NCBI GenBank assembly: GCA_017631855.1
Contig: JAGBSP010000004.1
Coordinates: 81 to 64,080 of the forward strand
Origin: Clostridia bacterium
GTDB lineage: Bacteria > Bacillota > Clostridia > Oscillospirales > CAG-272
Length of the DNA stretch: 64,000 nucleotides
Direction of reading: 5' to 3'
Part shown: piece by piece, positions 1 to 64,000 of the stretch
Layout: the number at the start of each line of letters is the position of its first letter
Position numbering within the stretch: the stretch's first letter is position 1
Notes under the pieces: generated by a model
What the model saw: the letters and a program-made list of their open reading frames with translations, nothing else
What the model was told of the DNA's origin: nothing
Database searches by the model: none
Made by a program: the position numbers and the translations under genes

Positions 1-137
1 TCGCTTCCGCTTACGGTATGGAAGTAGATCAGGTCAAGGCAAGCATTGCTCCCGAAGCAATTGCTGAGGACATGAAGGTTCAGAAGGCAATGGATTTCGT
101 TAAGGAGAAGGCTGTCATTAAGGCAAAGGAAGCTTAA
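1..137 (+). CDS. tig: trigger factor, C-terminal end (5' part outside window)
   Basis: Frame-3 translation ASAYGMEVDQVKASIAPEAIAEDMKVQKAMDFVKEKAVIKAKEA* looks like a trigger-factor C-terminus. The conserved tig-clpP-clpX order supports it. Confidence 0.7.
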   Translation, partial: ASAYGMEVDQVKASIAPEAIAEDMKVQKAMDFVKEKAVIKAKEA

Positions 138-175
138 GCACTTCCCTTTCGCAACAATTTTTGGAGGTGATTTGA

Positions 176-787
176 ATGAATAATTCCGAAAGAAACATTT
201 ACAATGCGTTGGTTCCTATGGTTGTGGAACAAACGGGCAAGGGGGAGCGTTCTTACGACATTTTCTCTCGCTTGCTGAACGACAGAATTATCTTTTTGTC
301 CGATGAAGTAAACGATACGACGGCATCTCTGGTTGTTGCTCAATTGCTTTTCTTAGAGGCACAGGATCCTGATAAGGATATTTGTTTTTACATTAATAGC
401 CCCGGCGGTTCTGTTACCGCCGGTATGGCTATTTATGATACGATGAATTATATCAAATGTGACGTTTCTACAATCTGTATCGGTATGGCTGCCAGTATGG
501 GGGCATTTTTGCTCTCGGCGGGAGCTAAGGGAAAGCGCATTGCTCTGCCCAATAGTGAAATTATGATTCATCAGCCTTTGGGCGGTGCCAAAGGCCAAGC
601 AACGGATATCAAAATTCAAGCAGATTTGATTTTGAGAACACGTGATAATTTGAACCGTATTCTCGCTGAAAATACCGGTCGCCCCATTGAGGAGATCGCT
701 CGTGATACCGAACGTGATAACTTTATGACGGCACAGCAGGCATTGGAATATGGCTTGATCGATAAGATCTTTGCCAAGAGAGCTTGA
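176..787 (+). CDS. clpP: ATP-dependent Clp protease proteolytic subunit ClpP
   Basis: 203-aa ORF with a GGAGGTG RBS. ClpP hallmark stretches are present: [38 protein letters not shown]. Confidence 0.97.
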
Positions 788-817
788 TTCTCGTATTGAA
801 ACTGAAAGGAAAGACAT

Positions 818-2143
818 ATGTCTTCAAACTCCAACTCTAATAACAATACTACGCCCACGAGATTTTGTTCCTTTTGCGGACGGAAAGAAAATCAGGTAAA
901 CTTTTTAATTCCATCCCCTACAGGTGCATATATCTGTGATTTTTGTGTAGATGCATGTCAACAGTTGATTTATGAAACGACGGTAGCTACCGAAACCGAT
1001 ATCGATGATCTTTCCTTTGAAACACTTCCCAAGCCGAAGCAGATCAAGGAAATTCTTGATGAATACGTCATCGGTCAGGATGAAGCTAAGATTGCATTAT
1101 CGGTTGCCGTATATAACCATTACAAGCGTATTCTGTACAAGAGCGCCAAGGAAAATGAACGTTTCGAAGACGCATCCCCCGAGGTGGATCTTCAAAAAAG
1201 CAATGTGCTTTTGATCGGTCCTACCGGTGTCGGAAAAACCTATTTAGCGCAGACTTTGGCTAAAACCTTAAAGGTTCCCTTTGCGATTGCAGATGCTACT
1301 ACGTTGACTGAGGCAGGATATGTCGGAGAGGATGTAGAAAACATTCTCCTTCGTTTGATCCAAGCGGCAGATTACGATATTGAGCTTGCCGAAAAAGGTA
1401 TTATTTATATCGATGAAATCGACAAGATCGCCCGTAAGAGCGAAAACCGTTCCATCACGCGTGACGTATCTGGAGAAGGTGTTCAGCAGGCGCTCTTGAA
1501 AATTCTTGAAGGTACGGTCGCAAACGTTCCCCCTCAGGGTGGACGAAAGCATCCAAACCAAGAGTTTATCCAAATCAATACCGAAAACATTCTCTTTATT
1601 TGTGGCGGCGCATTTGACGGTCTGGATAAGATTATTGAAAAGCGTCAAGGAAACCAGATGATTGGTTTTTCAAGCGAGATCAAGAAAAAATCCGAACGAA
1701 GAAGTACGGGTATTTTCCGTGATGTCGTTCCCCACGATATCGTGAAATTTGGCTTGATTCCCGAGCTTGTAGGTCGAATTCCCGTTACTGTTGCTTTAAA
1801 TGATCTTGATAAAGACGCATTGGTTCGTATTTTGAGTGAGCCGAAAAATTCTCTTGTTAAGCAGTATATCAAGCTCTTTGAGATGGATGGTGTAGCGCTC
1901 AATTTTGACCGCGAGGCTCTAGAAGCCATCGCTTCGCAAGCAATTGAACGCAATACCGGTGCTCGAGGACTTCGTTCGATTATGGAAACGATGATGCTTC
2001 CAATGATGTACGACATCCCTTCCCGTGAGGATCTGGCAGAGGTTCGTATCGATCAGGATTGTTTACCGCAATATGTAACCAAAGAGGTAATCTCTCTTGA
2101 AGAAGCCGCACCGATTGCAGGCGAGCTTTCTTCTAACGAATAA
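818..2143 (+). CDS. clpX: ATP-dependent Clp protease ATP-binding subunit ClpX
   Basis: 441 aa with an N-terminal C4 zinc ribbon (CSFCGR...CDFC) and Walker A GPTGVGKT. It follows clpP directly. Confidence 0.97.
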
Positions 2144-2149
2144 TATAAA

Positions 2150-2180
2150 ATAAACGCATATCATCGTATGCGTTTATTTT
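2150..2180 (+). terminator. rho-independent terminator after clpX
   Basis: Hairpin ataaacgcata/tatgcgtttat followed by a T-run. Confidence 0.6.
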
Positions 2181-2189
2181 ATATAAAAA

Positions 2190-2220
2190 ATTCCCCTCAA
2201 GGAAATTCCTTGAGGGGATT
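2190..2220 (-). terminator. rho-independent terminator after the oxidoreductase gene
   Basis: Hairpin tcccctcaagg/ccttgagggga. On the minus strand it is followed by a T-run (aaaaaa on plus at 2185-2190). Confidence 0.6.
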
Positions 2221-2228
2221 GACTTTGA

Positions 2229-3314
2229 TTAGTCGAAGTAGTAAGGCTTGCCGCTCTTCGAGGACTCATAGATACCCTCGAGAATACGGGTTACGCAGTA
2301 AGCCTGCTCGGGAAGCGTAACGGGGATCTTGTCGTCGCGAACAGCTTCGATCCAGAGACGCTCTTCCATATCAGCAGCCGATTCAGCCTTCTCACCGGGG
2401 TTGAATGCAACACCGCCGGCCTTAAAGTCGGGCTTCGTAACGTACTGTCTGTTGTTCTTAACTCCGTTAATACGAAGGCCGTCGTTCATATCAGCACCTG
2501 CCTTGGTTCCGCAAATCGTAGTTACAGCCTCGCGAACGTCAAGGGTGTTCAGAGCCCAAGAGGACTCGAGAACGATCGTAGCGCCGTTTTCCATTACGAT
2601 GAAACCGAATGCAGAGTCTTCTACCGTGTATTCATCAGGATTCCACTGACCAAAGGAGTTACCCTGATCGGTATCCTTATTCAGCTTGTGATAAACCGAA
2701 CCAACACAGTACTTCGGCTTGTAGTTATCCATCATCCAAAGGGTAAGGTCAAGTGCGTGAGTTCCGATATCAATCAGAGGACCGCCGCCCTGCTCATACT
2801 CGTTCAGGAACACGCCCCACGTAGGAACGGCACGACGACGAAGAGCAGTTGCCTTAGCGTAGTAAATCTCACCAAAGGTTCCAGCCTCAGCTTCCTGCTT
2901 GAGGTACTGAGAATCAGCGCGGAAACGGCTCTGGTAACCGATGGAAAGCTTCTTACCCGTACGAGCAGCAGCATCCAGCATCTTCTTTGCCTCTTCCGAG
3001 TTGATTGCCATCGGCTTCTCACACATAACGTGCTTGCCTGCCTCGAGTGCATCTACAGTAATAAAGCTGTGTGCACGGTTCGGAGTACAAACGTGAACAA
3101 CCTCGATCTCGGGATCAGCAAGAAGATCCTTGTAATCGGTGTAGGTCTTTGCTCCAGGAACACCGAACTCTTGAGCTGCCTTTTCAGCGCGCTCGGGAAT
3201 GATATCACAGAATGCAACCATTTCGCAATCCTTCACTCTCTTCAGCGAGGGCATGTGCTTGCCGTTTGCAATTCCGCCACATCCAATGATACCAACTTTA
3301 ATCAGTCTGGCCAT
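2229..3314 (-). CDS. Gfo/Idh/MocA family oxidoreductase
   Basis: Start moved to ATG 3314, which has a GGAGG RBS. N-terminal Rossmann motif VGIIGCGGIANGKH with overall family-typical sequence. Confidence 0.85.
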   Translation of the reverse strand: MARLIKVGIIGCGGIANGKHMPSLKRVKDCEMVAFCDIIPERAEKAAQEFGVPGAKTYTDYKDLLADPEIEVVHVCTPNRAHSFITVDALEAGKHVMCEKPMAINSEEAKKMLDAAARTGKKLSIGYQSRFRADSQYLKQEAEAGTFGEIYYAKATALRRRAVPTWGVFLNEYEQGGGPLIDIGTHALDLTLWMMDNYKPKYCVGSVYHKLNKDTDQGNSFGQWNPDEYTVEDSAFGFIVMENGATIVLESSWALNTLDVREAVTTICGTKAGADMNDGLRINGVKNNRQYVTKPDFKAGGVAFNPGEKAESAADMEERLWIEAVRDDKIPVTLPEQAYCVTRILEGIYESSKSGKPYYFD

Positions 3315-3368
3315 TTTTTCAATCCTCCACAATATGAAAAATTATATTATATATTTCGATATATAAAT

Positions 3369-4100
3369 TCAGTTTAAGTAAGGTCCGTCATCGGTGATCT
3401 TACGAACTTTGGGACAAGTAATTACCTGTCTGTACGTCGGCGCTACGAAACGAACCGCATTCTTAATAATGGTCTGTACCTCGGGAACACGGAACGTAGG
3501 ATACGACTCGTGACCAGGCTGGAAATAGAAAACCTTACCGTTGCCACGCTCATAAAGCACACCCGAGCGAAAAACCTCTCCGCTGGAGTAGTTAGCGATC
3601 AAAAGCACTTTATCGGGATTCGGGATCACAAAAGGCTCACCGTAGGTTTCCTCTGCGGGAAGCGTGAAATAACGGTCGATTCCGCGAGTAATCGGATGAG
3701 CAGGATCAATGACCCAAAGCACCTCGGAGTCATCTGATTCTCTCCAGGTAAGATTACAAGAGGTTCCCATCAAATAACGGAAGGGCTTGGAGTGATGTGC
3801 CGAGTGCAGGAAAATAATTCCCATACCTTCCAATACGGCATCACGAATCATATATGCAATCTCGTCGGGGACAAGATGCTGTGCAATATGGCTCCACCAA
3901 ATCAAAACGTCGGTTTCGTCCAAAAGCTCCTTGGTAATTCCGCAATTTTCGTCGTATAACGTAGCGGTTCTTACCGTGATATCCTCTTCTTTTCCAAGGA
4001 ACTCTGCGATAGCTCCGTGAATGCCTTCGGGATAAACGGCGGCAATCTTTTCGCTTTCCTGCTCATGCTTGTATTCATTCCAAACTAATACTCTGATCAT
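3369..4100 (-). CDS. ThuA (trehalose-utilisation) domain protein
   Basis: The ORF-track start at 4157 runs through the tRNA gene. ATG 4100 is preceded by AGGAG. The sequence (MIRVLVWNEY...IWWSH...FQPGHE) is ThuA-like. Confidence 0.8.
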   Translation of the reverse strand: MIRVLVWNEYKHEQESEKIAAVYPEGIHGAIAEFLGKEEDITVRTATLYDENCGITKELLDETDVLIWWSHIAQHLVPDEIAYMIRDAVLEGMGIIFLHSAHHSKPFRYLMGTSCNLTWRESDDSEVLWVIDPAHPITRGIDRYFTLPAEETYGEPFVIPNPDKVLLIANYSSGEVFRSGVLYERGNGKVFYFQPGHESYPTFRVPEVQTIIKNAVRFVAPTYRQVITCPKVRKITDDGPYLN

Positions 4101-4121
4101 ACAAAAATCTCCTAAAAAAAA

Positions 4122-4198
<77 letters not shown>

Positions 4199-4211
4199 AT
4201 ACCTTGAATTT

Positions 4212-4240
4212 ATTATATCACAAGAATTCAAGAAAAGCAA
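4212..4240 (-). promoter_or_regulatory. sigma-A-type promoter for tRNA-Val
   Basis: Minus strand: TTGCTT, 17-nt spacer, extended -10 TGATATAAT. The predicted start is a few nt before the tRNA 5' end. Confidence 0.5.
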
Positions 4241-4411
4241 GTGGTTTGAAGATCTTTTTTTGCGTTTTTTGCAGATTTTTTAACAAGCTTTTGCTGTTAT
4301 TATTATAAAATATTTCTTTGAAAAATTCAAGAAACAAACGAGAAAACAAAAGACATTTATTGCTATTTTTTGAAAAAAACTCAAAAAAAGAAAAAAGTTT
4401 CCAATATCTAC

Positions 4412-4440
4412 TTGAAAAAAAAACGATTTCGGGGTATACT
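4412..4440 (+). promoter_or_regulatory. sigma-A-type promoter for gpmI
   Basis: TTGAAA (4412-4417), 17-nt spacer, TATACT (4435-4440). It is preceded by an A-tract-rich region. Confidence 0.5.
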
Positions 4441-4479
4441 ATATAAGATTGAAGTTTATCTAAAATTTTGGAGGTTATT

Positions 4480-6138
4480 ATGGCTGAATCTTTGAAGAAA
4501 TTAACGAAATTTGACGGCGTTTCGGGCCCCGTTCTAACCATTGTAATGGACGGTGTCGGTATCGCTCCCGCAACCGAGGCAAATGCTGTCACGGGCGCAT
4601 ATACGCCCACGCTTGACATGCTGATGTCGAAGTATCCTACCGTTTCTCTGAAGGCACACGGTACCGCTGTCGGCCTTCCTTCGGATGACGATATGGGTAA
4701 CTCCGAGGTTGGGCATAACGCGCTTGGCGCAGGTCAGGTCTTTGCACAGGGCGCAAAGCTTGTTTCGCAATCGATTGAAAGCGGAAAGATGTTTGCTTCC
4801 GAAACCTGGCAGACGGTTGTTGCAAACGTCAAGAGCAACGCAAGTACCCTTCACTTCCTCGGACTTTTCTCGGACGGAAACGTACACTCGCACATTGACC
4901 ACCTCAAGGCAATGCTCGTACGTGCAAAAGAAGAAGGAATTTCCCGTGTTCGTATCCATATTTTGATTGACGGTCGTGACGTTGGCGAAACGAGTGCTCT
5001 CGAATACATCGATCCGTTCGAGGCATTCCTTGCAGAGCTTTGCGATGCAAGCTTTGACGCAAAGATCGCTTCGGGCGGCGGACGTATGAAGATTACGATG
5101 GACCGCTACGAGGCAGATTGGTCGATGGTAGAGCGCGGTTGGCAGACGCACGTCCTTGGAGAAGGCCGTGGCTTTGCAAGCGCCGCAGAGGCGGTAAAAA
5201 CCTACCGTGAGGAAACGAAGGTCATTGACCAGGATCTTCCTCCCTTCGTGATTGTCGAAAACGGTTCTCCCGTTGGAACGATCGAGGATGGCGATAGCGT
5301 AATCTTCTTCAATTTCCGCGGTGACCGTTCGATTGAGATTTCCAAGGCATTTGATGCACCTGCCGGTGAATTTGATAAATTTGACCGTAAGCGCGTTCCT
5401 TGCGTAGTTTATGCAGGTATGCTTGAATATGACGGCGACCTTCACATTCCCCAGAGATATTTGGTCTCTCCTCCCGAAATCACCAATACGATGAGTGAAT
5501 ACTTGACGAATGCAGGTGTTTCTCAGCTTGCGATTTCAGAAACTCAGAAATACGGTCACGTAACCTATTTCTGGAACGGCAACCGCTCCGGAAAATTCTC
5601 TGAGGAGCTCGAAACCTATATCGAAATCCCTTCGGACGTCGTTCCCTTCGAGCAAAGACCTTGGATGAAGTGTGCAGAGATCACCGATCAGCTGATCGAG
5701 TGCATTGAATCCGGTAAATATCAGTATCTGCGTGTCAACTTCCCCAACGGTGATATGGTCGGTCATACAGGATCGCTTCTTGCTACTCGTTGCTCGATGG
5801 AAGCGCTCGATCTTCAGCTTGCAAGAATTCTTGCTGCCGTGGACAAGGCAAAGGGTGTTGCTTTGATCACCGCAGACCACGGAAATGCCGATGAGATGTA
5901 TGAAATCGACAAAAAGACGGGTCTTCCCAAGGCAGATAAGAACGGTAAGCTCAAGGCAAAGACGAGCCACACGCTCAACCCTGTTCCCTGCATTATTTAT
6001 GATAATTTCTACGCAGAGAATTATTCGGTAAAGGCGGATGAAGGACAGTTTGGCCTTTCCAACGTCGCCGCTACGATGGTCAACCTGATGGGTTACGAAG
6101 CCCCCGATATGTGGGATGAAAGCATTTTGAAGTTCTAA
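4480..6138 (+). CDS. gpmI: 2,3-bisphosphoglycerate-independent phosphoglycerate mutase (long form)
   Basis: ATG 4480 follows GGAGG at 4470-4474. Motifs DDMGNSEVGHNALGAG, GGGRM.ITMDRYE.DW, NFPNGDMVGHTG and ADHGNA are present. Confidence 0.93.
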   Translation: MAESLKKLTKFDGVSGPVLTIVMDGVGIAPATEANAVTGAYTPTLDMLMSKYPTVSLKAHGTAVGLPSDDDMGNSEVGHNALGAGQVFAQGAKLVSQSIESGKMFASETWQTVVANVKSNASTLHFLGLFSDGNVHSHIDHLKAMLVRAKEEGISRVRIHILIDGRDVGETSALEYIDPFEAFLAELCDASFDAKIASGGGRMKITMDRYEADWSMVERGWQTHVLGEGRGFASAAEAVKTYREETKVIDQDLPPFVIVENGSPVGTIEDGDSVIFFNFRGDRSIEISKAFDAPAGEFDKFDRKRVPCVVYAGMLEYDGDLHIPQRYLVSPPEITNTMSEYLTNAGVSQLAISETQKYGHVTYFWNGNRSGKFSEELETYIEIPSDVVPFEQRPWMKCAEITDQLIECIESGKYQYLRVNFPNGDMVGHTGSLLATRCSMEALDLQLARILAAVDKAKGVALITADHGNADEMYEIDKKTGLPKADKNGKLKAKTSHTLNPVPCIIYDNFYAENYSVKADEGQFGLSNVAATMVNLMGYEAPDMWDESILKF

Positions 6139-6146
6139 TTTAGAAT

Positions 6147-6183
6147 AAAAAAACCGTTATGCTAAGGCATAACGGTTTTTTTA
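6147..6183. terminator. bidirectional terminator between gpmI and recR
   Basis: Hairpin aaccgttatgc/gcataacggtt flanked by an A-run and a T-run. Confidence 0.7.
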
Positions 6184-6789
6184 TTATGAAAGAGATCTGC
6201 GCCCCTCTAAAGCACGTCCCAACGTAACCTCATCGGCATACTCAAGATCGGAGCCTACGGGAATACCGTATGCCAGTCGAGAAACCCTGAGATGTTCAAA
6301 CGGACGCAACGCACGTGAAAGATACATCGCGGTAATTTCCCCATCAGGGGTTGCATTGGTTGCGATAATTACTTCATCAATATCTTCTGTATTGACACGC
6401 TGCATCAGCTCAGCAAAGCGAATTTTATCGGGAGTAATTCCATTGACAGGCGAAATAACACCGTTTAATACGTGATAAACTCCGCGATATTCCCTAACCT
6501 TTTCGATCGACATCAGGGATTTGACGTCCTCTACCACACAAATGATCTTTTGATTTCTAGTTTCATCCTGACAAACGTAGCAAACCTCGTCTTCGGTGAA
6601 ATTTCCGCAAATCGGACACGCATGGATTCTTTCTTTGGCATCCAGCATGGCAGTGGCAAACTCGGCAACCTTTGCTTCATCCATTTCCAAAACAGAAAAT
6701 GCCATTCTCATCGCGGACTTTTTGCCAACGCCCTGTAATCGACCAAATTGCTCCGCCAAGCGTTGTAACGATTCAATATGTTCGCTCAT
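6184..6789 (-). CDS. recR: recombination protein RecR
   Basis: 201 aa with a C4 zinc finger (CPICGN...CYVC) and a Toprim-like C-terminal part. It sits in the dnaX-ybaB-recR order. Confidence 0.95.
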   Translation of the reverse strand: MSEHIESLQRLAEQFGRLQGVGKKSAMRMAFSVLEMDEAKVAEFATAMLDAKERIHACPICGNFTEDEVCYVCQDETRNQKIICVVEDVKSLMSIEKVREYRGVYHVLNGVISPVNGITPDKIRFAELMQRVNTEDIDEVIIATNATPDGEITAMYLSRALRPFEHLRVSRLAYGIPVGSDLEYADEVTLGRALEGRRSLS

Positions 6790-6795
6790 AGCAGA

Positions 6796-7143
6796 TTAAA
6801 ACATTCCGGGCAGACCAACGCTTCCCGTAATCTTTGCCATTTCCGCATTGTTAGTATCTTCTACACGCTTAATTGCCTCGTTCACTGCAGCAACCAAAAT
6901 GTCCGAAAGCGTTTCAATATCATCGGGATCGACAATTTCAGGCTCGATATTGATCGAAAGAATTTCCTTCTTGCCGTTGATCTTTACGCCAACAACACCG
7001 CCACCGGCAGAAATATCATATTCTCTTGCGTCCAATTCATCTTGCAAAGCCGCCATATCTTCCTGCATTTTTTGAGCCTGACGGATCATCGCATTCATAT
7101 TTTGGGGACCACCGCCCATTCCCTTCGGAATATTTGCCTTCAT
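6796..7143 (-). CDS. ybaB: YbaB/EbfC family nucleoid-associated protein
   Basis: 115 aa with the typical MIRQAQKMQEDM...GGGVVGVKINGK sequence. It lies between dnaX and recR. Confidence 0.93.
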   Translation of the reverse strand: MKANIPKGMGGGPQNMNAMIRQAQKMQEDMAALQDELDAREYDISAGGGVVGVKINGKKEILSINIEPEIVDPDDIETLSDILVAAVNEAIKRVEDTNNAEMAKITGSVGLPGMF

Positions 7144-7173
7144 TTTTTATTCTCCTTTTTCTTCTTAAGATAA

Positions 7174-8742
7174 TTATAATAATTCAAATTCGTCAAGATC
7201 TGAAAAGTCTTCGTTAGACGAAAGGATTTCTAGGATCAATTGATTCGGCTCAATCGATTTTTGAAGCTCCAAGCAAATTGCTCCACGGATACTTTCTATC
7301 ATCGACGGACGGTCAACCATAGATTTTGCAAACTCGTTGGGGAATTTCAAACGAATCGTACCATCCTCCGAAATTAACGCCTTAGCGGTCTTTAAAAATC
7401 CAAGAGCAGCGGCGTCACCGGAAGCGGCTCTTTCTGCAATCTCATTCCAACCGCGCAGCACCTTAAAAGTTGGTTCTGAAATCTCGGAAACGCGAAAAGT
7501 TTCTTGTTGTTCGGTTACAATATTTTTCTCAGAAAGATCGATTATCGTGGTTTGCTCAGAAAGCTCCGTGCTTGCTACGGTGCGAAACATTGTCCCCGAA
7601 GCCACAGTGGTTTCCAACTTGGAAATACGGGAAAGAAGCGCATCGGGAGAAGTATCCAAAGAAACGTCGCAAAGCTTTAATAGTGCCATTTCCGCAAGCA
7701 TACGGTTACTAGCCGTTGAATGCTGCATCATATAAAAGGTATCATCCAACACCCGACAATGATACAGTAGGGTTTCCTTGGAAAAAAGATCTGCCGTTTT
7801 CTTTAATCGTTCGGTTTCGGCCTTCGTCAGATCCAAATATTTCTCCGCCATCGCCGTTGCCTTGATTACTAACATATCTCGATAGAAAGAAATCAACTCT
7901 TGCCAAAAGACGGAAATATCCTTAGAGGAGCGAACAATCATATCCACCGTAGAAAAAATGGTATCAAAATTCGAAGATGCAATGGCACGAACCGCTTGCT
8001 CCAAACCATCTCGACCACCCGAGCCAACCGTTTCATTGACTAACTCCGGGGTAATTTTTTGTCTTGCTCCGGCACAAAGCTCCAATAAACTGATCGCGTC
8101 ACGCATACCGCCCTGAGCAAGCTTCGCCAACAGACGAAGCGCCTCAGTGTCGTAATCAATTTTTTCGCAGTCTGAAATATGAGCAAGTCGATCGCTGAGG
8201 ACCTGAGTACTAATACGGCGAAAATCAAAGCGCTGACATCTGGATATAATCGTGGAAGGTAGCTTATGCAGCTCGGTTGTAGCCAAAACGAAAACAACGT
8301 GCGCGGGAGGCTCTTCCAAGGTTTTGAGCAACGCATTAAACGCACTTCCACTCAACATATGAACCTCGTCCACAATATAAACGCGATATTTGAGAGACGA
8401 CGGCATATAAACGACCTCGTCGCGGATATCACGAATATTATCCACACCGTTATTGGAAGCGGCATCCATTTCAAGAACGTCGGTAGCAGTTCCTTCATCG
8501 ATAGAACGGCACGACGTACAACAGTTACAAGGACTTCCGTTTATAGGAGACTCACAGTTGACTGCTTTTGCCAAGATCTTCGCACACGTGGTTTTTCCCG
8601 TTCCACGAGAACCGCAAAAGAGGTAGGCATGGGAAAATTTCCGGTGCTCTGTTTCGTATTTTAAAATTGACGTAATATGCTCTTGACCGCATACCTCATC
8701 AAAGGTTTGCGGACGCCATTTTCGATAAAGAGCCTGATGCAT
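7174..8742 (-). CDS. dnaX: DNA polymerase III subunit gamma/tau
   Basis: Start set at MHQALYRKWRPQTF (ATG 8742) because the longer ORF overlaps the SRP RNA 3' helix. Walker A GSRGTGKTT and zinc module CNCCTSC are present. Confidence 0.93.
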   Translation of the reverse strand: MHQALYRKWRPQTFDEVCGQEHITSILKYETEHRKFSHAYLFCGSRGTGKTTCAKILAKAVNCESPINGSPCNCCTSCRSIDEGTATDVLEMDAASNNGVDNIRDIRDEVVYMPSSLKYRVYIVDEVHMLSGSAFNALLKTLEEPPAHVVFVLATTELHKLPSTIISRCQRFDFRRISTQVLSDRLAHISDCEKIDYDTEALRLLAKLAQGGMRDAISLLELCAGARQKITPELVNETVGSGGRDGLEQAVRAIASSNFDTIFSTVDMIVRSSKDISVFWQELISFYRDMLVIKATAMAEKYLDLTKAETERLKKTADLFSKETLLYHCRVLDDTFYMMQHSTASNRMLAEMALLKLCDVSLDTSPDALLSRISKLETTVASGTMFRTVASTELSEQTTIIDLSEKNIVTEQQETFRVSEISEPTFKVLRGWNEIAERAASGDAAALGFLKTAKALISEDGTIRLKFPNEFAKSMVDRPSMIESIRGAICLELQKSIEPNQLILEILSSNEDFSDLDEFELL

Positions 8743-8777
8743 TCCGAAAAATCCCCCTTCCGTTTTAAAATAAAAAA

Positions 8778-9081
8778 GCAGACTGCAAAAGAAGACCATA
8801 CACCTTAAGATCGAATCTCACCTTTACGCGATCTTCGCTCCTCCTGCTCCAAGCAGGCTGCCTCGCGGCACATCGGGCTTACTGATTAATGCTGCTTGGT
8901 TCCCCACCTGACATGGTTCACAGCGCCCAATTGCGCAAGACCCGCTCTTCAACGCAGCAGGACACGACTCAGACCGTATCGGATCAACCCTCAAAAAAGG
9001 AATGAACCCCTGCTGTAGCGGATTTCAGGTTCAGGGCACCGCTAATTCCCCGGCTGGTATGGCCTTATTTCGCAGTCTGCG
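8778..9081 (-). ncRNA. ffs: signal recognition particle RNA, large Bacillus type (scRNA/ffs)
   Basis: The minus strand contains TTAGCGGTGCCCTGAACCTGAAATCCGCTACAGCAGGGG (Alu-domain region). It also contains GAACCATGTCAGGTGGGGAACCAAGCAGCATTAATCAG...ATGTGCCGC (domain IV). These match the B. subtilis scRNA pattern from memory. A 9-bp closing helix (GCAGACUGC/GCAGUCUGC) is followed by a U-run. Its position upstream of dnaX is conserved. Ends are approximate. Confidence 0.8.
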
Positions 9082-9106
9082 TTTCCCATAGGAAACTTAC
9101 TTATAT

Positions 9107-9135
9107 AGTATAACAGATTTTTCTGTTTTTTTCAA
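9107..9135 (-). promoter_or_regulatory. sigma-A-type promoter for SRP RNA
   Basis: Minus strand: TTGAAA (9135-9130), 17-nt spacer, TATACT (9112-9107). Confidence 0.5.
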
Positions 9136-9159
9136 TAGGATTTTGAAATTTTTATAGAA

Positions 9160-9206
9160 AAGAAGACAAAAGAAATTATGGAGATCGAGCTCTGCCCGAT
9201 CTCCAT
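9160..9206 (-). terminator. rho-independent terminator after the N/Q-tail ORF
   Basis: Perfect 10-bp inverted repeat atggagatcg/cgatctccat (9178-9187 and 9197-9206), followed on the minus strand by a T-rich run. Confidence 0.6.
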
Positions 9207-9228
9207 AATTTCTAAACCATTCCCATTT

Positions 9229-9564
9229 TTAGCGAGCGTTGTTCTGCTTGTTCTGAGAATTGTTCTGATTCTGATTGTTCTGCTTGTTCTGATTCTGATT
9301 GTTTTGATTCTGATTGTTTTGATTCTGATTGTTCTGATTGTTCTGATTCTTGTTGTTTTGATTATTCTGAGAGTTGTTTTGGTTCTGATTGTTGTACTGC
9401 ATCTTCAGCTCCGTTTCTCCGTCGACAGAAAAATAAGAATAACAGTCGTAGGTCGACGGAACAGGACTGTTAAAGCACATCACACGTAACGTCGTAACGT
9501 CCGTGGGAAGTACGACGTTAGTATGTGCCACAACCCTTGGCAATATACAGTTTTCTAAAAACAA
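9229..9564 (-). CDS. hypothetical small protein with a C-terminal Asn/Gln-only tract
   Basis: This is the ORF envelope. Possible starts are TTG 9564 (3 nt after the upstream stop), ATG 9480, or ATG 9402 (GGAG 6 nt upstream). It is co-directional with the upstream genes and followed by a terminator. The start, and even coding status, are uncertain. Confidence 0.45.
   Translation of the reverse strand: MFLENCILPRVVAHTNVVLPTDVTTLRVMCFNSPVPSTYDCYSYFSVDGETELKMQYNNQNQNNSQNNQNNKNQNNQNNQNQNNQNQNNQNQNKQNNQNQNNSQNKQNNAR
9238..9393. repeat. imperfect tandem repeat, unit about 15 nt (gattctgattgtt[c/t]t), in frame
   Basis: Direct reading of 9238-9393. It encodes the N/Q tract on the minus strand and an L/I/V tract on the plus strand. 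Confidence 0.8.
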
Positions 9565-9567
9565 AGT

Positions 9568-11001
9568 TTATTCCAACATATATTTTTCTTCAATTGCCGA
9601 TAAAACCAAAGACATCGCACGAATGAACAATCCTATACAAAAGGCAAGAAGCACAATATTGATCGTTTTCAACCAACCATAATGGTTCTGAATATTACTA
9701 AACGTGCCAAAGATTGCCTCGCCATCGACATAAAGTCCACTAAGCATTGGAGCAAAAATGTCATAACATATATCCGATATGCCATAGAGGACGGCAGAAA
9801 TCATAGCAAAAAAGACCGGTCGACGAAGCTCCTTATGTAGCTCTTTTTCCATAGATATGATTCGCTCGTCAATACGCTCTCTCCCAATCTCTGTTCCCGT
9901 ATGTGTTTTGATTGTTTGACACAATGCTCGGGTGACCAAATACACCACCCACAAAAACGAAAGAACCTTCAATAGATTACAAACCACGTAAGCGCTATAC
10001 AGAAGCATCGCCGTATCGTTTTTCACGATAGCGGTAAAGGAATAATTTATAAAAAACCTTTGTTCAAGCAAAAAAGATACAACAGAGGTCATCAAATAAA
10101 ATCCTGATGCTATCATCCACGGTGCTTTGGTGATAACAATGTTACGCGACAACGTAAGAAAAATAAACACCACAGCAATTGCTGAAAAAATATCAGGAAA
10201 TATTGTTACTCCATCCAAACGATAATCCATACTGAAAATCAACGCAAGGATCAAAAAAAGATACGAGAGCTTAAATCTTCTTTGGATAAATCTTCCAATC
10301 TTCGGCTGAACGTTAGTTTTGTAGGCACCGGATAACGAGGCGATTAGTGTTTTATCGTGACGAAAATGATAAAAATAGCGTTGCATACGGAAAAGCCAAA
10401 CAATTCCAAAAATCAAAACGACAAGAATGGCAAACCCACGCATCAATCCGATGTATCGATAAATATTGACAAATCCGCTATCTTCCTGATAGGAGGTATT
10501 CGAGAGATCGGCAAACTCGGGAAGCACCGTAAAAATCGATTTGATACAAATAAAGACAATGGTTACCTTCTTGATTCGATCGGTAGCACTTTTTCCTTTT
10601 TTCATAGTACCGAGAATAGAGGTGTTGGGATAGAAATAACCCAATTTTGAAATGCCATCAAAAAGCTTTGTGTAAGTTGGAAGCAAAAAAATCAACTCTA
10701 AGGTGGTAAAGACAAACGTCCAAAGCAATACCGAAGAGTTCTTTTCTCCCGTCACAGACATCGTAAACGTGATGAAGATGGCAAGCCATTTGGCGGCATC
10801 GACCCAAATCATTTTTCGAAAAATCGAAACCGCACTCTCAATTTCTTCATTTAAATCTACCAATTTAGAAAACGCCAGACAAAGGAAAATATATCCGACA
10901 AAATCAGGAAGAGGATCGATCAAATGTAGGGTCGGATTGAATAAAAAACATAACGCGAAAATAATCCAGGAAAGTCCCAAAAAATCTTTTGTTTGTTTCA
11001 T
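9568..11001 (-). CDS. hypothetical multipass membrane protein (477 aa)
   Basis: Many hydrophobic segments. The start overlaps the upstream stop (ATGA at 10998-11001). No family recognised. Confidence 0.8.
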   Translation of the reverse strand: MKQTKDFLGLSWIIFALCFLFNPTLHLIDPLPDFVGYIFLCLAFSKLVDLNEEIESAVSIFRKMIWVDAAKWLAIFITFTMSVTGEKNSSVLLWTFVFTTLELIFLLPTYTKLFDGISKLGYFYPNTSILGTMKKGKSATDRIKKVTIVFICIKSIFTVLPEFADLSNTSYQEDSGFVNIYRYIGLMRGFAILVVLIFGIVWLFRMQRYFYHFRHDKTLIASLSGAYKTNVQPKIGRFIQRRFKLSYLFLILALIFSMDYRLDGVTIFPDIFSAIAVVFIFLTLSRNIVITKAPWMIASGFYLMTSVVSFLLEQRFFINYSFTAIVKNDTAMLLYSAYVVCNLLKVLSFLWVVYLVTRALCQTIKTHTGTEIGRERIDERIISMEKELHKELRRPVFFAMISAVLYGISDICYDIFAPMLSGLYVDGEAIFGTFSNIQNHYGWLKTINIVLLAFCIGLFIRAMSLVLSAIEEKYMLE

Positions 11002-11666
11002 CTTTTTTTCCTTTCTTTCCTTTTATTAAGCTTTTCTTTTCGGTATGCTTCGGTTTCAGCTCTTGCTTTTTCTTCTCTGCGGTCAAATTCCTCACGAAAA
11101 TGATTTACCCACGCAAAGCGAGAGGGTTTTCTTGCCATTTCCGCGTCTTTTTCATCACAAATGTTCGCGTAGCATTGACCAAACAGAATCATATTTAAGA
11201 GTATACACGAGAAATACAAAATCAAGGAAATAATTCGCAGTTCTCCGCGCACTCTCTCAATCACGTCAAACGGAAGATATTCTAAAACACAAACAATGTA
11301 GTAAAAAGAAATGAAAATAAAATTCCGTATTGATGCATCCGCAAGCTTTTTCACGCCTGTTTCTCTCGAAATTTTCAAAATCGCGTACAGAAGTAAAGAG
11401 AGAAATACAAAAGAAAATCCCTGCTCTATATAGCCGATGATATCCTTATAGATTCCCGCAATATCGGTGTAAACAAATGCTCCCGAAACAAAAAGCATCC
11501 CAAGCGTTGTAAAGACAGAAAATTGAAACGCCCGATGATATTTTTGAAGCTTTAAGAGTGCCACGAAGATAATTCCGTATCCTAGAATTCGAAAAACGGA
11601 ACCGAGAGGATTTAACGTCATAAAATTTGCGACGAAATACCCGATAAAAAGTAATCCGAAGCCCAT
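10998..11666 (-). CDS. hypothetical multipass membrane protein (222 aa) with a K/R/E-rich tail
   Basis: Start moved to ATG 11666, which has an AGGAG RBS. The longer ORF overlaps the secA 3' end. The N-terminus resembles that of the 477-aa neighbour. Confidence 0.75.
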   Translation of the reverse strand: MGFGLLFIGYFVANFMTLNPLGSVFRILGYGIIFVALLKLQKYHRAFQFSVFTTLGMLFVSGAFVYTDIAGIYKDIIGYIEQGFSFVFLSLLLYAILKISRETGVKKLADASIRNFIFISFYYIVCVLEYLPFDVIERVRGELRIISLILYFSCILLNMILFGQCYANICDEKDAEMARKPSRFAWVNHFREEFDRREEKARAETEAYRKEKLNKRKERKKR

Positions 11667-11684
11667 ATTCTTACTCCTTTTTTG

Positions 11685-11715
11685 AGCGACACGATCCAAG
11701 ATGGATCGTGTCGCT
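11685..11715 (-). other. GC-rich 13-bp hairpin between secA and the membrane-protein cassette, with no U-tract
   Basis: agcgacacgatcc/ggatcgtgtcgct with a 5-nt loop. On the minus strand it is followed by CAAAAAAGGAG (the RBS), not a U-run. Confidence 0.5.
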
Positions 11716-11722
11716 ATCCAAT

Positions 11723-14479
11723 TTATTGCTGATTGTTCGCGGGAGCACCGCAACACTTTTTGTATTTTTTACCCGAGCCGCAAGGACAAAGATCATTTCT
11801 CCCCGTGGATTCCTCAGCACGGCGAACAACACTTACCTTTTTCGGCTTTTTCTGTTCGCTTCCTTCAAAGCCTTCCATGAGGGGTTTTGCCAACTGAACG
11901 CGCTTCATTTCAGGCGTATGAACGGTGACCGATAGAATCATACGAACCGTACGGTCACGAATGTCACTAACCATAGCATCAAACATATCCGCTCCCTGAA
12001 TACGGTATTCGTTGACAGGATCGCGCTGTGCATAGGACTGCAGGCGAATGCTGTCCTTGAGATCCTCCATCGCATCGATGTGATCCATCCAATTTCGGTC
12101 TACATTCTGCAAAAGCACCGAGCGCTCCAGCTCGCGGAAGCGTTCCTCTCCGACAAGCGCCTCTTTTTCGTGATACAGCGCCAGCGCACGGTCGCAAAGC
12201 TCCTCACAGATCGCGTCGCGCTTCACCTTCTTGAGCTCGTTTTCTTCATACTGGAAGTCCTCGGGCGTGGTCAAAATTCCCTTGTACGCTTCGCGAAGTC
12301 CCGTGAAATCCCAAAGCTCAGCTTCATCTCCGTGGAGATAGGTGTCTACGTTTTCACGAACGGTCGCCAAAATCATCTTTTGAACGGTATTGGTGATATC
12401 TTCACCGCGAAGAACGTCGTTTCTCTGCTTGTAAATGACGTTTCTCTGCTGATTCATTACGTCATCATAGGTAAGGACGTGCTTTCTGCGCTTGAAGTTC
12501 TGATCCTCAATTCTCTTTTGAGCGCCCTCAATTCGATTGGAAAGAATCTTAGCATCGATCGGCATATCGTCGGGAAGTCCCAAACGGTCAACGACTCCCA
12601 TCAAGTGCTCCGAACCAAACAAACGCATCAGATCGTCTTGCAACGAAAGATAAAATTTCGACTCACCGGGGTCGCCCTGACGTCCCGAACGACCGCGCAG
12701 CTGGTTATCAATTCGTCGGCTTTCGTGGCGCTCGGTACCGAGAATATACAAGCCGCCCGCTTCGCGAACCTGTTCTGCCTCGGGAGCGATTTCTTGCTTG
12801 AATTTCTCATACAGCTCTCGGAAAATCTTTCTGGCGTTCTGAATCTCTTCGTCGTCAATCTCCGCCGTACCCGTTGCCATTGCGATCAGATCGTCGTCAA
12901 TCTCCATTTTGCGCATTTCTTTTTTCGCCATATATTCGGCGTTACCGCCAAGCATAATGTCGGTTCCGCGTCCAGCCATATTGGTAGAGATCGTAACTGC
13001 GCCAAGCTTACCTGCCTGAGCCACGATTTCAGCCTCTCGGTCGTGGTATTTTGCATTCAGAACGGTATGCGCAATCCCATGCCGCTTGAGTCTGCGAGAA
13101 AGCTCCTCGGACTTATCGATCGAAACTGTACCGACAAGCACAGGCTGTCCTTTTTCGTGACATTTTATAATCTGCTGAATCACGGCATCGTATTTTCCTT
13201 CTACCGTCTTATACACGGCATCCGAATGATCACGACGAATCATCGGACGGTTCGTCGGAATTTCAATCACGTCAAGTCCGTAAATTTCACGGAATTCAAG
13301 ATCCTCGGTCAGCGCCGTACCCGTCATACCCGAAAGCTTCGAATACATTCTGAAATAGTTCTGGAAGGTAATCGTTGCCAGCGTCTTGTTTTCTTTTTCG
13401 ATACGGACGCCTTCCTTGGCTTCGATGGCTTGATGCAGTCCGTTCGAATAACGTCTGCCGGGCATCAAACGACCGGTAAACGCGTCAACGATCATAACGC
13501 CCTGATCGTTCACTACGTAATCCACGTCGCGCTTCATAATACCGTGTGCGCGAATGGCTTGATTGATATGGTGCGCAATCTCGGAGTTTTCGGGATCGGA
13601 GAGATTGTTAATAGCAAAAAACTCTTCCGCTTTCTTCGCGCCGTTCGGCGTCAGAATCGCGTTGTTTGCCTTTTCGTCTACAATATAGTCGGCATCGATA
13701 TCGTCATAGCTTTCCTTGGAATCCATTTCCTTGATGACGAATTTTCGCATCTTTCTTGCAACCGCATCGGCACGGTCGTACAGATCGGTCGACTTTTCGC
13801 CGGCACCCGAAATGATCAGAGGGGTTCTTGCCTCGTCAATCAAGATCGAGTCCACCTCGTCAACGATGGCAAAATTGTGTCCGCGCTGTACCATATTTTC
13901 CTGATAAACCACCATATTGTCGCGCAGATAATCAAATCCGAATTCGTTGTTGGTTCCGTAGGTAATGTCCGCCGCATAGGACTCTCTCTTTTGCGAGGGA
14001 GTCAAGCCGTGCGCAACAAGTCCCGTGCGAAGTCCCATAAATTCAAATACTCTGCCCATTTCCTCGCTGTCACGGCGCGCAAGGTAGTCGTTTACCGTAA
14101 CAACGTGAACACCTTTTCCCGTCAATGCATTCAAATAGGCGGGCATTGTAGCAACAAGCGTCTTACCTTCACCCGTTTTCATTTCGGCAATTCTGCCCTG
14201 ATGGAGAATGATACCGCCGATGATCTGTACGCGGAACGGACGCTTTCCGAGAATACGGTCGTCTGCCTCACGAATCGCGGCGTACGCATCCGCCATAATA
14301 TCCTCCAAGGTTTCTCCCTCAGCAAGGCGCGCCTTCAAAAGCTCGGTCGTTCCAGAGAGCTCCTCGTTCGACATTGCCGCATACTTCGGCGCCAAGGATT
14401 CAATATAGTCTACGAATTTATCTATTTTCTTTAACTGTCTTTCGCTATACGTACCAAAGAGTTTGTTTCCGAGTCCCAT
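11723..14479 (-). CDS. secA: preprotein translocase ATPase SecA
   Basis: Start at MGLGNKLFG (ATG 14479) with a GGAGG RBS. It has the DEAD-like motor motifs and a C-terminal zinc motif CPCGSGKKYKKCCG. Confidence 0.96.
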   Translation of the reverse strand: MGLGNKLFGTYSERQLKKIDKFVDYIESLAPKYAAMSNEELSGTTELLKARLAEGETLEDIMADAYAAIREADDRILGKRPFRVQIIGGIILHQGRIAEMKTGEGKTLVATMPAYLNALTGKGVHVVTVNDYLARRDSEEMGRVFEFMGLRTGLVAHGLTPSQKRESYAADITYGTNNEFGFDYLRDNMVVYQENMVQRGHNFAIVDEVDSILIDEARTPLIISGAGEKSTDLYDRADAVARKMRKFVIKEMDSKESYDDIDADYIVDEKANNAILTPNGAKKAEEFFAINNLSDPENSEIAHHINQAIRAHGIMKRDVDYVVNDQGVMIVDAFTGRLMPGRRYSNGLHQAIEAKEGVRIEKENKTLATITFQNYFRMYSKLSGMTGTALTEDLEFREIYGLDVIEIPTNRPMIRRDHSDAVYKTVEGKYDAVIQQIIKCHEKGQPVLVGTVSIDKSEELSRRLKRHGIAHTVLNAKYHDREAEIVAQAGKLGAVTISTNMAGRGTDIMLGGNAEYMAKKEMRKMEIDDDLIAMATGTAEIDDEEIQNARKIFRELYEKFKQEIAPEAEQVREAGGLYILGTERHESRRIDNQLRGRSGRQGDPGESKFYLSLQDDLMRLFGSEHLMGVVDRLGLPDDMPIDAKILSNRIEGAQKRIEDQNFKRRKHVLTYDDVMNQQRNVIYKQRNDVLRGEDITNTVQKMILATVRENVDTYLHGDEAELWDFTGLREAYKGILTTPEDFQYEENELKKVKRDAICEELCDRALALYHEKEALVGEERFRELERSVLLQNVDRNWMDHIDAMEDLKDSIRLQSYAQRDPVNEYRIQGADMFDAMVSDIRDRTVRMILSVTVHTPEMKRVQLAKPLMEGFEGSEQKKPKKVSVVRRAEESTGRNDLCPCGSGKKYKKCCGAPANNQQ

Positions 14480-14600
14480 CCTAAGACCTCCAAAAAATAT
14501 ATTCATATTATTATACTACATTTTTGACTTTTTTTCAAGAGGTTTATCGTTGTAGCGCAGGAAATGATTGTAAACTTTTTTCTTTTTCTCGCCAAATCTC

Positions 14601-14629
14601 TTGCAAAGATGGGAAAAAGGGACTATAAT
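14601..14629 (+). promoter_or_regulatory. sigma-A-type promoter for trmL-mnmA
   Basis: TTGCAA (14601-14606), 17-nt spacer, TATAAT (14624-14629). Confidence 0.5.
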
Positions 14630-14658
14630 ATTCTTATACTAAGAAAAAGAGTGGTATT

Positions 14659-15171
14659 ATGAAGAAAATTAACATTGTTTTACACGAACCCGAAATTCCG
14701 CAAAATACGGGAAATATCGCAAGAACCTGTGCCGCAACGGGTGCGGCGTTGCACATCATCCGTCCAATGGGCTTTGAAATCGATGACAAAAAGCTCAAGC
14801 GTGCAGGTCTGGATTATTGGGACAAGCTGGATATTACTTATTACGAGAATTACGAGGAGTTCCTCACAAAAAATCCCGAAGCAGCGGAGAAAATCTACTA
14901 TTTTACAACCAAAGCACCGCGCGCGTATACAGAAGTTTCTCCCTATCCCGACGGAGCATTTATTATATTTGGCAAAGAATCCCGCGGGATTCCCGAAGAA
15001 ATTCTTTGCAAAAATTACGAACGGTGCGTTCGTATTCCGATGAGAAACACCATTCGCTCACTCAACCTTTCTAATTCGGTTGCAATTGCCGTCTTTGAAA
15101 TCCTTCGCCAATGGGATTTTGAAGGACTTCGCGAGGACGGCGAGCTCGCAAGACTCGAATGGGAACGCTGA
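14659..15171 (+). CDS. trmL: tRNA (cytidine/uridine-2'-O-)-methyltransferase TrmL (SpoU family)
   Basis: 170 aa, SpoU/TrmL-like (HEPEIPQNTGNIARTC...LNLSNSVAI). Confidence 0.9.
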   Translation: MKKINIVLHEPEIPQNTGNIARTCAATGAALHIIRPMGFEIDDKKLKRAGLDYWDKLDITYYENYEEFLTKNPEAAEKIYYFTTKAPRAYTEVSPYPDGAFIIFGKESRGIPEEILCKNYERCVRIPMRNTIRSLNLSNSVAIAVFEILRQWDFEGLREDGELARLEWER

Positions 15172-15182
15172 AAGAGGTAGCT

Positions 15183-16229
15183 ATGACAAAGAAAAAGGTT
15201 CTTGTCGCAATGAGTGGCGGAATCGACAGCTCGGTTTGTGCTCATTTGATTCAAACAATGGGCTACGAGGCTGCGGGAATTACGATGCAGCTTTGGGGGA
15301 GCGATCCGACAAATTCTCGGGATGCCAAGAAAATCTCCGATCGCTTATCGATGTCGCACGATACGCTCATCCTCAACGATGCGTTTCAATCCTGCGTGGT
15401 CGACCGTTTTATCTCAGACTATATCGCAGGTCTTACCCCAAATCCTTGTGTAGAATGCAACCGATGCTTAAAATTCGGAAAGCTTTTTGAAATCGCAATG
15501 GAACGCGGCTTTGATTTTCTTGCCACGGGACACTATGCCAAGATTGAGCAGAACGAGAACGGAGAGTGGCAGCTCAAAAAAGCGGCAGACGCCGCCAAGG
15601 ATCAATCCTATTTCCTTTGGTCGATCAAAAAAGAGGCACTTCCCTATCTGATTCTTCCGCTTGGATCTTATACCAAAGCAGACATCCGAAAGATTGCCGA
15701 AGAACAGCATTTTGAGAACGCGCACCGCTCTGACAGCCAAGATATTTGCTTTATTCCCGACGGAGATTATGCGTCATTTATTCAATCGCAAACGGGACAA
15801 AGCTTTCCTAAAGGAAAATTTATCGATCCCGACGGCAAGGTTCTCGGTGAGCATCAAGGTCTGATTCATTATACCGTGGGACAGCGCAAGGGACTTGGCA
15901 TTGCGCTTGGTCACCCCGCCTTTGTTGCCTCCAAAAACGTCGCAAAAAACACGGTAACGATTACGACCGATGCAGAGCTGTATCGAACCGAGCTCACTGC
16001 TACGAAGCTGAATTTCCTGTGTGAGAGGGATCTTAGCGACGGCATTCGTGTTTCTGCGAAGATCCGCTACCGACATACGCCCGCCATCGCAACGCTGACA
16101 CGAATCGCAGAGGATCGGGTGAAGCTTGTGTTTGATGAGCCGCAACGGGCAATTGCTCCCGGACAGTCGGTTGTCTTTTATGAGGATGACGTTGTTCTTG
16201 GCGGCGGAATTATTGAACAAAATTTTTGA
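15183..16229 (+). CDS. mnmA: tRNA 2-thiouridine(34) synthase MnmA
   Basis: Start at MTKKKVLVAMSGGIDSS, which carries the PP-loop SGGIDS. MnmA-typical sequence throughout. Confidence 0.95.
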   Translation: MTKKKVLVAMSGGIDSSVCAHLIQTMGYEAAGITMQLWGSDPTNSRDAKKISDRLSMSHDTLILNDAFQSCVVDRFISDYIAGLTPNPCVECNRCLKFGKLFEIAMERGFDFLATGHYAKIEQNENGEWQLKKAADAAKDQSYFLWSIKKEALPYLILPLGSYTKADIRKIAEEQHFENAHRSDSQDICFIPDGDYASFIQSQTGQSFPKGKFIDPDGKVLGEHQGLIHYTVGQRKGLGIALGHPAFVASKNVAKNTVTITTDAELYRTELTATKLNFLCERDLSDGIRVSAKIRYRHTPAIATLTRIAEDRVKLVFDEPQRAIAPGQSVVFYEDDVVLGGGIIEQNF

Positions 16230-16249
16230 GAAAGTAAAGGGTTTTCAAC

Positions 16250-17602
16250 GTGTCAACCGTATCTATTGACAAACATTATAAAAAAATGACCGAAACCTCG
16301 GTTGCCAAGCTGATCATTCGACTCGGTGTTCCAACGACGATTTCAATGCTGATTACGAGCATTTATAACCTTGTCGACACCTATTTTGTCGGAACGCTTG
16401 GAGAGAGTCAGCAAGCCGCCACAGGTATTCTCTTTTCCCTGCAAACCATCATCCAAGCCATCGCCTTTATGCTTGGACACGGCTCGGGAACCTTTGTTGC
16501 AAAGGCTCTTGCGGACAAAAACAAAAAAGAAGCCACCGAATACGTATCCAGTGCCTTCTTTACGGGTGCGATTGCGGGACTTGTGTTGCTTGTTGGAGGA
16601 ATGTGTACATTAAAGCCGCTGATGCGTCTCTTGGGAAGTACCGAAACCATTCTTCCGTACGCCTGCGATTACGGATTTTGGGTGCTGGTCGCTTGCCCAT
16701 TTTTGATTTGCTCGATGATTCTCAATAACAATCTCCGTTATGAAGGAAAAGCGTTTTATGCGATGATCGGCTTAACGACAGGCGGGGTGCTGAATATTTT
16801 CGGAGACTATCTTCTGATTCGTGTATTCAACCTCGGTGTCTTTGGCGCAGGTATGGCAACGGCAATTTCGCAGATCGTCAGCTTTTTCATCCTTTTGATC
16901 CTCTATAAAAAGATGGCACAAGGCTCGATTTCGATTCGCGCAATGAGCCGAAAGGCTTCGCTCTATCTTTCCATTGCAAAGGTAGGATTCCCGTCGCTGA
17001 TCCGTCAGGGTCTTACCTCACTTTCCAACGGTCTTCTCAACAACCTCACCAAACCCTTTGGCGACGCGGCGATTGCCGCAATGAGTGTCGTTGGACGATT
17101 CTATATGCTCGTGCTCTGTGTCGGTCTTGGTATCGGACAAGGTTTTCAGCCAGTGGCATCCTTCAACTATCAGGCAAAGAAATACAAACGAGTCAGACAA
17201 GGACTCATTTTCACCTCGGTTCTTGGATTTGCCGTTGTTGCAGTGCTTTCCACAATCTCGCTTGTTTTTGCTGAACAAATTGTGTATCTCTTCCAGCCAA
17301 GCGAAGCCGCTGTCCGTATCGGCGCGCCCGCATTGCGCTATGCATGTCTCGGACTTCTTGCAATGCCGCTTTCGGTTCCCATCAATATGCTTTATCAAAG
17401 CATCCGAAAGGCGGGCACGGCATCCTTTTTGTCGATTCTTCGATCGGGACTTGCCTTTATTCCCGTGCTTCTGATTGGCGTGCATTTCTTCGGAATTCTC
17501 GGAATTCAGATCGCACAGCCCGTTGGCGATATTCTCACGGGATTGATATCTGTTCCGTTTATCATTCACTTTATGAAAAAGACTCCAAACGAGGATTTAT
17601 AA
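16250..17602 (+). CDS. MATE family efflux transporter
   Basis: 450 aa, about 12 TM segments, MATE-like N-terminus (KLIIRLGVPTTISMLITSIYNLVDTYFVG). The GTG start is uncertain; ATG 16286 is an alternative. Confidence 0.88.
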   Translation: MSTVSIDKHYKKMTETSVAKLIIRLGVPTTISMLITSIYNLVDTYFVGTLGESQQAATGILFSLQTIIQAIAFMLGHGSGTFVAKALADKNKKEATEYVSSAFFTGAIAGLVLLVGGMCTLKPLMRLLGSTETILPYACDYGFWVLVACPFLICSMILNNNLRYEGKAFYAMIGLTTGGVLNIFGDYLLIRVFNLGVFGAGMATAISQIVSFFILLILYKKMAQGSISIRAMSRKASLYLSIAKVGFPSLIRQGLTSLSNGLLNNLTKPFGDAAIAAMSVVGRFYMLVLCVGLGIGQGFQPVASFNYQAKKYKRVRQGLIFTSVLGFAVVAVLSTISLVFAEQIVYLFQPSEAAVRIGAPALRYACLGLLAMPLSVPINMLYQSIRKAGTASFLSILRSGLAFIPVLLIGVHFFGILGIQIAQPVGDILTGLISVPFIIHFMKKTPNEDL

Positions 17603-17609
17603 AAAGCAC

Positions 17610-17637
17610 AACCGCTCAGGGTTTAACCTGAGCGGTT
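17610..17637. terminator. hairpin terminator between the MATE gene and the convergent tadA operon
   Basis: aaccgctcagg/cctgagcggtt with a 6-nt loop. Confidence 0.6.
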
Positions 17638-17640
17638 TGC

Positions 17641-17844
17641 TTATTCTTGCAAGCTCTTATAATAAAGCATACAGTGGCAAAATCCTTCAAAGTTCGGATC
17701 CTTGATCTGCTCCTTAAATTCCTTACACATACATTTATTATCTTCGGTCTTTTCTCTGCGGCAAGGACAGTATCCTCCGCTTTGCTCCAGACCCGTTTGA
17801 ATCATACGAACGATCCCCTCATCGGGATTCAATGTAATTTTCAT
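17641..17844 (-). CDS. small ferredoxin-thioredoxin-reductase catalytic-subunit-like protein (67 aa)
   Basis: The Cys pattern CPCR...CMC...CHC is typical of the FTR catalytic domain. The start overlaps the tadA stop (ATGA). Confidence 0.7.
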   Translation of the reverse strand: MKITLNPDEGIVRMIQTGLEQSGGYCPCRREKTEDNKCMCKEFKEQIKDPNFEGFCHCMLYYKSLQE

Positions 17845-18293
17845 TTTCTTACCTCTCTCTGTTCTTTAAAAAACTCTTGCAAAATTGCCCGACATTCGTC
17901 CTCGCAAATGCCGCCATGCAATTCAAATGCGTGATTGAACGGATAGTGATTGAAGTTTAAAACACTTCCGCAACATCCTGCGGCGGCGTCTTTTGCTCCA
18001 AAGACCACGCGATCGATACGGGAATTGACGATCGCCCCCGCACACATCGGACAAGGCTCAAGCGTCACGTACAAGGTACAGCCATAGAGATGCCAATCTC
18101 CGAGAATTCGGCAAGCTTCTTCAATGGCAAGCAATTCGGCGTGCGCGGTAGCTAATCCGTTGGTTTGTCGCAAATTATGCGCTCCGCAAAGAATTTTTCC
18201 GTCCTTTACGATCACCGCTCCCACAGGGACTTCCCCCTGCTCTGCCGCTTTTTTGGCAAGGAGAAGTGCTTCTTGCATAAATCTTTGATCCAT
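17841..18293 (-). CDS. tadA: tRNA adenosine(34) deaminase TadA
   Basis: 150 aa with the zinc deaminase motifs HAE and PCPMC. Confidence 0.93.
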   Translation of the reverse strand: MDQRFMQEALLLAKKAAEQGEVPVGAVIVKDGKILCGAHNLRQTNGLATAHAELLAIEEACRILGDWHLYGCTLYVTLEPCPMCAGAIVNSRIDRVVFGAKDAAAGCCGSVLNFNHYPFNHAFELHGGICEDECRAILQEFFKEQREVRK

Positions 18294-18331
18294 AAAATTC
18301 TCCTTTCCAAATCGTTTCTAAGATGAATTTA

Positions 18332-18360
18332 TTGTATCATATTTTTCATAGATTGTCAAC
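18332..18360 (-). promoter_or_regulatory. sigma-A-type promoter for tadA
   Basis: Minus strand: TTGACA, 17-nt spacer, TACAAT. Confidence 0.5.
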
Positions 18361-18394
18361 AAAAAGAGAGCAAGGAACTTTTTCCTTGCTCTCT
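18359..18394 (-). terminator. rho-independent terminator after spoIVA
   Basis: agagagcaagg/ccttgctctct hairpin followed by a T-run on the minus strand. Confidence 0.65.
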
Positions 18395-18405
18395 TTTGAT
18401 CGATT

Positions 18406-19884
18406 TTAAAGAATAATACAAATTAAGCCGCCGCTACCCTCATTGATGATTCTCTCGAGGGTTTCGGAGAGCTTCGTACGCGATTCCTCGGGCATATGCT
18501 CGAGCTTGGTGTGAAGTCCCTCGTTGACGAGTTCATAAAGGCTCTTACCAAAGACGTTGGATTCCCAGATCTTTTGCGGCTCTTCCTCAAACTCCCTTAA
18601 CATATAGCGAACGAGCTCTTCGGACTGTTGCTCTGTTCCCACGATCGGATTGATCTCGGTTTCGATATTGGCGCGAATGAGGTGAATGGATTGTGCCGAA
18701 GCGCAAAGACGAACGCCATAACCGCCCGACTGTTTTACGATCTGCGGCTCTTCGAGATGAAGCTCCTCAATGCTCGGCATTACGATGCCGTATCCCTTCT
18801 CTTCTGCCATTGCAAGCGCCTCGGAAACACGCTCGTACTGTCCCTTCATCACGGAAAGCTCTTGCAAAAGCTCAATGAGCGCTCGCTCTCCCGTAATTTC
18901 AAATCCGCTTAGCTCACTAAGCACCGAATAATACAACGCGTCGTCAAAAGCGAGACGGAGCTTTGCCTTTCCCGTACCGAGATCAATTTCTTCGATGCGA
19001 ACACCGCACACGTACTCGTTATTTTCAAGATCGCCAAACGCATTTTTCAAGTCGCCTGTTTTATGAATTTTATCTGCGCAAGCGCAAAGAGAGCTTTGCA
19101 ACGAAGCTTTGATCTTGTGATCGGCATCCAGTGCTTCCATCCAAACGGGCAATTCTACAGAAATTTCCGACACGGGAAATTCGTGAAGTACAAGCTCAAG
19201 AATATGACGGATATCTTCTGCATCAAGATCAATACAGCTCACCAACGCCACGGGAACGTCGTACTTTGCCTCCAGCTCATAGGCAAGCGCGATCGCCGCT
19301 TCCGACGAAGGATTTGCAGAATTCAAGACCATTGCAAAGGGTTTTCCAATGCTTTTTAATTCGTTGACGATTCGCTCCTCGGCAGGAACGTAGCTTTCTC
19401 TTGAAATCTCACCGATCGTTCCGTCGGTCGTAATCAGCATACCGATGGTCGAATGCTCCTGAATGACCTTCTCCGTTCCCATTTCTGCGGCTTCAACAAA
19501 GGGCATCGGCTCTTCCTGCCACGGCGTATGTACCATGCGAGCCTGACCGTTTTCAATCGTACCGAGGGCTTCGGAAACGATATATCCGACGCAATCGATC
19601 ATTTTAACGCGCAAGGACGCACAGTCGTCAATTTTGATCGTTACCGCCTCGTCAGGTACAAACTTCGGCTCGGTAGTCATCACCGTTTTTCCTGCGGCAG
19701 ATTGCGGCATTTCATCGCGTGCACGATCTCTGGAATAGTTGTCGTCGATATTCGGCAACACCAAGGACTCCATAAAACGCTTGATAAAGGTCGACTTTCC
19801 CGTACGAACGGGACCAACGACGCCAATATAGATATCACCGCCCGTTCTTTCGGCAATATCTCGGTAAATCGAATGCTCAGCCAT
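18406..19884 (-). CDS. spoIVA: stage IV sporulation protein A (spore coat morphogenetic ATPase)
   Basis: 492 aa. The N-terminus IYIGVVGPVRTGKSTFIKRFME carries Walker A. SpoIVA-typical over its full length. Confidence 0.96.
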   Translation of the reverse strand: MAEHSIYRDIAERTGGDIYIGVVGPVRTGKSTFIKRFMESLVLPNIDDNYSRDRARDEMPQSAAGKTVMTTEPKFVPDEAVTIKIDDCASLRVKMIDCVGYIVSEALGTIENGQARMVHTPWQEEPMPFVEAAEMGTEKVIQEHSTIGMLITTDGTIGEISRESYVPAEERIVNELKSIGKPFAMVLNSANPSSEAAIALAYELEAKYDVPVALVSCIDLDAEDIRHILELVLHEFPVSEISVELPVWMEALDADHKIKASLQSSLCACADKIHKTGDLKNAFGDLENNEYVCGVRIEEIDLGTGKAKLRLAFDDALYYSVLSELSGFEITGERALIELLQELSVMKGQYERVSEALAMAEEKGYGIVMPSIEELHLEEPQIVKQSGGYGVRLCASAQSIHLIRANIETEINPIVGTEQQSEELVRYMLREFEEEPQKIWESNVFGKSLYELVNEGLHTKLEHMPEESRTKLSETLERIINEGSGGLICIIL

Positions 19885-19888
19885 AATA

Positions 19889-19934
19889 AAAATCCTCCCG
19901 ATATATTTTTCAATAAAATATATGGGAGGATTCG
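19889..19934 (-). promoter_or_regulatory. long hairpin pairing with the spoIVA Shine-Dalgarno sequence
   Basis: Minus-strand RNA: GAAUCCUCCCAUAUAUUUU-AUUG-AAAAAUAUAUCGGGAGGAUUU, then UUAU AUG. About 18 bp with two single-nt bulges. The 3' arm contains the GGGAGGA SD. Confidence 0.5.
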
Positions 19935-19981
19935 CTTAGGTAGAACGTGCTTGTATTTATTTTTCAAAGACAAGCCGTAAT

Positions 19982-20482
19982 TTATAGCGTTGTTGGGAAA
20001 ACTTTTTGAATTTCGCAAATCGCGCCCTTCGGCAAGCATGCAGAAAGGTCTTCTCGAGCCAAAATTTTCGTTCTGACGAGCGTTGAGCTAAGATGCAGAT
20101 ATTCTTCCTTCGCAGGCAGCAGGACGGTTTCTGCGGCAGAATAATGCGCAGAGTTATATTTCGCCATCGTTTGTTCGTACGCAAGGTCAACGTCGTTGCG
20201 AACTCCCTTTACGATTGCGACAGCGCCAAGCTCTTTTGCGAGCTTCCAAAGCATCCCCTCGGAAGAAATTACTTTTACGTTCGGACAGTTCCCTACCGCC
20301 GCTTCGGCAATTCGTTTCCTTTGCTCCATCGAAAACATATAGCTTTTTTCGGAATTTACCATGACGGCAACGTAAACGAGATCATAAAGCGCCGCGGCAC
20401 GTTCGATAATATCCAAATGTCCCAATGTGATCGGGTCAAAGCTTCCGGGAACAATCGCGATCTTCTGATCCATGATATCCAT
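19982..20482 (-). CDS. coaD: pantetheine-phosphate adenylyltransferase
   Basis: 166 aa with the GSFDPITLGH motif. The start overlaps the rsmD stop (TAATG). ATG 20473 is an alternative start. Confidence 0.93.
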   Translation of the reverse strand: MDIMDQKIAIVPGSFDPITLGHLDIIERAAALYDLVYVAVMVNSEKSYMFSMEQRKRIAEAAVGNCPNVKVISSEGMLWKLAKELGAVAIVKGVRNDVDLAYEQTMAKYNSAHYSAAETVLLPAKEEYLHLSSTLVRTKILAREDLSACLPKGAICEIQKVFPTTL

Positions 20483-21048
20483 TATGCTTCCCCCTTGATA
20501 GCAAGAACGGTAATCACCGTCTTACTGTATCGGGATGTTTTTTGAATTTCAAAAGAGTCTGCAAGTGCTTGATCTCCCGCAAAAATCTCATCCGTATCAC
20601 TTTCACAAACGATCAACGAGCTCGGCTTTAAATTCTGACACTCCACCATCAAGCGAAGAATCGGAGCGTAGAGACCTGCCGCATATGGGGGGTCTAAAAA
20701 GATAATATCAAATTTTGCTCCTCGGTTGCGGCGAAGATAATCCATCGCATCCGAAAGCTTAATCGTACATTCAAGCGCGAGCTTGGTTTTGATGGCGTTC
20801 TCTTCGATAATCTTTACTGCCGCCTTAGAGCTATCCACTAGAACGGCGTGCGCCGCGCCACGGCTGATTGCCTCCAAACCAAGCTGTCCGGATCCCGCAA
20901 AAAGATCCAATACCGATCTTCCTTCCAAATCAAACTGCAACATCGAAAATACGGCTTCCTTGACTCGCTCCGCCGTAGGTCTTGTGGCATCCCCCTCTAA
21001 GGTCTTTAAGCGAATTCCCTTCGCTTTTCCCGTAATAATCCGCATCAT
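20482..21048 (-). CDS. rsmD: 16S rRNA (guanine966-N2)-methyltransferase RsmD
   Basis: 188 aa with the RsmD motifs DLFAGSGQLGLEA and DPPY. Confidence 0.9.
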   Translation of the reverse strand: MMRIITGKAKGIRLKTLEGDATRPTAERVKEAVFSMLQFDLEGRSVLDLFAGSGQLGLEAISRGAAHAVLVDSSKAAVKIIEENAIKTKLALECTIKLSDAMDYLRRNRGAKFDIIFLDPPYAAGLYAPILRLMVECQNLKPSSLIVCESDTDEIFAGDQALADSFEIQKTSRYSKTVITVLAIKGEA

Positions 21049-21051
21049 ATT

Positions 21052-22914
21052 TTATTCCTCACTGAGTTCTTCCCCATGCTCGGGATGAAAATAGTTATAA
21101 ATCCGTTGTGCGTCCGCCGACGTAATACCGCCAATTGCCGCAAGCTCCTCTGCCGATGCTTTTTTGATCGCCGCAAGCGTTCCCATTGCTCCCATCAGCT
21201 TCTTTGCCTTCACCGCTCCAATGCCTTCGATTTTTTCAAGAGAGGAGTGCTTCATCGTCTTTCGCTTGGCGTTTGTCGTCTGCGCAACGGTAAAGCGGTG
21301 CACCTCTTCCTGAATTTTGTAGATCAACATAAAAATGGCTTTTTCACGGGCAATATTGATCTCTTGCTCTTCGGTGCAAAGCGCACGCGTCTTGTGATAG
21401 TCGTCCTTCACCATACCAAACACGGGAATATCCAAGCCTTCTCTTTGCAGGACCTCGCGTACAACACCGACGTGTCCGCGACCGCCGTCGATCAAAAGCA
21501 GGTCGGGAAACTCGGAAAATGATCCGCTTTGATCTTCTTTTAAGTGCTTTAGGCGACGTGTGATTGCTTCGCGCATCGAAGCGTAGTCATCGGCGCGGGA
21601 AACCGATTGGATACCGAAAAGACGGTAATCGCTTTTTTTCGGCTTGCCGTTTTGAAAAACGACCATTCCCGCCGTAATGTTTTCGTTTCCTATGTTGGAA
21701 ATATCATATGCTTCAATTCGTTCGGGAATCGTTTCCAATGCCAAAAGCTCTGCCAAGGAGAATAGAACGGCATCATCCTTTTGAACCTCCAAGCGACTTT
21801 GGCGCACCTTTTCCTCTGCGTTCTCCAAAACCGTTTTGCAAAGCGCAAAATAGGTTCCCCGTTCCGGACGTTTGATGCTGACCTTGCGAGCTGCACGCTC
21901 TGTTAAAAATTCCTCCAACAAGCATTGATCGTCTTCTTCTAATTCAAAAGACAGCATGATTTGCTTTGGAATAGAATCTTTTCTCAGATAATGCTCGGTC
22001 AAGAATGCGCTCAATGCCGTACTGTCGGTCAGAACGTCGTTTTCCAAGAGAAAATCCGCTTTATCGGTCACAGCACCGTCGCGAACGTACATCACCGAAA
22101 CACATGCGAATACGTCATCGGAATATAGCGCAAACACGTCCATATTGGTATCGGGAGACGCGACCACGTGTTGCTTTTGATTTAAATTACGAAGTGCTGT
22201 GATCGTATCTCGGCACTTTGCCGCCGATTCAAAGCGCTCTTCTTCGGCAAAGGTGTGCATTTGCTCTTCCAACCGCTCAATCGCGCCCGCGGTATGACCG
22301 CGAAGGATATCGGTTGCACAACGAATTAACGCACCGTATTCTTCTTCGGAAACCCGTCCTGTGCAAACCCCGCAGCACTGCTTCATCTGATAATAAATGC
22401 AAGGACGTTCCTTGCCAATTTCTTTGGGAAAGCTTCGTTTACAGTTTGGGATCCCCAAAGATTTATGAAGAATATCCAATACGGAAAACACGGTAGAGGT
22501 TCCCGAAAATGGTCCAAAATATTTTGCGTTATCCGAAAGCCTTGTGCGAGTATAAATGATTTTCGGATACTCTCCCGCGGTAATTTTAATATAGGGATAG
22601 GATTTTGCGTCTTTGAGCCGAATATTATACTTTGGCAAATGTTGTTTGATCAAAGTATTTTCTAACGTCAATGCTTCCATTTCTGTTCGGCAAAGAATAT
22701 AGTCAAAGTCCTCTATCTGACGAACCATTCGTTCTGTTTTGACGTTCTTTTGGTTGTTTTGAAAATACTGAGAAACACGGTTTTTCAGCTTGCGAGATTT
22801 TCCTACGTAAATAATCTTCCCATTTTTATCTCGCATCAAATAAACACCGGGTGATAGCGGTAACGTATTTGCTTTTTCAAGCAATTCGTCAAAACGGCTT
22901 CTGACGTTCGACAT
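21052..22914 (-). CDS. uvrC: excinuclease ABC subunit C
   Basis: 620 aa with a GIY-YIG N-terminus (GVYLMRD...IIYVGKS), a UVR domain, and a C-terminal RNase H-like plus HhH region. Confidence 0.96.
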   Translation of the reverse strand: MSNVRSRFDELLEKANTLPLSPGVYLMRDKNGKIIYVGKSRKLKNRVSQYFQNNQKNVKTERMVRQIEDFDYILCRTEMEALTLENTLIKQHLPKYNIRLKDAKSYPYIKITAGEYPKIIYTRTRLSDNAKYFGPFSGTSTVFSVLDILHKSLGIPNCKRSFPKEIGKERPCIYYQMKQCCGVCTGRVSEEEYGALIRCATDILRGHTAGAIERLEEQMHTFAEEERFESAAKCRDTITALRNLNQKQHVVASPDTNMDVFALYSDDVFACVSVMYVRDGAVTDKADFLLENDVLTDSTALSAFLTEHYLRKDSIPKQIMLSFELEEDDQCLLEEFLTERAARKVSIKRPERGTYFALCKTVLENAEEKVRQSRLEVQKDDAVLFSLAELLALETIPERIEAYDISNIGNENITAGMVVFQNGKPKKSDYRLFGIQSVSRADDYASMREAITRRLKHLKEDQSGSFSEFPDLLLIDGGRGHVGVVREVLQREGLDIPVFGMVKDDYHKTRALCTEEQEINIAREKAIFMLIYKIQEEVHRFTVAQTTNAKRKTMKHSSLEKIEGIGAVKAKKLMGAMGTLAAIKKASAEELAAIGGITSADAQRIYNYFHPEHGEELSEE

Positions 22915-22929
22915 TCGTGCTCCTCCTTT

Positions 22930-22965
22930 CCAAAAAACAACAAACGGGCTGCCAAAAACAGCCCG
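22930..22965 (-). terminator. rho-independent terminator after ptsH
   Basis: aacgggctg/cagcccgtt hairpin followed by a T-rich run on the minus strand, just upstream of the uvrC RBS. Confidence 0.6.
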
Positions 22966-22973
22966 TTGATTTT

Positions 22974-23237
22974 TTATTCAATGAATCCGGTCTGGATCAA
23001 ATCGATCAATCCGTTAATCGCGCCGTCTTCGTCTTTTCCGTCTGCAATCAAGGTTACTGTCATTCCCTTTGCGATACCCATAGAGAGGACGCCAAGCAGA
23101 CTTTTTGCATTCACCTTACGATCATCCTTTTCAATCCAAATCGAGCTCTGGAAGCTATTCGCCTTTTGAATAAAAAAAGTAGCAGGTCTGGCATGCAAAC
23201 CAATATTATTCGTAATTATAACGTCTCTTTTTACCAT
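22974..23237 (-). CDS. ptsH: HPr family phosphocarrier protein
   Basis: Start moved to MVKRDVIITNNIGLHARPA, which has an AGGAG RBS. The active-site His (GLHARPA) and the regulatory Ser region (KSLLGVLSMG) are present. Confidence 0.9.
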   Translation of the reverse strand: MVKRDVIITNNIGLHARPATFFIQKANSFQSSIWIEKDDRKVNAKSLLGVLSMGIAKGMTVTLIADGKDEDGAINGLIDLIQTGFIE

Positions 23238-23313
23238 AAATATCGCTCCTGTTCTTCGATCGACAGTCCATGGATTCGACAGAACGATCCATGAGGTCAT
23301 TTCTATATATAAT

Positions 23314-23342
23314 AGTATATCAAAAAACTTGCTTAAAATCAA
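23314..23342 (-). promoter_or_regulatory. sigma-A-type promoter for ptsH
   Basis: Minus strand: TTGATT, 17-nt spacer, extended -10 TGATATACT. Confidence 0.45.
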
Positions 23343-23454
23343 GAGATAAATATTAGTAAAAATGAACAAATTTTTCATCAATAAAACCAATTTTACTCTT
23401 CATTTTATACACATTTATTCCTATCAAGAAGAATTTGGAGAAAAAGACACGCTT

Positions 23455-24009
23455 TTATTCGGAAAGAATGATCTCTTTGATCGTCATCGTCAAACTCACA
23501 GTTTCCGTATGCACCTCCACAGTCTGTCCAGGTGCCAAATAACGAGTTCCGTTCACCAAAAAACCGCTCTCCTCGGAATAGGATCCTTCGCATAAGATTT
23601 TTCCTTCCACATCTACGCGGGCATCCATCGATTCACTGTTAGGATAGAAAACCTGGACGGTGTTTCCGTTTTGATCCACAAAATATTCGGAAGCAGGGGT
23701 CGGACGCAAGGCATTGAAAGATTCTGCAGAATATCCCATCAACTCTCCCAATTTCTCTCCGTCTTCTGCATAATAAACGACGTCATCAATATCCAGATAG
23801 TTCGTCGTAGATCTTCGGATATTCTGAACCGAAAAGGATACGACATATTCCTTCATATCTTTTTGATTTTTCAAGGTTTCAAATACATTATAACGAAAGT
23901 AAATACCAACGACCGAGGTAATTATCAAAAGAATAATTACGGCGTCTAACACCTTAAATCTCGGGCCTTGTTGGCTCCGTTCTTGCTTTTTTATTCTTTT
24001 TTCTTTCAT
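23455..24009 (-). CDS. N-terminally membrane-anchored envelope protein (DUF4330-like), copy 2
   Basis: 184 aa: basic N-terminus, one TM segment, then a beta-rich domain. It is a paralogue of the adjacent gene. The family name is recalled from memory. Confidence 0.7.
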   Translation of the reverse strand: MKEKRIKKQERSQQGPRFKVLDAVIILLIITSVVGIYFRYNVFETLKNQKDMKEYVVSFSVQNIRRSTTNYLDIDDVVYYAEDGEKLGELMGYSAESFNALRPTPASEYFVDQNGNTVQVFYPNSESMDARVDVEGKILCEGSYSEESGFLVNGTRYLAPGQTVEVHTETVSLTMTIKEIILSE

Positions 24010-24025
24010 AACCGATTACCTCTTT

Positions 24026-24571
24026 TCAGTCAACATCGGTTTCTAAACCGATACAGTATCCTTCAGAAACATAATCCGGGAAACGAAGCGATAGCTTTTC
24101 TCCCACAGCAATTCTCGTTGCATTGACCGAATATCCGCTCTCTTTCAAATAATCTGCTGTCGCGGAAATTGTTACGAGCAAATTGTACTTATTGGGATAT
24201 TCCGAAAGAATACCTTCCCCTTCCATACCGTTTTCCACATATTGAAGCTCAGAGTATTTCGTATTATAGTCTACGGCAACCACCGTTCCCATATTATTTT
24301 TTGATACCGAATTGATTACCAGGTCGTCTTCCTTAATTCTATCGATAAATTCCTGATCCACACCTAAAAACTCTACCGTATATTGAATTTCTTTCGTTTG
24401 ATTGGATGCTAGATTTTTAATCAGAGAAATCGGCGAAAATACCTGAACGAGAATCGCGACAACCAACAAAATGAGTACAACTAAAATCAAATCGATCAAA
24501 TTAAAACGACCGACTCTTTTTTTCTTCTTGGCTTTTCCAAAAGAGGAAGTTCCATTGATTGAATTGTTCAT
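24026..24571 (-). CDS. N-terminally membrane-anchored envelope protein (DUF4330-like), copy 1
   Basis: 181 aa with the same architecture (RFNLIDLILVVLILLVV...). Confidence 0.7.
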   Translation of the reverse strand: MNNSINGTSSFGKAKKKKRVGRFNLIDLILVVLILLVVAILVQVFSPISLIKNLASNQTKEIQYTVEFLGVDQEFIDRIKEDDLVINSVSKNNMGTVVAVDYNTKYSELQYVENGMEGEGILSEYPNKYNLLVTISATADYLKESGYSVNATRIAVGEKLSLRFPDYVSEGYCIGLETDVD

Positions 24572-24599
24572 TGTTCAAAATCCTTTCTGTAACTTTGGA

Positions 24600-26600
24600 T
24601 CAAAAATCAAGATCCATTGCTGCACTGTTTTCTTCATTGACAACAAGATAATTCTTTCTACTTTCCTCTGCACGCCCTACTCGAATACACGCACAAGCGA
24701 GCCCGAGAAGTGCCCAAAAGAGAAAGAAAATTCTGTAGTTATACCAAATAAAATCGAAAAGTCCCATCACTAGTGCGCCAACGATGGAGCACATACAAGC
24801 AATCACAAAAATTTTTGCCCGAACGTTTTGACTCTGCTTTAAATATTCAAAATTCATTTGTGCCGCAAGGAAAAGAATACAGAAGAAGCTCAAAAGACCG
24901 CCGATACCAAGTCCAATAAAAATTTGCAAGAACAAACTATGACTGTGCTCTGCTGCTTCAATTCCGGCATACGCAAATTGAGGATATACGTTTTGATATG
25001 CGGACGTTCCGTAACCAATTCCGCTCATAAAATATTCCTTGATCAAATTCCAAGAGCCTTTCCACGTATAATAGCGGTATGCCGTAGAAGAATCCGCAAG
25101 ATTGCCGATGCTCAAAAATCGTTTTGTAATCGAGTTTGGCAAAAGCATCGACCAAAACGGAATGGTCAACGCGAAAAGGAAAATCGACCGCAGCGTTTTT
25201 TTAGAGTAAATCAACCCAAAGACCAACAGGCAAGTGATGGTTGCAAGCCATGCCCCTCTTGACCAAGTCAAAACAATACATACAAGAACCGCGAACAACG
25301 AAATAAAGTATAATACCTTTTCTCTTCCGCGTTGCGCATATAAAAACATCAACAATACAAACGGAAGAATCAACACCAAATAAGACGCAAGTACGTTGGG
25401 ATTATCAAAGAAAGACACCGCCCGACGCGAAATATCGGAAAAATATTCACGATCGACCCAAGCATTCACTAACACCGAGGCAAAGAAATATTGAATAATC
25501 CCCCAAATCGCAACGACAGTACCAGAAGAAACAAGAGCCAAGACACAGCGTTTTAACCACAGCTCGGTTCTTATTAAGTTGACTGTTAAGAAATACCCCA
25601 ACATTAGACAGCAGGAGAGCAATACCTCGTTAAGACCTTTTTTTCCGCCCGCTGTAATCGTACCGGAAAAGAAGAGCAATAGGAAGAACAGCAACACAGA
25701 AAGATCGATCAATTCAATGCGCAAAATTCTCTTGCCTCGAATCAGCTTGATAAAGTACGAAATCGCTGTCAGCAATACTACAATGCCTAAAATGGTAGCG
25801 GGAATCTCAAAGAAGGATAAGAAAGGTAAGAAAAATAGGGAAAACAACACTCCGATTTCAGGCGTGTTCAAAATGATGACAACCGAAAAAATCAAAAGAA
25901 GAGCTAGCAAAATGAGCAAGGGATGAACAAAGAGTGTAATCATTCCAAGAATCATTCCAAGGAAAACAAGGATATTGTTTTTTGCTCTGCTTCCCTTTTG
26001 CGGAATTTCAAAGCATTCCTTGCGGTATCCTAAGAATTCAGAGCAAAGCATGTTGGTAATTACACCTGAATCCAATGCTTGTGCCAAGCTATCTTTAGAA
26101 AGAAATGTGGGGAGTGCTATAATACATACCGAAAATCCCGTAATAAAATACCCGATGTCGGATTGAGGCAAGCTTGGAACGACCAAACGGATCAAATAAA
26201 CCAATACGGTATAAACGCCGAAGAAAAAGAGTGATTTTCCGTAAGCTCGTAATGAAACACCAAGCCACGAGCGTGCCATGTTTTTCGTTTTATTCAAAAA
26301 CCAGCTGGTTTCAAAGGCTTTGGAAATATATTGACGAAATTTCCAAAAAAACGCCTTAAACTTTGCACTGATGAAATGATTTCTGAGAAATCCATTCTCA
26401 AAAGCATCCTGTTCTTTGGAATATGCCGTGAAAATTTTGGCAAAGAAACCACTATAAAGAGCGTGATAGATTGCGTTAGAGAATTTATCCAACAAAAACA
26501 AAATCAATCCAAGCGATGCTGTGGATTTTTCGGACTTTCGTTCCGCAGAATCAATTCCCGCATCCGCTGTATGAATTTTATTTTTCTTCAATCCAATCAC
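24600..26600 (-). CDS. O-antigen ligase (Wzy_C) family membrane protein
   Basis: 666 aa, polytopic, with the characteristic LTWSRGAWL loop motif. The start overlaps the trmD stop by 4 nt. Confidence 0.8.
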   Translation of the reverse strand: MIGLKKNKIHTADAGIDSAERKSEKSTASLGLILFLLDKFSNAIYHALYSGFFAKIFTAYSKEQDAFENGFLRNHFISAKFKAFFWKFRQYISKAFETSWFLNKTKNMARSWLGVSLRAYGKSLFFFGVYTVLVYLIRLVVPSLPQSDIGYFITGFSVCIIALPTFLSKDSLAQALDSGVITNMLCSEFLGYRKECFEIPQKGSRAKNNILVFLGMILGMITLFVHPLLILLALLLIFSVVIILNTPEIGVLFSLFFLPFLSFFEIPATILGIVVLLTAISYFIKLIRGKRILRIELIDLSVLLFFLLLFFSGTITAGGKKGLNEVLLSCCLMLGYFLTVNLIRTELWLKRCVLALVSSGTVVAIWGIIQYFFASVLVNAWVDREYFSDISRRAVSFFDNPNVLASYLVLILPFVLLMFLYAQRGREKVLYFISLFAVLVCIVLTWSRGAWLATITCLLVFGLIYSKKTLRSIFLFALTIPFWSMLLPNSITKRFLSIGNLADSSTAYRYYTWKGSWNLIKEYFMSGIGYGTSAYQNVYPQFAYAGIEAAEHSHSLFLQIFIGLGIGGLLSFFCILFLAAQMNFEYLKQSQNVRAKIFVIACMCSIVGALVMGLFDFIWYNYRIFFLFWALLGLACACIRVGRAEESRKNYLVVNEENSAAMDLDF

Positions 26601-27298
26601 TCCTTTCCGTATTTTGCTATAATATCAGGTCGATTTTTCAGTGTTAGAGCCAATGCTTGCTCTTTGCGCCAACGGTCAATATTTTCGTGATGTCCCGATA
26701 TCAATACATCGGGAACCTTTACTCCGTGAAATTCATAGGGGCGTGTATACTGTGGATATTCCACAAGTCCGCTGGAAATGCTTTCCTGCTCGTAACATTC
26801 AGGATCGGAAAGTACACCATCGCAAAGACGAGCCACACTGTCCACCAAAATGCACGCAGGAATTTCTCCACCCGTCAATACATAATCTCCAATCGAGATT
26901 TCTTCGTCTACGATTTCGTCAATAATACGGCGGTCCACCCCTTCATAATGACCGCACAAAATCACGAGCTGATCATAGGTTGCAAGCTCTTCTGCCTTCT
27001 TTTGCGTTAAGAGCGAACCCGATGGGGACATAAATATCACTTTTTTTCTCAGGTTTTGATCCGAGCGTTTTTCACAAATCGTATCATAACAGCGAGAAAT
27101 GGGAGGCGCCATCATCAGCATTCCTTTTCCGCCGCCATACGGTGTATCATCGACACGACGGTGCTTATCCTCGGAATAGTCGCGGATTTGGTAGGTTGAC
27201 ACCTCGATCGCACCGCTTTTTTGCGCACGTCCGAGAATACTCTCTCCCAATACGTATTCTACAAGATCGGGAAACAGTGTCATAATATCAAAAATCAT
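26597..27298 (-). CDS. trmD: tRNA (guanine37-N1)-methyltransferase TrmD
   Basis: 233 aa, TrmD-typical (DDTPYGGGKGM, LLCGHYEGVDRR). Confidence 0.95.
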   Translation of the reverse strand: MIFDIMTLFPDLVEYVLGESILGRAQKSGAIEVSTYQIRDYSEDKHRRVDDTPYGGGKGMLMMAPPISRCYDTICEKRSDQNLRKKVIFMSPSGSLLTQKKAEELATYDQLVILCGHYEGVDRRIIDEIVDEEISIGDYVLTGGEIPACILVDSVARLCDGVLSDPECYEQESISSGLVEYPQYTRPYEFHGVKVPDVLISGHHENIDRWRKEQALALTLKNRPDIIAKYGKE

Positions 27299-27309
27299 AG
27301 TTACCTCTT

Positions 27310-27819
27310 TTAATCCAGCATTCCCGCAATCGGACGAACAAAAATGCCATGCTCGATCTCAATACGATCGATAAACTCCGGAACTGCAGGAATCATTCTC
27401 TCCCCGTCCTCGGTTTTTACCACGTAAATATCCGAAGCTCCACGGTTGATGGTCTCGGAGACTTTACCGTAAACCTTGCCCGTATCCGCATCGATCACCG
27501 AAAGTCCAATCAAATCCGCAACGAAATATTCGCCTTTTTCCAAGTGAAAGTCCTCACGTTTTGCATAAAGGAGTTTCCCCTTCATCGCAAGAGCAAGATC
27601 CATATCTGTTACCGAGTCAAAGGTAACAATTACAAACTGCTTAAACACCGATGCTTTCGTTACCTTGTATTCAGTGTAAGTCGCTCCGTTTTTAAGATAT
27701 AACCGACGAAGCGCTGCCAGCTCCTTGGGAGTATTACACCATGATTCCAATTTTAAAGCACCAAAGCAGCCGTGGGTATTAACGATCTTACCGCATTCAA
27801 TATAAGGATTTGATATCAT
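27310..27819 (-). CDS. rimM: ribosome maturation factor RimM
   Basis: Start moved to MISNPYIECGKIVNTHG, which has a GGAG RBS. It has a PRC-barrel C-terminus and sits upstream of trmD. Confidence 0.9.
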   Translation of the reverse strand: MISNPYIECGKIVNTHGCFGALKLESWCNTPKELAALRRLYLKNGATYTEYKVTKASVFKQFVIVTFDSVTDMDLALAMKGKLLYAKREDFHLEKGEYFVADLIGLSVIDADTGKVYGKVSETINRGASDIYVVKTEDGERMIPAVPEFIDRIEIEHGIFVRPIAGMLD

Positions 27820-27872
27820 AAATAATCTCCAAGTAATTTGATTACAAATTGCCATAATACATAATTATATAT

Positions 27873-27901
27873 ATTATAACACAAGTTTATCATGATTTCA
27901 A
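27873..27901 (-). promoter_or_regulatory. sigma-A-type promoter for the rimM operon
   Basis: Minus strand: TTGAAA, 17-nt spacer, TATAAT with an upstream TG. Confidence 0.5.
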
Positions 27902-27963
27902 CACTTTTGCAAATTAAATTCCGTTTTAAACCAGTTTATCCATAATTTATTTACAAATACCCC

Positions 27964-27992
27964 TTGCTTTTTTGAGAAAAATGTGGTATGAT
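27964..27992 (+). promoter_or_regulatory. sigma-A-type promoter for yajC
   Basis: TTGCTT (27964-27969), 17-nt spacer, TGgTATGAT (-10 at 27987-27992). Confidence 0.5.
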
Positions 27993-28024
27993 ATGGTATA
28001 TTTGAAATTTGGAGGTTTATATTT

Positions 28025-28306
28025 ATGGGCGCTTTTGGTACGATTATTTTTATGGTCGTCATTTTCGCAGCAATGTATTTTCTGATGATCAGACCTCAGA
28101 AAAAGCAGGAGCGCGAAGTCAATGCAATGAGAAACAATTTGCAGGTTGGTGATGAGATTACGACGATCGGTGGAATCATCGGTAAGATCGTTAGTATTAA
28201 GGAAGAAACCGTAATGATCGAAACGGGACACGACCGCACAAAAATCAGAATTCTCAGAACCGCTGTTCGTAACGTAGACGTTCACGCAGAGGACGCGCAG
28301 GACTAA
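28025..28306 (+). CDS. yajC: preprotein translocase subunit YajC
   Basis: 93 aa: one TM segment, then the RPQKKQ...GDEITTIGGIIGKI motif. Confidence 0.9.
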   Translation: MGAFGTIIFMVVIFAAMYFLMIRPQKKQEREVNAMRNNLQVGDEITTIGGIIGKIVSIKEETVMIETGHDRTKIRILRTAVRNVDVHAEDAQD

Positions 28307-28313
28307 TTCTCAA

Positions 28314-28347
28314 TAAAAAAAGATCGGAAAATTCCGATCTTTTTTTA
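28314..28347. terminator. bidirectional terminator
   Basis: aaaaaaagatcgg-aaaatt-ccgatcttttttt. Confidence 0.7.
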
Positions 28348-28356
28348 TTTGTTCGT

Positions 28357-29142
28357 TTATAATACCTTTTGCAAAAACTGCTGCAAACGAGGATTTTTGG
28401 GATTGGTAAAGAACTCTTCGGGCGGCGCTTCTTCTGCGATCACACCGTCACACATAAAGAGAATTTTATCAGCAACCTCGCGTGCAAATCCCATTTCATG
28501 AGTGACAACAACCATGGTCAGTCCCTCACGAGCCAATTCTTTCATCAGATCCAAAACCTCTCCGACCATTTCGGGGTCAAGCGCCGAGGTAGGTTCATCA
28601 AAGAGAATTACCTCGGGGTCCATTGCCAAAGCTCTGGCGATCGCTACGCGCTGCTTTTGACCACCGGAAAGCTGCGAAGGATATGCTTCCGCTTTATCGG
28701 GAAGTCCAACCATGTTCAACAACTCTTTTCCTCGTGCGACTGCCTCTTCCTTGGTCTTCAGCTTTAACATTACAGGGGCCAGCGTCAAGTTTTCCAAAAC
28801 AGTTTTGTGCGGAAAAAGATTAAAATGTTGGAATACCATTCCCATCTTTTTTCTGACTTGATTAATATTGCATTTTGTAGAAGTAATTCGCTCTCCATTA
28901 AAGTAAATTTCTCCGGAGGTAGGCTTTTCCAAAAGGTTCAAGCAACGAAGAAAAGTACTTTTTCCGCCACCGGAAGGACCGATAATAACGATCTTTTCAC
29001 CTTTTTTAATCGAATAATCAAAGCCTCTGAGAACTTTAATTTCTCCATCATTAAAATCTTTTACAAGATTTTTGACCTCGATCAAGGCATCGGGGTTGCA
29101 TGGAGCGTCCAATACGACCTTTTGTTCTTTTTTATTTTTCAC
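28357..29142 (-). CDS. polar amino acid ABC transporter ATP-binding protein
   Basis: GTG 29142 follows AGGAGG and overlaps the permease stop. Walker [10 protein letters not shown], signature LSGGQKQR and Walker B ILFDE are present. Confidence 0.92.
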
Positions 29143-30520
29143 TCTTACGCAACCTCCTTTCCAAAAGCGATACCAGATACGACAAGCCAAGTACCAAAAT
29201 CAAGTAAATTACGGCAATCGCAATCAAAGGCATAAAATTACTGTACGTAATGGCACGAATCTTCAAACCACCAAGCGTCAGGTCTGCTACGCCGATATAG
29301 AACGCAACGGAGGTTTCCTTTAAGAGGGCGATAAACTCATTTGCCAACGACGGCAAAATTGCCTTAAAGGCTTGAGGAATGACGATATACCACATCGTAG
29401 GAACATATCCGAGTCCCAAGCTTCTGCCCGCCTCAATCTGTCCGTCGTCAATCGACATAATTCCACCGCGCACGATTTCGGAAACATAAGCACCCGAATT
29501 AATACCAAAGCAAAGCACGGCAGCAATAAATTTATCAATATTCAACGGAAGCAAAATAACGAAATAAATAATCAGCAACTGTATCATAACAGGTGTTCCG
29601 CGCATAATGGCAAGATACACCTTACAGATACCGTCTAATATCTTTAATTTTCCCGTTTTTGCACTCGTACAACGAATTGCGGCAACAAGAAATCCGATCG
29701 CAACACCAAGAATCAACGATAATGCAGTAATGGCAAGTGTGTTTCCAAGACCTTGTGCCAAATACATCCAACGATTTTCCTCAATGAAGTTTCTGTGAAA
29801 TTCCTCTTTAAACTCATTGAAGGCACGTTGTATCGGTGAAGACGTATCCGGCTTTGCCATATCGTAGTTCACAAGCTTAAAGCAAGCCACGCAACCGTTA
29901 CGAAGCGAATTTCGATTGGTAATATCTACACTTTCACCATTTACAGTTAATGTGGTGGTATTTTGCACTACCTTTTGAGCGTCGAGGATTCCACCGAACG
30001 CCGTATTGACAAACTCATCCGAGAGATAGAGCTGAAGTCCGTCTTCGGTTTCATAAATATAAACCTCCATCTCACCACTTAACGTAGGAGCGGTTTCCAA
30101 CAAGGCTTGGACTTTATCCGCAACTTCAAGTTGAACCTTTGTTGCGTTTTTGGGTTTTCCCGTTTTCGGATCGTTGATCGAAATACTGCCCAATACATCG
30201 TTGACATTGTCCTCGATTGTTGTATGAACGTCAATGGTTTCATAAGTACAACTCAGAATAATATCCTTCTGTGTGCCGTATTTGATATCGTTGACCGTTA
30301 TGCTACTGCGAGAACGAATATATTTTGAAGATAATGCCACATTATTCGGCAAAGAATCCAACGTAGCATCAACCATTTCTTGTGCCTGCGCAATATCGAT
30401 TTCCTGTTTTGCTCTATTATTAAGTCCATCGATCAGCATCACCGCAGCAAACAAACCTACTAAAACAGCAACAGCGATCAGAGCAATTAGAAAATTGCGA
30501 AGGTGTTTATTATGTTTCAT
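29132..30520 (-). CDS. amino acid ABC transporter permease with a large N-terminal extracytoplasmic domain
   Basis: ATG 30520 has an AGGAAGG RBS. The C-terminal ~215 aa are HisM/GlnP-type permease. The N-terminal ~250 aa are one TM segment plus an unrecognised soluble domain. Confidence 0.85.
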
Positions 30521-30604
30521 AAAAGATGCCTTCCTAAACGGCAAAAAAATAGGAAAGTCGAAACGATCCTATTTTTTTGCTTTTTCATTTATAATAAATC
30601 CAAA

Positions 30605-31426
30605 TTATTCTGCAGGAATATACTTAGCAACGATTTCGTCAATCGTTCCGTCAGCAGTCAAAGCAACGATTGCTTCGTTGATCTTCTCAAGCAATGCGGA
30701 ATTGCCCTTCTTAATACAAATTGCATAGTCCTCATCTGCATAAGAGGTATCCAAAATTGCAAGACCTTCATTTGCATTTACCAGTGCCTTTGCAGGCTCA
30801 TTATCGATAATAACGCAATCAACGTCGCCACCAAGGAGAGCGAGAACTGCACCGTTTCCGTTATCATAGGTCGTTACGTTCTCAGAACCGAAATCATCGG
30901 TAGCGTAAATGTCACCCGTGGTACCGCGCTGAACACCGATTTTGTAGTTTGCGCCATCGGCATACAGATCGTCAACCGAGGTGATCGGAGAATTTGCGGG
31001 AACGATGATCGACTGAACACCGGTTGCGTAGCTGTTGGAGAAGTCGATCTCAAGGAGTCTCTTCTCAGTAACAGTCATACCTGCCATACCGAAATCAACA
31101 GATCCTTCCTTTACTGCCGTGATAATAGAATCGAATTCCATATCTACGATTTCGAGCTCATAGCCCATATACTCGGCGATTGCAGCAGCAATCTCAGCGT
31201 CAATACCAACGATCTTTCCGTCCTTGTAGAACTCATAGGGCTGGAAGTATGCATTGGTTGCCATCTTCAAAACAGGCTTTTCCTTAGAGTCACCATCGTT
31301 GTTGTCATTGTCGGGAGTGGTGGTGGTTTCGGACGTATCGTCAGCGACATCATCAGGAGTAGCACATGCAACGCATCCGATCATGATCAGAAGCAGAGCC
31401 AAAACTAAAGCAATAATCTTTTTCAT
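30605..31426 (-). CDS. amino acid ABC transporter substrate-binding lipoprotein
   Basis: Lipobox LIMIGC, an acidic linker, then a canonical-order SBP_bac_3-type sequence. Confidence 0.9.
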   Translation of the reverse strand: MKKIIALVLALLLIMIGCVACATPDDVADDTSETTTTPDNDNNDGDSKEKPVLKMATNAYFQPYEFYKDGKIVGIDAEIAAAIAEYMGYELEIVDMEFDSIITAVKEGSVDFGMAGMTVTEKRLLEIDFSNSYATGVQSIIVPANSPITSVDDLYADGANYKIGVQRGTTGDIYATDDFGSENVTTYDNGNGAVLALLGGDVDCVIIDNEPAKALVNANEGLAILDTSYADEDYAICIKKGNSALLEKINEAIVALTADGTIDEIVAKYIPAE

Positions 31427-31471
31427 TTTTCTTTTCCTCCATAGAAAATAATTTTAATGATTACATGCATC

Positions 31472-31500
31472 ATTATATCGCATAAATATTCAAATGTCAA
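31472..31500 (-). promoter_or_regulatory. consensus sigma-A promoter for the amino acid ABC operon
   Basis: Minus strand: TTGACA, 17-nt spacer, TATAAT. Confidence 0.55.
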
Positions 31501-31523
31501 TACTTTAATTAAAAATTTTTCGT

Positions 31524-34364
31524 TTATTTTTCTTTTTGAATATTCATGATTTTGTTTAAATATACACCCGTATACGAATTTTTATTCATTGCAACTTCCT
31601 CGGGGGTGCCCGTTGCTACAATCGTTCCTCCGCCGTCACCGCCTTCGGGACCAAGATCGATGATATAATCTGCCGTTTTAATCACGTCAAGATTGTGCTC
31701 AATCACGATCAGAGAATTTCCCGCATTGCACAGACGCTGCAACACGTCGATCAGCTTGGCTACGTCATCGCTGTGAAGTCCCGTCGTCGGTTCGTCGAGA
31801 ATATACATCGTCTTCCCTGTCGGTCGCTTGGAAAGCTCTGTCGCAAGCTTGACTCGCTGCGCCTCTCCGCCCGAAATCGTCGTTGAAGACTGTCCGAGCT
31901 TGATATACCCGAGTCCCACGTCAAAGAGCGTTTGCAACTTGTTTTTAATTCTCGGAATTCCGTCAAAGAACAGAAGCGCCTCTTCCACCGTCATTTCGAG
32001 CACGTCGGAAATATTCTTCCCTTTGTATTTTACGTCCAAGGTATCGCGATTGTACCGTTTTCCTCGGCAAACGTCACAGGTCACGTAAACGTCGGGCAAG
32101 AAGTGCATCTCGATCTTTTTCAATCCGTCACCCTCGCAAGCCTCACATCGACCGCCCTTTACGTTAAAGGAAAACCGTCCCGAAGCATAACCCTTTGCTT
32201 TCGCATCGGTGGTTTTTGCAAACAGATCGCGAATATCGGTAAAGAGTCCCGTATAGGTCGCGGGGTTGGAACGCGGAGTTCGTCCGATGGGGCTTTGGTC
32301 GATATCGATCACCTTATCCAAATGCTCGACACCGAGAATTTCCTTGAATTTTCCGTGCGATCGAATTGCCCCGTTGAGCTCCCGCGCCAAGGTAGGATTA
32401 ATAATACCATTGACAAGCGAGGATTTACCCGAACCGGAAACACCCGTCACACAGACAAAGCACCCTAAGGGAATCTCTACGTCAATGTGCTTCAAATTAT
32501 GCTCGTAAGCATCTCTTACCTGAAGCGTCTTTCCGTTTCCCGCACGTCGCATTGCAGGAATATCGATCTTCTTCCGTCCCGAAAGATAAGCGCCCGTGAT
32601 GGATTTCGGATGCTTCAGCACCTCTTCTGGAGTTCCTGCGGCAACGATCTCCCCACCGTGAATTCCCGCGCCTGGACCAATGTCAATCAAATAATCCGAC
32701 TCCATCATCGTTTCCTCATCGTGCTCCACGACAATAACGGTATTACCAAGATCGCGAAGCTTTTTGAGCGTTTCGATCAATTTGGAATTGTCGCGCTGAT
32801 GCAGACCGATGCTCGGCTCGTCGAGAATATAAAGCACTCCGACAAGCGCCGATCCAATCTGCGTTGCCAAACGAATTCTCTGTGCCTCTCCGCCCGAAAG
32901 AGAGCCTGCTTTTCTTGCTAAGGTCAGATAATCGAGTCCCACGCTGACCAAAAATCCAAGTCTTGCACGAATCTCCTTGAGAATTTCGGCAGAAATGATT
33001 TTTTCCATTCCCGTCGGCTCAAATTTTTCGATAAATTCAAGGGCGGATGCCACTGACATTCGGCAAAGATCGTCAATGTTTTTTTCGCCAACCGTCACGG
33101 CAAGATAGTTGGGAGAAAGGCGCTTTCCCTGACATTCGGGACAAGGCGCTTCCTCAATAAACTGCTCGTAATACTCGTCGCTGCCCGACTGTATCATTCT
33201 TGTTTCGATCATTTTTACAAGACCGTCAAAACGAATTTTCTGACGGTGCGCTTCCCCGCCAAACCAACGCTCAACGTCGTAAATCTCGTTGCCCGATCCA
33301 TAAAGAAGAACGTCGTACGCTTTCTCGGAGAACTCCTTGATCGGCAGATCCATATCAAAACCAAAGCGCTCGCCAACCGCCATAAAGAGCGGTCCGTTCC
33401 AGCTTTGCTCGTCCAGCGTTTTAAATCCGTTGACAGCAATCGCGCCTTGACGCAAGGAAAGTCTTGGATCGGGAATCAAGAGCTCCACGGCAATCCGTCG
33501 GATCTCGCCAAGACCCGCGCAATGCGGACAAGCGCCTGCGGGATTGTTGAAGGAAAACATTCTCGGCTCCAGCTCACCAAAGGAAATTCCGTGCTCTTCG
33601 CAGGCATAGCTTTGCGAAAAATCAAGCTCGACGGGATCTCCCTCTCTCGGCACGGTCACGATCAAAAGATGTCCGTCCGACAAGCGAAGCGCGTTTTCCA
33701 CCGAATCGGCAAGACGCGAACGAAGATCGGGCTTCATAATCAATCGGTCAACAACCACCTCGATGGTATGCTTTTTGTTTTTATCAAGCTTGATCTCCTC
33801 GGAAATATCGTAAAGACTACCGTCTACGCGAACACGAACGTATCCGCTTTTTTTGGTAGAGGCAAAAACCTTTTCGTGCATTCCCTTTTGCGCTCTCACT
33901 ACGGGAGAAAGCACCATAAAGCGAGTTCCCTCTGGAAGCTCCATAATCTTATCAATGATGGTATCGGTCGATTGCCGACGAATTTCCTTGCCGCAAATCG
34001 GGCAATGAGGAATTCCGATGCGGGCATACAGCAAGCGAAGATAGTCATAGATCTCGGTTACGGTTCCCACGGTCGAGCGCGGATTCTTTGAGGTAGTTTT
34101 CTGATCAATCGCAATCGCGGGAGAAAGTCCCTCGATCAGATCCACGTCGGGCTTATCCATCTGCCCCAAGAACTGTCTTGCATAGGAAGAAAGCGATTCC
34201 ACGAAACGCCGATGTCCCTCTGCGTAGATGGTGTCAAAGGCAAGCGAGGATTTACCCGAACCCGAAAGTCCCGTCAGAACCACGAGCTGATCTCTTGGAA
34301 TCTCTACGTTGATATTTTTTAAATTATTGACGCGAGCACCGCGTATCACAATAGATTTCGGCAT
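31524..34364 (-). CDS. uvrA: excinuclease ABC subunit A
   Basis: Start at [17 protein letters not shown] (ATG 34364), 1 nt after the uvrB stop. Two ABC modules and zinc fingers are present. Confidence 0.97.
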
Positions 34365-34365
34365 A

Positions 34366-36354
34366 CTATTTTTTCGTTTGTTCCTTTCGTAGCTCTGCGA
34401 TTCTGTCACGAAGATATGCGGCTTGCTCGAACTCAAGGTTTTTCGCGGCACGCTTCATTTGCGCCGTCAATTCCTCGATCTTGCGGTCGCGCTCCTTCGC
34501 ACTCATCTTCTTTTGCTTTCCGTCGACGGATTTTTTCTCGTTCTTTTCGGAGCGTCCGATCTCAATAATGTCGCGAACGTCCTTTACGATGGTTTTAGGA
34601 ATAATGCCGTGTGCTTCGTTATATTCACTTTGAATCTTTCTTCTGCGTTCGGTTTCACGAATTGCCGCCGCCATAGATCCCGTAACGGTATCTGCGTACA
34701 TAATAACTTTACCCTCGGCATTTCTCGCAGCACGTCCGATCGTCTGAATCAAACTCCGCTCCGCGCGCAAGAAACCTTCCTTATCGGCATCAAGAATTGC
34801 CACAAGCGATACCTCGGGAATATCCAGACCCTCTCGCAGCAAATTGATACCAACGAGGACATCAAATTCACCCAAACGAAGATCGCGAATGATCTCCATA
34901 CGCTCCATCGTATCTACGTTAAAATGAATATATTTGACCTTGATTCCGTTATTTTGCAGATATTCGGTCAAATCCTCTGCCATTTTTCTCGTCAACGTCG
35001 TTACGAGAACTCTCTCGTTTTTCTCGGTACGCAGTTTGATCTCGCCCATCAGATCGTCGATTTGTCCTTCAATCGGACGCACTTCAACCTCGGGATCGAC
35101 CAGTCCGGTCGGACGAATAATCTGTTCTACGATTTGTTCCGATTCCTCGATCTCATAATCTCCTGGGGTTGCGCTGATATAGATGGTTTGATGAAGCTTT
35201 GATTCAAATTCCTCAAAAAACAGAGGACGGTTGTCGAATGCCGAGGGGAGACGGAAGCCGAAATCCACCAAATTCTTCTTTCTTGCCGTATCTCCGCCGC
35301 TCATTCCGCGCACCTGCGGAAGCGTAACGTGCGACTCGTCCACAAAAAGCAAAAAATCTTTAGGAAAATAATCGAGCAAGGTATACGGCGTTGCACCCGC
35401 AGGCCGTCCCGCAAGCACACGCGAATAGTTTTCCACTCCCGAACAAAAGCCAACCTCGCGGAGCATTTCCATATCGTATTTGACACGCTCCTCGATTCTT
35501 TGCGCTTCGATCAATTTTCCTTCCGATCGGAAGAATTCTACGCGTTCGTTCATTTCCTTGAAAATTTCGGCAATGGCTTTTTCCTTCTTTTCGTCGGAAA
35601 CCGCATAGTGCGTTGCGGGATAAATACCAACGTACGCGAGATATTTGATGACCTCGCCCGTCACAATATTGATCTCGGCAATTCGGTCGATCTCGTCACC
35701 GAAGAACTCCACGCGAAAGGCGTGCTCCTGCATATTGGCGGGAATAATATCCACCGTATCTCCCTGCACACGGAATTTGTCGCGTTCCAAGGAAAAATCA
35801 TTTCTGTCATAGCTGATGGCTACCAAGCGCTGAATTAATTCGTCGCGGCTGATTTCCATCCCCGGGCGCAATGCAATTACGAGGTTTTTATATTCCACTG
35901 GATCTCCCAAGGAATAGATGCATGAAACACTTGCAACGATAATCACGTCGTTGCGCTCAAAGAGCGCAGAGGTTGCACTATGGCGAAGCATATCGATCTC
36001 GTCGTTGATCATTGCATCTTTTTCGATATAAACGTCTTTTCCTGGAATGTATGCTTCGGGCTGATAATAGTCGTAATAGGACACAAAATACTCTACCGCA
36101 TTGTCGGGAAAGATCTCTCGAAACTCCGAGCAAAGCTGCGCTGCCAAGGTTTTATTGTGTGCCAAAACGAGCGTTGGTTTGTTGACGTTGGCAATCACGT
36201 TTGCCATCGTAAAGGTTTTTCCCGAGCCGGTGACGCCGAGAAGCGTCTGCTTTCGATCACCGCGAAGAACGCCTTCGGTCAGCTTTTCAATCGCTTGCGG
36301 TTGATCTCCGCTGGGAGCATACTCCGATCGCAGATGAAATTTTTGTTGATTCAC
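34366..36354 (-). CDS. uvrB: excinuclease ABC subunit B
   Basis: GTG 36354 lies 9 nt after AGGAGG. N-terminus [17 protein letters not shown], helicase motifs, and a C-terminal UVR domain. Confidence 0.96.
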
Positions 36355-36430
36355 GGAAGCATACCTCCTTTCAAAAAACTTCAATACTGATATTATATCA
36401 TATTTTTTTCAAAAAATAAATAGGGATCAC

Positions 36431-36465
36431 CAAAAAAGAGATTTCGTTTTCACGAAATCTCTTTT
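36431..36465 (-). terminator. rho-independent terminator after dxs (5' arm inside the last codons)
   Basis: aaaagagatttcg/cgaaatctctttt followed by a T-run on the minus strand. Confidence 0.6.
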
Positions 36466-38360
36466 TCCAATAACCGCAACAGAGCGGCTTCAATGTCATC
36501 CGAATCAACGCCTGCCGCCGCATAAACACTTTGTCCGATTTCTCGATGATCCACGAAGGAATCATCTACAGCGAGAATTTCAAACGAATCGGTAGCAAGT
36601 CCGTGGCGACGAATCATTTGGTCGGAAAGATTCATTCCCATACCGCCGCTTCGCACCTCTTCCTCTAAGAACAAAAACTTTACGTCTTTGTCGGAAAGCA
36701 TCTCTGCAAGCAGATCCGAAAGCTCATCATACGGCTTTAAAAATTCCAACAACAAAATTCCGACCGAAATTCCCTTCTCACGCAAATGTTCGGTTGCCGT
36801 CATTGCTTCTGTGACGATCTTTCCATGCGTAACAATCACGGCAGAGAGAGCCTGTCCGTCTGAGAAATCCTTTGCGATACCAAGTCGACGTGAAACTCCG
36901 TTCCGATAAAATTTTTGAACGACTTCTTCATTTTCGGAAGCGTTGGGATAACGAATGGCACACGGAAGATTCGATTCATACGCTTCTGTCATGGCAACAC
37001 GCAACGTCTCCATTGTAATCGGCGTATAAATTTTCAAATTTGGAATTTGCGACAAAAACGCCACGTCAAAAATACCATGATGAGTCGCTCCGTCACCGGA
37101 ATTCAATCCTGCACGATCGACCAAAAGCACGCAAGGTAGCTTTTGCAAAGCAATATCGTGAATGACTTGATCGTAACCTCTTTGTAAAAATGTAGAATAT
37201 AGAGCCACAAATGGTTTCATTCCATTGGCGCAAAGTCCCGCAGCAAAAGTCAGTGCATGAGGCTCGGCAATTCCAACGTCAAAGAAGCGCTCGGGAGCAA
37301 CCTCTTTGATCATATCCATCCCCGTAGATTCTCCCATTGCCGCGGTAATGGCACAAATACTTTGGTCTTTTTTAACCATCTCAGACAACATCTTTCCCAT
37401 CTCTTTGGAAAAGGTCGTTTTGCAATAGTCAGACTTCTGTGGACTCATTCCGTGATAAAGTTCGGGAGCGTTTTCCGCAGGGGCATATCCTTTTCCCTTT
37501 TTCGTCTTCAAATGAACAACAACGCTTTCGTCTATCTTTTTTGCTTCTTGGAGCAAACGCTCAACAGCTTCATAATCATTTCCGTCGATCGGTCCGAGAT
37601 ACGTAAGACCCATACTCTCAAAATAATTCGATCCGTAAAGAACGTTTTTAAACATTTTCTTGACTCCTCGAACGATTCGGAAGGTTGGCTTTCCGATCAC
37701 AGGAATTCGCCTTAGGAACATTCCTGTCCATCGTTTGGTTTTAAAATATCCCGATTTTGTACGAAGTTTGGAAAGATTCTTTGCAAAGCGTCCGATGTTT
37801 TTGGAAATCGACATCTCGTTTTCATTCATAATGATTACAAGACGAAGCTTTTTTTTGCAATTGTTGAGTGCTTCGTGAATCATTCCACCCGTATATGCAC
37901 CGTCACCGATCACCACAACCGTATAGGCATCCGAACCATTCAAAGAATCAGATATAGCAAAGCCCAATGCCGCCGAAAGCGAAGTGGAGCTATGCCCCGC
38001 GCCAAAACAGTCGTGTTCACTCTCAAAACGGTTGGTAAAACCACTCAGTCCCCCTGCTTGACGAATCGTTTCGATTCGATCATAGCGTCCTGTCAACATT
38101 TTGTGCACATAGCTCTGATGCCCTACATCAAAGATGATATGATCTTTTGGTGTATGAAAAACGCGATGAATCGCCATCGTCAATTCTACCACACCAAGAT
38201 TCGACGCAAGGTGTCCGCCATTTTTAGAAATTACTCGAATAAGTTCGGCACGAATTTCTTCTGCAACCTCCTTCATTTTATCGGAAGGAATTGCTTGAAA
38301 ATCTTCGGGAGAATGAATTCCCGTTAAATATTGAACTGTTTTATTCTCTACCGTATCCAC
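36450..38360 (-). CDS. dxs: 1-deoxy-D-xylulose-5-phosphate synthase
   Basis: 636 aa with TPP-binding GDGAYTGGM and the DXS N-terminus GHLASNLGVVELT...DVGHQSY. Confidence 0.96.
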   Translation of the reverse strand: MDTVENKTVQYLTGIHSPEDFQAIPSDKMKEVAEEIRAELIRVISKNGGHLASNLGVVELTMAIHRVFHTPKDHIIFDVGHQSYVHKMLTGRYDRIETIRQAGGLSGFTNRFESEHDCFGAGHSSTSLSAALGFAISDSLNGSDAYTVVVIGDGAYTGGMIHEALNNCKKKLRLVIIMNENEMSISKNIGRFAKNLSKLRTKSGYFKTKRWTGMFLRRIPVIGKPTFRIVRGVKKMFKNVLYGSNYFESMGLTYLGPIDGNDYEAVERLLQEAKKIDESVVVHLKTKKGKGYAPAENAPELYHGMSPQKSDYCKTTFSKEMGKMLSEMVKKDQSICAITAAMGESTGMDMIKEVAPERFFDVGIAEPHALTFAAGLCANGMKPFVALYSTFLQRGYDQVIHDIALQKLPCVLLVDRAGLNSGDGATHHGIFDVAFLSQIPNLKIYTPITMETLRVAMTEAYESNLPCAIRYPNASENEEVVQKFYRNGVSRRLGIAKDFSDGQALSAVIVTHGKIVTEAMTATEHLREKGISVGILLLEFLKPYDELSDLLAEMLSDKDVKFLFLEEEVRSGGMGMNLSDQMIRRHGLATDSFEILAVDDSFVDHREIGQSVYAAAGVDSDDIEAALLRLLEKEIS

Positions 38361-38429
38361 GGAAACACTCTCCTTTTTCTAAATTTTTTTTATTATATCA
38401 CATTTTTCAAAAAAAGAAAAGTCTTTTTT

Positions 38430-38460
38430 TAAAAAAACTGCCACCGATATCGGTGGCAGT
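38430..38460 (-). terminator. rho-independent terminator after the phosphosugar mutase gene
   Basis: actgccaccg-atat-cggtggcagt followed by a T-run on the minus strand. Confidence 0.65.
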
Positions 38461-38470
38461 TGAATTTTGT

Positions 38471-40144
38471 TTAGCAATCTTTTTCAAAGGTTGCTCTCAT
38501 GACCGCAAGCTTTGCGTCCGCTTCAGCAGGCGTTGGAGCAACTACGCTGAAATAGAACTTGCACTTCGGTTCCGTACCACTCGGACGCACGGCAACCCAG
38601 CTACCGTCAGCAAGAACAAAGCGAAGAACATCGGAAGACGGGAACCCTGCCTCCATCATTTTCTGAGAAGCATAATCTTCCATCGTCAAAACGGCTACGT
38701 CTCCTGCTGCAGAAGGCGGTGCTTTGCGAAGTCCGTTCACCAAAGCTTTGATCTTTTCTGCACCGTCAAGACCCTTAAAGGTAAAGTTATCCAAGGCATC
38801 ACGATAGAAGCCGTATTTCTTATAAAGTGCTTGCAACGCATCGACCAGCGTCATACCGAGCGTATGATAATATACCGTTGCTTCGCAGAGCATCAAAGAA
38901 GCCTGCACCGCATCTTTGTCGCGAACACAGTCGGAAATCAAACAGCCGTAGCTCTCCTCATATCCAAACACAAAGGTCTTATCGCCCTTCAACTCGTGGC
39001 GGTAAACCTTGTCACCGATAAACTTGAAGCCGGTCAGCGTCTTTTCTACACTTACACCGTAATTTTCACAAATACGGTCACCAAGATCTGAGGTAACGAT
39101 GGTATTGAACATCACTCCGTTTTCGGGAAGCGTACCTTTCTCCGCCTTTTGAGAGAGAATGTATTCCAGAAGAACCGCCGCAGATTGATTTCCCGTCATA
39201 CGAATATATTCTCCGTTGTGCTTCACGGCAACGCCAAGACGGTCACAGTCGGGATCGGTCGTGATCACGATATCGGCATCTGCTTTTTTTGCATATTCCA
39301 ACGCAAGAACGTAAGCGTCAGCCACCTCGGGGTTGGGGTTCAGAGTCTTGGAAAATTCGGTATCGGGAACGCATTGCTCCTCGACGGGAATCACAGTATA
39401 TCCCAAACGCGACAGCACCGTTCTAACGGGAATATTACCCGTTCCGTGCTGAGGAGAATATACGATCTTTATATCACTCTTGTCAAGATCGTTATTGAGC
39501 GTAATCTTCATTACGGCGTTATAATAGGTTTCATCAATCGCAGGGTCTACACTCACGATCAAGTCCCCCGCCTCGTCTGTCGAGAGAGCTTGCACCGTCA
39601 GAGGATCATCAATGCGCTCGATTTCTGCCACAACCTCATCGTTGACATCGGGAACAAGCTGACATCCCCGCTCGTCATAAAGCTTATAGCCGTTATATTC
39701 GGGGGGATTATGCGACGCGGTAATCATAACGCCGCCAAACGCACCAAGTTCTCTAACCGAGAATGAAAGCTCTGGCGTGGGGCGGAGCGAATCGAACAAA
39801 TACGCCTTAATACCGTTTGCTGCAAGCACACCTGCCGTTTCTGCGGCAAATTCAATGCTGAAACGACGGTTATCGTGGGCAATAACCACGCCGCGTCGGC
39901 AAGCCTCAACACCGGCTTTCTTCACGTATTCGGCATATCCCTGCGTCGTTTTACGAATGATGTATTTATTCATACGGTTGGTTCCTGCACCAATCACTCC
40001 GCGCAATCCACCCGTACCAAATGCAAGATCACAGAAAAAACGCTCCTTGATCTCCTTATCATTTCCTGCAATTTCGGAAAGCTCTGCCTTTGTTGCAGCA
40101 TCCGCGTTTTTTAACCAGTGTTGATATTTTGCTTGATAATCCAT
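38471..40144 (-). CDS. phospho-sugar mutase (phosphoglucomutase/phosphomannomutase family)
   Basis: 557 aa with the active-site TASHNP, the metal loop DPDCDR, and GEESYG-like GYEESYG. Confidence 0.9.
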   Translation of the reverse strand: MDYQAKYQHWLKNADAATKAELSEIAGNDKEIKERFFCDLAFGTGGLRGVIGAGTNRMNKYIIRKTTQGYAEYVKKAGVEACRRGVVIAHDNRRFSIEFAAETAGVLAANGIKAYLFDSLRPTPELSFSVRELGAFGGVMITASHNPPEYNGYKLYDERGCQLVPDVNDEVVAEIERIDDPLTVQALSTDEAGDLIVSVDPAIDETYYNAVMKITLNNDLDKSDIKIVYSPQHGTGNIPVRTVLSRLGYTVIPVEEQCVPDTEFSKTLNPNPEVADAYVLALEYAKKADADIVITTDPDCDRLGVAVKHNGEYIRMTGNQSAAVLLEYILSQKAEKGTLPENGVMFNTIVTSDLGDRICENYGVSVEKTLTGFKFIGDKVYRHELKGDKTFVFGYEESYGCLISDCVRDKDAVQASLMLCEATVYYHTLGMTLVDALQALYKKYGFYRDALDNFTFKGLDGAEKIKALVNGLRKAPPSAAGDVAVLTMEDYASQKMMEAGFPSSDVLRFVLADGSWVAVRPSGTEPKCKFYFSVVAPTPAEADAKLAVMRATFEKDC

Positions 40145-40302
40145 ATTTTCACCTCACAAATTCCATATGTTTTATATTTTTATTATAACATATTTTCCAT
40201 ATCTTTTCAAGAATAAAAAAGAAAAAAAACACCGTCTTCGCAGAAAACTCTTCGACATAATCTTATCTTTATTATATATTTACATGAATTACGAAAAAAG
40301 AC

Positions 40303-40331
40303 TTGACAAATGAAGAAATTTATGATATGAT
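40303..40331 (+). promoter_or_regulatory. sigma-A-type promoter for the second amino acid ABC operon
   Basis: TTGACA (40303-40308), 17-nt spacer, TATGAT (40326-40331). The leader is about 90 nt. Confidence 0.5.
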
Positions 40332-40425
40332 TATAATACTTTATCAAAGTAAAGCGTTAAAGTAACCTTTTCTTTGAAAAACATTTTTATTTTATGACTG
40401 TAATCTTACGGTCGGGAGGTATTTT

Positions 40426-41280
40426 ATGAAAAAAATTCTCGCTCTTGCGCTCGCTCTGCTGATGCTGGTTGGCGCATCCATTTCCTTCACCTCTTGCGGT
40501 GAAAAGCTCCAGTTTGGTAAAAAGTACACCCCTCTTTCCGCTCAGATGGACGTTCTTGCTCAGCTGAACTCCAAGTCGATCGACGTCGGCGTAATGGACA
40601 GCATTATGGCAGGCTACTACCTCAATCAGGATGACTCTGATTACAAGGGCAAGCTGATGATTGTAGAAGACGTTGAGTTTGAGGCTGAACAGTACGGTAT
40701 CGCTGCAAGAAAAGGCAGTGGACTTGCAAAGGCAATCAACCATGCGCTGATCTCGCTCTCCAAGGCAGGCGTTGTCGAAGAGATCGCTGAAAAGTACGGT
40801 ATCGCTTCGGAAGTTTGCATTGACGAAGAGATGGAAATGACCGACTACACTGAGGAAGAGATGGAAGATGTAAACTACATCATCGAGCAGGGCAAGTTCA
40901 TCGTTGGTTACACCATCTTCGCTCCTATCGCATACAAAGATGACAACGGCGATCTGATCGGCTTTGACATTGAGCTCGCTGAGGCAGTAGCCGAAGTTAT
41001 GGGCATTGAGGTAGAATTCAAGGAAATTGACTGGGATTCGAAGGAAGCACTTCTCAACAACAAGACCATCGACTGCATTTGGAACGGTATGACCATTACC
41101 GAGGAAAGACTTGCAAATATGGAAATTTCGATGCCCTACCTGAACAACAAGCAGGTTGCAATCATCCGTGTTGAGGATAAGGACGTTTACACCAACCTCG
41201 ACTCCATGTCCAAGGCAATCATCGGTGCAGAAGCAGGTTCTGCCGGTGAGGCTTGTGTTAAGATCGCTGAAGAAGAATAA
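40426..41280 (+). CDS. amino acid ABC transporter substrate-binding lipoprotein, circularly permuted domain order
   Basis: Lipobox SFTSC. Residues ~25-130 look like the C-terminal third of SBP_bac_3 proteins, and residues ~150-284 look like the N-terminal two thirds. Confidence 0.85.
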   Translation: MKKILALALALLMLVGASISFTSCGEKLQFGKKYTPLSAQMDVLAQLNSKSIDVGVMDSIMAGYYLNQDDSDYKGKLMIVEDVEFEAEQYGIAARKGSGLAKAINHALISLSKAGVVEEIAEKYGIASEVCIDEEMEMTDYTEEEMEDVNYIIEQGKFIVGYTIFAPIAYKDDNGDLIGFDIELAEAVAEVMGIEVEFKEIDWDSKEALLNNKTIDCIWNGMTITEERLANMEISMPYLNNKQVAIIRVEDKDVYTNLDSMSKAIIGAEAGSAGEACVKIAEEE

Positions 41281-41296
41281 TTTTTAGCATCTACTC

Positions 41297-41986
41297 ATGG
41301 CATTATTTTTTAATGTTACACTCCAATTATTAGAAGGGTTGCTTTATACCCTTCTAATCTTTGGAGTAACACTTCTTGTCGCGCTACCGCTTGGACTTTT
41401 GATTGCCTTTGGTTCTAAATCGAAGATCAAGATCATCAGCGCAATTACCCGTGCGTTCGTTTGGGTCATCCGAGGAACGCCACTGATGCTTCAAATCATT
41501 TTCTTTCTCTTTCTCCCCACGAGCTTTTCCAACATCATGCAAAGCATCGGCATCCCTGTCGATCTTGCTCTGCGTGGCGAGGTTGCGCTCCTTACGATGG
41601 TTTGTGTTGCGTTCAGCATCAACTATGCGTGCTATTTTTCGGAGATCTACCGCGGAGGAATCCAAAGTGTTCCTCAAGGACAGTACGAGGCAGCACAGGT
41701 GCTTGGTATGACCAAGTCGCAAACCTTCTCTAAGGTAATTTTCCTTCAGGTCGTCAAGCGTATCGTAGCACCGATGTCCAATGAGATCATCACGCTCGTT
41801 AAGGATACGGCTCTTGCAAGCGTTGTCATTCGACTCGACCTCTTTACGGTAGCAAAAGGTATCGTCAATACCAAGGCGATCTTGTGGCCGATCTTCTATG
41901 CAGGTCTTTTCTATCTGCTGATCAACGGTCTGCTCACCATTCTGCTTGGAAAGCTCGAGAAAAAACTGGGATATTTTAAGGTGTAA
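41297..41986 (+). CDS. amino acid ABC transporter permease
   Basis: 229 aa, HisM/GlnP-type. Confidence 0.9.
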
Positions 41987-41988
41987 CT

Positions 41989-42777
41989 ATGGCGTTTTTT
42001 GAAGTTTCAAATATCAAAAAAAGCTTCGGAAAAACCGAAGTTTTGAAAGGAATTGATTTTTCTCTCGAAAAAGGAAGCGTCCTTTCGATCATCGGCTCCT
42101 CGGGAAGCGGTAAAACTACCCTGCTCCGTTGTCTGAATTTTTTGGAAACGCCCGACGTGGGAACGATGTCGATCGACGGTAAGGTGATTTTCGACGCATC
42201 GAAGGATAAGGCAATGAAGGAGGCGGAAATCCGCGCAAACCGTTTGCATTTCGGTCTTGTGTTCCAATCCTTCAACCTCTTTCCTCAGTATACAGCGTTT
42301 GACAATATCACGCTGGCGCCGCTGATGCGCTTGACCGAGCAAAAGCTTACGAAAGAAGAAATCAAAGTAAAAACGGAAGAGATCAAGGCAAAGGCTTGGG
42401 AGCTCTTGGAAAAGGTTGGTCTTACCGATAAGGCAGATTTTTATCCCTGCCAGCTTTCGGGCGGTCAGCAGCAGCGTGTCGCAATCGCGCGCGCACTTGC
42501 ACTCTCCCCTGATATTCTCTGCTTTGACGAGCCGACCTCGGCGCTCGACCCCGAGCTTACGGGCGAGGTTTTAAGAGTCATTAAGAGCTTGAAATCCTCA
42601 GACAGCACGATGATCGTTGTAACGCATGAGATGGAATTTGCCAAAAACGTATCCGATGAGGTCATCTTTATGGCAAACGGTGTCATTGAGGAGCAAGGAA
42701 CTCCCGAAGAACTCTTCGAGAATCCAAAATCCCCGCTGACCCGCGCTTTCCTCAATAAATCGTTGGAAAGCTTTTAA
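41989..42777 (+). CDS. amino acid ABC transporter ATP-binding protein
   Basis: Walker [10 protein letters not shown], signature LSGGQQQR, Walker B LCFDE. Confidence 0.95.
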
Positions 42778-42788
42778 ATCAAACAACA

Positions 42789-42815
42789 AAGCCACGGAGC
42801 AAAACTCCGTGGCTT
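42789..42815. terminator. bidirectional hairpin terminator
   Basis: aagccacggag-caaaa-ctccgtggctt. Confidence 0.7.
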
Positions 42816-42820
42816 GTTCT

Positions 42821-43498
42821 TTATTTCCTTTTTAAAATCTCTTTCCATGATTTTCTTCTATCCGGATAAAAAGTATTTTTTTGATACAATGCAATGGACA
42901 GTTTCCACGAGAGTACGTACAAGGCAAGAATGATGGTGCCAATAATCAAAAAAATTGTGGGAGTGATCGTTGGAATCGAGATTGTATAAGAAACTTTTCG
43001 AAAAGCAACGTATGCAAAGGTGAAACCACAAACTGCGGCGACACCAATCAAAGAAACCATTCTTCCCTTTTCTGTACCAAACCGAAAAACAAGCGGCAAA
43101 GAAAACGCAGAAAACAGAAGCGGTAAAAAGAATACTACGAATAAGATACCGCCCATTTCCGATAAAGAAAACCGATTTTCAATCTGTCTTGAAATTCCAT
43201 ATACAACCGAAACTAATACCGTAAAAAGCGTCGTTGGAATCAAGCCGACCAAATATTTTACCGAAACGACCTTATCTTTGGAATACGGCAAGGTCTGAGA
43301 AAAAATTTTCCATCGACTATGCTCGTCATATGCTAAAAGATTGATTGGAATCATACCAACGAGAATCCCGGGATAAACAACAAAATACCAAGAATCCGTA
43401 TTGAAAAAGAATAATGCCAAAAATACAACCGTAATTACTAAATACATCTTACAATATTTCCAAGCCATCAAAAAATCTTTATATAAAAGTCCTTTCAT
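42821..43498 (-). CDS. ABC-2 type transporter permease
   Basis: 225 aa with about 6 TM segments. The start shares one nucleotide (43498) with the stop codon of the upstream ATPase gene. Confidence 0.75.
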   Translation of the reverse strand: MKGLLYKDFLMAWKYCKMYLVITVVFLALFFFNTDSWYFVVYPGILVGMIPINLLAYDEHSRWKIFSQTLPYSKDKVVSVKYLVGLIPTTLFTVLVSVVYGISRQIENRFSLSEMGGILFVVFFLPLLFSAFSLPLVFRFGTEKGRMVSLIGVAAVCGFTFAYVAFRKVSYTISIPTITPTIFLIIGTIILALYVLSWKLSIALYQKNTFYPDRRKSWKEILKRK

Positions 43499-44334
43499 TA
43501 AAAACTCTCCTTTACCATAAATACAAACAGTTCTTCAATCGTGATCGGAGATACTTTATGCTCCTCGGAAATATCCTTTCGCAGCATCACCACATCCATT
43601 CCGTAAGGCGTTTTTCTTTGATATTTTACCGTCTTGGGATCCATAGAAGAAAACTCCTCTGCGGAACAATGAATCATTCCATATTGCTCCAAAAGCGCGT
43701 CCTTCTCTTCACAAAGCAATAAATTTCCCTTGTGCAAAAAAGCAATATAATCACAAAGCTTTTCGAGATCACTAACAAGATGCGAAGAAATTAAAACGGA
43801 ATGATTTTCATCTCTGGTAAAATCATAGAGTAATGAGAGAAAATCGTCACGGGCAATCGGATCAAGACCGTTCATTGGCTCGTCCAAAATCAAAAGCTTC
43901 GCCCCATGGGACAATGCAATCGCAATGCCGAGCTTCATCTGCATTCCACGGGAATAATTCAAAAAGGCAATATCTCTCGGAATCGAAAGCTTCTCAAGCA
44001 AGCGCTCATATTCGGTATCATCCCAAGCGGAATAAATCCCCTTCATCATTTTCCCCACCTGAATTGCCGTCATACATTGGGGAATTCCCACTTCGTCTAA
44101 TACCACACCGATCTCTTGCTTTGTTAAATCCAAATTCTTTTTTCGTCCAAAAATTGAAATACTTCCGCGGTCTTTATGAAACATATCCAGAATCAAATAA
44201 ATCAGCGAGGTCTTTCCTGCGCCGTTTTTTCCCACAAGTCCCATAATACAGCCGCCGGGGAGAGTCAACGAAAGTTCCCCCAAAACGAAATTTCCATTTT
44301 TAAAATATAAATCTTTGATTTCCAACGCGTTCAT
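43498..44334 (-). CDS. ABC transporter ATP-binding protein
   Basis: Walker A GKNGAGKTS, degenerate signature YSRGMQMK, Walker B LILDEP. Confidence 0.92.
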   Translation of the reverse strand: MNALEIKDLYFKNGNFVLGELSLTLPGGCIMGLVGKNGAGKTSLIYLILDMFHKDRGSISIFGRKKNLDLTKQEIGVVLDEVGIPQCMTAIQVGKMMKGIYSAWDDTEYERLLEKLSIPRDIAFLNYSRGMQMKLGIAIALSHGAKLLILDEPMNGLDPIARDDFLSLLYDFTRDENHSVLISSHLVSDLEKLCDYIAFLHKGNLLLCEEKDALLEQYGMIHCSAEEFSSMDPKTVKYQRKTPYGMDVVMLRKDISEEHKVSPITIEELFVFMVKESF

Positions 44335-44708
44335 TCATTTTCCTCCCATTCAAACTGAATCATTTCGATCAGATCCTCTTTGCTCAGCTCACATACCAAA
44401 GCAAGCTTTTTAATCTCTGCTAAATGCTCTTCAATCTTTTTTAATTTTTCTTCTCGTACAAGCTCTAAATTTTGATGAGAAACGTAACACCCTTTCGCAG
44501 GAATGGTATAAATAAATCCTTCCTTTTCAAGCTCCTCATACGCACGTTTTGTTGTAATAAAGCTGATACGCAGATCCTTGGCAAGTCCTCGGATTGAGGG
44601 CAGCATCTCGTCGGGCTTCAACTCCCCACTGATAATCTGATTTTTGATCTGCGAATAGATCTGATTGTAGATCGGTTCTCCATTTTTATTGTCAATCAAA
44701 ATTGTCAA
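44331..44708 (-). CDS. GntR family transcriptional regulator (YtrA-like short form)
   Basis: 125 aa. TTG start follows a GGAGGTG RBS. It has a winged HTH (LPSIRGLAKDLRISFITTKRAYEELE) and overlaps the ABC ATPase start. Confidence 0.9.
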   Translation of the reverse strand: MTILIDNKNGEPIYNQIYSQIKNQIISGELKPDEMLPSIRGLAKDLRISFITTKRAYEELEKEGFIYTIPAKGCYVSHQNLELVREEKLKKIEEHLAEIKKLALVCELSKEDLIEMIQFEWEENE

Positions 44709-44723
44709 GGTATCACCTCCATC

Positions 44724-44750
44724 AACTGTATATATCCATTATACACAGTT
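44724..44750. promoter_or_regulatory. candidate operator: inverted repeat upstream of the GntR gene
   Basis: AACTGTATATA-tccat-TATACACAGTT (10 of 11 positions symmetric), 16 nt upstream of the start codon. A further ACAGTT half-site follows. Confidence 0.4.
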
Positions 44751-44778
44751 AATACAGTTTTGTCAATAGTTTTTTCAA

Positions 44779-44810
44779 AAAAAAATAAAAATGCCGAGGT
44801 TTCTCGGCAT
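44779..44810 (-). terminator. rho-independent terminator after the atypical regulator gene
   Basis: atgccgag/ctcggcat hairpin with a long T-run on the minus strand. Confidence 0.65.
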
Positions 44811-44811
44811 T

Positions 44812-45456
44812 TTATGATAGATATATGGCGTTTGCCTTGAGGCAATAGCCTTGTCCTCTCACGGTTTCAATCAAACGAACCCCAAACGGAGCTTCGAGCT
44901 TTTTTCGAAGATGGCAAATATGTACGTCGGCAAGATTTCCTTGCGTTCCTTCAAAAAGCGCAGAAATCTCCGTACGGCTGATCGGTTCCCCAAAACGGTC
45001 GGCAAGCAATTTCAGCACAAGGCACTCGCTACTCGTTAAGGCAATGGTTTGATTTCGGTAAACCACTGTGTTTTCTTGTTCTGGCAAAAAATAGATGGTT
45101 GGGTTTGATTCGGACGACGCGACAGTTTCTTCCTTGACCGAAGTAGTTCCCTCGTATGCCTCTCTGACAGTTTCAATCGAAATCGGCCACTCCCACACGT
45201 CATCAAACCGATGTTGGTCGGGCTTTTTCCCATCTGCAGAAACAGCAACGATCCGACAAGTATCACTTTGAGAAAAGCAATACCCTGCCGCAAGATCGAG
45301 CACTACAAGATCAAATTCCGAGAGTTCCTCGGGGGGAGCAGAAAACACACGCACGGGACACCCGCAAGCGGTGGCTTCCAATTCAAAAAACATCGAAATT
45401 TCTCGTTTGGGAGAAATCACGGCAATTCGTTTTTTGCAAGAATTCTTATGTTTCAT
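44812..45456 (-). CDS. OmpR/PhoB-type winged-helix DNA-binding protein with a degenerate receiver-like N-domain
   Basis: Start at MKHKNS (ATG 45456), overlapping the dusB stop (ATGA). The C-terminus (LTSSECLVLKLLADRFGEPISR...VHICHLRKKLE...IETVRGQGY) is a Trans_reg_C type. Confidence 0.75.
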   Translation of the reverse strand: MKHKNSCKKRIAVISPKREISMFFELEATACGCPVRVFSAPPEELSEFDLVVLDLAAGYCFSQSDTCRIVAVSADGKKPDQHRFDDVWEWPISIETVREAYEGTTSVKEETVASSESNPTIYFLPEQENTVVYRNQTIALTSSECLVLKLLADRFGEPISRTEISALFEGTQGNLADVHICHLRKKLEAPFGVRLIETVRGQGYCLKANAIYLS

Positions 45457-46481
45457 ATCTTCTCGTTTTCGTTCAAAACAGATTTTAAAACCGCACCGAT
45501 CGCTTCGGGGGAATCTGCCGTCATAATCGCGGCGCGCGCCGAAGCCGCACCTCTGAGTCCGTTCAGATACCACGAAACGTGCTTCTTGCCTTCGGCAAGT
45601 CCTACGCGCGCTCCCTTATGCTTGATCATTTCCTCTAACTGCAAAAGTGCCGTTTCAATACGTTTCTCGACCGTAGGAGCAACAAAATCACGTCCCTCCA
45701 TCCGAGCCGAAATTTCTTCAAAGAGCCACGGATTTCCCATTGCACCGCGTCCGACCATCACACCGTCACAACCCGTTTTCTCCATCATTGTCAACGCATC
45801 TTCCGCAGAGGAAATATCTCCGTTTCCAATGACGGGGATCGAAACAGAACGCTTGACACGTTCAATCACAGAAAGATCAATTCCGGGCGTGTAGAGCTGT
45901 TCCTTGGTTCTTGCGTGCACGCAGATCAGTGCCGCTCCGCTTTGCTCTAAAATCTTTGCCATTTCGGGAGCGTTGATCGAATCAGAATCCCAACCAGCAC
46001 GAATTTTCACCGTCACGGGGAGCTTGACCGCTTTGGTCATTGCCGCAACAATCTCTCCCGCAAGACGGGGATTTTTCATCAAAGCACTTCCCTCACCGTT
46101 GCCCGTAATCTTGCGTACGGGGCAACCCATATTGACGTCGATTGCTACGGGCGGGATCTCGGAAAGGCATCCGCGGTAGGAAGAAGCCTCAAGCATTCTT
46201 GCCGCTTCTGCCATAAAGTCGGGCTCAGAGCCAAAGATCTGAATTGCCATCGGTGCTTCCTTCGCAGAAATGGCGGCAAGCGGCGCCGTACCCATCAGCG
46301 CCGCTTCCCTGCGTTTGGCTTTCTGTTCATAGCAAAGTGCCTTCGCAGACACCATTTCACTCACGAGATATTCCGCACCGTGCGCTCGGCAAAGCAAGCG
46401 AAAGGAGCGATCGGTCACTCCTGCCATCGGCGCGAGCATCAATCCGTGAGGTAAAACGGCAGTTCCTATCGTTAAACTCAT
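45453..46481 (-). CDS. dusB: tRNA dihydrouridine synthase DusB
   Basis: 342 aa with a TIM-barrel FMN motif (LAPMAGVTD...DVNMGCP) and a C-terminal helical domain. Confidence 0.93.
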   Translation of the reverse strand: MSLTIGTAVLPHGLMLAPMAGVTDRSFRLLCRAHGAEYLVSEMVSAKALCYEQKAKRREAALMGTAPLAAISAKEAPMAIQIFGSEPDFMAEAARMLEASSYRGCLSEIPPVAIDVNMGCPVRKITGNGEGSALMKNPRLAGEIVAAMTKAVKLPVTVKIRAGWDSDSINAPEMAKILEQSGAALICVHARTKEQLYTPGIDLSVIERVKRSVSIPVIGNGDISSAEDALTMMEKTGCDGVMVGRGAMGNPWLFEEISARMEGRDFVAPTVEKRIETALLQLEEMIKHKGARVGLAEGKKHVSWYLNGLRGAASARAAIMTADSPEAIGAVLKSVLNENEKI

Positions 46482-47317
46482 TTGTTGTTTTGCGTTCTGT
46501 TGACCAGAACCTCTGCCGCGCTTTCAAGATACGTGTTATCCATCATCTCGATCCAACCCTTGTCTACGAGTGCCGTCAGCTTGGGATCCATCGGAATCTG
46601 TGCCAACAGATCATATCCAAACTCCTCTGCGATCTGATCAATATGACTCTCGCCAAAAACCTTGATTTCCTTACCGCAATCGGGGCATTTGATATAGCTC
46701 ATATTTTCGATCAAACCGTATACGGGAATGTTCATCAGCTGAGCCATATTTGCCGCCTTCGCCACAATCATCGAAACGAGCTCCTGAGGGCTGCTGACGA
46801 TCACAATACCGTCAATCGGAATCGACTGGAATACCGTCAGCGGAACGTCGCCCGTTCCGGGAGGACAGTCGATAAACATATAATCAATATCATTCCAGAT
46901 CGTATCGGTCCAGAACTGCTTTACAACGCCTGCAATGACAGGACCACGCCAAACAACGGGCTTGGTTTCCTCATCGAGCATCAGGTTGACCGACATAACA
47001 TCAATTCCCGAGGTCGTCGTGGGAGGAATCATTCCGTGCTCGTCACCGTCCACGCCTGCCTTGAGTCCAAATGCCTTCGGAATCGAGGGACCCGTAATAT
47101 CAGCATCGAGAATTGCCGTTTTATATCCCAAACGCTGCATATTGACCGCCAGCATCGAGGTTACGAGCGATTTACCAACGCCGCCCTTTCCACTAACAAC
47201 TGCAATAATGTGCTTTACGCTGCTCAGCGGATTGGGTTGTTCCATCAAGCTGTTTTTTTCTTTTGAGCCACAGTTCGAGCTGCAAGTCGAACAATTATGA
47301 GTGCATCCTTCTGCCAT
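46478..47317 (-). CDS. Mrp/NBP35 (ApbC) family iron-sulfur cluster carrier ATPase
   Basis: Start moved to MAEGCTHNCSTCSSNCG (ATG 47317). It has the deviant Walker A SGKGGVGKS and a CPDC motif. It overlaps the dusB start (ATGA). Confidence 0.9.
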   Translation of the reverse strand: MAEGCTHNCSTCSSNCGSKEKNSLMEQPNPLSSVKHIIAVVSGKGGVGKSLVTSMLAVNMQRLGYKTAILDADITGPSIPKAFGLKAGVDGDEHGMIPPTTTSGIDVMSVNLMLDEETKPVVWRGPVIAGVVKQFWTDTIWNDIDYMFIDCPPGTGDVPLTVFQSIPIDGIVIVSSPQELVSMIVAKAANMAQLMNIPVYGLIENMSYIKCPDCGKEIKVFGESHIDQIAEEFGYDLLAQIPMDPKLTALVDKGWIEMMDNTYLESAAEVLVNRTQNNK

Positions 47318-47413
47318 TTTATTTTCATTCCTTTCATTTTTTAGAAAATTCAATCGATATTCTTTATTATACACCCTTTTTTCTTTTTTTTCAAGTGATT
47401 TCGAGATTTTCTC

Positions 47414-47444
47414 AAAAAGAAAAGCCGTTGCAAGCAACGGCTTT
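47414..47444 (-). terminator. rho-independent terminator after the Cys-rich protein gene
   Basis: aaagccgttgc/gcaacggcttt hairpin followed by a T-run on the minus strand. Confidence 0.65.
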
Positions 47445-47450
47445 GAAAAA

Positions 47451-48296
47451 TCAGCTACCGCAACCGCACTTTCCGCCGCGTCCGTCGGTAGAAGCAGGGG
47501 TATATCCCGGAGGGCAAAACTCCGCCGTCGGGAATGCCATCGAGCGAAAGATTGCGCAAGGATTATCCTCTTCGGTCGAAACACATTCCTTATCGGGCAC
47601 GCAATACTCGGTCGCGTGAATCAAATACTGCGCAGGACGAACAATCCGAACAACCGAGAAAATGCCAAAGGACACGGTAACGTAGCGTCCGTCCGCATCG
47701 CGCAGCGATCCGTTCAGAAGGCGCGACACCGTTTCGGGAATATCGTTACAGCAACAACCGCAGCAGTCACAGCAGCCGTCGTCCGCTTCACGAACCTTCG
47801 TATTGAGAATGATCGGGTCAACCACCTCAACAATGGCAATCGGCACGTTCTTTGTGGAGCAGCAAGGCTCGGGAACGGTACAGTAATCCGAGGTGTCGGG
47901 ACTGCTCTTGAAAATGCTGACGTTGCTTTCACTACCGTAAAGCACAACCTTCTTTTCCAATACCGCAACGCCATCAAACTCCTGACTGCGTCCGCCGCAC
48001 AGACAAGCCTCAAACGTCACCTTAACGTAAAATTTGATCGTAACGGAATAGAAGCCGCGATTGAATTTCACGGGATCAATTCCGATATAAGTCCAAGTAA
48101 TACAAGCATTCTTTGCGCGGATATTGGTTGTATGCTCCAAAATCTCATTTCCGAAATCGGTCAGCAATACCCTAACGTCCTCAAAGCAATCCCGATCGCG
48201 GCAAGAATCCAAAATTCGATTGGTTTCGATGGTCACCATCTCATTTCTTGCCGAATTTTTTTCAGAGGGACCGCAAGAAAATCTGTTGTCTGACAT
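47451..48296 (-). CDS. hypothetical cysteine-rich protein (281 aa, 22 Cys)
   Basis: ATG 48296 has an AGGAGG RBS and the gene has its own terminator. It contains DDGCCDCCGCCCND and ends GKCGCGS. No family recognised. Confidence 0.7.
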   Translation of the reverse strand: MSDNRFSCGPSEKNSARNEMVTIETNRILDSCRDRDCFEDVRVLLTDFGNEILEHTTNIRAKNACITWTYIGIDPVKFNRGFYSVTIKFYVKVTFEACLCGGRSQEFDGVAVLEKKVVLYGSESNVSIFKSSPDTSDYCTVPEPCCSTKNVPIAIVEVVDPIILNTKVREADDGCCDCCGCCCNDIPETVSRLLNGSLRDADGRYVTVSFGIFSVVRIVRPAQYLIHATEYCVPDKECVSTEEDNPCAIFRSMAFPTAEFCPPGYTPASTDGRGGKCGCGS

Positions 48297-48432
48297 ATAA
48301 TAATTCTCCTCCTGAATCAATAATCAAAGCCATCGGCTTTTCCTTCTTAGTGTATGCAAAGAAACAAATTTTGACAATTCGGGCAAAGAAGTTGTTTTTG
48401 TAAAAATAATCGAAGATATTTGCAAGAAACAC

Positions 48433-48461
48433 TTGAAAAAAACTTAAAAATGTATTAAAAT
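48433..48461 (+). promoter_or_regulatory. possible sigma-A-type promoter for the DUF1846 gene
   Basis: TTGAAA, 17-nt spacer, TAAAAT. Confidence 0.4.
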
Positions 48462-48501
48462 ATATATAATTGGTTTTCAAATATAATTTGGAGAGGGTTT
48501 T

Positions 48502-49986
48502 ATGAACGCAATCGGCTTTGACAGTAATAAATATATTCAGTTGCAATCTCAAAAAATTCAAGAAAGAATTTCAAGCTTCGGCGGAAAGCTCTATCTTGAA
48601 TTCGGCGGAAAGCTCTTTGACGACTATCATGCCGCCAGAGTTCTCCCGGGCTTTTATCCAGACAACAAAATCAAAATGCTTCTGCATATGAAAGAAGATA
48701 CCGAGGTGATCATCGTTGTATCTGCCACGTCGATCGAGCAAAATAAGATGCGCGGTGACCTTGGCATTTCTTACGATCTGGATACGCTTCGTCTGCTCGA
48801 TACCTTTTCGGATATTGGAATGTACGTCAGCGGCGTCGTTATTACCCAATATATGCAGCAACCCTCGGTAGATGCGTTCATCAAGCGTCTGGACAACCTC
48901 GGCGTCAAGGTTTACCGTCATTATCCCATTGAGGGGTATCCGACCAACGTTCAAAAAATCGTTAGCGACGCAGGCTACGGAAAGAACGACTATATCGAAA
49001 CCACAAAATCGCTCGTCGTTGTCACCGCCCCCGGTCCCGGTAGCGGTAAGATGGCAACCTGCCTCTCTCAGCTCTACCACGATCACAAGCGCGGAATCAA
49101 GGCAGGATATGCAAAATTCGAAACCTTCCCCGTGTGGAATCTTCCCTTAAAGCATCCCGTCAATATGGCGTACGAGTCGGCAACGATCGACCTCAACGAC
49201 GTCAATATGATCGACCCTTTCCATTTGGAAGCAACGGGGGTGACGACGGTCAACTATAACAGAGATATTGAAATCTTCCCTGTTCTCAAAGCGATCTTTG
49301 AAAAAATTTACGGCGAATGCCCCTATAAGTCCCCGACCGATATGGGAGTCAATATGGTTGGCTACTGTATTACCGATCCCGATGTCGTGTTCAAGGCATC
49401 CAAAATGGAAATTGTTCGCCGCTATTATGATACGCTCTGCCGCAAGAGAAACGGTCTTGCCGATGCCGAAGAGGTATACAAAGCTGAGCTAATTATGAAC
49501 CAAGTAGGAATCGACGTTAATTTCCGTCAGGTTGTAAAATCGTCTTTGACCAAAGCAGAAGAAACAGGAAAGCCTGCCGCCGCAATCGAGCTTCCCGACG
49601 GATCGATCGTTACGGGAAAAACCTCGAACCTGATGGGTTCTGCCGCAGCAGTTCTTCTGAATGCACTCAAAAAGCTTGGTGGAATCAACGACGAATTTCT
49701 CTTGCTCCCTCCCGTGGTAATCGAACCCTTGCAAAAGCTGAAAACCGAGAACCTCGGAAATCGCAACCCCAGACTCCATGCCGATGAAATTCTGATGGCA
49801 CTTGCAATTTCTGCTACCACCAACCCGATGGCAGCACTTGCAATGGAGCAGCTTCCCAAGCTCAAGGGCGCACAGGCACACGTCAGCGTCATCGTTTCCA
49901 GTGTTGATAAAACCATCTACCGCAAGCTCGGCATTGATCTGACCTGCGAACCGGTATATGAAAGAAAAAAGCTTTATCACAAATAA
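48502..49986 (+). CDS. DUF1846 / UPF0371 family protein
   Basis: 494 aa. The N-terminus GFDSNKYIQLQSQKI...GGKLFDDYHAARVLPGF is typical of the family as I recall it. Confidence 0.88.
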   Translation: MNAIGFDSNKYIQLQSQKIQERISSFGGKLYLEFGGKLFDDYHAARVLPGFYPDNKIKMLLHMKEDTEVIIVVSATSIEQNKMRGDLGISYDLDTLRLLDTFSDIGMYVSGVVITQYMQQPSVDAFIKRLDNLGVKVYRHYPIEGYPTNVQKIVSDAGYGKNDYIETTKSLVVVTAPGPGSGKMATCLSQLYHDHKRGIKAGYAKFETFPVWNLPLKHPVNMAYESATIDLNDVNMIDPFHLEATGVTTVNYNRDIEIFPVLKAIFEKIYGECPYKSPTDMGVNMVGYCITDPDVVFKASKMEIVRRYYDTLCRKRNGLADAEEVYKAELIMNQVGIDVNFRQVVKSSLTKAEETGKPAAAIELPDGSIVTGKTSNLMGSAAAVLLNALKKLGGINDEFLLLPPVVIEPLQKLKTENLGNRNPRLHADEILMALAISATTNPMAALAMEQLPKLKGAQAHVSVIVSSVDKTIYRKLGIDLTCEPVYERKKLYHK

Positions 49987-50000
49987 AAGATAAAGTACAA

Positions 50001-50047
50001 AATCGCCTCCAATAAGCAATCTCTTGTTGGAGGCGATTCTGTTTTTT
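50001..50047 (+). terminator. rho-independent terminator
   Basis: aatcgcctccaa/ttggaggcgatt hairpin followed by a T-run. Confidence 0.7.
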
Positions 50048-50089
50048 AAAATTCTCAGAAAATGAGAAAAAAACTCATAAACTGAGCGC

Positions 50090-50118
50090 TTGATTGCGAT
50101 TTAAATGTATGCTATACT
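50090..50118 (+). promoter_or_regulatory. sigma-A-type promoter for the XRE regulator gene
   Basis: TTGATT (50090-50095), 17-nt spacer, TATACT (50113-50118). Confidence 0.45.
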
Positions 50119-50172
50119 ATGATCACCGGTAAAACAACTCCTCTGTACAGAGTATCACAGAAAGGAAATGGT

Positions 50173-51366
50173 ATGAAATTGAATTTAGGAAATCAAATCC
50201 GTCTAAATCGTCGGCGTATGAACCTTACCCAAGAACAATTGGCTGAAAAATTCGGAACATCTCCTCAAGCCGTTTCGCGTTGGGAGAACGGAACAACCTA
50301 TCCAGACATCGAGATGTTGCCTATGATCGCATCTTTTTTTGAAATATCGCTGGATGCATTGCTTGGATGCACCGAAGAAGAAAAGGAAAATTTCTGTACC
50401 GAGCTTCAAAAATCATTTGAAGATGCCGTCCGTGCAAAAGATATTGAAAAAACGATCGAGGTCATGCGCGAAATCCGCCGTAATCTCAGAGAATATCAAT
50501 ATTATTCCTTTTGGGAAATTTATTGCGAGATTTGGAAAGCTCGCTTATTCAGCAATGAAAAAGTGCTTGAAGAAATGCGTCTTTTGGCAGAAGAAATCTT
50601 TCAAACATGTCCAAAAGATGACCAGTATGCAGTCATCGAATGGATGGCAGGAATGGAAAACGATGCGCATATTGATGCCTTTTTGGACGCATATGCCAGC
50701 CGTGAGGATATGGCTCGCTCTCTGTTGCTGTTAAGAAGATACAGAATGCGCCAAGAATCAGATAAAATTGAACCAATAAGACAGTATCGGCTATGGACAG
50801 AACTTTCGAATATCATAAGTACAGCAAATGATTGGCAAGAATATTCTTGCAAGGATCCCGAGCATTTTATTTGGTTTTGCGAAACACAGTTGAACTATTT
50901 GAATGCCATAAACAATTTATCTCCCGACAAGAAACATATGATCAGCGGTGCCGATCAGCCTGATTTGTGGTGCGATGAAAGAATTCAACTTGGCTTGCGT
51001 TATACGGCAGCAATGGCAAAACTTGAAAGAATGGATGAAGCATACGATGTTTTCGAAGACACAATCCGTGTCATAGAACAGGTAATGTCAATTTCCAAGG
51101 ATGAATTTGAACTTGGATGCTCTTCACCGGCACTGAAAGACTTTACACTCAAATCAAAATTTTATTGGACTGAAGAAAGCGACGGATACGAATATAAATT
51201 TCTTGGTATGGAGCATCAAGATTGGGGTGTTTGTGTACAACCATACTGTTATAGAAATGCCATCAAAAATTCTTGGTTTGATTCTATGAGAGCAGATCAG
51301 CGATTTGATTCACTTTTTGAAAGATTAAACAAGTGCGTCATTTACAGAGAAAAAAAGATTGATTGA
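50173..51366 (+). CDS. XRE-family HTH regulator with a ~330-aa helical C-terminal domain
   Basis: Start moved to MKLNLGNQIRLNRRRMNLTQEQLAEKFGTSPQAVSRWENG, a Cro/C1 HTH. The remainder looks helical-repeat-like. Confidence 0.8.
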   Translation: MKLNLGNQIRLNRRRMNLTQEQLAEKFGTSPQAVSRWENGTTYPDIEMLPMIASFFEISLDALLGCTEEEKENFCTELQKSFEDAVRAKDIEKTIEVMREIRRNLREYQYYSFWEIYCEIWKARLFSNEKVLEEMRLLAEEIFQTCPKDDQYAVIEWMAGMENDAHIDAFLDAYASREDMARSLLLLRRYRMRQESDKIEPIRQYRLWTELSNIISTANDWQEYSCKDPEHFIWFCETQLNYLNAINNLSPDKKHMISGADQPDLWCDERIQLGLRYTAAMAKLERMDEAYDVFEDTIRVIEQVMSISKDEFELGCSSPALKDFTLKSKFYWTEESDGYEYKFLGMEHQDWGVCVQPYCYRNAIKNSWFDSMRADQRFDSLFERLNKCVIYREKKID

Positions 51367-51383
51367 TTCTCAATTCAAAGAAC

Positions 51384-51424
51384 AAAATCCTTCGACAAGG
51401 AATATCCTTGTCGAAGGATTTTGT
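51384..51424. terminator. bidirectional terminator
   Basis: 17-bp hairpin aaaatccttcgacaagg/ccttgtcgaaggatttt. Confidence 0.7.
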
Positions 51425-51430
51425 TTTTAT

Positions 51431-52840
51431 TTAAGATAACTGCTCATCAATCGATTTTGCGGCAAGCTTGCCCGCGCCCATCGCGGAAATGACCGTAGCG
51501 GCGCCCGTGACGGCGTCACCGCCGGCATACACGCCCTTACGCGTCGTTTCGCCCGTCGTTTCTTCGACGATAATTCCTCCGCGCTTATTCACTTCAAGTC
51601 CCGCGGTTGTCATTTTGATCAGCGGATTCGGCGACGTACCGATCGACATAATCACAGTATCTACGTCAATCATAAATTCACTACCCTCGATCGGAATCGG
51701 TCTGCGGCGTCCACGCTCGTCGGGTTCGCCAAGCTCCATCTTGATACATTTCAACCCCGAAACGAATCCGTTTTTCGGATCGCGCCGATCTTCGGGATTT
51801 TCATAGCCCAAGATCTCCACAGGATTGTGTAAAAGAAGGAACTCAATTCCCTCTTCCATTGCGTGCTCGACCTCTTCCCGACGCGCAGGAAGCTCCTCTA
51901 ACGAGCGGCGATATACAATATATACCTTTTCCGCGCCCAAGCGAAGTGCGGTTCTTGCCGCATCCATCGCAACATTTCCACCGCCCACGACAGCGACACA
52001 ACCGCCCTTCATAATCGGGGTCACGGGATTTTCACGGTATGCTTTCATCAAATTGGAACGGGTCAAAAACTCGTTCGCAGAATATACACCCTTGAGGGAT
52101 TCTCCGGGGATTCCCATAAAGTTCGGAAGTCCCGCACCCGATGCGATAAAGATTGCCTCATATCCCATCTCGTTCAGTTCATCCACCGTCAAGGTCTTTC
52201 CAATGACCATATTGGTCTTGATTTCCACACCCATCGAGATCAAATGATCCACCTCTTTTTGTACGATTGCCTTGGGCAAACGGAATTCGGGAATACCGTA
52301 TACCAAAACACCGCCGGCGGCGTGAAGTGCTTCAAACACCGTTACAGAATATCCTTTTTTAGCAAGATCTCCCGCACAAGTCAAGCCGGCAGGTCCTGCA
52401 CCAACTATGGCAACCTTATGACCGTTGGAAGGCGCCGCCAAAGGAAGTTCGTCCGAATGCGCGTTATGCCAATCGGCAACAAAGCGTTCCAAGCGTCCGA
52501 TCCCCACGGGTTCTCCCTTAATACCGCGCACGCACTTGCTCTCGCACTGCGTTTCCTGCGGACAAACACGTCCGCAAACTGCGGGAAGACTGGAGCTCTG
52601 TTGAATCACCTGATATGCGCCCTCAAAATCCCCTTCCTTGATCTTTGCGATAAATTCGGGAATATGAACGTTGACGGGACATCCCGCAACACAAGGCATA
52701 TTCTTACAGTTCAAGCAACGAAGCGCCTCGTCGATTGCCGTTGCCTCATCATATCCTAATGCAACCTCATCAAAATTATGAGCGCGAACCAAAGGCTCCT
52801 GCGACGGCATCGGATTTTTTTTGATCGTCATATTAGCCAT
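51431..52840 (-). CDS. nfnB: NADPH-dependent glutamate-synthase-small-chain-like oxidoreductase (NfnB/GltD type)
   Basis: Start at MANMTIKK (ATG 52840). Two N-terminal Cys clusters, the FAD/NAD motifs VAIVGAGPAGL and VVGGGNVAMD, and pairing with a PyrK-like subunit. Confidence 0.85.
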   Translation of the reverse strand: MANMTIKKNPMPSQEPLVRAHNFDEVALGYDEATAIDEALRCLNCKNMPCVAGCPVNVHIPEFIAKIKEGDFEGAYQVIQQSSSLPAVCGRVCPQETQCESKCVRGIKGEPVGIGRLERFVADWHNAHSDELPLAAPSNGHKVAIVGAGPAGLTCAGDLAKKGYSVTVFEALHAAGGVLVYGIPEFRLPKAIVQKEVDHLISMGVEIKTNMVIGKTLTVDELNEMGYEAIFIASGAGLPNFMGIPGESLKGVYSANEFLTRSNLMKAYRENPVTPIMKGGCVAVVGGGNVAMDAARTALRLGAEKVYIVYRRSLEELPARREEVEHAMEEGIEFLLLHNPVEILGYENPEDRRDPKNGFVSGLKCIKMELGEPDERGRRRPIPIEGSEFMIDVDTVIMSIGTSPNPLIKMTTAGLEVNKRGGIIVEETTGETTRKGVYAGGDAVTGAATVISAMGAGKLAAKSIDEQLS

Positions 52841-53694
52841 TACCGAACCTCCTTGGAAAAGAGATTGCAAGCTTCTTCGTATGCGTGGCGCTCAAAGTCG
52901 CGATACATTGCACCGCGCGACATTGCTTCATCAAAATCGACCTCATATCCGTTAAAATCGGGACCGCTGACGCAAGCAAATTCGGTCACACGCTGACCGT
53001 CACGATGCAAGGTCAAACGGCAACCGCCGCACATTCCCGTGCCGTCGATCATAATCGGATTCATCGAAACAGTACAAGGAATTCCCGTAGGACGTACTGC
53101 TTCCACAACAAACTTCATCATAATCAGCGGACCAATCGTAATAACCTCATCAAAACGCTCACCCGCCTCAAACATTTCCACAAGAGGCATACAAACGTTG
53201 CCGTGTCTTGCATATGATCCATCATCGGTCGTAACAATCAAGCGATCAGACACAGCGCGAAATTCGTCTTCCAAAATCAAAAGATCCTTGGAGCGAAAAC
53301 CGATGATCGAGGTTACCTCACACCCAAGCTCGTGGAGCTTTCTTGCTACGGGAAGCGCAATTGCGCAACCAACACCACCGCCAACAATACAAACCTTCTT
53401 AAGATCTTCCACTTTAGTTTTTTGTCCCAGCGGTCCTACAAAGTCGGAAATATACTCGCCCTCATTTTTTTGGTTCAAAAGCGCAGTCGTTGCACCTACG
53501 ATCTGGAAAATAATCGTTACCGTTCCACGCGCACGATCATAACCTGCGACAGTCAGCGGAATACGCTCTCCTTCTTCATTAACACGAAGAATGATAAACT
53601 GTCCCGGCTCTGCCTTTGCCGCCACGAACGGCGCTTCGATTTCCATCAAAGTAACCGTAGGATTTAAACTTTCTTTTTTTACGATCTTATACAT
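52840..53694 (-). CDS. nfnA: ferredoxin-NADP reductase-like FAD/[2Fe-2S] subunit (NfnA/PyrK type)
   Basis: Start at MYKIVKKE (ATG 53694). It has a C-terminal cluster motif GTGMCGGC. The stop overlaps the next start (TAATG). Confidence 0.83.
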   Translation of the reverse strand: MYKIVKKESLNPTVTLMEIEAPFVAAKAEPGQFIILRVNEEGERIPLTVAGYDRARGTVTIIFQIVGATTALLNQKNEGEYISDFVGPLGQKTKVEDLKKVCIVGGGVGCAIALPVARKLHELGCEVTSIIGFRSKDLLILEDEFRAVSDRLIVTTDDGSYARHGNVCMPLVEMFEAGERFDEVITIGPLIMMKFVVEAVRPTGIPCTVSMNPIMIDGTGMCGGCRLTLHRDGQRVTEFACVSGPDFNGYEVDFDEAMSRGAMYRDFERHAYEEACNLFSKEVR

Positions 53695-53713
53695 AACTAT
53701 TTCCTTAAAACCC

Positions 53714-53748
53714 AAAAAAGATATTCAGCAAATGCCGAATATCTTTTT
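53714..53748 (-). terminator. rho-independent terminator after tsf
   Basis: aaaagatattc/gaatatctttt hairpin followed by a T-run on the minus strand. Confidence 0.65.
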
Positions 53749-53777
53749 CGGTTGTATCATTTCATAAAAGAAATATC

Positions 53778-54710
53778 TTAGTTGTTTCCGGTGAGCTTTG
53801 CAATCTCGTCTGCAAAGTTCTCTTCTCTCTTCTGGATACCCTCGCCCTTTTCAAAGCGGTAGAAGCCGGTAACGGTAATGTTGCCGCCAAGCTCCTTTGC
53901 AGTAGCGTCTACGTACTGGCCAACCTTCATATCGTCGTCCTTAACGTAGCCCATATCCAACAGACAGTTGTTGTCGTAGAACTTGCTGATACGACCCGTA
54001 ACCATCTTCTCGATGATCTGAGCGGGCTTCTTTGCGTTGGCGGGATCGTTTGCGATCTGAGCCATCAGAATTGCCTTCTCTTCCTCGATGACAGAAGCGG
54101 GAACAGCGTCCTTGTTGAGGTAAGGCGTAGGATATGCGCCAACCTGAAGAGCGATGTTCTTTGCGAACTCAGCAAAGCCGTCCTTTGCAGCAACAGCCTC
54201 GTCAGCGTCAAAGGTAACGATAACGCCGATCGTACCGGTTCCGTGAATGTAGGTGCTGGTCAGACCCTCTGCAACTACGAAACGGCGGATGCTGATCTTC
54301 TCACCAATGACGAAGATCATTTCCTTCAGCTTTGCATCAACGGTAGCAGAACCGTCGATATAGTTCGAAGCCAGAAGCGCGTCAACGTCAGCGGGCTTGT
54401 TTGCAATAATGGTCTTGAGCAGGTTCTTTACGAACTCCTGGAAGGATGCGTTCTTTGCAACGAAGTCGGTTTCAGAGTTAACCTCGATCATTGCGGTGGT
54501 GTTGCCTTCCTTCATAATATCAACGATACCGTCAGCAGCAATTCTGGTAGCAGCCTTAGCCTCTGCCTTCAGCTCGCCTCTCTTACGGAGAATCTTGATC
54601 GCTTCTTCTACGTCACCCTCAGCCTCAACGAGAGCCTTCTTACACTCCATCATACCGATACCGGTCTTTGCGCGGAGAGCAGCAACGTCTTTTGCAGTAA
54701 TGTTTGCCAT
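53778..54710 (-). CDS. tsf: translation elongation factor Ts
   Basis: 310 aa with the UBA-like N-terminus ITAKDVAALRAKTGIGMMECKKAL. Confidence 0.97.
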   Translation of the reverse strand: MANITAKDVAALRAKTGIGMMECKKALVEAEGDVEEAIKILRKRGELKAEAKAATRIAADGIVDIMKEGNTTAMIEVNSETDFVAKNASFQEFVKNLLKTIIANKPADVDALLASNYIDGSATVDAKLKEMIFVIGEKISIRRFVVAEGLTSTYIHGTGTIGVIVTFDADEAVAAKDGFAEFAKNIALQVGAYPTPYLNKDAVPASVIEEEKAILMAQIANDPANAKKPAQIIEKMVTGRISKFYDNNCLLDMGYVKDDDMKVGQYVDATAKELGGNITVTGFYRFEKGEGIQKREENFADEIAKLTGNN

Positions 54711-54750
54711 AATTCAATCGTCCTTTCAATTATTTATCTTTGGGTTAGAA

Positions 54751-55497
54751 TTATTCAGCGTCAGCAGCGTCAGCAGCCTCAGCAGCTTCCTCAGCTACCT
54801 CTTCAACTACCTGCTCGCCCTGCTTGCCCTCGATTACAGCATCAGCAAGCGAAGCCGAGATCAGCTTGATTGCACGGATTGCGTCATCGTTACCGGGAAT
54901 GATATAGTCAGCATCATCGGGATCGCAGTTGGTGTCAACGATAGCAACAACCGGAATACCGAGCTTCTTTGCTTCGAGAACTGCGTTTCTTTCCTTCTTG
55001 GGGTCAACGATAAAGATTGCTGCGGGCAGCTCATCCATATTCTTGATACCGCCGTAGTTCTTTTCGAGGTCGAAGATTTCCTTCTGCTTTGCAGCAACTT
55101 CCTTCTTGGGAAGCAGATCGAAGGTTCCGTCCTCCTGCATCTTTTCAAGGCTGTTCAGACGTCCGATCGAACGCTTGATGGTCTTGAAGTTGGTCATCAT
55201 ACCGCCGGGCCAACGAACGTTAACGTAGTACATTCCGCAACGGGTAGCCTCTTCCTTGATGGCGTCAGCTGCCTGCTTCTTCGTACCAACGAAGAGAATG
55301 TTTCCGCCCTGAGCGGCAACGTCACGAACGAACGCATATGCCTCATCGAACTTCTTAACGGTTTTCTGAAGGTCGATGATGTAGATGCCGTTTCTTTCGG
55401 TGAAGATGTATTCCTGCATCTTAGGATTCCATCTTCTGGTGTTGTGTCCAAAATGAACACCTGCTTCGAGAAGCTGTTTGATAGAGATGATAGACAT
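54751..55497 (-). CDS. rpsB: 30S ribosomal protein S2
   Basis: Start at [18 protein letters not shown] (ATG 55497) with a GGAGG RBS. Acidic Ala/Glu/Asp C-terminal tail. Confidence 0.97.
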
Positions 55498-55632
55498 TTT
55501 TATGTCCTCCTTCGGTTTTTCCACCACGTTACGTAGCAATTTTGTTGCCGAATGACAACACCGCATTACCAAATAGCAACGTGTGTGTATTAATATTTTG
55601 CATAGAACTCTATTTTCTACGCAATTATAAAG

Positions 55633-55661
55633 ATTATACCATATTTCTTCTTATCTTGCAA
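55633..55661 (-). promoter_or_regulatory. sigma-A-type promoter for rpsB-tsf (about 130-nt leader)
   Basis: Minus strand: TTGCAA, 17-nt spacer, TGgTATAAT. Confidence 0.55.
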
Positions 55662-55694
55662 CATCATTTTCGTCTGTTTACAAAATATTTACAA

Positions 55695-55982
55695 TTAAAA
55701 AAATGACCGTTTCTTTTTCCTCTGATCTGCCCTGCACAGATCTGCCTCCAAGAGTCGGACAAGGATAGCATCTTCTCCGATACATTCGATTTTCTGCCAC
55801 GGGATAATGAGGTCGTTGCAATGGCTAAGTCCCAAAAATCCGCTCGGACGCGGAACAATAATCGCTACGATCCTTCCATCACATACGTTCACTTCAAAAT
55901 CTTCCGGACATCCGAGTCTCGTACCGTCGCAAAGATTGATCACTTCTTTTTCGCGTAAGCTGCAAGTATTTAACCGTTCCAT
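55695..55982 (-). CDS. YlmC/YmxH family sporulation protein (PRC barrel)
   Basis: Start at MERLNTCSLREKEVINLCDGTRLG (ATG 55982) with an AAGGAG RBS. Family-typical sequence. Confidence 0.85.
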   Translation of the reverse strand: MERLNTCSLREKEVINLCDGTRLGCPEDFEVNVCDGRIVAIIVPRPSGFLGLSHCNDLIIPWQKIECIGEDAILVRLLEADLCRADQRKKKRSFF

Positions 55983-55983
55983 A

Positions 55984-56035
55984 AAAATCTCCTTTGCCAA
56001 AGCTTGATAGTATCACTTTATGCAAAGGAGATTTT
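55984..56035 (-). promoter_or_regulatory. perfect 14-bp hairpin pairing with the ylmC Shine-Dalgarno sequence
   Basis: Minus-strand RNA: AAAAUCUCCUUUGC, a 24-nt loop, GCAAAGGAGAUUUU, then U AUG. The arms are at 56022-56035 and 55984-55997. Confidence 0.5.
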
Positions 56036-56054
56036 GTTCATTCAGGGCGCGATA

Positions 56055-58760
56055 TCAATTCGCGTTTCGCTGTTTGGAATACAAAAACAACGAAATCAAA
56101 AGGAAAAGCACCGACGGCACTAGGGAAAGCACAAGGTACGGCAACGGATTTTTTTCTAGCAAAAACAAAATCCCAAACGGTTGCCACAAAAACGCAAGCG
56201 CCAAAAAGGCGACGATAAAGAGGGTTTCCAGTAAAAATGCCGTGTCACGAAGCATCGATCGCCAACGACTCTCTGCACGTCCAAATCGAATCGCGAACAG
56301 AACAGACCAGTGCAAGAACAATAATGCCACAAAAGAAAACTCTCTCGGATACAAATATTTTCCGGCAAAATCAAGTACGTCCAAGATCCAAGGAAGAATC
56401 AGCACCGACAAAGAAGCAACAACCGTCGCCACCATCAATCCTTGATCTGTCAACATTACGTCGCGTAAGCGTCGCTGTCCAAACATCCCAACATCTGCTT
56501 TACCAAGTATTTGATCCTTCGCCTCTAAAAATGAAAAGAAGGCAAATACATCTAATACACAACTGCAAAGAAGCAAATGACGCGCATCCAAAAACCACTG
56601 ACCAAACAGCATCGGAACCGTCAAGACAATCATTCGGAGCACCTGCATCCAAAGCAAATAATTCAAAAATCCGGAAAGATTCTTCGTCAAGGTCTTGGTG
56701 TCCAATATTACCTGTGAAAGTGACACAAGACCACCTGTACCATACGAAGGTCTGGCAACCAAAACGTCAGCTTTCAATTTCACCGCTTGCGCAGATGATG
56801 CACTACTTCTCTCCCCTGTCACCTCAAAGGTTTGAATTTCTTCATCCAAATATCCCGAAACGTAAGATCGCATGGAAGCACAACTGATAAATCCGTCCGC
56901 CGCTTCGGCAATTTGCGCCGCATCCTCAGACATACCGCATACCAATACGCGATATCCGTGTGCACGAACTTCTTCAATCAACCCGATAATATCCTCTTTT
57001 TCAAAATCGGTATATCCGGCGATTTTACCAAAATGATGGGTCAGTGGTTTGTTGTGTTTCGAAAACAGATGTTTGGAAACAAAGCCCTGTTCCAAAATTT
57101 CCGAAGGGATGGGCGGAACGTTAGAGGACGCAGGAGAAAACAAAATCATTCGACATCCGGCATGTCGCAAAAGCTCTCTGTTTTTTACAAAGGCTTCGTC
57201 CACACCTTCCTTGAGAAGTAACATACCAAGGAAACAATGCTCTGAAAAAGAAATATCCAAACAGTAAGTAAAGACAATCGGAATCTGATGAGAAGCGATC
57301 GCTTTGCTCCACATAGAAAGCAGTCTGTTCCTTCCCTCTTCATTCAAATTCCGTTTTTCTCCCCCCATCATCGCACAACCACATTCTCTCAAAAGATCCG
57401 CAGAACGGGAAACGTGCAGCCAAATGCGTCGGTCACGATCGGAAATGCATACCTGTTCGGGAGAATCCAACAGATTCCCCGCGCCGTAAGAAAGACAGGA
57501 ACAACGGATCGAAAGCGCATCTTCATCCACACCGCTGAGTTTGATAAATTCGCCAATACCGTCCAAAAGGTCTCCCGTACTGCTCACACCCGTCGTTAAG
57601 GTTCGTGTTGCGGCAGAACGGTAGAGAGAAACCATTTCTGAAAAATATTTCGCCGTAGGATTGGTATCTCCATAATTTCGCACAATCCCCTCTGCGCAAA
57701 CAGCCTGATGAAAATGCAAATGACCGTCCGTCAGCAAAGAACCGTCCACAGCAAAGAGATAATCGGTATCTGCCAATCGACAAGCCGTTTCGATCGAACG
57801 AATTGCCGCAATACGCGATTTTGTTGCCAGTTTTCGAATACGGTTGACATAAAATACGCGGGCAAAGACCAACGTCAGATGAGAAGCCGTAGTTGCCACC
57901 AACGATAGCGCCGTTAAAAACACCGCAGAGAGCAACACCGTTCCACCACTGAAATAGCTGACCAACAAGCTAAAAAAGCTCAGTGGAATGACCGCCAAAA
58001 GCAAAGCAATATTGATTTTCTTACTTAATTTTCGCAAACCCGTAAGCTTATGCGGAAGCTCGTCCAAAAACGGAACTTCAATACCTCCCGTCATTGCACC
58101 AAGATAAGTATAGCGTCCCACCGCCGTGATGATGACACGGGCACTTCCCGCCTCCACCACAGATCCAGCGTGAACCATATTCACCATTTCGGAGGCACGG
58201 TGCTCGTTGGAATTGACGTGTCCTTCGGCAAATTTGTTCATCGACTGATAATGTTCACGGTCTACTCGCATACGAACACGAAGTCCGTCCGAGGTAACAA
58301 GCCGTCCATCACAGCAAATGACATCTCCCGCTTCCAGAAGCATCACGTCCCCCACTGCCACCGAACGGAAGTCTACGCAAAACAACCGCCCGCCACGAAC
58401 GACCCGAACGGTCGGATAAAAGAGCACTGTCATAGATTCCATCGTTCGCTGAGAACGATAAGAAAGAATAGCAATCAATGCCAAATTTCCCAACGTCAAA
58501 ATCAATACCGTCGCACCATTTCGCACCTCGTCAAAAAACAAAGAAACGATGGCGGCAAACAACAGAAGAATTAGGGCAAAATCCGCAAAAACATCTCCAA
58601 GCATCTTATAGGGAGATTGTCTAGGTAACACAAAGAGGGATCCCGTATTTTTTTGCGCACGAGAACGAGCCGCCTTACGGGAAAGACCCGTGGCGGCATT
58701 GGTTTTCAGTTTTTGTTCGATCTCTTCCGGAGAAAGTCTAAACCATTTTTCGTTCTTCAT
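56055..58760 (-). CDS. P-type ATPase homologue with degenerate catalytic motifs (probable pseudo-ATPase)
   Basis: 901 aa. It has a Cation_ATPase_N-like start (WFRLSPEEIEQKLKTNAATGLS), an actuator-like region and C-terminal TM bundles. However, TGES is replaced by YQSM, DKTGT by DGSLL, and GDGVND by GMSEDA. Confidence 0.85.
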   Translation of the reverse strand: MKNEKWFRLSPEEIEQKLKTNAATGLSRKAARSRAQKNTGSLFVLPRQSPYKMLGDVFADFALILLLFAAIVSLFFDEVRNGATVLILTLGNLALIAILSYRSQRTMESMTVLFYPTVRVVRGGRLFCVDFRSVAVGDVMLLEAGDVICCDGRLVTSDGLRVRMRVDREHYQSMNKFAEGHVNSNEHRASEMVNMVHAGSVVEAGSARVIITAVGRYTYLGAMTGGIEVPFLDELPHKLTGLRKLSKKINIALLLAVIPLSFFSLLVSYFSGGTVLLSAVFLTALSLVATTASHLTLVFARVFYVNRIRKLATKSRIAAIRSIETACRLADTDYLFAVDGSLLTDGHLHFHQAVCAEGIVRNYGDTNPTAKYFSEMVSLYRSAATRTLTTGVSSTGDLLDGIGEFIKLSGVDEDALSIRCSCLSYGAGNLLDSPEQVCISDRDRRIWLHVSRSADLLRECGCAMMGGEKRNLNEEGRNRLLSMWSKAIASHQIPIVFTYCLDISFSEHCFLGMLLLKEGVDEAFVKNRELLRHAGCRMILFSPASSNVPPIPSEILEQGFVSKHLFSKHNKPLTHHFGKIAGYTDFEKEDIIGLIEEVRAHGYRVLVCGMSEDAAQIAEAADGFISCASMRSYVSGYLDEEIQTFEVTGERSSASSAQAVKLKADVLVARPSYGTGGLVSLSQVILDTKTLTKNLSGFLNYLLWMQVLRMIVLTVPMLFGQWFLDARHLLLCSCVLDVFAFFSFLEAKDQILGKADVGMFGQRRLRDVMLTDQGLMVATVVASLSVLILPWILDVLDFAGKYLYPREFSFVALLFLHWSVLFAIRFGRAESRWRSMLRDTAFLLETLFIVAFLALAFLWQPFGILFLLEKNPLPYLVLSLVPSVLFLLISLFLYSKQRNAN

Positions 58761-61067
58761 TTAAATGCACTCAATCACTAATTTGTCTTCTTTTTTAGAA
58801 TATTTCAAAGAAATACCAACGAGCTTTCTTTCATAATCGGAAACGATCTTCTCCGCAATCAAATCCTCGACGTGACTGCGAATAAAGCGATGCATATTTC
58901 TTGCGCCGAATTTGTGTGAATAAGAGTTTTTCGCAATATAAGCAACAGCAGGTTGAGAATATACAAAAGAAATTCCCTTTTCGCTCAACGCCATCTTCAA
59001 TTCATCCAACAAAATGCATGCAATCTTTCCGAAATCGTCCTCACTCAAGGAATGGAAGGTGATAATCTCGTCCACACGATTAATAAATTCGGGACGAAGG
59101 AACGCCGAGAGCGCTTTCATCGTCTTGTCGTTATCCGCTCTTCCCTCGTTCAAAGAAAAGCCAACTGTTGCCGCCGAATGATCAGATCCCGCATTGGTGG
59201 TCATTACAAGCACGGTGTTTTCAAAGTTGACGGTTTTGCCGTGTGCATCAGTAATTCTTCCATCATCCAAAATCTGCAAAAGAATGTTCAAAACATCCGG
59301 ATGCGCCTTTTCAATCTCGTCAAACAACACAACCGAGTAAGGTCTACGGCGAATCTTCTCGGTCAACTGCCCCGCCTCGTCGTATCCAACGTATCCGGGA
59401 GGTGCTCCGATAATTCGGGAGACCGAATGCTTTTCCATAAATTCCGACATATCCAATCGAATTAGAGTTTCGGGAGAATGGAAAAGGTCTGCTGCAAGTG
59501 TTTTGACAAGCTCGGTCTTACCAACACCGGTCGGTCCCGCGAAAATAAAGGACACGGGCTTGCGTTTATAAGAAATCCCCGCACGGTTGCGCTTGATCGC
59601 TTTGGATACGGCAACAATCGCCTCGTCCTGTCCAATAATTCTTTGTTTCAAACGAGACTGAAGCTGATCGATCTGCTCAAACTCATTTTCCGAAATATCG
59701 GTAGCGGGAATTCCCGTCCATATTTCGATCACCGACGCAATATCCGCCTCACTCAAAAGGATTTGATCGCAGGAAAGCTCCAGTTCCTTCAAACGAGCGG
59801 ATGCCTTGATCTCTTTTGCCTTAATCTCGGCAATTTCCTCGTAGCATTTTTGTGCCTGCTTTTCCTCTGTGGGAGGATTGTTTTCCAAGGCTTCTCTCTT
59901 TTCACGAAGCGTGAGAAGCTCCTCGCGTAGCTGATGCGATTCGTTCAACGCGGCACTGCTCAAAGAGAGCTTCGATGCCGCCTCATCCAAAAGGTCGATT
60001 GCTTTGTCGGGCAGATAACGGTCGGTGATATATCTTTCGGATAAAACAACCGCACGGCGCACAACCGAATCTGGAATACGAATGGCGTGAAATTCTTCAT
60101 AATAATGCTTAATCCCCTCAAGCATTGCAACCGTTTCATCCATCGACGGTTCGTTGATCGTTACGGGCTGGAAGCGGCGCTCAAGAGCGGAATCCTTCTC
60201 AATATACTTACGATATTCGTTGAGTGTCGTCGCTCCGATAATGCGAACCTCTCCACGGGAAAGAGCCGGTTTTAAAATGTTCGCAGCGTTTACACTGCCC
60301 TCCGCATCACCCGTTCCGACAATATTATGAACCTCATCGATAACGAGAATGATGTTGCCCGCCTCCTTGACCTCGTTCAAAAGCCCGAGAATTCTCGACT
60401 CAAACTGTCCACGGAACTGCGTTCCCGCTACCAAAGCGGTCAGATCCACAAGATAGATCTGCTTGCCTTTCAATTTATACGGCACTTGTCCGTCCGCGAT
60501 CCTCTGAGCCAAAGCTTCGGCAATTGCCGTTTTACCAACACCTGGTTCGCCAATCAGACATGGGTTGTTTTTCTGTCGACGACAAAGAATCTGGATGACG
60601 CGCTCCATTTCACGCTCTCTTCCAATAATACGGTCAAGCTTTCCAGCCGCCGCACGACGGGTCAGGTTTCTGCAATAGGTGTCAAGAAATTTGTATTTTT
60701 TCTCTTTTGGAGCATCCTTTCCCTGCTTTGCCTTTTCCGAACGCCCCTCTTTGGCGGGGGAAGGCAAATTTCCTTCTTTGAAGAGCTTCGGCAGGTCAAT
60801 CGCAGGCGCACCGCCGTCCTCCAAATCGTCCAGCGAAGAGAAATTCTGAGCCTCGGACATAAACTGGTTGACCTCATCCTCGATCCCCTCAAGCTGTTCG
60901 GAAGAAATCCCCATCTGATTCATCATATTTCCAAGCATATTGTCCACGGGAATACCAAGTTCTCTGGCGCATTTGATACAAAGACCTTCGCTCAGCTTAT
61001 TTCCGTTTTCCAATTTATTGACGAATACGACAGCCACTCTTTTGTGGCACTTAGAACACATTACCAT
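58761..61067 (-). CDS. Clp/Hsp100 double-AAA+ unfoldase (ClpC-like) with an N-terminal zinc ribbon instead of Clp_N
   Basis: 768 aa. N-terminal CSKC...CIKC, Walker A GEPGVGKT and GPTGVGKT, a short coiled-coil middle domain, and a VGF loop in D2. The stop codon directly abuts the next ATG. Confidence 0.9.
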
Positions 61068-61094
61068 AACAATGCCTCTTGACGCAAGGCGCCC

Positions 61095-61673
61095 TTAGAT
61101 TTCCTTTCGATTTTTCAGAATATTTCCCTTTTGAATTTCTTCGTGCTTTAAATAGGCATACTGCTTGACGTAGCTTACAAAAGAGAAAATCGCAAATGCA
61201 GCCGCAGGAACAAACAACACGATTCCCACGAGCGGATATTGTAGCAAAAAGTTCTTCAACAACACTGCCAACACGATGGTTCCGTAAAAAAGGCAAACTG
61301 TCAGCTTTCCATACCATTTGCTAACAACGACCACACTTCTCCGCTTGATCACGATTGCCCCCAGCAAAAGCATTACAATTTCCTTGACGATAAACGGAAT
61401 GACAAACCACAGAGGAATATAGTGTTTAATGCAAAGACAGATAAGAACCGTGCACTGCATCAGTTTATCGGCAAAAGGATCCAATACTTTTCCAAGATTG
61501 GAGATCCAATTATTTTTTCTTGCCAAATATCCATCAAGCACATCAGTTCCTCCCGCCAATAAAAAGACGAAGAGCGCGGGATAAATCATATCCGAGAAGA
61601 AGAGTGCAATGAATACGAATACCAGACAAATTCGAATCACAGAAAGAATATTGGGAATATGTTTTAACTTCAT
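61095..61673 (-). CDS. pgsA: CDP-diacylglycerol--glycerol-3-phosphate 3-phosphatidyltransferase
   Basis: 192 aa with the CDP-alcohol motif DVLDGYLARKNNWISNLGKVLDPFADK. Confidence 0.9.
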   Translation of the reverse strand: MKLKHIPNILSVIRICLVFVFIALFFSDMIYPALFVFLLAGGTDVLDGYLARKNNWISNLGKVLDPFADKLMQCTVLICLCIKHYIPLWFVIPFIVKEIVMLLLGAIVIKRRSVVVVSKWYGKLTVCLFYGTIVLAVLLKNFLLQYPLVGIVLFVPAAAFAIFSFVSYVKQYAYLKHEEIQKGNILKNRKEI

Positions 61674-61731
61674 CGGTTTTCTTTTTCCTTAACTTTTATT
61701 TATAAATATAATTGTATGCTAAAAATTCAGT

Positions 61732-63030
61732 TTAATCCTGAAAGATCAAATATTCCGCTTTGGATTCTCCGCAAACCAATACCGTCTTTTGATTGTAAAT
61801 CAGCATTTTTCCGGTTCCCGAAGCAAGGCTTTGAATTCGATCCTCTTCTTTTTTTGCATTGGAATTCAAACGTTTGACACCGTTTTCGGTTTGTAAGAAG
61901 ATATATGATCCGTAAACCCCCACGTCGGATACATTAAAATCCACAGTATCATTATACAAGCGATTTCCATCCTTATCAAAGGCGTAGATCATCGTCTGCG
62001 AGGAAAGCGTGGCAGAAACGGCAACCCCCTCAGAGGTCAGCGAATATCCCGTGATATTACCAACGGAATAATCTCCACTACTTTCTTTCTCTGACAATGT
62101 TCGATCAAAAATACGAATGTAACGATCGGTCAAGAGCACAACACTCTGATTATCCAACGTACCACATGCGATCGGAAATTCTCCATCAAAGCGTACCGCC
62201 TCAATTTCTTCCAAGGTATCAAGATCACGGAGTGAGAGCGTCGTTCGTCCCGTTCCGTTGCCTGCATCGTACGAAAGAACCGACAGCGTATTGTTTTCGG
62301 TATTCAGTACGATATCAAACGCATAATACCCCGTTTCAAGCTCTAACATTTTTTTCATTTTAAAGTTTTTATTGTATACCTGAATCACCGATTGCTTCGC
62401 CGCCGTACGCGTAACAATCGCAAACGAACCGTCTTCTCCGAGACTCGCGTTCATTACGGGATATTCCACCGTTTTGGTAAATACTCGGGCAAAGGAATTA
62501 TAAATTGAAAACGTAGTTCCCGAGGTGTCGTATACCAAAATGTATTTGCCGGAGCTTTCCATAAAGGGAGAAGAAAAGCTCGTTGTCGCATTCAAGGTTC
62601 TTCGCCCCGTTGCAGTAAACACGGAAATCTTTGAGGGGCTGACACTTGCCAAGCCTCCTCGGTAAAGCGTAAAATTCTGTCGGTGATCCGATTCATAGGA
62701 AAGTGTTTCGTAATAGCTTCCGTCGTAATCAGCAGCTCCCGAAAAATCCTTGATCAGATAATAAAAATTATCATACGTAATTTGGGAATGGTTAAATACG
62801 ATCGAAAGGAGCATAAATAGGATAAACAGTAGCCAAAGAGCTCTTTGCGCCACTTTATAAACCGCGGAAACGCCCGCATAATACAAGTCACCCGCTCCGT
62901 CAAAATCCTCGTATCGAAGAACCTTTTCCTTTTGCGTTTCGGTATGAAAGAAGCGTCCGATCTTTTGTGAAATTTTTTGATTTTCTTCATCCGAAGTATG
63001 AGTATCTTGCTTGTCTTCTTTGTTTCGCAT
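61732..63030 (-). CDS. hypothetical single-pass membrane protein with a large beta-rich ectodomain (DUF5711-like?)
   Basis: 432 aa: acidic/basic N-terminus, one TM segment (ALWLLFILFMLLSIVF), then about 340 aa. The family name is tentative. Confidence 0.65.
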   Translation of the reverse strand: MRNKEDKQDTHTSDEENQKISQKIGRFFHTETQKEKVLRYEDFDGAGDLYYAGVSAVYKVAQRALWLLFILFMLLSIVFNHSQITYDNFYYLIKDFSGAADYDGSYYETLSYESDHRQNFTLYRGGLASVSPSKISVFTATGRRTLNATTSFSSPFMESSGKYILVYDTSGTTFSIYNSFARVFTKTVEYPVMNASLGEDGSFAIVTRTAAKQSVIQVYNKNFKMKKMLELETGYYAFDIVLNTENNTLSVLSYDAGNGTGRTTLSLRDLDTLEEIEAVRFDGEFPIACGTLDNQSVVLLTDRYIRIFDRTLSEKESSGDYSVGNITGYSLTSEGVAVSATLSSQTMIYAFDKDGNRLYNDTVDFNVSDVGVYGSYIFLQTENGVKRLNSNAKKEEDRIQSLASGTGKMLIYNQKTVLVCGESKAEYLIFQD

Positions 63031-63069
63031 CGTATCGCTCCTTTCTCTCTTTTTTATCTTTGATTGATT

Positions 63070-63828
63070 TTAATAAACCACCTTGTTTAAAAACAATCCG
63101 CACGCAGGCGCGGTCATTCCGGCACGGGATCTGTCCCCGGACTCAGTCAATTCGTCGATTTCCTCGGGAGAAATTTTCCCCTCTGCCACGCAGATTAGGG
63201 TCCCCACGAGAATTCTGACCATATTGTACAAAAATCCGTTTGCCGACACACGGAATTCAACTACATCCCCCTTCCGCACGACCTCTGCCTCGTAGATCAT
63301 TCTTACCGCATCGGTGATTTTGGAATCTGCCGCCATATAGGAAGAAAAATCGTGCGTTCCCCTCCATCGTGCCGCCGCTTCGTTCATCCGTACCAAGGCT
63401 TCGTCCGAGATCGGCTTGGGATAATGCCACGTGCGATCCTGTAAAAAGGGATTCCGATAGGGCTTGTTCCAGATCCGATATACGTATTCCTTATATTTGA
63501 CGTCGTATCTTGGATGAAATTCGTCTTCCACGAGCTCTGCACCGATCACCGAGATATCTTCGGGAAGATGCGGTGCGATTGCCTGAGGGATGCGATCGAT
63601 CGGAATCGTTGTTTGTAGGCAGTTCGTTCCTTTTTTTGATACCGCCACACAAAACTGATTGGCGTGAACACCGCTATCGGTCCGACTGCATCCAACAATA
63701 TCACAGTCATAACCAAACAAAGCACGGGTCGCTTCGTTCAAGCGTTGCTGAATCGTAATCCCGTTCGGTTGAATCTGATATCCGCAATATTTAGTTCCAA
63801 GAAAAGAAAGATGCAATAAAATCTTCAT
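63070..63828 (-). CDS. truA: tRNA pseudouridine(38-40) synthase TruA
   Basis: 252 aa with the catalytic region GCSRTDSGVHA. Confidence 0.95.
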   Translation of the reverse strand: MKILLHLSFLGTKYCGYQIQPNGITIQQRLNEATRALFGYDCDIVGCSRTDSGVHANQFCVAVSKKGTNCLQTTIPIDRIPQAIAPHLPEDISVIGAELVEDEFHPRYDVKYKEYVYRIWNKPYRNPFLQDRTWHYPKPISDEALVRMNEAAARWRGTHDFSSYMAADSKITDAVRMIYEAEVVRKGDVVEFRVSANGFLYNMVRILVGTLICVAEGKISPEEIDELTESGDRSRAGMTAPACGLFLNKVVY

Positions 63829-63837
63829 TTCTTCTCC

Positions 63838-64000
63838 TTATTTCATAGAAAATCCGATGCCGAGAACGTTCAAAAAAATCAGTGACGCTCCCAACAAAAG
63901 AACCAACAAAAGCGGAATAAAATCCACCAAACGAACGTGGCGAACGTGCATTCTCGTGCGTCCCTCCCCGCCATGATAACAACGGCACTCCATTGCCGTA
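63838..64000 (-). CDS. ecfT: energy-coupling factor transporter transmembrane protein EcfT, C-terminal end (5' part outside window)
   Basis: Minus-frame translation ...TAMECRCYHGGEGRTRMHVRHVRLVDFIPLLLVLLLGASLIFLNVLGIGFSMK* matches the EcfT C-terminal pattern (AMExRGY...RT). The ecfT-truA order is conserved in Firmicutes. Confidence 0.7.
   Translation of the reverse strand, partial: TAMECRCYHGGEGRTRMHVRHVRLVDFIPLLLVLLLGASLIFLNVLGIGFSMK

Follow-up and report, generated by a model that had tools for sequence, protein, structure and literature searches.

A conserved gene for a near-pure asparagine/glutamine protein in Clostridia, a candidate small spore protein

The gamma-type SASPs are Q/N-rich, repetitive proteins that do not bind DNA and that carry an EFASE-like GPR site. 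They are considered to be an amino-acid reservoir and have been reported to be absent from the Clostridia (PMC8452069; PMC3533761). SASP genes are sigmaG-dependent (PMC3533761), and in the alpha/beta SASPs the GPR site is 'EIA' (PMC8452069). Another sporulation-linked low-complexity sequence is that of GerG, whose Asn-rich repeats gel in vitro and differ in number from strain to strain (PMC5241399).

The gene described here, referred to as the QN gene, encodes a protein composed almost entirely of Asn and Gln. It lies in a 64,000-nucleotide stretch of DNA from a Clostridia bacterium (the window), in whose coordinates all positions are given, and every feature is on the minus strand unless stated otherwise. 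The window contains a full-length copy of the core sporulation gene spoIVA (18406..19884), with matches to the SpoIVA ATPase, middle and C-terminal domains (E = 3e-113, 1e-62 and 9e-36, respectively), which places the genome in an endospore-forming lineage. The host organisms are uncultured gut Clostridia represented by MAGs. For comparison, the related loci of 80 species were collected, amounting to about 0.8 Mb.

Coding sequence and repeat tract

The mechanical ORF at this locus (9564..9229) encodes 111 aa from a TTG and ends in an N/Q tail. This tail, singled out in an earlier note on the same DNA, was confirmed by the ORF listing and translation, and a six-frame scan of the whole 64 kb found no other ORF with at least 70% N+Q per 20-aa window. 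The coding sequence predicted by comparison with relatives is shorter (9229..9402) and consists of 57 codons and a TAA (MQYNNQNQNNSQNNQNNKNQNNQNNQNQNNQNQNNQNQNKQNNQNQNNSQNKQNNAR). Its SD, ATG and M(Q/N)NN beginning are kept in 29 other species, and an ATG with an SD-like motif, mostly of the GGAG/AGGA type, is present in 30 of the 30 genes examined, which are those of the 29 species and the window. The earlier note had offered TTG 9564, ATG 9480 and ATG 9402 with its GGAG as possible starts. On this comparison the translation start is ATG 9402. The longer versions, of 83-111 aa, were ruled out because the frame upstream of the ATG is not kept in relatives, and several related loci have stops in frame 5-13 codons upstream of it. 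The public annotation of the gene (MBO5937942.1; 100 aa from a GTG) is probably too long as well, the product being 57 aa.

Asn and Gln account for 84% of this product (30 N, 18 Q). The remaining residues are three K, two S and a single M, Y, A and R, while Glu and Asp are both absent; a representative NQ peptide is NQNNQNNQNQNNQNQNNQNQNK. Its computed mass is 6.8 kDa, its pI 10.5 and its GRAVY -3.2. With 48 of 57 residues N or Q, its composition is prion-like in the sense of a long, Q/N-rich disordered region.

The comparison of relatives also settles the strand. Since the ATG and SD, synonymous change, strand and position all recur among them, the tract is a real and conserved protein-coding gene of the minus strand. 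Most differences between close relatives are synonymous exchanges, AAC/AAT or CAG/CAA, and these relatives still begin with MQYNNQNQNNSQNNQN and end in NNSQNKQNNxR. The codon bias of the gene is at least equal to that of secA (CAG, 95% versus 84%; AAC, 62% versus 56%).

Two readings that deny this coding assignment were considered. There is next to no chance that the real gene is the L/I/V-rich ORF of the plus strand (9178..9489, 103 aa), which would encode a hydrophobic peptide. Although it is present mechanically, this ORF is the forced mirror image of AAY and CAR codons (RTT and YTG) and begins within the minus-strand terminator. Moreover, in every related locus the conserved signals, namely promoter, SD, ATG and terminator, are those of the minus strand, which bears out the strand chosen in the earlier note, and in the roughly 0.8 Mb of these loci a QN-type ORF is found nowhere else and never in opposite orientation to the neighbouring genes. 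The antisense ORF, having no conserved start signals, was rejected.

It is also highly improbable that the tract is a simple repeat without coding function, or an unstructured RNA rich in A and C, for instance an sRNA or sponge, and that its frame is open only incidentally. The repeat composition does leave several frames open, protein homology searches were empty, and Rfam showed a weak resemblance to the A-rich CrcZ sponge that stays below threshold (14.7 bits, E = 0.69). However, the ATG and SD-like motif recur in every gene examined, and the triplet periodicity is strict, with A at position 2 in 90% of codons and position 3 unconstrained. Residues are preserved through synonymous changes, including a conserved TCT-encoded Ser and the terminal R/K, and every species has a stop codon shortly behind the tract. 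In addition, the more complex N/Q/D/K/T/G relatives are no longer simple repeats, yet they are still ORFs.

The family was found by synteny alone and was missed by both similarity searches tried. A word-indexed search with the 57-aa peptide returned only its own cluster, and an exhaustive phmmer search against 1.84 billion representatives returned no matches; composition filters defeat either search with such a low-complexity query. Pfam and NCBIfam gave no family for the peptide at E <= 1, including neither SASP_gamma nor SASP. On positions 8000..12000, only SRP RNA passed the Rfam search, with no known RNA family over the tract or the 5' UTR. A DNA scan of metagenomes with the conserved SD/start block gave one irrelevant match, upstream of rpoA.

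Within the coding sequence, Tandem Repeats Finder detected overlapping in-frame arrays at 9239..9393, with a main period of 15 nt (NQNQN-type units; 5.8 copies, 80% matches, score 106). Periods of 6, 9, 24 and 39 were called as well. Because there are several periods, all of them multiples of 3, the array is an imperfect one and not a clean 15-mer. The earlier note had expected replication slippage to change the length of the tract without breaking the frame, and had proposed a comparison of repeat length among strains. This expectation held in a near-identical strain (99.85% over 12.3 kb, 3 mismatches), in which the tract differs by one in-frame 15-nt unit, NQNQN. The two variants, each supported by two contigs, encode 52 and 57 aa from the ATG, or 95 and 100 aa as annotated. 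Frame-breaking indels or stops in relatives, which the note had named as signs of a non-coding repeat, are nearly absent: none of the copies in 36 species is frame-broken, and one, L011, loses its last 10 codons to a premature stop. An on/off phase-variable contingency locus was rejected, as the periods are all multiples of 3 and the 15-nt indel seen between strains keeps the frame.

Promoter, leader and terminator

The QN gene is preceded by a predicted promoter of its own. Its -35 element, GTATA (9544..9548), lies 20 nt past the stop codon of the upstream gene for a 477-aa membrane protein, and GNATA is kept at this place in 36 of 37 small-ORF loci. The -10 element, CATACTA (9519..9525), follows 18 nt downstream, and the predicted transcription start is at about 9513-9511. 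The sigmaG consensus of B. subtilis is GHATR-N17-18-CATXHTA. The window promoter, GTATA-N18-CATACTA (9548..9519), fits this consensus exactly. Matches to the strict pattern have a background of 0.011 per kb per strand, and the relaxed pattern occurs just twice in the 64-kb window.

Among the related loci, GNATA-N17/18-(C/A/G)ATA(A/C)T within about 30 nt of the stop codon of the 477-aa gene is present in 36 of the 37 QN or QN-like loci. A promoter of the GNATA type is also found at six of the eight loci that carry a different small ORF in the slot, and at only about 1 of 43 loci without a small ORF. Elsewhere in these loci there are only 30 matches in 1.6 Mb of strand sequence (about 0.8 Mb, both strands), mostly intragenic and, as matches within genes, uninformative. 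T does not occur at position 1 of the -10 element in any of the 36 matched promoters, nor in the L050 variant, and taking the hexamer TTGAAT as an alternative -35 gives a spacing of 19 nt; sigmaA is therefore disfavoured. The site was not called in a sigma-70 promoter scan.

The pattern derived from the QN loci was also compared with the promoters of C. difficile mapped by Saujet et al. (Saujet et al., 2013; PMC3789822, Tables S6 and S7). It matched 6 of 41 sigmaF/G promoters in its strict form and 20 of 41 in its relaxed form, while none of the 70 sigmaE/K promoters matched either form. By its sequence, the QN gene thus has a promoter of the forespore class, sigmaG-like and possibly also sigmaF, as judged against the patterns of C. 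difficile and B. subtilis rather than the regulon of the host lineage itself. When a bona fide forespore gene was sought in the window as an internal promoter control, only the mother-cell gene spoIVA was found, whose upstream region has a CATATATT-type -10 unlike that of the QN promoter. A tblastn search with alpha/beta SASP sequences gave no match.

The promoter bears on a further reading, in which the product would be a self-assembling material of sporulation or stationary phase, either a prion-like amyloid or a gel. It might then act in another compartment, for instance as a mother-cell coat or a GerG-like gel that modulates germination, with repeat length tuning assembly. The 84% N+Q over 57 residues exceeds the roughly 30% Asn of GerG, whose repeats likewise gel and vary among strains, and near-identical strains of the present lineage differ by the 15-nt length polymorphism. 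We nevertheless consider this reading unlikely. GerG (CD0311) is among the sigmaE promoters, a group together with sigmaK in which the QN pattern has no match, and this speaks against the mother cell. Furthermore, the regular K and S interruptions, joined by D, E and R in some relatives, would lower amyloid propensity, and neither length nor register is conserved across species.

The part before the tract had been taken for ordinary, non-repetitive protein sequence of about 55 aa, its conserved block being translated as '...SPVPSTYDCYSYFSVDGETELK'. This did not survive comparison: the part is non-coding, and relatives conserve only the SD block and not the upstream frame. The region is instead a predicted structured 5' UTR, conserved as DNA or RNA with hairpins. 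Specifically, folding and the equivalents in relatives place a 5'-proximal hairpin in the predicted transcript at 9488..9519 (AACGTCGTA / TACGACGTT). Hairpins of differing sequence occur at the equivalent place in most loci, where z averages -2.0 across 35 loci and lies below -1.5 in 23. The 3' block of the 5' UTR (9403..9471) is near-invariant DNA in 8 relatives. Here AACAGTC (9471..9465) pairs with GACTGTT (9447..9441), and CCGTCGAC (9459..9452) with GTCGACGG (9426..9419). A double GGAG follows these pairings, the functional SD being the GGAG at 9412..9409, 6 nt before the ATG. Folding of the 5' UTR gave z = -2.4, with the SD partly paired in the MFE structure.

Downstream, a strong intrinsic terminator (9171..9213) begins 16 nt past the stop codon and has a 20-pair stem followed by a T-run. 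The terminator proposed earlier at 9178-9206 is therefore real but larger than stated, and many relatives also possess terminator-like hairpins 3' of the QN ORF. The next unit (8796..9135) is independent, with a sigma-70-like promoter (9135..9107) and the large SRP RNA (9062..8796; RF01854, 153.8 bits). An attenuator or leader peptide sensing Asn or Gln was rejected, because the terminator is followed by this independent promoter and SRP RNA, leaving no downstream target.

Neighbouring genes and distribution

The gene upstream encodes a 477-aa polytopic membrane protein (M477; 9568..11001) and forms part of a conserved block, secA-M252-M477, together with a 252-aa membrane protein (M252). Pfam and NCBIfam gave no family for either membrane protein. 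An AlphaFold2 model of M477 (pLDDT 81.7) had no match in the PDB by Foldseek at E <= 0.001, and a PDB profile search with M477 yielded nothing but spurious matches to designer PPRs, none of which included a significant stretch.

The strict N/Q ORF (at least 70% N+Q, M(Q/N)NN..., 34-67 aa) is present in 29 of the 80 species loci, and a relaxed N/Q/D/K/T/G version in 7 further loci. Whether such ORFs always follow the two membrane genes had been raised as a question, and in all 36 species that have the ORF it lies directly after the 477-aa gene and on the same strand, at a distance of 75-213 nt for the 29 strict ones. Genes downstream of the ORF differ between clades while the ORF persists, and it is still carried by a distant clade with different downstream synteny. 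Flanking proteins are only 25-30% identical among the species that keep it. Roughly 35 of the 80 species possess secA-M252-M477 with no small gene in the slot, and in 8 species the slot is occupied by an unrelated small ORF. For the alternative small ORFs Pfam and NCBIfam gave no family, and a homologue search with one of the proteins, 'PYLDST', found 2 relatives only, without names.

This constant position speaks for viewing the product as a partner or accessory subunit of the membrane proteins linked to secA, expressed and working together with them, for example as a plug in the cytoplasm, a tether or a chaperone-like tail. The adjacency extends over 36 species including the distant clade, and in the window there is no terminator between the 477-aa gene and the small gene. 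This partnership appears quite improbable, however, given that the small gene is preceded by a conserved promoter of its own, which comes and goes along with the ORF, and that the membrane genes so often occur without it or beside an unrelated ORF. In addition, M252 follows secA in tight coupling, with about 0-50 nt between them, while a distance of 75-213 nt containing promoter and UTR elements sets the small gene apart. We infer that the M477 gene and the small gene are separate transcription units, and transcription that runs on from the secA operon in vegetative cells could express the latter as well. Of the earlier view of the gene as the last ORF of a cassette downstream of secA, the position after the 477-aa gene stands, but the gene has a conserved promoter, SD and terminator of its own, and about half of the loci with the membrane genes lack it.

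A putative small spore protein and known systems

The reading that we favour, and consider probable by sequence and analogy, is that the QN gene encodes a disordered small spore protein, expressed in the forespore and functionally like the gamma-type SASPs. The tract is the coding sequence of a probably monocistronic gene composed of a promoter, a structured 5' UTR, an SD, a 57-codon ORF and a terminator. With its 5' hairpin and strong SD, this layout resembles that of ssp genes. Given the promoter class, this gene is most likely on in the forespore, and would be switched on within the developing spore as ssp genes are. Its product, a 6.8-kDa, uncharged-polar, intrinsically disordered peptide of nearly only Asn and Gln, would build up in the core of the spore and represent a novel kind of small spore protein. 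As with SspE, its likeliest role would be that of a dispensable store of nitrogen and amide amino acids, selected for its composition and freed by proteolysis at germination, and it might additionally form a hydrophilic gel or glass in the dehydrated core. Forespore expression, spore localisation and a storage or protective role are thus all predictions from the gene. If selection acted on composition only, slippage could freely alter the length of the tract. Patchy presence, replacement or loss, and lengths of 34-67 aa fit such a dispensable protein selected for composition. The self-assembling material considered above overlaps with storage, mechanism being the sole difference.

Several features of the protein stand as counterpoints to a storage role. 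Pure N/Q peptides tend to aggregate, which fits poorly with a rapidly mobilised store, and without Glu there is no GPR-type cleavage motif, so that a different protease would have to free the store at germination. The conserved proximity to the membrane genes, which spans deep divergence, could still reflect a functional link.

A bolder proposal can be offered tentatively. Forespore-specific, near-pure poly(Asn/Gln) microproteins may constitute a polyamide reserve or glass of the core, a counterpart of the gamma-type SASPs, and the slippage-generated lengths of their tract may tune dormancy or outgrowth between strains. Were the spore-protein interpretation true, the QN proteins would be a new, homology-invisible family of small spore proteins and a candidate storage-type SASP for the Clostridia, where none is known. 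They also indicate that an entire bacterial protein of essentially two amide residues can be held by selection across species. For annotation, the lesson is that low-complexity filters can yield no homologues of a conserved gene and that gene callers can mis-set its start codon. The promoter-UTR-ORF cassette is simple and portable, and could be used to study forespore expression and the physical state of the spore core.

Among known systems, the gamma-type SASP of the Bacillales, SspE, is close in character. Both are small and monocistronic, with a sigmaG-type promoter, which for QN is assigned at the level of sequence. Both are strongly hydrophilic and rich in Q/N, contain internal repeats and have no obvious fold. 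In contrast, N+Q makes up roughly a third of SspE and 84% of the QN protein, which has no sequence homology to it and no Pfam SASP_gamma match. The QN proteins are also shorter (34-67 aa), and the window's protein, having no Glu, has no GPR-type site. SspE is a Bacillales protein, while the QN gene is from Clostridia and its spore localisation is predicted from the gene. Like SspE, which is considered an amino-acid reserve for outgrowth (PMC8452069; PMC3533761), the QN protein appears to be highly variable in evolution and dispensable. The sigmaG-dependent minor SASPs of Bacillus (SspH-SspP, Tlp) resemble it in size class, hydrophilicity, forespore promoter and terminator, and patchy distribution (PMC3533761). 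They are not homologous to it, however, and differ from its extreme two-residue composition and its repeat-driven length variation.

The alpha/beta-type SASPs (SspA/SspB) are likewise small proteins of the forespore sigmaG class, and the mapped promoters of C. difficile sspA and sspB (TGAAT..AATAAT and TGTATA..) resemble the QN promoter. Nevertheless, they are DNA-binding, helical proteins with a conserved helix-turn-helix core and an EIA GPR site, whereas the QN protein has neither this motif nor a Pfam SASP match. GerG of C. difficile shares a sporulation-linked, low-complexity, Asn-rich repeat of strain-variable number and predicted prion-like composition (PMC5241399). It is larger, its predicted prion-like domain alone spanning aa 43-270, and it possesses non-repeat functional regions and Met and Pro beside its Asn. 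GerG is also sigmaE-dependent and thus of the mother cell, unlike the 57-aa QN peptide of nearly all N and Q with its forespore-type promoter. Finally, the prion domain (PrD) of C. botulinum Rho and the yeast proteins Sup35 and Ure2 share a Q/N-dominated, disordered composition (PMC4703818; PMC4606120). There, the Q/N-rich domains are appended to a functional protein, while in the QN protein the tract is the entire protein.

Coding evidence and start of the Asn/Gln-dominated gene

The ORF described in the earlier note was recovered mechanically on the minus strand (9564..9229), and its C-terminal end is the Asn/Gln tail quoted there. It is the single ORF in the 64-kb window, which comes from a MAG named 'Clostridia bacterium', to reach 70% N+Q in a 20-residue stretch. 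Overlapping imperfect tandem arrays extend across 9239..9393 (Tandem Repeats Finder), the best having a period of 15 with 5.8 copies and 80% matches. The other periods are 6, 9, 24 and 39, and every reported period is divisible by three. Local minus-strand order begins with secA (14506..11723), followed by M252 and M477 (11001..9568), polytopic membrane proteins of 252 and 477 aa, and then the small ORF. Directly after it come a terminator with a 20-pair hairpin and T-run (9213..9171), a sigma-70-like promoter (9135..9107), the large SRP RNA (9062..8796; RF01854, 153.8 bits) and dnaX, ybaB and recR. Within 9000-11800, the G+C content of M252, M477 and the small gene is 0.35-0.41, vs. 0.45-0.54 in the flanking secA and dnaX.

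M477 served as the anchor for comparison. Its 65 homologues were aligned, and 80 species-level genome loci were retrieved from them, all from MAGs of uncultured Clostridia, Eubacteriales or Oscillospiraceae from animal or human guts and digesters. In a six-frame scan, 29 of the 80 loci contained an ORF reaching 70% N+Q or more. Every one lies on the strand of the anchor gene and directly downstream of it, in the distant clade as well, and nowhere else in the locus. Seven more loci possess relaxed versions (QN-like), hydrophilic and enriched in N, Q, D, K, T and G. The QN ORFs range from 34 to 67 aa.

The strict members all start with M-(Q/N/D/E)-N-N at an ATG, and each ATG is preceded by a Shine-Dalgarno (SD)-like motif, mostly of the GGAG/AGGA type. 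When the region upstream of the ATG is translated in frame, conservation is limited to the SD block, which reads '..GETELK' in the clade of the window. Elsewhere frame and content vary, and several loci contain in-frame stops 5-13 codons upstream. These features indicate that the window gene extends from ATG 9402 to TAA 9229. Of the three starts left open earlier, ATG 9402 with its GGAG is thus favored over TTG 9564 and ATG 9480, and the stretch taken for ordinary N-terminal protein sequence is instead 5' UTR. The public record MBO5937942.1 (9229-9531, minus strand) lists a hypothetical protein of 100 aa starting at GTG; this start lies upstream of where transcription is predicted to begin, and the annotated ORF takes in the 5' UTR. 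Its start codon was probably mis-called, as was that of the 95-aa cluster representative.

The 57-aa window protein consists of 30 N, 18 Q, 3 K, 2 S and one each of M, Y, A and R (6.8 kDa, pI 10.5, GRAVY -3.2). A fills the second position of 90% of codons, the first position is either A or C, and the third varies among C, G and T. Differences between close relatives are mostly AAC/AAT and CAG/CAA exchanges, while the N-terminal MQYNNQNQNNSQNNQN and the C-terminal NNSQNKQNNxR are preserved, including the TCT serine codons. Codon usage is no less biased than in secA, and the codon statistics support the prediction that the ORF is translated. That the tract is a non-coding repeat or RNA has a low probability, given the conserved ATG and SD, the triplet periodicity and the synonymous variation among relatives, all of which bear out protein coding on the minus strand. 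A plus-strand, antisense L/I/V ORF is likewise improbable as the real gene, being the unavoidable complement of AAY/CAR codons and lacking conserved signals.

In-frame slippage, predicted from the repeat structure, was also observed. The assembly ENA ERZ28018852 is 99.85% identical to the window over 12.3 kb (3 mismatches), and its tract differs by exactly one 15-nt unit, NQNQN, with two contigs for each tract-length variant. This slippage is documented by one pair of near-identical strains; the metagenome scan found no further tract-length alleles. In the related locus L011 (6453-6575), a CAG-to-TAG change lies inside the tract, and the N/Q frame runs 10 codons past the new stop when compared with the sister locus L009. 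This shows that tail truncation is either tolerated or very recent.

Promoter and 5' UTR

The spacer between M477 and the ATG of the small ORF is 75-213 nt long and has a conserved promoter at its start. In the window, the -35 element GTATA (9548..9544) lies 18 nt ahead of the -10 element CATACTA (9525..9519), both on the minus strand. The B. subtilis sigmaG consensus is GHATR-N17-18-CATXHTA, which GTATA-N18-CATACTA fits exactly. A generalized pattern, GNATA-N17/18-[CAG]ATA[AC]T, occurs within ~30 nt of the anchor-gene stop in 36 of the 37 QN or QN-like loci, and the remaining locus has a one-mismatch version. It is also found in 6 of 8 loci where another small ORF takes this place and in 1 of the 43 without a small ORF. 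The background is 30 matches elsewhere, mostly intragenic, on the two strands of ~0.8 Mb (1.6 Mb in total); the 64-kb window contains two occurrences. This conserved promoter argues against the earlier view of the small ORF as simply the last gene of the secA cassette, and read-through from the secA operon is possible.

Among the experimentally mapped C. difficile sporulation promoters (Saujet et al., 2013; PMC3789822, Tables S6, S7), the pattern matched 6 of 41 sigmaF/G promoters when strict and 20 of 41 when relaxed, but none of the 70 sigmaE/K promoters in either form. From these promoters of other species, we infer that the QN promoter is of the forespore class, sigmaG-like or possibly sigmaF. 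SigmaA is disfavored by two features: the first -10 position is never T in the 36 matched promoters or the one-mismatch variant, and a TTGAAT hexamer would lie at a spacing of 19 nt. A sigma-70 scan made no call at the site. The window also encodes full-length SpoIVA (E = 3e-113), indicating that the lineage has the core sporulation machinery. Upstream of spoIVA lies a CATATATT-type -10, as is typical of promoters used in the mother cell; it differs from the QN promoter. Two tandem DUF4330 proteins and, next to them, a 666-aa Wzy_C (O-antigen ligase-like) membrane protein are encoded within a few kb of spoIVA (23455-24571 and 24600-26600, minus strand).

In nearly all loci a hairpin directly follows the -10 (9519..9488, minus strand, in the window). 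The hairpin sequences are unrelated, and the mean z over 35 loci is -2.0. The last ~70 nt of the UTR (9403-9471, minus strand) are near-invariant in the window's clade (8 relatives) and contain a predicted pairing, CCGTCGAC / GTCGACGG, plus a double GGAG. The entire UTR folds with z = -2.4, with the SD partly paired in the minimum-energy structure. The conserved block may control translation or the stability of the mRNA; it matched no Rfam family and contains too little covariation to prove the predicted structure. A metagenome scan with the SD/start block CGGAGAAACGGAGCTTAAGATGCA returned a single match, upstream of rpoA on an unrelated contig (L082:2501-2524, minus strand), so the GGAGAAACGGAG double-SD context is not unique to the QN gene. 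A monocistronic message that is stable and highly expressed, such as ssp mRNA, would be expected to have just such a hairpin at its 5' end, a strong SD and a tight terminator.

A separable module after M477

The order secA-M252-M477 (9568-14506, minus strand) is conserved in essentially all loci reaching far enough upstream, with secA tightly coupled to M252 (gaps of ~0-50 nt). Downstream synteny with the SRP RNA and dnaX is confined to the nearer clade; the distant clade also has the QN gene after M477. The small gene is missing from about half of the loci, and in eight an unrelated ORF of 63-84 aa occupies its slot, six of them with the same promoter pattern. This patchy presence, and replacement behind the same promoter, suggest that promoter and small ORF form a separable module parked after M477.

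The alternative ORFs (L015:6544-6744, L022:6553-6744, L033:6622-6813, L013:6545-6769, L028:6464-6718, L048:6504-6722, L031:6531-6725 and L019:5170-5367) share a conserved motif unrelated to QN, ..C(D/E)NIF..QPYLDST..GKWG.G.DD.P...Y..NNPLPY. They lie after M477 and, in loci that extend far enough downstream, ahead of the SRP RNA, with the forespore-type promoter of the six ~19 nt past the M477 stop. A TTCCGTC motif is common to the QN 5' UTRs and most of theirs. They matched no Pfam or NCBIfam family and have only 2 database relatives.

M252 and M477, which may be a conserved SecA-linked membrane pair, also matched no Pfam or NCBIfam family. The AlphaFold2 model of M477 is all-helical and confident (pLDDT 81.7), and neither its sequence nor its modeled fold retrieved a PDB relative. 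These proteins offer no functional hint for the QN gene. A role for the QN peptide as their partner has little probability, given the separate promoter and patchy occurrence of the small gene.

Comparison with small spore proteins

The small size, extreme hydrophilicity, monocistronic arrangement and forespore-type promoter point to the class of small spore proteins, whose SASP genes are sigmaG-dependent (PMC3533761). Where no function had been obvious, promoter class and gene architecture now suggest a candidate family. It is invisible to sequence-similarity searches, its distribution being known here from M477 synteny alone, and full-text literature searches on spore, SASP or prion-like terms found no report of a small spore protein made only of N and Q. 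The peptide would be a polyamide made in the forespore, where it could store Asn/Gln and amide nitrogen and may help to form the gel or glass of the dehydrated core.

A serious variant is a role in self-assembly. The QN tract is comparable to the repeats of C. difficile GerG, which are Asn-rich, strain-variable and gel-forming (PMC5241399). GerG, however, is under sigmaE control (PMC3789822 promoter tables), in contrast to the forespore-type promoter predicted for the QN gene. The small spore protein reading finds its closest parallel in the gamma-type SASP. The QN protein is not homologous to these by Pfam/NCBIfam searches and contains no acidic residue, which makes a GPR-type site impossible. 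The two are alike in composition bias, repetitiveness, absence of sequence constraint and evolutionary dispensability, and we propose the QN proteins as a new family of candidate forespore-expressed small spore proteins, analogous to the gamma-type SASP.

Follow-up and report, generated by a model that had tools for sequence, protein, structure and literature searches.

The secA-A-B locus

The window, i.e., the whole stretch of 64,000 nucleotides of DNA that was analysed, derives from a spore former (spoIVA at 18406-19884) and carries a housekeeping secA gene. It was described beforehand that two open reading frames (ORFs) for proteins of 222 and 477 amino acids, which overlap by the sequence ATGA, lie behind secA, and this arrangement was borne out on the minus strand. 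The genes, here called A and B, and the features around them are:

14538-14510: sigma-70-like promoter of secA, TTGAAA-17-TATAAT
11723-14479, minus strand: secA, housekeeping SecA with all domains and a C-terminal zinc finger; first gene of the transcription unit
11685-11715, minus strand: hairpin in the spacer between secA and gene A with a perfect stem of 14 bp, followed by an A-run and the ribosome-binding site (RBS), no U-run
10998-11666, minus strand: gene A, 222 amino acids, ATG at 11666 with AAAGGAG 7 nt upstream
9568-11001, minus strand: gene B, 477 amino acids, directly after gene A in operon order
10297-11001, minus strand: module 1 of gene B, residues 1-235, six predicted transmembrane (TM) helices
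9568-10296, minus strand: module 2 of gene B, residues 236-477 plus the stop codon, predicted second copy of the six-TM module

The overlap at 10998-11001 consists of the ATG of gene B (11001-10999) lying over the TGA of gene A (11000-10998). The Pfam domains of SecA were identified on orthologues in related loci, the window secA being taken from its ORF; its start is likely the Met at 14479 rather than the one at 14506, the first ATG of the ORF. In the window, secA, A and B are neighboured by trmL, mnmA, the SRP RNA, dnaX, ybaB and recR, and the SRP RNA (8796-9062) is the only Rfam match passing the gathering threshold.

A protein family outside the described families and folds

The A/B pair is outside every described family or fold in the libraries that were tested (curated families, PDB and BFVD). 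Neither protein gave a match above threshold in Pfam, NCBIfam or PADLOC. Upon scanning of all 51 A and all 41 B members there was no family model matching more than five members, and all matches were below the cut-off, including those of Na_Ca_ex to 2 of the 51 A members (E = 6e-4) and of ACR_tran to 2 of the 41 B members (E = 0.009). Profile searches against the PDB sequences yielded only noise at E > 0.5 and repeat artefacts; among the latter are the matches to designer PPR proteins, for which no stretch passes alone. Structural comparison with Foldseek against the PDB resulted in a best E = 0.5 and a TM-score of at most 0.23 for the AlphaFold2 (AF2) model of B (pLDDT 81.6), and in a best E = 1.7 and a TM-score of at most 0.49, to generic six-helix bundles, for the model of A (pLDDT 84.1). 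The predicted viral structures of BFVD contained no match for A or B. The impression from reading the sequence, namely that no family, enzyme motif or transporter signature is recognisable, is thereby confirmed by Pfam, NCBIfam, PADLOC, the PDB sequences and Foldseek.

The B family comprises 1,396 clusters at 50% identity, all of them from uncultured gut or rumen Clostridia of herbivores and humans. The database members of the family are all named 'hypothetical protein', and a literature search on the A/B family found nothing.

Three copies of a six-helix module

Based on hydropathy and the positive-inside rule, protein A has six TM helices with both termini in the cytoplasm (N-in/C-in), and its AF2 model shows six TM helices plus a helix at residues 185-221. 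Protein B has twelve hydrophobic segments arranged as two homologous, parallel six-TM halves and is likewise predicted to be N-in/C-in. From a likeness of the N-termini seen by eye, the preliminary description had suggested that A and B are paralogous and that the large protein arose from the small module by internal duplication. A pairwise BLASTP of A and B shows no similarity (E = 1.2), and the profile-profile comparison gives a probability of 70.5% (E = 3.9e-5). With larger profiles of 83 and 80 sequences, A aligns with B(1-235) at a probability of 92.9% (E = 3.6e-7) and with B(236-477) at 85.9%, and the two halves of B align with each other in hhalign at 92.8% (E = 4e-7) over 201 columns. 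Reversed-profile controls reached 0.5-16.6%, and unrelated membrane proteins of the same window, used as controls, at most 1.8%. The profile alignment covers exactly the segments that had been noticed by eye, and their resemblance exceeds chance. The paralogy holds, as does the internal duplication of B. Moreover, the L081 subfamily bridges the two proteins, as it is a true A (98.6%) yet carries the motif 'D-x-FPD-x-IGY' of B. Judged by these profile alignments, the six-TM module occurs in three diverged copies, one forming A and the other two forming the halves of B.

The copies differ in their conserved residues. Protein A starts with a conserved MGFGLLFIGY, and TM6 is followed by the conserved cytoplasmic motif CYxxICDExDxxMxxKPSRFxFVN and then by a helix rich in K, R and E. 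The strongly charged tail which had been noted for A is real, with 15.4 K+R and 11.2 D+E in the C-terminal region averaged over the alignment, the basic tail not being conserved in the L081 subfamily. In module 1 of B the invariant motifs lie at the predicted outer face (N22-P23, D29, P32-D33 and L160-P161-E162), the protein carrying LPDF and LPEF motifs. D29 was found in 80/80 relatives, the PD and the PE in 79/80 each, and the counterpart in module 2 (D259 / P269-D270) is degenerate in 16/80. The predicted loops TM1-2 and TM7-8 of B comprise 6 and 13 residues. D29 and D33 form a D-x-x-x-D in the first predicted outer loop and the P-E is situated in the third. The invariant acidic/proline residues are placed where two short hydrophobic segments, each of 14 residues, have their tips; in the AF2 model the corresponding helices (12-20 and 33-43) are no longer than 9 and 11 residues. 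Finally, E102 and K154, in or beside predicted TM helices, are nearly invariant, each being present in at least 90% of 41 sequences.

An idea of compensation, according to which the P-D of two modules is always kept with A replacing a lost D270, giving a catalytic aspartate dyad, was rejected: D270 is missing from 16 of 80 B proteins, in 15 of these 16 cases the partner A is also without P-D, and only the L081 pair fits.

These features might point to a channel or secondary transporter with a small solute or a cation as substrate, unrelated to protein export and merely driven from the secA promoter, a reading that is tentative. The repeated modules would form the pore, and D29, D33 and E162 together with the N-P / P-D helical hairpins would act as binding site or selectivity filter. 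Internal six-TM repeats are typical of transporters; the invariant acidic/proline residues at the segment tips, the nearly invariant E102 and K154 and the weak, sub-threshold matches to Na_Ca_ex and ACR_tran are consistent with such a function as well. However, no transporter family or fold was matched at a meaningful threshold, and module 2 of B can do without the motif, which is absent from A, so that a symmetric pore is not conserved.

The same residues could be catalytic. B would then be an outer-face enzyme of envelope biogenesis, or a flippase or transferase for lipid-linked precursors, with acidic residues in its first extracytoplasmic loop performing catalysis and A acting as partner subunit. 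GT-C enzymes have a DxD/ExD motif in their first loop, and the polytopic architecture of B as well as D29...D33 in the first outer loop and the P-E in the third would be in line with this. However, the PDB holds many GT-C, SEDS, MurJ and WaaL structures, and Foldseek retrieved nothing from it for B at the values given above; there is no Pfam or NCBIfam match, and cell-wall or polysaccharide genes are not consistently near in the related loci. We therefore regard an envelope enzyme as unlikely. The envelope-associated module that had been proposed in the preliminary description is a conjecture.

Linkage to secA, transcription and composition

The order secA, A, B on one strand was found in 84/84 informative related loci, i.e., in 79/79 loci of the first scan with room for B and in 5 of 7 later loci, which represent the most distant B homologues and have different flanking genes. 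The order persists with both flanks different and with A/B identities down to ~25%. Whether the pair stays together and always beside secA had been left to an analysis of gene neighbourhoods, and it does so in all informative loci. The gap between secA and A measures 24 nt in the median and does not exceed 3 nt in 12/79 loci; in one locus (L084) the secA stop and the A start overlap. The ATGA overlap of A and B is present in the window and in 12 further loci, and most of the remaining gaps are at most 40 nt. Judged from the nucleotide sequence, the translation of the two genes is coupled. Neither the secA-A spacer nor the A/B junction contains a terminator-like site, and minus-strand terminator-like hits in between are located only inside the coding sequences of secA and A. 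The common strand and the lack of a terminator in between suggest that A and B are very probably co-transcribed with secA.

The hairpin in the secA-A spacer folds with -24.6 kcal/mol in RNAfold (z = -6.3), and comparable hairpins of other sequence are present in 17/24 of the secA-A spacers that measure 35-120 nt in related loci. The role of the hairpin is probably that of an intercistronic element of RNA stability or processing that lowers A/B relative to secA. A lower, uncoupled expression of A/B is suggested by this hairpin, which many lineages have, and by GC3 values of A and B that fall well short of the secA value.

The genes had also been described as an AT-rich cassette. The AT-richness is confirmed (GC content of 0.377 for A and 0.379 for B compared to 0.496 for secA and an overall value of 0.45 in the window), whereas the reading as a foreign cassette was rejected. 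Other membrane-protein genes of the window have a similar GC content of 0.40-0.415; the low GC of A/B resides mainly in GC1, and the GC3 of 0.37 (A) and 0.40 (B) resembles that of other low-expression genes, being near dnaX and recR (0.43-0.44). A foreign origin is also contradicted by the position of A and B, which is kept across the clade.

What this linkage tells about function is limited. The evolution of A and B is much faster than that of SecA, with 24-30% identity where SecA is 65-70% identical. The carriers all belong to one clade, in which SecA is at least 60% identical, so that the constant order secA-A-B could be inherited synteny. The divergent upstream pair trmL-mnmA is likewise mostly conserved. 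In Firmicutes generally, the gene after secA is prfB, whose product plays no part in export; this precedent of an unrelated gene in the secA operon shows that operon membership is no proof of a shared function, linkage alone being weak evidence, and it is in favour of a channel that is only transcribed from the secA promoter. On the other side, the linkage in 84/84 informative loci together with the stop/start overlap in several lineages would be unusual for a solute transporter.

A separate gene for an asparagine/glutamine-rich protein

Downstream of gene B the window encodes a small protein rich in asparagine and glutamine (N/Q). The following features, all on the minus strand, were assigned:

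9519-9548, minus strand: putative promoter of sigma-G/F type, GTATA (9548-9544), 18-nt spacer, CATACTA (9525-9519)
9419-9470, minus strand: conserved element in the 5'UTR, candidate H-type pseudoknot
9229-9402, minus strand: N/Q gene, 57 amino acids, MQYNNQNQNN..., N30, Q18, ATG at 9402 behind GGAG
9171-9213, minus strand: intrinsic terminator, 20-bp stem plus T-run, terminating both N/Q and any transcripts reading through from secA-A-B

The preliminary description had let the N/Q ORF begin 3 nt after B and had combined A, B and N/Q into a compact three-gene unit. Neither view can be maintained. The ORF starting with TTG at 9564 (111 amino acids) is only a mechanical one; its first 54 codons span a promoter and a 5'UTR and are interrupted in the closest relatives by indels of 1 and 2 nt. 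The promoter starts 20 nt past the B stop codon and is a perfect match (11/11) to GHATR-N17/18-CATXHTA. At least 10/11 positions were matched in 26/40 orthologous leaders, compared to a mean of 3.6 (maximum 10) for shuffled sequences and to 3 for the reverse complement. Upstream of A, a motif of this type with at least 10/11 positions was found in 1/81 loci (shuffle mean 2.7). Orthologues of the N/Q gene, recognised by an 'MQNN' start and a GGAG RBS, follow B in only 39/75 loci, which are spread across the whole divergence range, and the genes beyond them vary by locus (SRP RNA/dnaX, pcrA and others). The leaders of three loci (L016, L023 and L025) can be read as containing an intrinsic-terminator-like hairpin between B and the N/Q gene. 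Its own promoter and terminator, its presence in 39/75 loci and the absence of the motif upstream of A mark N/Q as a separate gene which is probably expressed in the forespore.

The 5'UTR possibly folds into an H-type pseudoknot, as judged from base pairing and covariation. Stem S1 would pair 9470-9465 with 9447-9442 and stem S2 9459-9452 with 9426-9419, the 3' arm of S2 abutting the RBS. The 5'UTR is near-identical in the window and in two related loci (L001 and L002), while B is only 58-79% identical there; in nine sequences 99.2% of the cells are paired, with two compensatory pairs. A permissive Rfam search of 9150-9620 gave only sub-threshold noise.

The product consists of N+Q to 84%. That the region is a plain DNA tandem repeat was rejected: TRF reports imperfect arrays only, and the ATG, the RBS and the MQNN start are conserved. 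The mix of synonymous codons (AAC 16 / AAT 14, CAG 14 / CAA 4) argues for a coding region as well. An interpretation as leader peptide, attenuator peptide or SecM-like monitoring substrate was likewise dismissed, since the gene lies downstream of the membrane genes, has its own promoter and is followed by differing genes, and its product has no signal or TM segment. In composition and gene arrangement the product looks like a gamma-SASP-like spore protein. SASP genes depend on sigma-G (PMC3533761). SASP families are absent from the Pfam and NCBIfam matches of the N/Q protein even at E up to 1, and no GPR site resembling E-(F/I)-x-S-E is visible in the 57 residues.

From spoIVA in the window, the sigma-G-type promoter of N/Q and the position of N/Q after B in 39/75 loci over the whole divergence range it might be concluded that A, B and N/Q form one sporulation module, with A and B as forespore or spore-membrane proteins and N/Q as their partner. 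We consider this very improbable, because A and B belong to a vegetative secA unit with a sigma-70-like promoter, the sigma-G-type motif upstream of A is as rare as stated above, the N/Q gene is missing from half of the loci and several loci carry the terminator-like hairpin between B and N/Q.

A possible role beside the Sec translocase

Our preferred reading, to which we assign a probability of roughly one in three, is that A and B form a heteromeric membrane complex which is made together with SecA and works beside the Sec translocase. The three modules of A and B, with 18 TM helices in total, would come together as one complex in the cytoplasmic membrane, its production matched to that of SecA and its role that of a lineage-specific accessory of SecA/SecYEG. 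Module 1 of B would be the working part, its invariant acidic/proline cluster (D29, P32-D33, P161-E162) being placed at the outer face towards emerging exported chains. The cytoplasmic juxtamembrane motif and the charged helix of A could dock a partner such as SecA, and module 2 of B and A, in which the outer motif is largely lost, would serve as scaffold. No similarity to Sec components (SecDF, YidC, YajC and others) was obtained in the family and structure searches. Almost the same probability as to this Sec-accessory reading is given to an unrelated channel or transporter. More doubtful is the specific form in which A/B would be a previously unrecognised Sec accessory of 6+6+6 TM helices, stoichiometric with SecA, that acts on emerging polypeptides or on the energetics of the translocon via an acidic outer-face site without homology to SecDF, YajC, YidC or solved folds.

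To our knowledge, the components of the bacterial Sec pathway are considered to be completely known, namely SecYEG, SecA, SecDF-YajC, YidC and a few chaperones. The A/B pair is a candidate for a new partner of the protein-export machinery. A large family that is attached to secA without a detectable relative or known fold would be new in either case, whether as an export accessory or as an architecture for membrane transport. Moreover, it marks a blind spot of annotation in uncultured gut Clostridia, for which function is nearly all inferred from homology. One module keeping an invariant site with two degenerating might offer a clean system for studying the evolution of pseudo-symmetric membrane proteins. 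If confirmed, the N/Q protein would give Clostridia their first nitrogen-rich spore protein of a gamma-SASP-like type, SspE having been reported as missing from all clostridial genomes (PMC3533761).

Comparison with known systems

SspE, the gamma-type SASP of Bacillales, resembles the N/Q gene in that it is a small, monocistronic gene with a sigma-G-type promoter (for N/Q assigned by sequence motif), a strong terminator and a low-complexity, Gln/Asn-rich product. The N/Q protein differs by the lack of sequence similarity, a far more extreme composition and the lack of a recognisable GPR cleavage site.

Concerning membrane proteins, the CaCA (Na+/Ca2+ exchanger) superfamily has two GxSxPE/D alpha-repeats in inverted five-TM halves, whereas the halves of B are parallel and have six TM helices, and no CaCA structure is among the Foldseek results for A or B. 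Similarly, no GT-C structure is among the Foldseek PDB results for B; the invariant D29 and D33 recall the DxD/ExD motif of GT-C enzymes by their place in the first outer loop, their spacing and context being presumably different. YidC/Oxa1, which has a 60KD_IMP core with a hydrophilic groove, is alike only in the basic C-terminal tail of A, which is not conserved in the L081 subfamily; there was no Pfam or NCBIfam match to YidC/Oxa1 and no YidC structure in the Foldseek results for A or B.

SecDF(-YajC) is a Sec accessory of the RND superfamily that is driven by the proton motive force, acts on the outer side of the cytoplasmic membrane, is genetically associated with the export machinery and has twelve TM helices when fused, as in B. 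subtilis. As in SecDF, B has two homologous six-TM halves. However, each half of SecDF has a large extracytoplasmic domain between its TM1 and TM2, where the loops of B have only 6-13 residues; there was no SecD_SecF Pfam match and no SecDF/RND structure among the Foldseek results for B, and a third module is here placed on a separate chain (A). Moreover, SecDF is not normally encoded in a secA operon.

The accessory Sec systems (SecA2/SecY2/Asp1-5) are alike in that additional membrane or accessory proteins are encoded beside a Gram-positive secA. They differ as the secA described here is the housekeeping gene with the full domain set including the SEC-C zinc finger, shows a conservation of 60-95% and has trmL/mnmA and SRP RNA/dnaX as flanks in the window; no secY2, asp or glycosyltransferase genes were found beside secA in the window and the related loci.

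Finally, secA-prfB of Firmicutes and secM-secA of E. coli are examples of a gene that is kept adjoining secA and co-transcribed with it. The product of prfB is a soluble translation factor, and secM, located upstream of secA, encodes an exported arrest peptide, whereas A and B are situated downstream of secA, encode polytopic membrane proteins and belong to one clade only.

Organization of the secA-A-B region

Two membrane-protein genes, A (222 aa) and B (477 aa), lie directly 3' of secA on the same strand with no terminator between them; terminator-like sites were found neither in the secA-A spacer nor at the A/B junction. The features are:

14538-14510, minus strand: promoter-like site of secA, TTGAAA-17-TATAAT
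11723-14506, minus strand: secA, open reading frame as called
11715-11685, minus strand: perfect 14-bp hairpin without a U-tail, in the 56-nt secA-A spacer
10998-11666, minus strand: A, 222 aa, ribosome binding site AAAGGAG
9568-11001, minus strand: B, 477 aa

A and B form a translationally coupled two-gene, three-module membrane-protein set. The ATGA overlap of both genes noted in the preliminary description was recovered, with the B start codon sharing bases with the A stop codon TGA (10998-11001), and their AT-richness is borne out by GC contents of 0.377 (A) and 0.379 (B) compared to 0.496 for secA. Of 24 related loci in which the secA-A spacer measures 35-120 nt, 17 also have a hairpin in it, with unrelated sequences. 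The secA-A hairpin is probably an intercistronic RNA stabiliser or processing element, a role that fits with secA outnumbering A/B; in line with this, GC3 is lower in A and B.

At the secA 5' end (14479-14538, minus strand), the first ATG of the ORF (14506) falls inside the predicted promoter and transcription start or lies 5' of them. The conserved SecA N-terminus starts at Met 14479 (MGLGNKLFG...), which is the likely translation start instead of 14506. Elsewhere on the minus strand (23455-26600), tandem DUF4330 paralogues of 184 and 181 aa are encoded directly 3' of a 666-aa protein, the Wzy_C domain of which is O-antigen ligase-like.

An undescribed family linked to secA

At 90% identity, the A family falls into more than 207 clusters. 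For B, a word-indexed search yielded 65 clusters and an exhaustive HMM search 1,396 representatives at 50% identity, 877 of these with E <1e-30. All database members are called "hypothetical protein", and all carriers are uncultured Clostridia, Oscillospiraceae or Eubacteriales MAGs from rumen or gut. Curated families gave no consistent match for A, B or any family member, and PDB sequence profiles returned only repeat artefacts for both. Foldseek searches of the models against the PDB found no match, reaching at best E 0.5 (TM-score ≤0.23) for B and E 1.7 (TM-score ≤0.49, to generic six-helix bundles) for A; the BFVD search gave no match, and no literature on the family was found. As the preliminary description had supposed in recognising no family, A/B is an undescribed family without detectable relative.

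To describe the gene neighbourhood, one genome per GTDB species was scanned; 154 species had an A relative and the best 80 loci were fetched. Each of the 79 loci long enough to include B shows secA, A and B in this order on a single strand. Between secA and A there are 24 nt at the median, with ≤3 nt in 12 of the 79 loci; A and B overlap by 4 nt in 12 loci and are mostly ≤40 nt apart elsewhere. Even where B is most divergent (25-31% identity), an A-like gene of 209-243 aa precedes it every time, with secA 5' of A in all but L087, a 3.5-kb contig that begins at A. The other flanks of these loci differ: SHMT and a 574-aa gene of no known function upstream and UDG downstream in L081, MatE downstream in L084, where the secA stop overlaps the A start, pcrA downstream in L086 and a sigma-factor gene downstream in L083. 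Over the set, SecA identity is 56-95% (full-length matches ≥60%), and A and B go down to 24-30%. The pair is thus secA-linked in every locus reaching far enough to tell: it evolves fast, is restricted to one clade and was never apart from secA in the loci compared.

Three copies of one module

By pairwise BLASTP, A and B show no similarity (E = 1.2). Profile-profile comparison aligned their N-terminal ~145 residues with a probability of 70.5% (E = 3.9e-5; 51 versus 41 sequences). With larger alignments built from related loci (83 sequences for A, 80 for B), the A core matched B module 1, B(1-235), at 92.9% (E = 3.6e-7) and B module 2, B(236-477), at 85.9% (E = 5.3e-6), and both B modules matched each other at 92.8% (E = 4e-7 over 201 columns). 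Reversed-profile controls stayed at ≤16.6% (score 15-28), and control profiles of MatE, Wzy_C and permease genes of the window at ≤1.8% (score 11-23).

Moreover, a natural intermediate between A and B is found in L081, judged by its sequence. This A-type protein, encoded beside a distant B, is a true A (98.6%, E = 5e-16), its subfamily, A3, matches B at 92.5% (E = 4.7e-7), and its sequence, MGFGLLFVGF...GVDIFPDVIGYIL, carries the B hallmark "ID-x-LPDFIGY". In sequence terms, A and both halves of B are one module in three copies. The paralogy of A and B and the internal duplication of B had been proposed by eye from N-terminal resemblance, and the profile alignments pair exactly the segments chosen then.

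Architecture and possible function

The AlphaFold2 models are confident (A: pLDDT 84.1, pTM 0.71; B: pLDDT 81.6, pTM 0.72). By hydropathy averaged over the alignments, A has 6 hydrophobic segments and B has 12, and because K/R-rich and K/R-poor loops alternate, both proteins are predicted to be N-in/C-in with the halves of B parallel. Two helices joined by a short loop open each module, and in B this loop contains a small beta-hairpin.

Most of the best-conserved B residues, and without exception the invariant acidic ones, are in predicted outside loops (N22-P23, D29, P32-D33, L160-P161-E162, D259 with P269-D270). Across 80 relatives, module 1 keeps D29 in 80, P32-D33 in 79 and P161-E162 in 79, 16 have PN, PS, PG, PA or similar in place of the P-D of module 2, and the majority of A proteins have no P-D; the site is thus kept in one module, and the other two are degenerating. 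The module that keeps it carries an invariant acidic/proline site on the predicted outer face; an outer-face envelope enzyme is a less likely reading of the pair. The small subunit A has a conserved N-terminus (MGFGLLFIGY) and a conserved cytoplasmic motif C-terminal to TM6 (C-Y-x-x-I-C-D-E-x-D-x-x-M-x-x-K-P-S-R-F-x-F-V-N), after which the charged K/R/E tail described previously is present as a helix; this basic tail is not conserved in the L081 subfamily.

A and B would assemble into a single complex. Since the linkage to secA is unbroken and includes stop/start overlaps, this complex would operate beside the SecA/SecYEG translocase, to which we assign a probability of about one in three; the link to the Sec pathway is suggestive. 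Almost as likely is a channel or transporter unrelated to export, a reading that suits the repeated modules and the N-P and P-D residues at the tips of short helical hairpins, and secA-prfB is a precedent for a secA operon carrying a functionally unrelated gene.

The N/Q gene as a separate unit

The preliminary description had joined A and B with an Asn/Gln-rich (N/Q) gene, read as a 111-aa TTG ORF 3 nt 3' of B, to a three-gene unit. This grouping resolves into the A/B duo and an independent spore-type gene with its own promoter and terminator:

9419-9470, minus strand: conserved N/Q 5'UTR element, candidate H-type pseudoknot
9229-9402, minus strand: N/Q gene, 57 aa, 48 of them N or Q (84%), mixed synonymous codons
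9213-9171, minus strand: terminator with 20-bp stem, 3' of the N/Q ORF
8796-9062, minus strand: SRP RNA (Rfam, 153.8 bits)
after the SRP RNA, minus strand: dnaX, ybaB, recR
18406-19884, minus strand: spoIVA, full-length, all three Pfam domains

The 111-aa ORF is an artefact that reads through promoter and leader, and its stretch has 1- and 2-nt indels in the closest relatives, in which the DNA immediately 5' of the N/Q ATG is near-invariant. A 103-aa "LILIVLLVLILIV..." ORF (9178-9489, plus strand) is no gene and merely results from reading the N/Q codon repeat on the opposite strand. Of 75 loci that extend far enough, 39 have a small "MQNN..." ORF with a GGAG ribosome binding site 3' of B, and these are spread across all degrees of divergence; other genes are found there in the remaining 36. 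Five loci without the N/Q gene (L008, L018, L019, L014, L044) have a conserved 63-106-aa ORF ~130-390 nt 3' of B that contains ...KSIDNEFRCDNIFK...QPYLDS..GKWGRGKDD.P.....

In three loci (L016, L023, L025), a terminator-like hairpin with T-run is found in the first ~45 nt 3' of the B stop, suggesting that a terminator parts the A/B and N/Q units there; the -35-like element of the N/Q promoter, TGAATA, is within the loop of this hairpin.

The 5'UTR is more conserved than neighbouring coding DNA. Its stems, ACAGTC/GACTGT interleaved with CCGTCGAC/GTCGACGG, the 3' arm abutting the ribosome binding site, are paired in 99% of cells in nearer relatives (2 compensatory pairs, 9 sequences), which makes a conserved pseudoknot possible there; Rfam gave no match for the 5'UTR.

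The forespore sigma-G consensus of B. subtilis is GHATR-N17/18-CATXHTA. The N/Q promoter in the window scores 11/11 against this type of consensus (GTATA 9548-9544, N18, CATACTA 9525-9519, minus strand), and 26 of 40 N/Q leaders score ≥10/11 (shuffles: mean 3.6, maximum 10; reverse complement: 3). Upstream of A, the same scan found such a motif in 1 of 81, compared to a shuffle mean of 2.7, and a sporulation module is a less likely reading of A/B. SpoIVA is encoded in the window, which shows that the source organism forms endospores. SASP genes are sigma-G dependent, and SspE, a Gln/Asn-rich gamma-type SASP, was reported to be missing from clostridia (PMC3533761). Going by its sigma-G-type promoter sequence and its composition, the N/Q gene may encode a gamma-SASP-like spore protein that is made in the forespore for storage or protection, and would be a mere neighbour of A/B.

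Follow-up and report, generated by a model that had tools for sequence, protein, structure and literature searches.

A probable CsxA-type spore-envelope protein, preceded by a conserved sigma-K-like promoter, in uncultured gut Clostridia

As shown in Table 1, a gene for a Cys-rich protein lies on the reverse strand of the window, by which we mean the whole 64,000-nt stretch of DNA that was analysed, and it is accompanied by promoter elements, a leader hairpin, a Shine-Dalgarno sequence and an intrinsic terminator. The ATG at 48296, and not the upstream TTG at 48320, is taken as the start codon because the homologues begin at the same Met (MxxNRF...). The strong ribosome-binding site and the terminator assigned to the gene in the first-pass annotation were both located, and GGAGG is found in nearly all homologous loci.

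The protein contains 22 Cys among its 281 residues (7.8%), at positions 8, 32, 37, 65, 98, 100, 139, 145, 146, 175, 176, 178, 179, 181, 182, 183, 232, 238, 247, 261, 277 and 279. Seven of them fall within the nine residues of a CCDCCGCCC cluster (residues 175-183), two form a PCC pair (residues 144-146), and the C-terminus reads GKCGCGS. The length, the number of Cys and these three motifs had been given in the first-pass annotation, and all were correct when recounted on the translation of the open reading frame.

Table 1. Elements of the locus, conserved motifs of the encoded protein, and the order of strands (E) and helices (H) in the models of the window protein and CsxA.
Feature	Coordinates	Strand	Description	Basis or remark
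-35-like element	48372..48377	(-)	TTGTCA	its C lies 16 nt upstream of CATA
-10 element	48348..48356	(-)	CATACACTA, sigma-K/sigma-E mother-cell class (CATAnnnTA / CATACAnT)	51 nt before the ATG
5' hairpin	48326..48340	(-)	AAAGCC-GAT-GGCTTT, 6-bp stem, purine-rich GAAGGA tract before it	stem search
Shine-Dalgarno sequence	48308..48313	(-)	AGGAGG	11 nt before the ATG
Coding sequence	47451..48296	(-)	281-aa CsxA-superfamily protein, 22 Cys	open reading frame and alignments
Intrinsic terminator	47411..47444	(-)	10-bp stem AAAGCCGTTG/CAACGGCTTT, 4-nt loop, TCTTTTT	stem search; stem G+C-rich
N-terminal conserved motif			IETNRILDSCRDRDC	
C-terminal conserved block			FGIFSVVRIVRPAQYLIHATEYCVPDKEC..NPCAIF..FP..EFCPP, then CGC tail	
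Model of window protein			E21-46, E59-75, E82-98, E104-120, loop, E153-170, Cys loop, E204-226, H246-252	
Model of CsxA			E37-56, E78-98, E106-125, E128-148, loop, E173-189, Cys loop, E209-234, H250-256	

Directly downstream lies mrp, which encodes an Mrp/NUBPL-type ATPase and has its own promoter, TTGAAA-17-TATAAT at 47394-47366, beyond the terminator. The gene neighbourhoods vary among the 71 related loci that were tabulated; in 21 of them, all from close relatives, the divergently oriented neighbour is a DUF1846 gene. An operon link to mrp or to the DUF1846 gene was considered and rejected, as the DUF1846 gene is divergent and mrp is a neighbour in none of the 71 related loci. A connection with mrp, the neighbour mentioned in the first-pass annotation, thus finds no support, since mrp is not a conserved neighbour and is served by a promoter of its own. 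A full-length SpoIVA is also encoded in the window, which places the host in an endospore-forming lineage.

The leader between the -10 element and the gene contains a short hairpin. In 60 of 69 distinct leaders, a hairpin with a stem of 4 bp or more lies within 34 nt downstream of the -10 element, and the stem sequences differ. The hairpins were assessed by folding each sequence separately together with its shuffles, where the mean z was −2.6; being of variable length, they fall out of register in a MAFFT alignment. The leader hairpin is therefore conserved in structure and not in sequence, and the search of Rfam at the locus gave no match. In Firmicutes, 5'-end stabilisers shield transcripts from 5' exonucleolytic decay, and the hairpin is probably an mRNA stabiliser.

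The first-pass annotation recognised no family for the protein, a statement that is overturned by more than 3700 relatives and by the homology described below. A word-indexed search gave 1828 relatives, of which the best 120 are 73-91% identical to the window protein, have lengths of 262-293 aa, and carry either no name or the label hypothetical. When 1.84 billion representatives were scanned exhaustively with HMMER, 878 clusters were obtained at E ≤ 1e-3, with identities down to about 28%, and a profile search gave 3720 clusters (90% identity) at E ≤ 1e-10, all of which belong to Clostridia. Among the GTDB species genomes, a relative is encoded in 189 stretches; the best 80 all come from metagenome-assembled genomes (MAGs), which derive from the guts of ruminants, humans and other hosts and are assigned to uncultured Clostridia, Eubacteriales, Oscillospiraceae or Lachnospiraceae. 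Solibaculum mannosilyticum and a Petroclostridium MAG are among the named carriers in the profile search, whereas the clusters of 10 distant representatives yielded neither a name nor an organism. Neither Pfam-A nor NCBIfam gave a match for the window protein, or for the 84 members of the family alignment even at E ≤ 10, where the Pfam set that was scanned did not contain PF27077, so that CsxA itself gets no match there. The precomputed Pfam column is likewise empty ("-") for all 120 close relatives, and when the PDB was searched by sequence, neither the single protein nor the profile gave more than chance matches.

The conservation within the family was examined using the 84-sequence family alignment and its profile, hereafter A1. 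The near-invariant residues in A1 are D30, C32, C37, several Gly, Pro and Phe residues, R220, P246 and C247, where C32, C37 and C247 are each conserved in at least 90% of the sequences. The close relatives have 20-26 Cys each; the C-terminal CxC of the CGC tail is present in 119 of the 120, and the clade of the window protein keeps the cluster, with 5-9 Cys per 12-residue span. Across the family as a whole, the poly-Cys cluster is not retained: of the 84 sequences, only 2-52 have Cys at any one of its columns, and the total number of Cys is just 5-6 in some members.

This variation bears on the reading that the product is a metal-binding protein, an alternative named in the first-pass annotation, or is related to Fe-S clusters; it would be either metallothionein-like or a cluster scaffold, in which CCDCCGCCC would bind metal, and would work with the adjacent mrp. 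The seven Cys in nine residues, the CGC tail and the Mrp/NUBPL-type ATPase gene directly downstream speak for such a protein. However, a metal site would have to be built on columns that are Cys in as few as 2 of the 84 sequences and in proteins with as few as 5 Cys in total, and the proposed partner gene is separated by the terminator, has its own promoter, and lies downstream in 0 of the 71 related loci. The conserved part of the family is a beta-structured core that shares homology with a structural protein of the exosporium, and no match to any metalloprotein was found in Pfam, NCBIfam or the PDB. With the poly-Cys cluster not conserved across the family, the metal-binding alternative is left without support, and we consider it extremely improbable.

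The structural exosporium protein in question is CsxA, which is the defining part of the exosporium basal layer in C. sporogenes and C. botulinum (PMC7333573). For CsxA from C. sporogenes (G9F2G0), we used the sequence printed by Janganan et al. 2016 (PMC4942563, supplement). The comparison of A1 with this sequence by hhalign gave a probability of 98.2% and an E-value of 4.8e-14 over 222 columns, where the alignment spans profile positions 27-275 and CsxA residues 23-261. A search with CsxA as the query gave 87 proteins, mostly from Clostridium, Haloimpatiens and Hathewaya, all of which have the precomputed annotation PF27077 (CsxA), and an alignment of 52 CsxA sequences, hereafter A2, was made from these matches. 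The comparison of A1 with A2 by hhalign gave a probability of 99.0% and an E-value of 2.3e-18 over 213 columns, and in the reciprocal searches the HMM of each set matched every member of the other. PF27077 is also precomputed on seven central members of the family, which are 35-43% identical to the window protein. Judged from these sequence comparisons, it is close to certain that the window family is homologous to CsxA over nearly the full length.

The window protein itself is distant from CsxA. In a direct BLASTP comparison, only residues 205-272, that is, the C-terminal 68 aa, are aligned with CsxA (24% identity, E 1e-4), and the score of the window protein against our own CsxA-family HMM is 22.6 bits. 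The clade of the window protein thus lies at the far edge of the superfamily, which accounts for its lack of a precomputed Pfam annotation. These results show that the family is large and almost entirely unannotated, and that the PF27077 annotation misses most of the superfamily.

The resemblance to CsxA extends to several features of the protein. The size and the number of Cys are alike, with 281 aa and 22 Cys in the window protein and 299 aa and 25 Cys in CsxA. The N-terminal strand ends in D-S/Q-C-x4-C in both, reading DSCRDRDC in the window protein and DQCLRKEC in CsxA, and a C-terminal block, ITLGLF...VQL..PAYGYCP.P.EC..DPC..F..P..YPP, is held in common. In the A1 and CsxA alignments, the corresponding motifs, D-x-C-x3-4-C at the N-terminus and TLG.F..V....Q.L.P...YC.P..EC..DPC..F..P..F/YPP at the C-terminus, are both present. 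Five Cys are in common, which are C32, C37, C232, C238 and C247 in the numbering of the window protein. A Cys-rich loop stands just before the last long strand in each protein, as DCGGGCNCGCTC in CsxA and DDGCCDCCGCCC in the window protein.

The AlphaFold2 model of the window protein, computed with a diverse alignment, is confident, with a pLDDT of 81.5 and a pTM of 0.76, and consists of six long beta-strands and short C-terminal helices. As shown in Table 1, the predicted order of elements agrees with that of the CsxA model, where a long strand 1 is followed by strands 2-4, a disordered loop, strand 5, the Cys loop, a long strand 6 and a C-terminal helix. The search of the PDB with the window model using Foldseek gave nothing significant, the best E-value being 0.026 with a TM-score below 0.2, and the top matches were SecB and RAD52.

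The arrangement of the gene is also similar: both genes are monocistronic, both are preceded at about 60-80 nt by a CATA-type promoter, and both have a 5' hairpin together with a strong ribosome-binding site. There are, however, clear differences. The Cys cluster of the window protein is denser, with seven Cys in nine residues compared with DCGGGCNCGCTC in CsxA; the window protein ends in the CGC tail, whereas CsxA ends in a long acidic tail; and the -35 element is TTGTCA in the window and CACAC before csxA. The host, moreover, comes from an uncultured lineage of gut Clostridia and not from Clostridium sensu stricto. In addition, the window locus lacks nearby genes for collagen-like proteins, glycosyltransferases, DUF4489 proteins or a conserved divergent partner.

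The -10-like element that the first-pass annotation had placed about 50 nt upstream of the gene was confirmed at 48356-48348, and its position and spacing are conserved in 72 distinct upstream regions. These regions derive from about 70 species-level genomes, in which the proteins are 55-94% identical to the window protein, and their consensus is atTGTCAaa-N12-gCATAnnaTrtTAnnGAAGAG. In the -35-like part, the C of TGTCA is kept in 60 of the 72 regions and the A after TGTC in 66. Seventy of the 72 have the C of CATA, although the anchor scoring of the alignment favoured C at this position; the A, T and A of CATA and the later T of CATAnnnT occur in 72 of 72, but they were demanded by the search pattern used for anchoring. 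Counted from the C of CATA, the T and A at +10 and +11 are kept in 66 and 71 of the regions, respectively, and the G at +14, which is the probable start site, in 71. When the regions were anchored on TGTCA instead, CATAnnnT appeared at +15 in 46 of 57 and at +16 in 8 of 57, that is, in 54 of 57 together.

In about 0.9 Mb of related loci there are 50 occurrences of the strict motif TGTCA-N15-CATAnnnT, 48 of which precede this gene. A search of these loci for a regulon, that is, for the same promoter before other genes, thus indicated that hardly any other gene there carries the strict motif. Within the window, a looser pattern was found three times against an expectation of 2.1, which is not above chance. 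Since a single match in the window is at the level of chance, the case for the promoter is made by its conservation.

The class of the sigma factor was considered with the promoters known from C. difficile, where sigma-E and sigma-K have CATA-type -10 boxes in common, for example CATATTAT and CATATAAT (Saujet 2013, PMC3789822). A sigma-E promoter is distinguished by an ATA motif at -35 together with the CATA-type -10 box (PMC3789822), and for sigma-K we applied a -10 box of CATAnnnTA with AC 16-17 nt upstream. The -10 element of the window fits CATAnnnTA exactly. The -35 element has C at the distance of the sigma-K AC, with T as the preceding base (TC and not AC), and in distant clades it is A that precedes this C (GTAACA, CACAC). 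An ATA at -35 is absent from the consensus of the 72 regions, which reads atTGTCAaa there. The spoIVA promoter of the window, which was examined to help tell sigma-E from sigma-K, reads CATATATT but, having no clear -35 element, was uninformative. Upstream of csxA of C. botulinum we found CACAC-N-GCATACTATA, and upstream of the two csxA paralogues of C. estertheticum CACAAC-N-GCATAATAT and GCATATTAT; in all three, AC-N16/17-CATAnnnT(A) is accompanied by a 5' hairpin and by AAAGGAGG. On the sequence of the promoter, the sigma factor is most likely sigma-K and less likely sigma-E.

The same site can also be read as TTGTCA-17-TACACT, which is a 9/12 match of the sigma-70 type, so that the remark in the first-pass annotation that there were no clear sigma-A hexamers does not strictly hold. 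The -35 element of the window also has TC rather than the sigma-K AC, which, like the sigma-A match, speaks against the sporulation reading. On a sigma-A reading the product would be a vegetative protein expressed from a sigma-A promoter, TTGTCA-17-TAnnnT, and unrelated to sporulation; many -10 elements of the homologues do read TATTAT or TACAAT, and the TTG of the -35 element is conserved. However, the CA before TAnnnT is a hallmark of sigma-E and sigma-K -10 boxes and stands outside the sigma-A consensus, and it is kept in 70 of 72 regions by an alignment whose anchor favoured C, while the alignment anchored on TGTCA, with CATAnnnT in 54 of 57, points the same way. Among the homologues, the -10 hexamer frequently matches sigma-A poorly (TACACT, TATGCT, TATCCT, TACCAT), and the csxA genes of Clostridium have the same architecture with a clear AC at -35. 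The characterised homologues, moreover, are spore proteins. A vegetative role under sigma-A is accordingly judged very unlikely.

The properties of CsxA suggest what the window protein may do. Recombinant CsxA forms a hexagonal two-dimensional lattice identical to the native exosporium, the disassembly of which needs boiling in 2 M DTT (PMC7333573), and csxA is essential for the exosporium (Fisher et al. 2026, bioRxiv 10.64898/2026.09.03.749163). CsxA has been modelled as an intertwined trimer with the SPOCS/DUF3794 fold, where trimeric tripods build the lattices, and a Cys-rich structural class consisting of CsxA, CsxC, CdeC and CsB is set apart from the Cys-poor organisers CotE and SipL (Fisher et al. 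2026, bioRxiv 10.64898/2026.09.03.749163). CsxC, CdeC, CsA/CsB, CotE and SipL (SPOCS/DUF3794) resemble the window protein in being beta-rich proteins of the spore envelope. However, a link between the SPOCS/DUF3794 proteins and the window family is absent at the level of sequence, and the link by fold is that proposed for CsxA by Fisher et al. 2026. PF12673 matched none of the 84 family members even at E ≤ 10. The comparison of CsxC with the family profile by hhalign gave a probability of 0.3%, that is, no detectable similarity, and that of CdeC gave 1% over an 11-residue stretch only, which is a weak comparison. ExsY, CotY and CotZ of Bacillus are Cys-rich proteins from the mother cell that self-assemble into disulfide-locked hexagonal arrays (PMC7333573), a behaviour that the window protein may have in common with them; they are nevertheless non-homologous, as there is no CotY/CotZ Pfam match and the fold is different (10.64898/2026.09.03.749163).

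As an observation on the surroundings, the 64-kb window contains no open reading frame with G-X-Y repeats (collagen-like, BclA-type), and no glycosyltransferase gene adjoins the window gene. Collagen-like (Bcl) and glycosyltransferase genes often accompany csxA; their presence is frequent and not obligatory. The absence of both speaks to some degree against a CsxA-like role, as does the great distance from CsxA, across which the function may have shifted to the coat, to a parasporal layer or to morphogenesis.

A member of the CsxA superfamily need not be a tile of the exosporium, and the window protein could instead belong to the inner or outer coat, form a CsxC-like parasporal crystalline layer, or act as a CotE/SipL-like organiser. 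One fold class does serve several of these roles (Fisher et al. 2026, 10.64898/2026.09.03.749163), the clade of the window protein is highly diverged from CsxA, and BclA-like and glycosyltransferase genes are absent nearby. The identity of 73-91% across many species bins is unusually high, which suggests many constrained contacts and could also be taken in this direction. However, the proteins of the high-Cys class are structural cross-linked arrays and not organisers (Fisher et al. 2026, 10.64898/2026.09.03.749163), and the full-length homology is to CsxA specifically, similarity to CsxC not being detectable. A location or role other than that of an exosporium tile is therefore regarded as a real, if unlikely, possibility.

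Taken together, the product is probably a divergent, Cys-rich, self-assembling spore-envelope protein of the CsxA type, which the mother cell would produce under a sigma-K-like promoter and whose Cys residues would cross-link it. The suggestion in the first-pass annotation of a cross-linked coat or exosporium component in a spore former is backed by the homology to CsxA, by the members annotated with PF27077, by the conserved csxA-like promoter and by spoIVA. From the homology to CsxA we infer a disulfide-cross-linked lattice at the spore surface, which might be built as follows. In late sporulation, mother-cell RNA polymerase, most likely with sigma-K, would transcribe the monocistronic gene from TTGTCA-N15-CATACACTA, where the 5' hairpin and the strong ribosome-binding site would provide a stable and heavily translated mRNA. 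The long beta-strands would then drive oligomerisation into an ordered layer round the forespore, which may be the exosporium's basal layer or a lattice resembling an outer coat. This layer would be locked by disulfides formed through the Cys-dense loop of residues 175-183, the CGC tail, and C32, C37, C232, C238 and C247.

A more specific role for the dense Cys of the window clade can be imagined, where the CCDCCGCCC loop and the CGC tail act as a redox- or metal-triggered latch that hardens the lattice only once spores leave the anoxic gut, for example through a metal-thiolate cluster or an oxygen-triggered zip instead of pre-made disulfides. We put this forward as a speculation that is more likely wrong than right by a wide measure. 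If true, it would mean a distinct spore-surface material of strictly anaerobic gut Clostridia, the cross-linking chemistry of which is unlike that of CsxA.

The family described here adds to the known CsxA family a branch that is new, highly diverged and very populous; it extends known biology and introduces no new principle. More than 3700 clusters of hypothetical proteins, almost none of which had been annotated, are now tied to CsxA. Among the dominant gut spore formers, the envelope of the spore is essentially uncharacterised, and it is their spores that drive the transfer of commensals between hosts. The gut Clostridia lineages thereby gain a candidate for the main self-assembling scaffold of the spore surface, and the conserved promoter of the mother-cell type, together with the 5' hairpin, could be a signature of late-sporulation expression in uncultured Clostridia.

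The csxA-like gene, encoding a 281-aa divergent CsxA-superfamily protein, stands divergently to a DUF1846 gene. Of the 71 related loci that were tabulated, 21 share this arrangement; these all belong to close relatives, and more distant ones have lost it. Nothing points to a functional link between the two genes. The three Clostridium-type csxA loci (L083, L084 and L085) all have, as their divergent upstream partner, a protein of 511–609 aa for which Pfam returned no match. As listed in the table, two of these loci belong to Clostridium estertheticum and Hathewaya histolytica. The former carries two csxA paralogues in tandem, each with a separate AC-N16-CATAnnAT promoter. A DUF4489 gene comes after this pair, as it does after csxA in the latter.

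On the other side, the sigma-A promoter of the mrp/NUBPL-type ATPase gene lies directly 3' of the csxA-like terminator, and the N-terminus of this ATPase is also Cys-rich (CTHNCSTCSSNC).

Coordinates of the features discussed
Feature	Sequence	Position	Strand	Remarks
csxA locus, C. estertheticum	L085	3001-5471
csxA locus, H. histolytica	L084	3001-4740
DUF1846 (UPF0371-type) gene	window	48502-49986	+	divergent to csxA-like gene
Sigma-A promoter of mrp/NUBPL-type gene	window	47366-47394	-	TTGAAA-17-TATAAT, near-consensus (11/12)
Single tRNA gene	window	4125-4198	-	Rfam
Bacterial large SRP RNA	window	8796-9062	-	Rfam, 153.8 bits
111-aa ORF	window	9229-9564	-	tandem repeats at 9242-9393
SpoIVA, full-length	window	18406-19884	-	all three Pfam domains
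Small PRC-barrel protein	window	55695-56000	-	PRC domain
ScmC (PF27840)/PqqD/unknown ORF/HD-domain cluster	L081	16373-18574
Same cluster	L082	6528-8729

The SRP RNA and the tRNA are the only Rfam matches within the window. The former adjoins the 111-aa ORF, whose C-terminal half is filled by a nearly pure Q/N repeat (QNQNNQNQNN...) encoded by tandem repeats of 15 and 24 nt; on its other side, the 111-aa ORF is flanked by a 477-aa membrane ORF with no match in Pfam. The ScmC-PqqD-HD cluster, located 5–7 kb downstream on the contig of an 83%-identical relative, has the appearance of a gene set for RiPP-type peptide maturation.

The PRC-barrel protein, in which the PRC domain was the feature tested, is presumably similar to YlmC/YmxH. 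Upstream of spoIVA, CATATATT was found, and no clear −35 element was seen in that region. The presence of SpoIVA in the window indicates that the host belongs to an endospore-forming lineage.

Follow-up and report, generated by a model that had tools for sequence, protein, structure and literature searches.

The window, that is, the whole 64-kb stretch of DNA analysed here, encodes on its minus strand a 901-aa protein identical to GenBank MBO5937986.1, which is named 'cation-transporting P-type ATPase'. A sequence-only reading had described it as a P-type ATPase homologue in which every catalytic signature is degenerate; the open reading frame is present as claimed, and each of the peptides quoted in that reading lies where it had been placed. 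The gene for this protein, to which we refer as a pseudo-pump, is flanked by those of an unfoldase and a sporulation protein:

58761..61067 (-), ClpE-like class-I Hsp100 unfoldase of 768 aa, upstream of the pseudo-pump gene (domains and ClpE features)
56055..58760 (-), pseudo-P-type ATPase, 901 aa, ATG start
55695..56000 (-), YlmC/YmxH-family PRC-barrel sporulation protein, downstream (TIGR02888, 63.5 bits versus a cut-off of 44.2)

The ClpE-like gene begins 27 nt past pgsA, and in the window its TAA stop codon is followed without a gap by the ATG that starts the pseudo-pump gene. The YlmC/YmxH gene, found in most related loci, lies 54 nt beyond the pseudo-pump stop codon.

Homology and predicted fold of the pseudo-pump

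Two Pfam models delimit the N-terminal part of the protein:

58542..58745 (-), N-terminal Cation_ATPase_N-like segment, residues 6-73 (Pfam and conservation)
57822..58415 (-), actuator domain and TM3-TM4 region, residues 116-313 (Pfam E1-E2_ATPase)

The match of residues 6-73 to Cation_ATPase_N (PF00690; 30.2 bits versus a cut-off of 20.4) bears out the start of this type proposed from the letters, and residues 116-313 match E1-E2_ATPase (PF00122; E 2e-14, 53.9 bits versus a cut-off of 28.1). The Pfam models Hydrolase (PF00702), HAD, Cation_ATPase (PF13246) and Cation_ATPase_C gave no match to the 901-aa protein. The NCBIfam models for Ca-, Mg- and Na,K-ATPases recognise the N-terminal third only and score far under their curated cut-offs (TIGR01517, 58.6 versus 507 bits; TIGR01522, 52 versus 798; TIGR01116, 42 versus 703), with matches confined to the N-terminal 260-290 residues. 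The best sequence match in the PDB is the Listeria Ca2+-ATPase LMCA1 (lmo0841; phmmer E 5e-20), and a profile of the pseudo-pump family aligns with LMCA1 over positions 42-627 and 678-865 (E 8e-54). With an AF2 model of the pseudo-pump (pLDDT 86.5, pTM 0.84) as query, Foldseek matched full-length P2-ATPase structures over ~950-1050 columns (E ~1e-33, TM 0.55-0.71), and a second AF2/Foldseek run on a 23%-identical branch member had the same outcome. The pseudo-pump is a full-length homologue of P2-type (LMCA1/SERCA-like) ATPases.

The predicted structure shows that the architecture of a pump has been kept, comprising the N-terminal segment, the actuator, the phosphorylation and nucleotide-binding folds, ten TM helices and a break in TM4, which is predicted at residues 292-293 (DSSP helices 277-291 and 294-313); confidence is low for residues 632-652. 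The full P-type architecture described in the sequence-only reading is thus recovered in the model, with collinear A, P and N domains and a 10-TM domain. The C-terminal TM bundle, which was part of that description, is not seen by Pfam in the window protein, but it is supported by the family profile-LMCA1 stretch 678-865, by PF00689 matches in some relatives and by the full-length structural match.

The pseudo-pump resembles the P2A Ca2+-ATPases LMCA1 and YloB in length (~880-900 aa), domain order and full-length superposition. It differs from them by scoring an order of magnitude under the NCBIfam family cut-offs, by a ~40-residue insertion before the last P-domain strand, by an Arg in TM5, and by the replacement of TGES, the PEGL Glu, DKTGT, KGxPE, TGD and GDGxND.

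Catalytic and ion-site motifs

Motif columns were set by alignment with genuine Ca-ATPases (MAFFT, HMMER), and family counts refer to 143 full-length members unless another total is given. The following features were located:

58230..58265 (-), lost TGES dephosphorylation loop, residues 166-177 VDREHYQSMNKF (alignment columns)
57870..57893 (-), TM4 segment with PEGL lost, residues 290-297 TTASHLTL (alignment and DSSP)
57723..57758 (-), phosphorylation-loop remnant, residues 335-346 LFAVDGSLLTDG, KTGT lost
57123..57146 (-), lost TGD motif, residues 539-546 ILFSPASS (alignment; S542-P543-A544 for TGD)
56916..56939 (-), lost hinge TGDGVNDA, residues 608-615 CGMSEDAA (alignment)
56730..56879 (-), family-specific insertion, residues 628-677, ending with R670-P671..G676-G677
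56634..56636 (-), TM5 Arg709 in the SERCA Glu771 / LMCA1 Ala691 column (R130 and K3 of 143)
56550..56588 (-), D725-A-R-H728 loop and TM6 Asp737 in the SERCA Asp800 / LMCA1 Asp720 column (alignment)

The replacement of LTGES claimed earlier is reproduced by the alignment, which places R168-E169-H170-Y171 in the TGES column; across the family the T-G-E columns hold R/K, then E/D/K/N, then variable residues. In TM4, IPEAL corresponds to A292-S293-H294-L295-T296, the Pro column of PEGL being S/T/P in the family and the Glu column Q88 A13 H9 E8 of 143 (H294 in the window protein). The hinge TGDGVNDA likewise has the replacement that had been reported, C608-G609-M610-S611-E612-D613-A614-A615, with Phe in the first D column in 98/143 members and Ala in the last in 76/143. 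In the N domain, TKGxPE corresponds to H449-V450-S451-R452-S453-A454; the Lys column is occupied by V450 in the window protein and by V83 I16 L5 of 104 in the family, and the adenine-stacking Phe (LMCA1 'PFDSDRK') is aligned with non-aromatic residues.

At the phosphorylation loop, where LFAVDGSLLT (residues 335-344, nt 57729-57758) had been read as a loop that retains its Asp, SDKTGTLT is replaced by A337-V338-D339-G340-S341-L342-L343-T344. The loss of K-T-G-T stands. Both MAFFT and HMMER put V338 in the phospho-Asp column and D339 in the Lys column; a retained Asp therefore requires a one-residue indel to be assumed. The D339 column holds Asp in 125/143 members and Gly in 18/143. D339 terminates the beta-1 strand, the place taken by the nucleophile in HAD proteins. 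Given its conservation and position, residual phosphate or metal chemistry may exist in the pseudo-pump.

No intact DKTGT, TGES or GDGxND was found elsewhere in the 901-aa protein by regex scan and profile alignment, the latter having been proposed earlier as a check for hidden motifs, and DKTG[TS] occurs neither in it nor in any of the 143 full-length members. As judged from the aligned columns, no residue class that the Post-Albers cycle requires is left: the N domain is without its ATP-binding Lys and Phe, the DKTGT/TGD/GDGxND chemistry and the TGES loop are gone, and so is the Ca2+-site Glu of PEGL. The pseudo-pump can therefore be no ATP-driven cation pump.

The family has conserved features of its own, with ~24 invariant and ~80 near-invariant residues. 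Its most conserved motif, NEKWF..IE.KLKTNAAxGLSxKAARSR, lies at the N-terminus (G25 in 143/143, A31 in 140/143, R32 in 138/143); R122, G137, D138, D146 and D151 are invariant in the actuator/E1-E2_ATPase region; a near-invariant xL[TS]DG is found at the phosphorylation loop (D345 and G346 in 142/143 each); and the RPx4GG sequence that ends the insertion stands in place of the xDDNF of pumps (R670, G676 and G677 in 142/143 each). The TM5 Arg and the TM6 Asp (Asp737 column, D125 and E8 of 143) are conserved throughout all family branches. Of the TM6 Asn/Asp of Ca2+ site II, the Asp alone is kept, the Asn column being Ser or Gly. In terms of the published equivalences between SERCA and LMCA1 ion-site residues (bioRxiv 10.1101/2020.06.23.166462), the retained Asp corresponds to Asp720 of LMCA1. 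In the latter, Arg795 is a 'built-in cation' that fills Ca2+ site I (bioRxiv 10.1101/2020.06.23.166462), and an Arg655/Asp684 pair is mentioned for the P3A H+-ATPase AHA2 (PMC10654040). The pseudo-pump appears similar to both, as its alignment suggests a basic residue in an ion-site column beside the TM6 Asp; unlike Arg795 of LMCA1, its Arg belongs to TM5 (SERCA Glu771 column) and not to TM8, where the respective column is His or Gln. Besides having the TM5 Arg, the pseudo-pump lacks the site-II Glu, and it is left without a transport site.

Distribution, selection and the ClpE-like neighbour

The family is spread over far more than a hundred uncultured Clostridia of the gut, and all of the ~140 full-length relatives (143 in the widest count) are devoid of the pump motifs; the same losses were seen in 114 orthologues and again in the wider set of 143 full-length members. 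Pseudo-pumps are present in independent assemblies of ruminant, chicken and human gut samples, a single sub-branch forming a 417-member cluster in human-gut assemblies, and divergence within the family reaches ~20% identity. Among 1.84 billion representatives, a phmmer search found 60 clusters that match the P/N region; DKTGT and GDGxND are absent from all their members of at least 850 aa, and zero genuine pumps were matched. An intermediate or genuine pump at the same locus was rejected, as this search returned motif-less relatives only; the closest genuine Ca-ATPase (P0116) has an unrelated neighbourhood. Paralogy of two copies in one MAG (L058/L064) was dismissed as assembly redundancy (99.99% identity), and an apparent duplication (L031/L035, 88% identity) as two strains within one bin. 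The pseudo-pump was shown to descend, by vertical inheritance, from an LMCA1/YloB-type P2 Ca2+-ATPase.

The orthologues have intact frames of 873-928 aa in 80/81 complete loci, the single exception being an assembly gap. Purifying selection is evident from dN/dS values of 0.05-0.17 over 25 gene pairs, some of which have an unsaturated dS (0.2-0.8); all seven protein segments are below 0.2 (0.05-0.18), TM5-10 with 0.15 being among the highest. The sequence-only reading had argued for a maintained non-catalytic function and against a decaying pseudogene, a view with which the shared motif loss, the intact frames, the low dN/dS and the kept fold agree, and the pseudo-pump is very probably such a protein.

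In the ClpE-like protein encoded upstream, Pfam recognises AAA, AAA_lid_9, AAA_2 and ClpB_D2-small but no Clp_N domain. Its two AAA modules are accompanied by a coiled-coil middle region, a VGF loop for ClpP and an N-terminal zinc ribbon of the form CxxC...CxxC; the CxxC..CxxC N-terminus is found in 78/79 orthologues. As far as its predicted domains indicate, it has the composition of a ClpE-type Hsp100 as laid out in PMC13125188, and it resembles ClpE of ClpE-ClpP in its two AAA modules, coiled-coil middle domain, VGF loop and non-ClpC N-terminal domain. In contrast to characterised ClpE, which is monocistronic, CtsR-controlled and adaptor-independent, the ClpE-like gene stands in a housekeeping row and is followed by the gene of a 10-TM protein, and no CtsR operator was found in the 64-kb window, even with 2 mismatches allowed; it is thus not organised as a monocistronic, CtsR-regulated heat-shock gene. 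Scans for a sigma-70-type promoter and for a terminator, as signs of separate regulation, performed no better than on shuffled sequence.

In every locus with upstream sequence (~88), the most divergent branches included, the pseudo-pump gene directly follows the ClpE-like gene, with at most 4 nt or an overlap between stop and start in 61/79 loci and at most 44 nt in 79/79, and the two genes are probably translationally coupled. However, the whole neighbourhood is syntenic across the clade (ecfA-ecfT-truA-DUF5711-cvpA/pgsA-clpE-X-ylmC-rpsB-tsf), and adjacency to clpE may therefore reflect vertical inheritance alone. In the sister lineage L089 a near-identical ClpE-like gene is followed by a terminator-like hairpin and the pseudo-pump is missing (an empty site); ClpE thus does not need the pseudo-pump. 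Comparison of the ClpE-like proteins revealed no region restricted to genomes with a pseudo-pump. A role in a defence system was rejected, as the PADLOC anti-phage defence models gave no match for the pseudo-pump; for the ClpE-like protein they gave generic AAA matches only.

Possible function and meaning of the pseudo-pump

Based on the alignment columns, the former ion site may have been neutralised internally by pairing of the TM5 R709 with the retained TM6 D737, by analogy perhaps a trick comparable to the 'built-in cation' Arg795 that fills site I in LMCA1. The cytosolic headpiece with its conserved KLKTNAAxGLSxKAARSR, xLTDG and RPx4GG motifs would then serve as a platform for docking or conformational signalling, and its most likely partner would be the ClpE-like AAA+ unfoldase (with ClpP) of the upstream gene, which the pseudo-pump might tether or regulate at the membrane. 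That its function runs through ClpE is a tentative suggestion, which we consider doubtful when taken by itself; as an explanation of the whole, a non-catalytic scaffold or sensor that is possibly a membrane partner of ClpE-ClpP has about an even chance of being right. More specifically, what was once a P-type pump might now be the receptor or adaptor of an AAA+ protease in the membrane: the dead headpiece would dock the co-translated unfoldase by its zinc-ribbon N-domain or its coiled-coil, and would in this way localise or gate ClpE-ClpP at the membrane, for instance to extract membrane proteins or to confine proteolysis during sporulation. The self-neutralised Arg-Asp site may have remained a sensor of membrane potential, pH or Ca2+. 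Taken jointly, these steps make a rather unlikely proposal.

Other explanations need to be weighed against a scaffold or sensor linked to ClpE. If the pseudo-pump were a stand-alone passive ion pathway or an ion or voltage sensor, its TM domain, with the TM6 Asp, the TM4 break and the polar Gln706/Gln294, would need no ATP to conduct or sense a cation or proton, and the cytosolic domains would be only a gate or stabiliser. D737, Q706 and the DARH loop are indeed conserved, the TM4 helix break is kept in the model, P-type pumps are convertible to channels (the palytoxin-bound Na,K-ATPase 9vj0 is among the structural matches), and the lineage with ClpE but no pseudo-pump makes independent action possible. 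We nevertheless hold an ion pathway to be unlikely, with the strongest conservation in the cytosolic parts (N-terminal motif, A domain, xLTDG, RPx4GG) and not in the TM core, with dN/dS of TM5-10 among the highest, and with a conserved Arg that is expected to fill the ion site, not to leave it open. A genuine P-type ATPase elsewhere in the genome could also have the pseudo-pump as its regulatory or heteromeric partner, after the logic of pseudokinases and kinases or of P-type ATPase dimers such as MgtA. Active paralogues are often regulated by pseudoenzymes, the full pump fold is held in all domains, and the MgtA dimers 8uy7/8uy8 are among the structural matches; yet zero active P-type ATPases are encoded in the 64-kb window or any related locus, and such a partnership seems improbable. 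A similarly low probability is assigned to a structural role specific to sporulation, in which a YloB derivative would act with YlmC/YmxH in the mother-cell or forespore membrane. The YloB Ca2+-ATPase has been linked to sporulation, LMCA1, the closest relative with a solved structure, belongs to the YloB kind of bacterial Ca2+-ATPases, the downstream gene passes the YlmC/YmxH family model, and SpoIVA is encoded in the window, but the YlmC/YmxH gene is missing between pseudo-pump and rpsB in ~21 related loci, the pseudo-pump gene belongs to a housekeeping operon-like row beside rpsB-tsf, and the scan for a sigma-70-type promoter remained at chance level.

Two further readings dispute either the loss of catalysis or the maintenance of the protein. 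An enzyme or pump still active through non-canonical chemistry might use D339 (hhhhDGS, similar to DxDxT of HAD proteins) together with the near-invariant D345, D622 and R670, and D339 does follow a hydrophobic strand like a HAD nucleophile. This is very improbable: 18 members, conserved in other respects and no worse in fold, carry Gly in place of D339; nothing is left of the Mg2+ ligands of GDGxND, the motif III Lys, the TGD Thr, the TGES loop or the Lys and Phe of the N domain; and the Pfam Hydrolase and HAD models are unmatched. Decay into a pseudogene, or an artefact of assembly or annotation, would account for the loss of all catalytic motifs and for an evolution faster than that of the neighbours (23-80% identity across related loci versus 67-96% for the ClpE-like protein and 83-100% for RpsB), but it is refuted by the intact frames, the low dN/dS, the conserved residues, the confident predicted fold and the recurrence in independent gut assemblies, and its probability is close to nil.

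Degenerate P4-ATPase-like domains are known from GC-beta. The alveolate (Plasmodium, Toxoplasma) fusions of P4-ATPases with guanylate cyclases are similar to the pseudo-pump in that a P-type module stands in a context of signalling or scaffolding (PMC6592433, PMC13466520), but those modules belong to the P4 (flippase) lineage, occur in eukaryotes and share a polypeptide with a cyclase; P. falciparum GC-alpha has a conserved Asp within the DKTGT motif, and it is the title of the paper that calls the activity of the domain essential. Full-text literature searches for a bacterial pseudo- or degenerate P-type ATPase family and for the FUPA families retrieved no relevant description. Phosphorylation chemistry is what defines P-type ATPases, and this family, having lost all of it, has kept the entire four-domain fold under purifying selection through a long stretch of evolution. 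It is thus a natural experiment on the ATP-free capacity of the P-type fold and an uncommon bacterial membrane pseudoenzyme. With the name 'cation-transporting P-type ATPase' in GenBank, reconstructions of metabolism and transport therefore credit abundant gut Clostridia with a cation pump that is absent.

To our knowledge, no membrane adaptor of ClpE is known; the Clp adaptors MecA and McsA/McsB serve ClpC. Clp adaptor genes are often co-organised with the gene of their unfoldase. ClpE genes are normally monocistronic; adaptor-controlled localisation of ClpE has been raised as an open possibility, and the localisation and adaptor control of ClpE-ClpP are explicitly posed as an open question (PMC13125188). 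If the link to ClpE holds, the pseudo-pump would be the first candidate membrane partner in ClpE biology, and if its reading as a receptor or adaptor is true, it would be the first ClpE membrane adaptor, and no bacterial pseudo-P-type ATPase would have been assigned a role before it.

Reading frame and catalytic columns of the pump homologue

The P-type ATPase homologue analyzed here (termed pseudo-pump; residue numbers are those of the window protein) is encoded by the following gene:

56055..58760, minus strand: uninterrupted open reading frame of 901 aa with an ATG start

All peptides that the sequence-only reading had quoted from this protein were found where that reading had placed them. 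GenBank lists the identical protein as MBO5937986.1 under the name 'cation-transporting P-type ATPase', which is an over-call and is shared by the family members P0024, P0039, P0062, P0108 and P0109. Pfam matches comprised E1-E2_ATPase at residues 116-313 (E 2e-14) and Cation_ATPase_N at residues 6-73, with no Hydrolase, Cation_ATPase or Cation_ATPase_C match; the NCBIfam models of Ca2+, Mg2+, H+ and Na+/K+ pumps cover only the first 220-290 residues, with scores about ten-fold under their cut-offs. In a single-sequence search the top PDB match was the Listeria Ca2+-ATPase LMCA1 (lmo0841; E 5e-20), for residues 25-335 only. The plus-strand AT skew of the window peaks at 56001-58000 (0.22) and 24001-26000 (0.17), in each case over a minus-strand gene for a polytopic membrane protein (the pseudo-pump in the first interval, a Wzy_C/O-antigen-ligase-like protein encoded at 24600-26600 in the second); T-rich hydrophobic codons are the likely cause of both peaks.

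The family is collinear with genuine pumps in MAFFT alignments, and LMCA1 is matched by the family profile (E 8e-54) at profile positions 42-627 and 678-865, which indicates that homology spans the P, N and C-terminal membrane domains. The residues found in the motif columns are listed below.

Table. Pump motifs, the corresponding residues of the window protein, and the state of each column among 143 full-length family members
TGES: R-E-H-Y; variable
I-P-E-A-L (TM4): A-S-H-L-T; Gln in the Glu column, 88/143
S-D-K-T-G-T-L-T: A-V-D-G-S-L-L-T; Gly at residue 339, 18/143
T-K-G-x-P-E: H-V-S-R-S-A; no motif conservation
T-G-D: S-P-A; no motif conservation
T-G-D-G-V-N-D-A: C-G-M-S-E-D-A-A; Phe in the first Asp column, 98/143

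The suggestion of the sequence-only reading that the Asp of the phosphorylation loop is retained survives only in part: D339 corresponds to the phosphorylated Asp only if a one-residue deletion is assumed, and both aligners place it in the Lys column of DKTGT. The members with Gly at this position further indicate that D339 is not essential to the role of the family.

Other residues are kept throughout the 143 full-length members. These include the N-terminal segment NEKWF..IE.KLKTNAAxGLSxKAARSR (G25 in 143, A31 in 140 and R32 in 138 members), a large part of the actuator domain (R122, G137, D138, D146 and D151, each 143/143), xL[TS]-D345-G346 (142/143), and D412, G512 and D622. A family-specific insertion closes with R670-P..G676-G677 (142/143), which takes the place of xDDNF in pumps. 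Conserved elements of the membrane domain are R709 on TM5 (130 Arg and 3 Lys), D737 on TM6 (125 Asp and 8 Glu) and a D-A-R-H loop motif. R709 aligns with Glu771 of the P2-type ATPase SERCA and with Ala691 of LMCA1, and D737 with SERCA Asp800 and LMCA1 Asp720. In LMCA1, Ca2+ site I is filled by a built-in positive charge, that of Arg795 (bioRxiv 10.1101/2020.06.23.166462); judged from the alignment columns, the pseudo-pump might have a similarly self-neutralised ion site, plugged by the Arg-Asp pair R709/D737.

Extent, fold and constraint of the family

A search of 5.8 billion proteins yielded 114 relatives, mostly of 880-925 aa and from 80% down to 23% identical, and the next matches (E ~1e-23) were genuine Ca2+-ATPases with all domains. 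None of the 114 has a precomputed Pfam Hydrolase or Cation_ATPase match, and a regular-expression scan found DKTGT and GDGxND in none of them and TGES, PEGL and TGD in none at the expected positions, while all five motifs are present in 6/6 genuine pumps. Likewise, when a phmmer search was restricted to the P/N region (residues 316-680) and run with no word index on 1.84 billion cluster representatives, 60 clusters were obtained at E ≤ 1e-3 (representatives mostly 835-931 aa, the remainder fragments), not one of which contains DKTGT or GDGxND or is a genuine pump. More distant branches, which were reached via the neighbouring gene, are also motif-less; the clusters from these branches, with 417 and 107 members, derive mainly from human-gut assemblies. 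In the common human-gut branch, gene callers often place the start 47 codons late (845 aa vs 892 aa), thereby removing the Cation_ATPase_N-like segment, which is encoded by in-frame upstream sequence (locus L088, 8322-8463). The carriers are without exception MAGs of uncultured Clostridia, Eubacteriales or Oscillospiraceae, obtained from gut samples of ruminants, chickens and humans; 'Clostridium sp. CAG:448' is among them. Two MAGs carry the locus on two contigs each: L058 and L064 are 99.99% identical, which reflects assembly redundancy and not paralogy, and the 88% identity of L031 and L035 points to two strains in a single bin and not to a true duplication.

An AlphaFold2 model based on the family alignment (mean pLDDT 86.5, pTM 0.84) is of low confidence in three short segments only, one being the family-specific insertion at 632-652. 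Its helices are compatible with the ten-TM pump topology, and TM4 is broken at residues 292-293, the site of the unwound PEGL segment in pumps. Foldseek gave 270 PDB matches at E ≤ 0.001; the best 50 of these were all P2/P3-type ATPases (best E 1.9e-33; alignments of ~950-1050 columns, 12-16% identity). Among the matches listed, E1-type states gave the top TM-scores (SERCA E1 with sarcolipin, 0.71; Na,K-ATPase E1.Mg2+, 0.68), and E2 states scored lower. The same fold was predicted for P0112, a divergent-branch member with 23% identity and Gly at 339 (pLDDT 84.1, pTM 0.85, TM up to 0.72).

An intact reading frame of 873-928 aa is present in 80 of the 81 loci in which the contig end does not cut the gene, the exception being an assembly gap. 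Comparison with an 80%-identical orthologue gave an overall dN/dS of 0.12, with values of 0.05-0.18 for the seven individual segments, the former P and N domains among them (neighbouring genes: 0.03-0.08); 25 other pairs gave 0.05-0.17, including unsaturated pairs with dS of 0.23-0.8. Intact frames and purifying dN/dS exclude a pseudogene. The pseudo-pump is thus clearly constrained, although it evolves faster than its neighbours (identity 23-80%, vs 67-96% for the adjacent ClpE-like protein and 83-100% for RpsB). These proteins represent a pseudoenzyme family derived from a P2-type Ca2+ pump, in which the fold was kept under purifying selection and the chemistry was lost.

Gene neighbourhood

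The window is ordinary chromosome (secA, uvrABC, dxs, dnaX, rpsB, tsf), and the following genes are relevant here:

58761-61067, minus strand: ClpE-like Hsp100 unfoldase, 768 aa
61732-63030, minus strand: DUF5711 protein, 432 aa, in the row truA, DUF5711, cvpA/pgsA, clpE-like
18406-19884, minus strand: SpoIVA, intact, with ATPase, middle and C-terminal domains

The order ecfA-ecfA-ecfT-truA-DUF5711-(cvpA and/or pgsA)-ClpE-like-pseudo-pump-(YlmC/YmxH)-rpsB-tsf is seen wherever upstream sequence of a related locus is available, also in the most divergent branches. DUF5711, kept in nearly all related loci, is fast-evolving (24-88% identity). The PRC-barrel gene YlmC/YmxH, which in the window scores above its own NCBIfam cut-off, is missing in ~21 loci (L024, L028, L033-L034, L036, L038-L039, L041, L046-L051, L055-L059, L061, L064), where rpsB follows within ~220-500 nt, and is therefore not an obligatory partner of the pseudo-pump.

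The ClpE-like protein has an N-terminal CxxC..CxxC zinc ribbon (78/79 orthologues), a linker ahead of AAA1 with a strictly conserved GGAPAIDLP(K)LF motif, two AAA modules, a coiled-coil middle region and a VGF ClpP-docking tripeptide, and lacks a Clp_N domain, in agreement with ClpE as described in the literature (PMC13125188). In the window, no nucleotide separates the stop codon of the ClpE-like gene from the pseudo-pump start (TAAATG), and the spacing is ≤4 nt or overlapping in 61/79 loci, with a maximum of 44 nt. The clpE genes characterised so far are monocistronic and CtsR-regulated (PMC13125188). In contrast to these heat-shock genes, the ClpE-like gene begins 27 nt after pgsA within a housekeeping gene row, and no CtsR box was found in the window. 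In L089, a locus of a sister lineage that retains the synteny (cvpA, ClpE-like, ylmC, rpsB, tsf, pyrH, frr, uppS, cdsA, dxr), a nearly identical ClpE-like gene is immediately followed by a strong hairpin, a T-run (8300-8440) and then ylmC-rpsB, and the pseudo-pump gene is absent. It is thus dispensable in this lineage or was never acquired by it.

Possible roles

Full-text literature searches, including a 2023 review of the field's open questions, revealed no bacterial pseudo-P-type ATPase family; the only analogues found were the P4-ATPase-like modules of alveolate guanylate cyclases. Several roles are conceivable. The pseudo-pump might act as an autonomous channel or sensor, might regulate an active pump encoded elsewhere, or might retain some residual non-canonical catalysis. 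It might also be a membrane component of sporulation; the host probably forms endospores, since SpoIVA is encoded in the window. With respect to a link with the ClpE-like unfoldase, the tight and universal gene coupling has to be weighed against the synteny of the whole region across the clade and the occurrence of the ClpE-like gene without the pseudo-pump in L089, both of which limit such a conclusion. The headpiece of the pseudo-pump may serve as an interaction or switching platform, and because of this gene context ClpE-ClpP is, tentatively, its most plausible partner.
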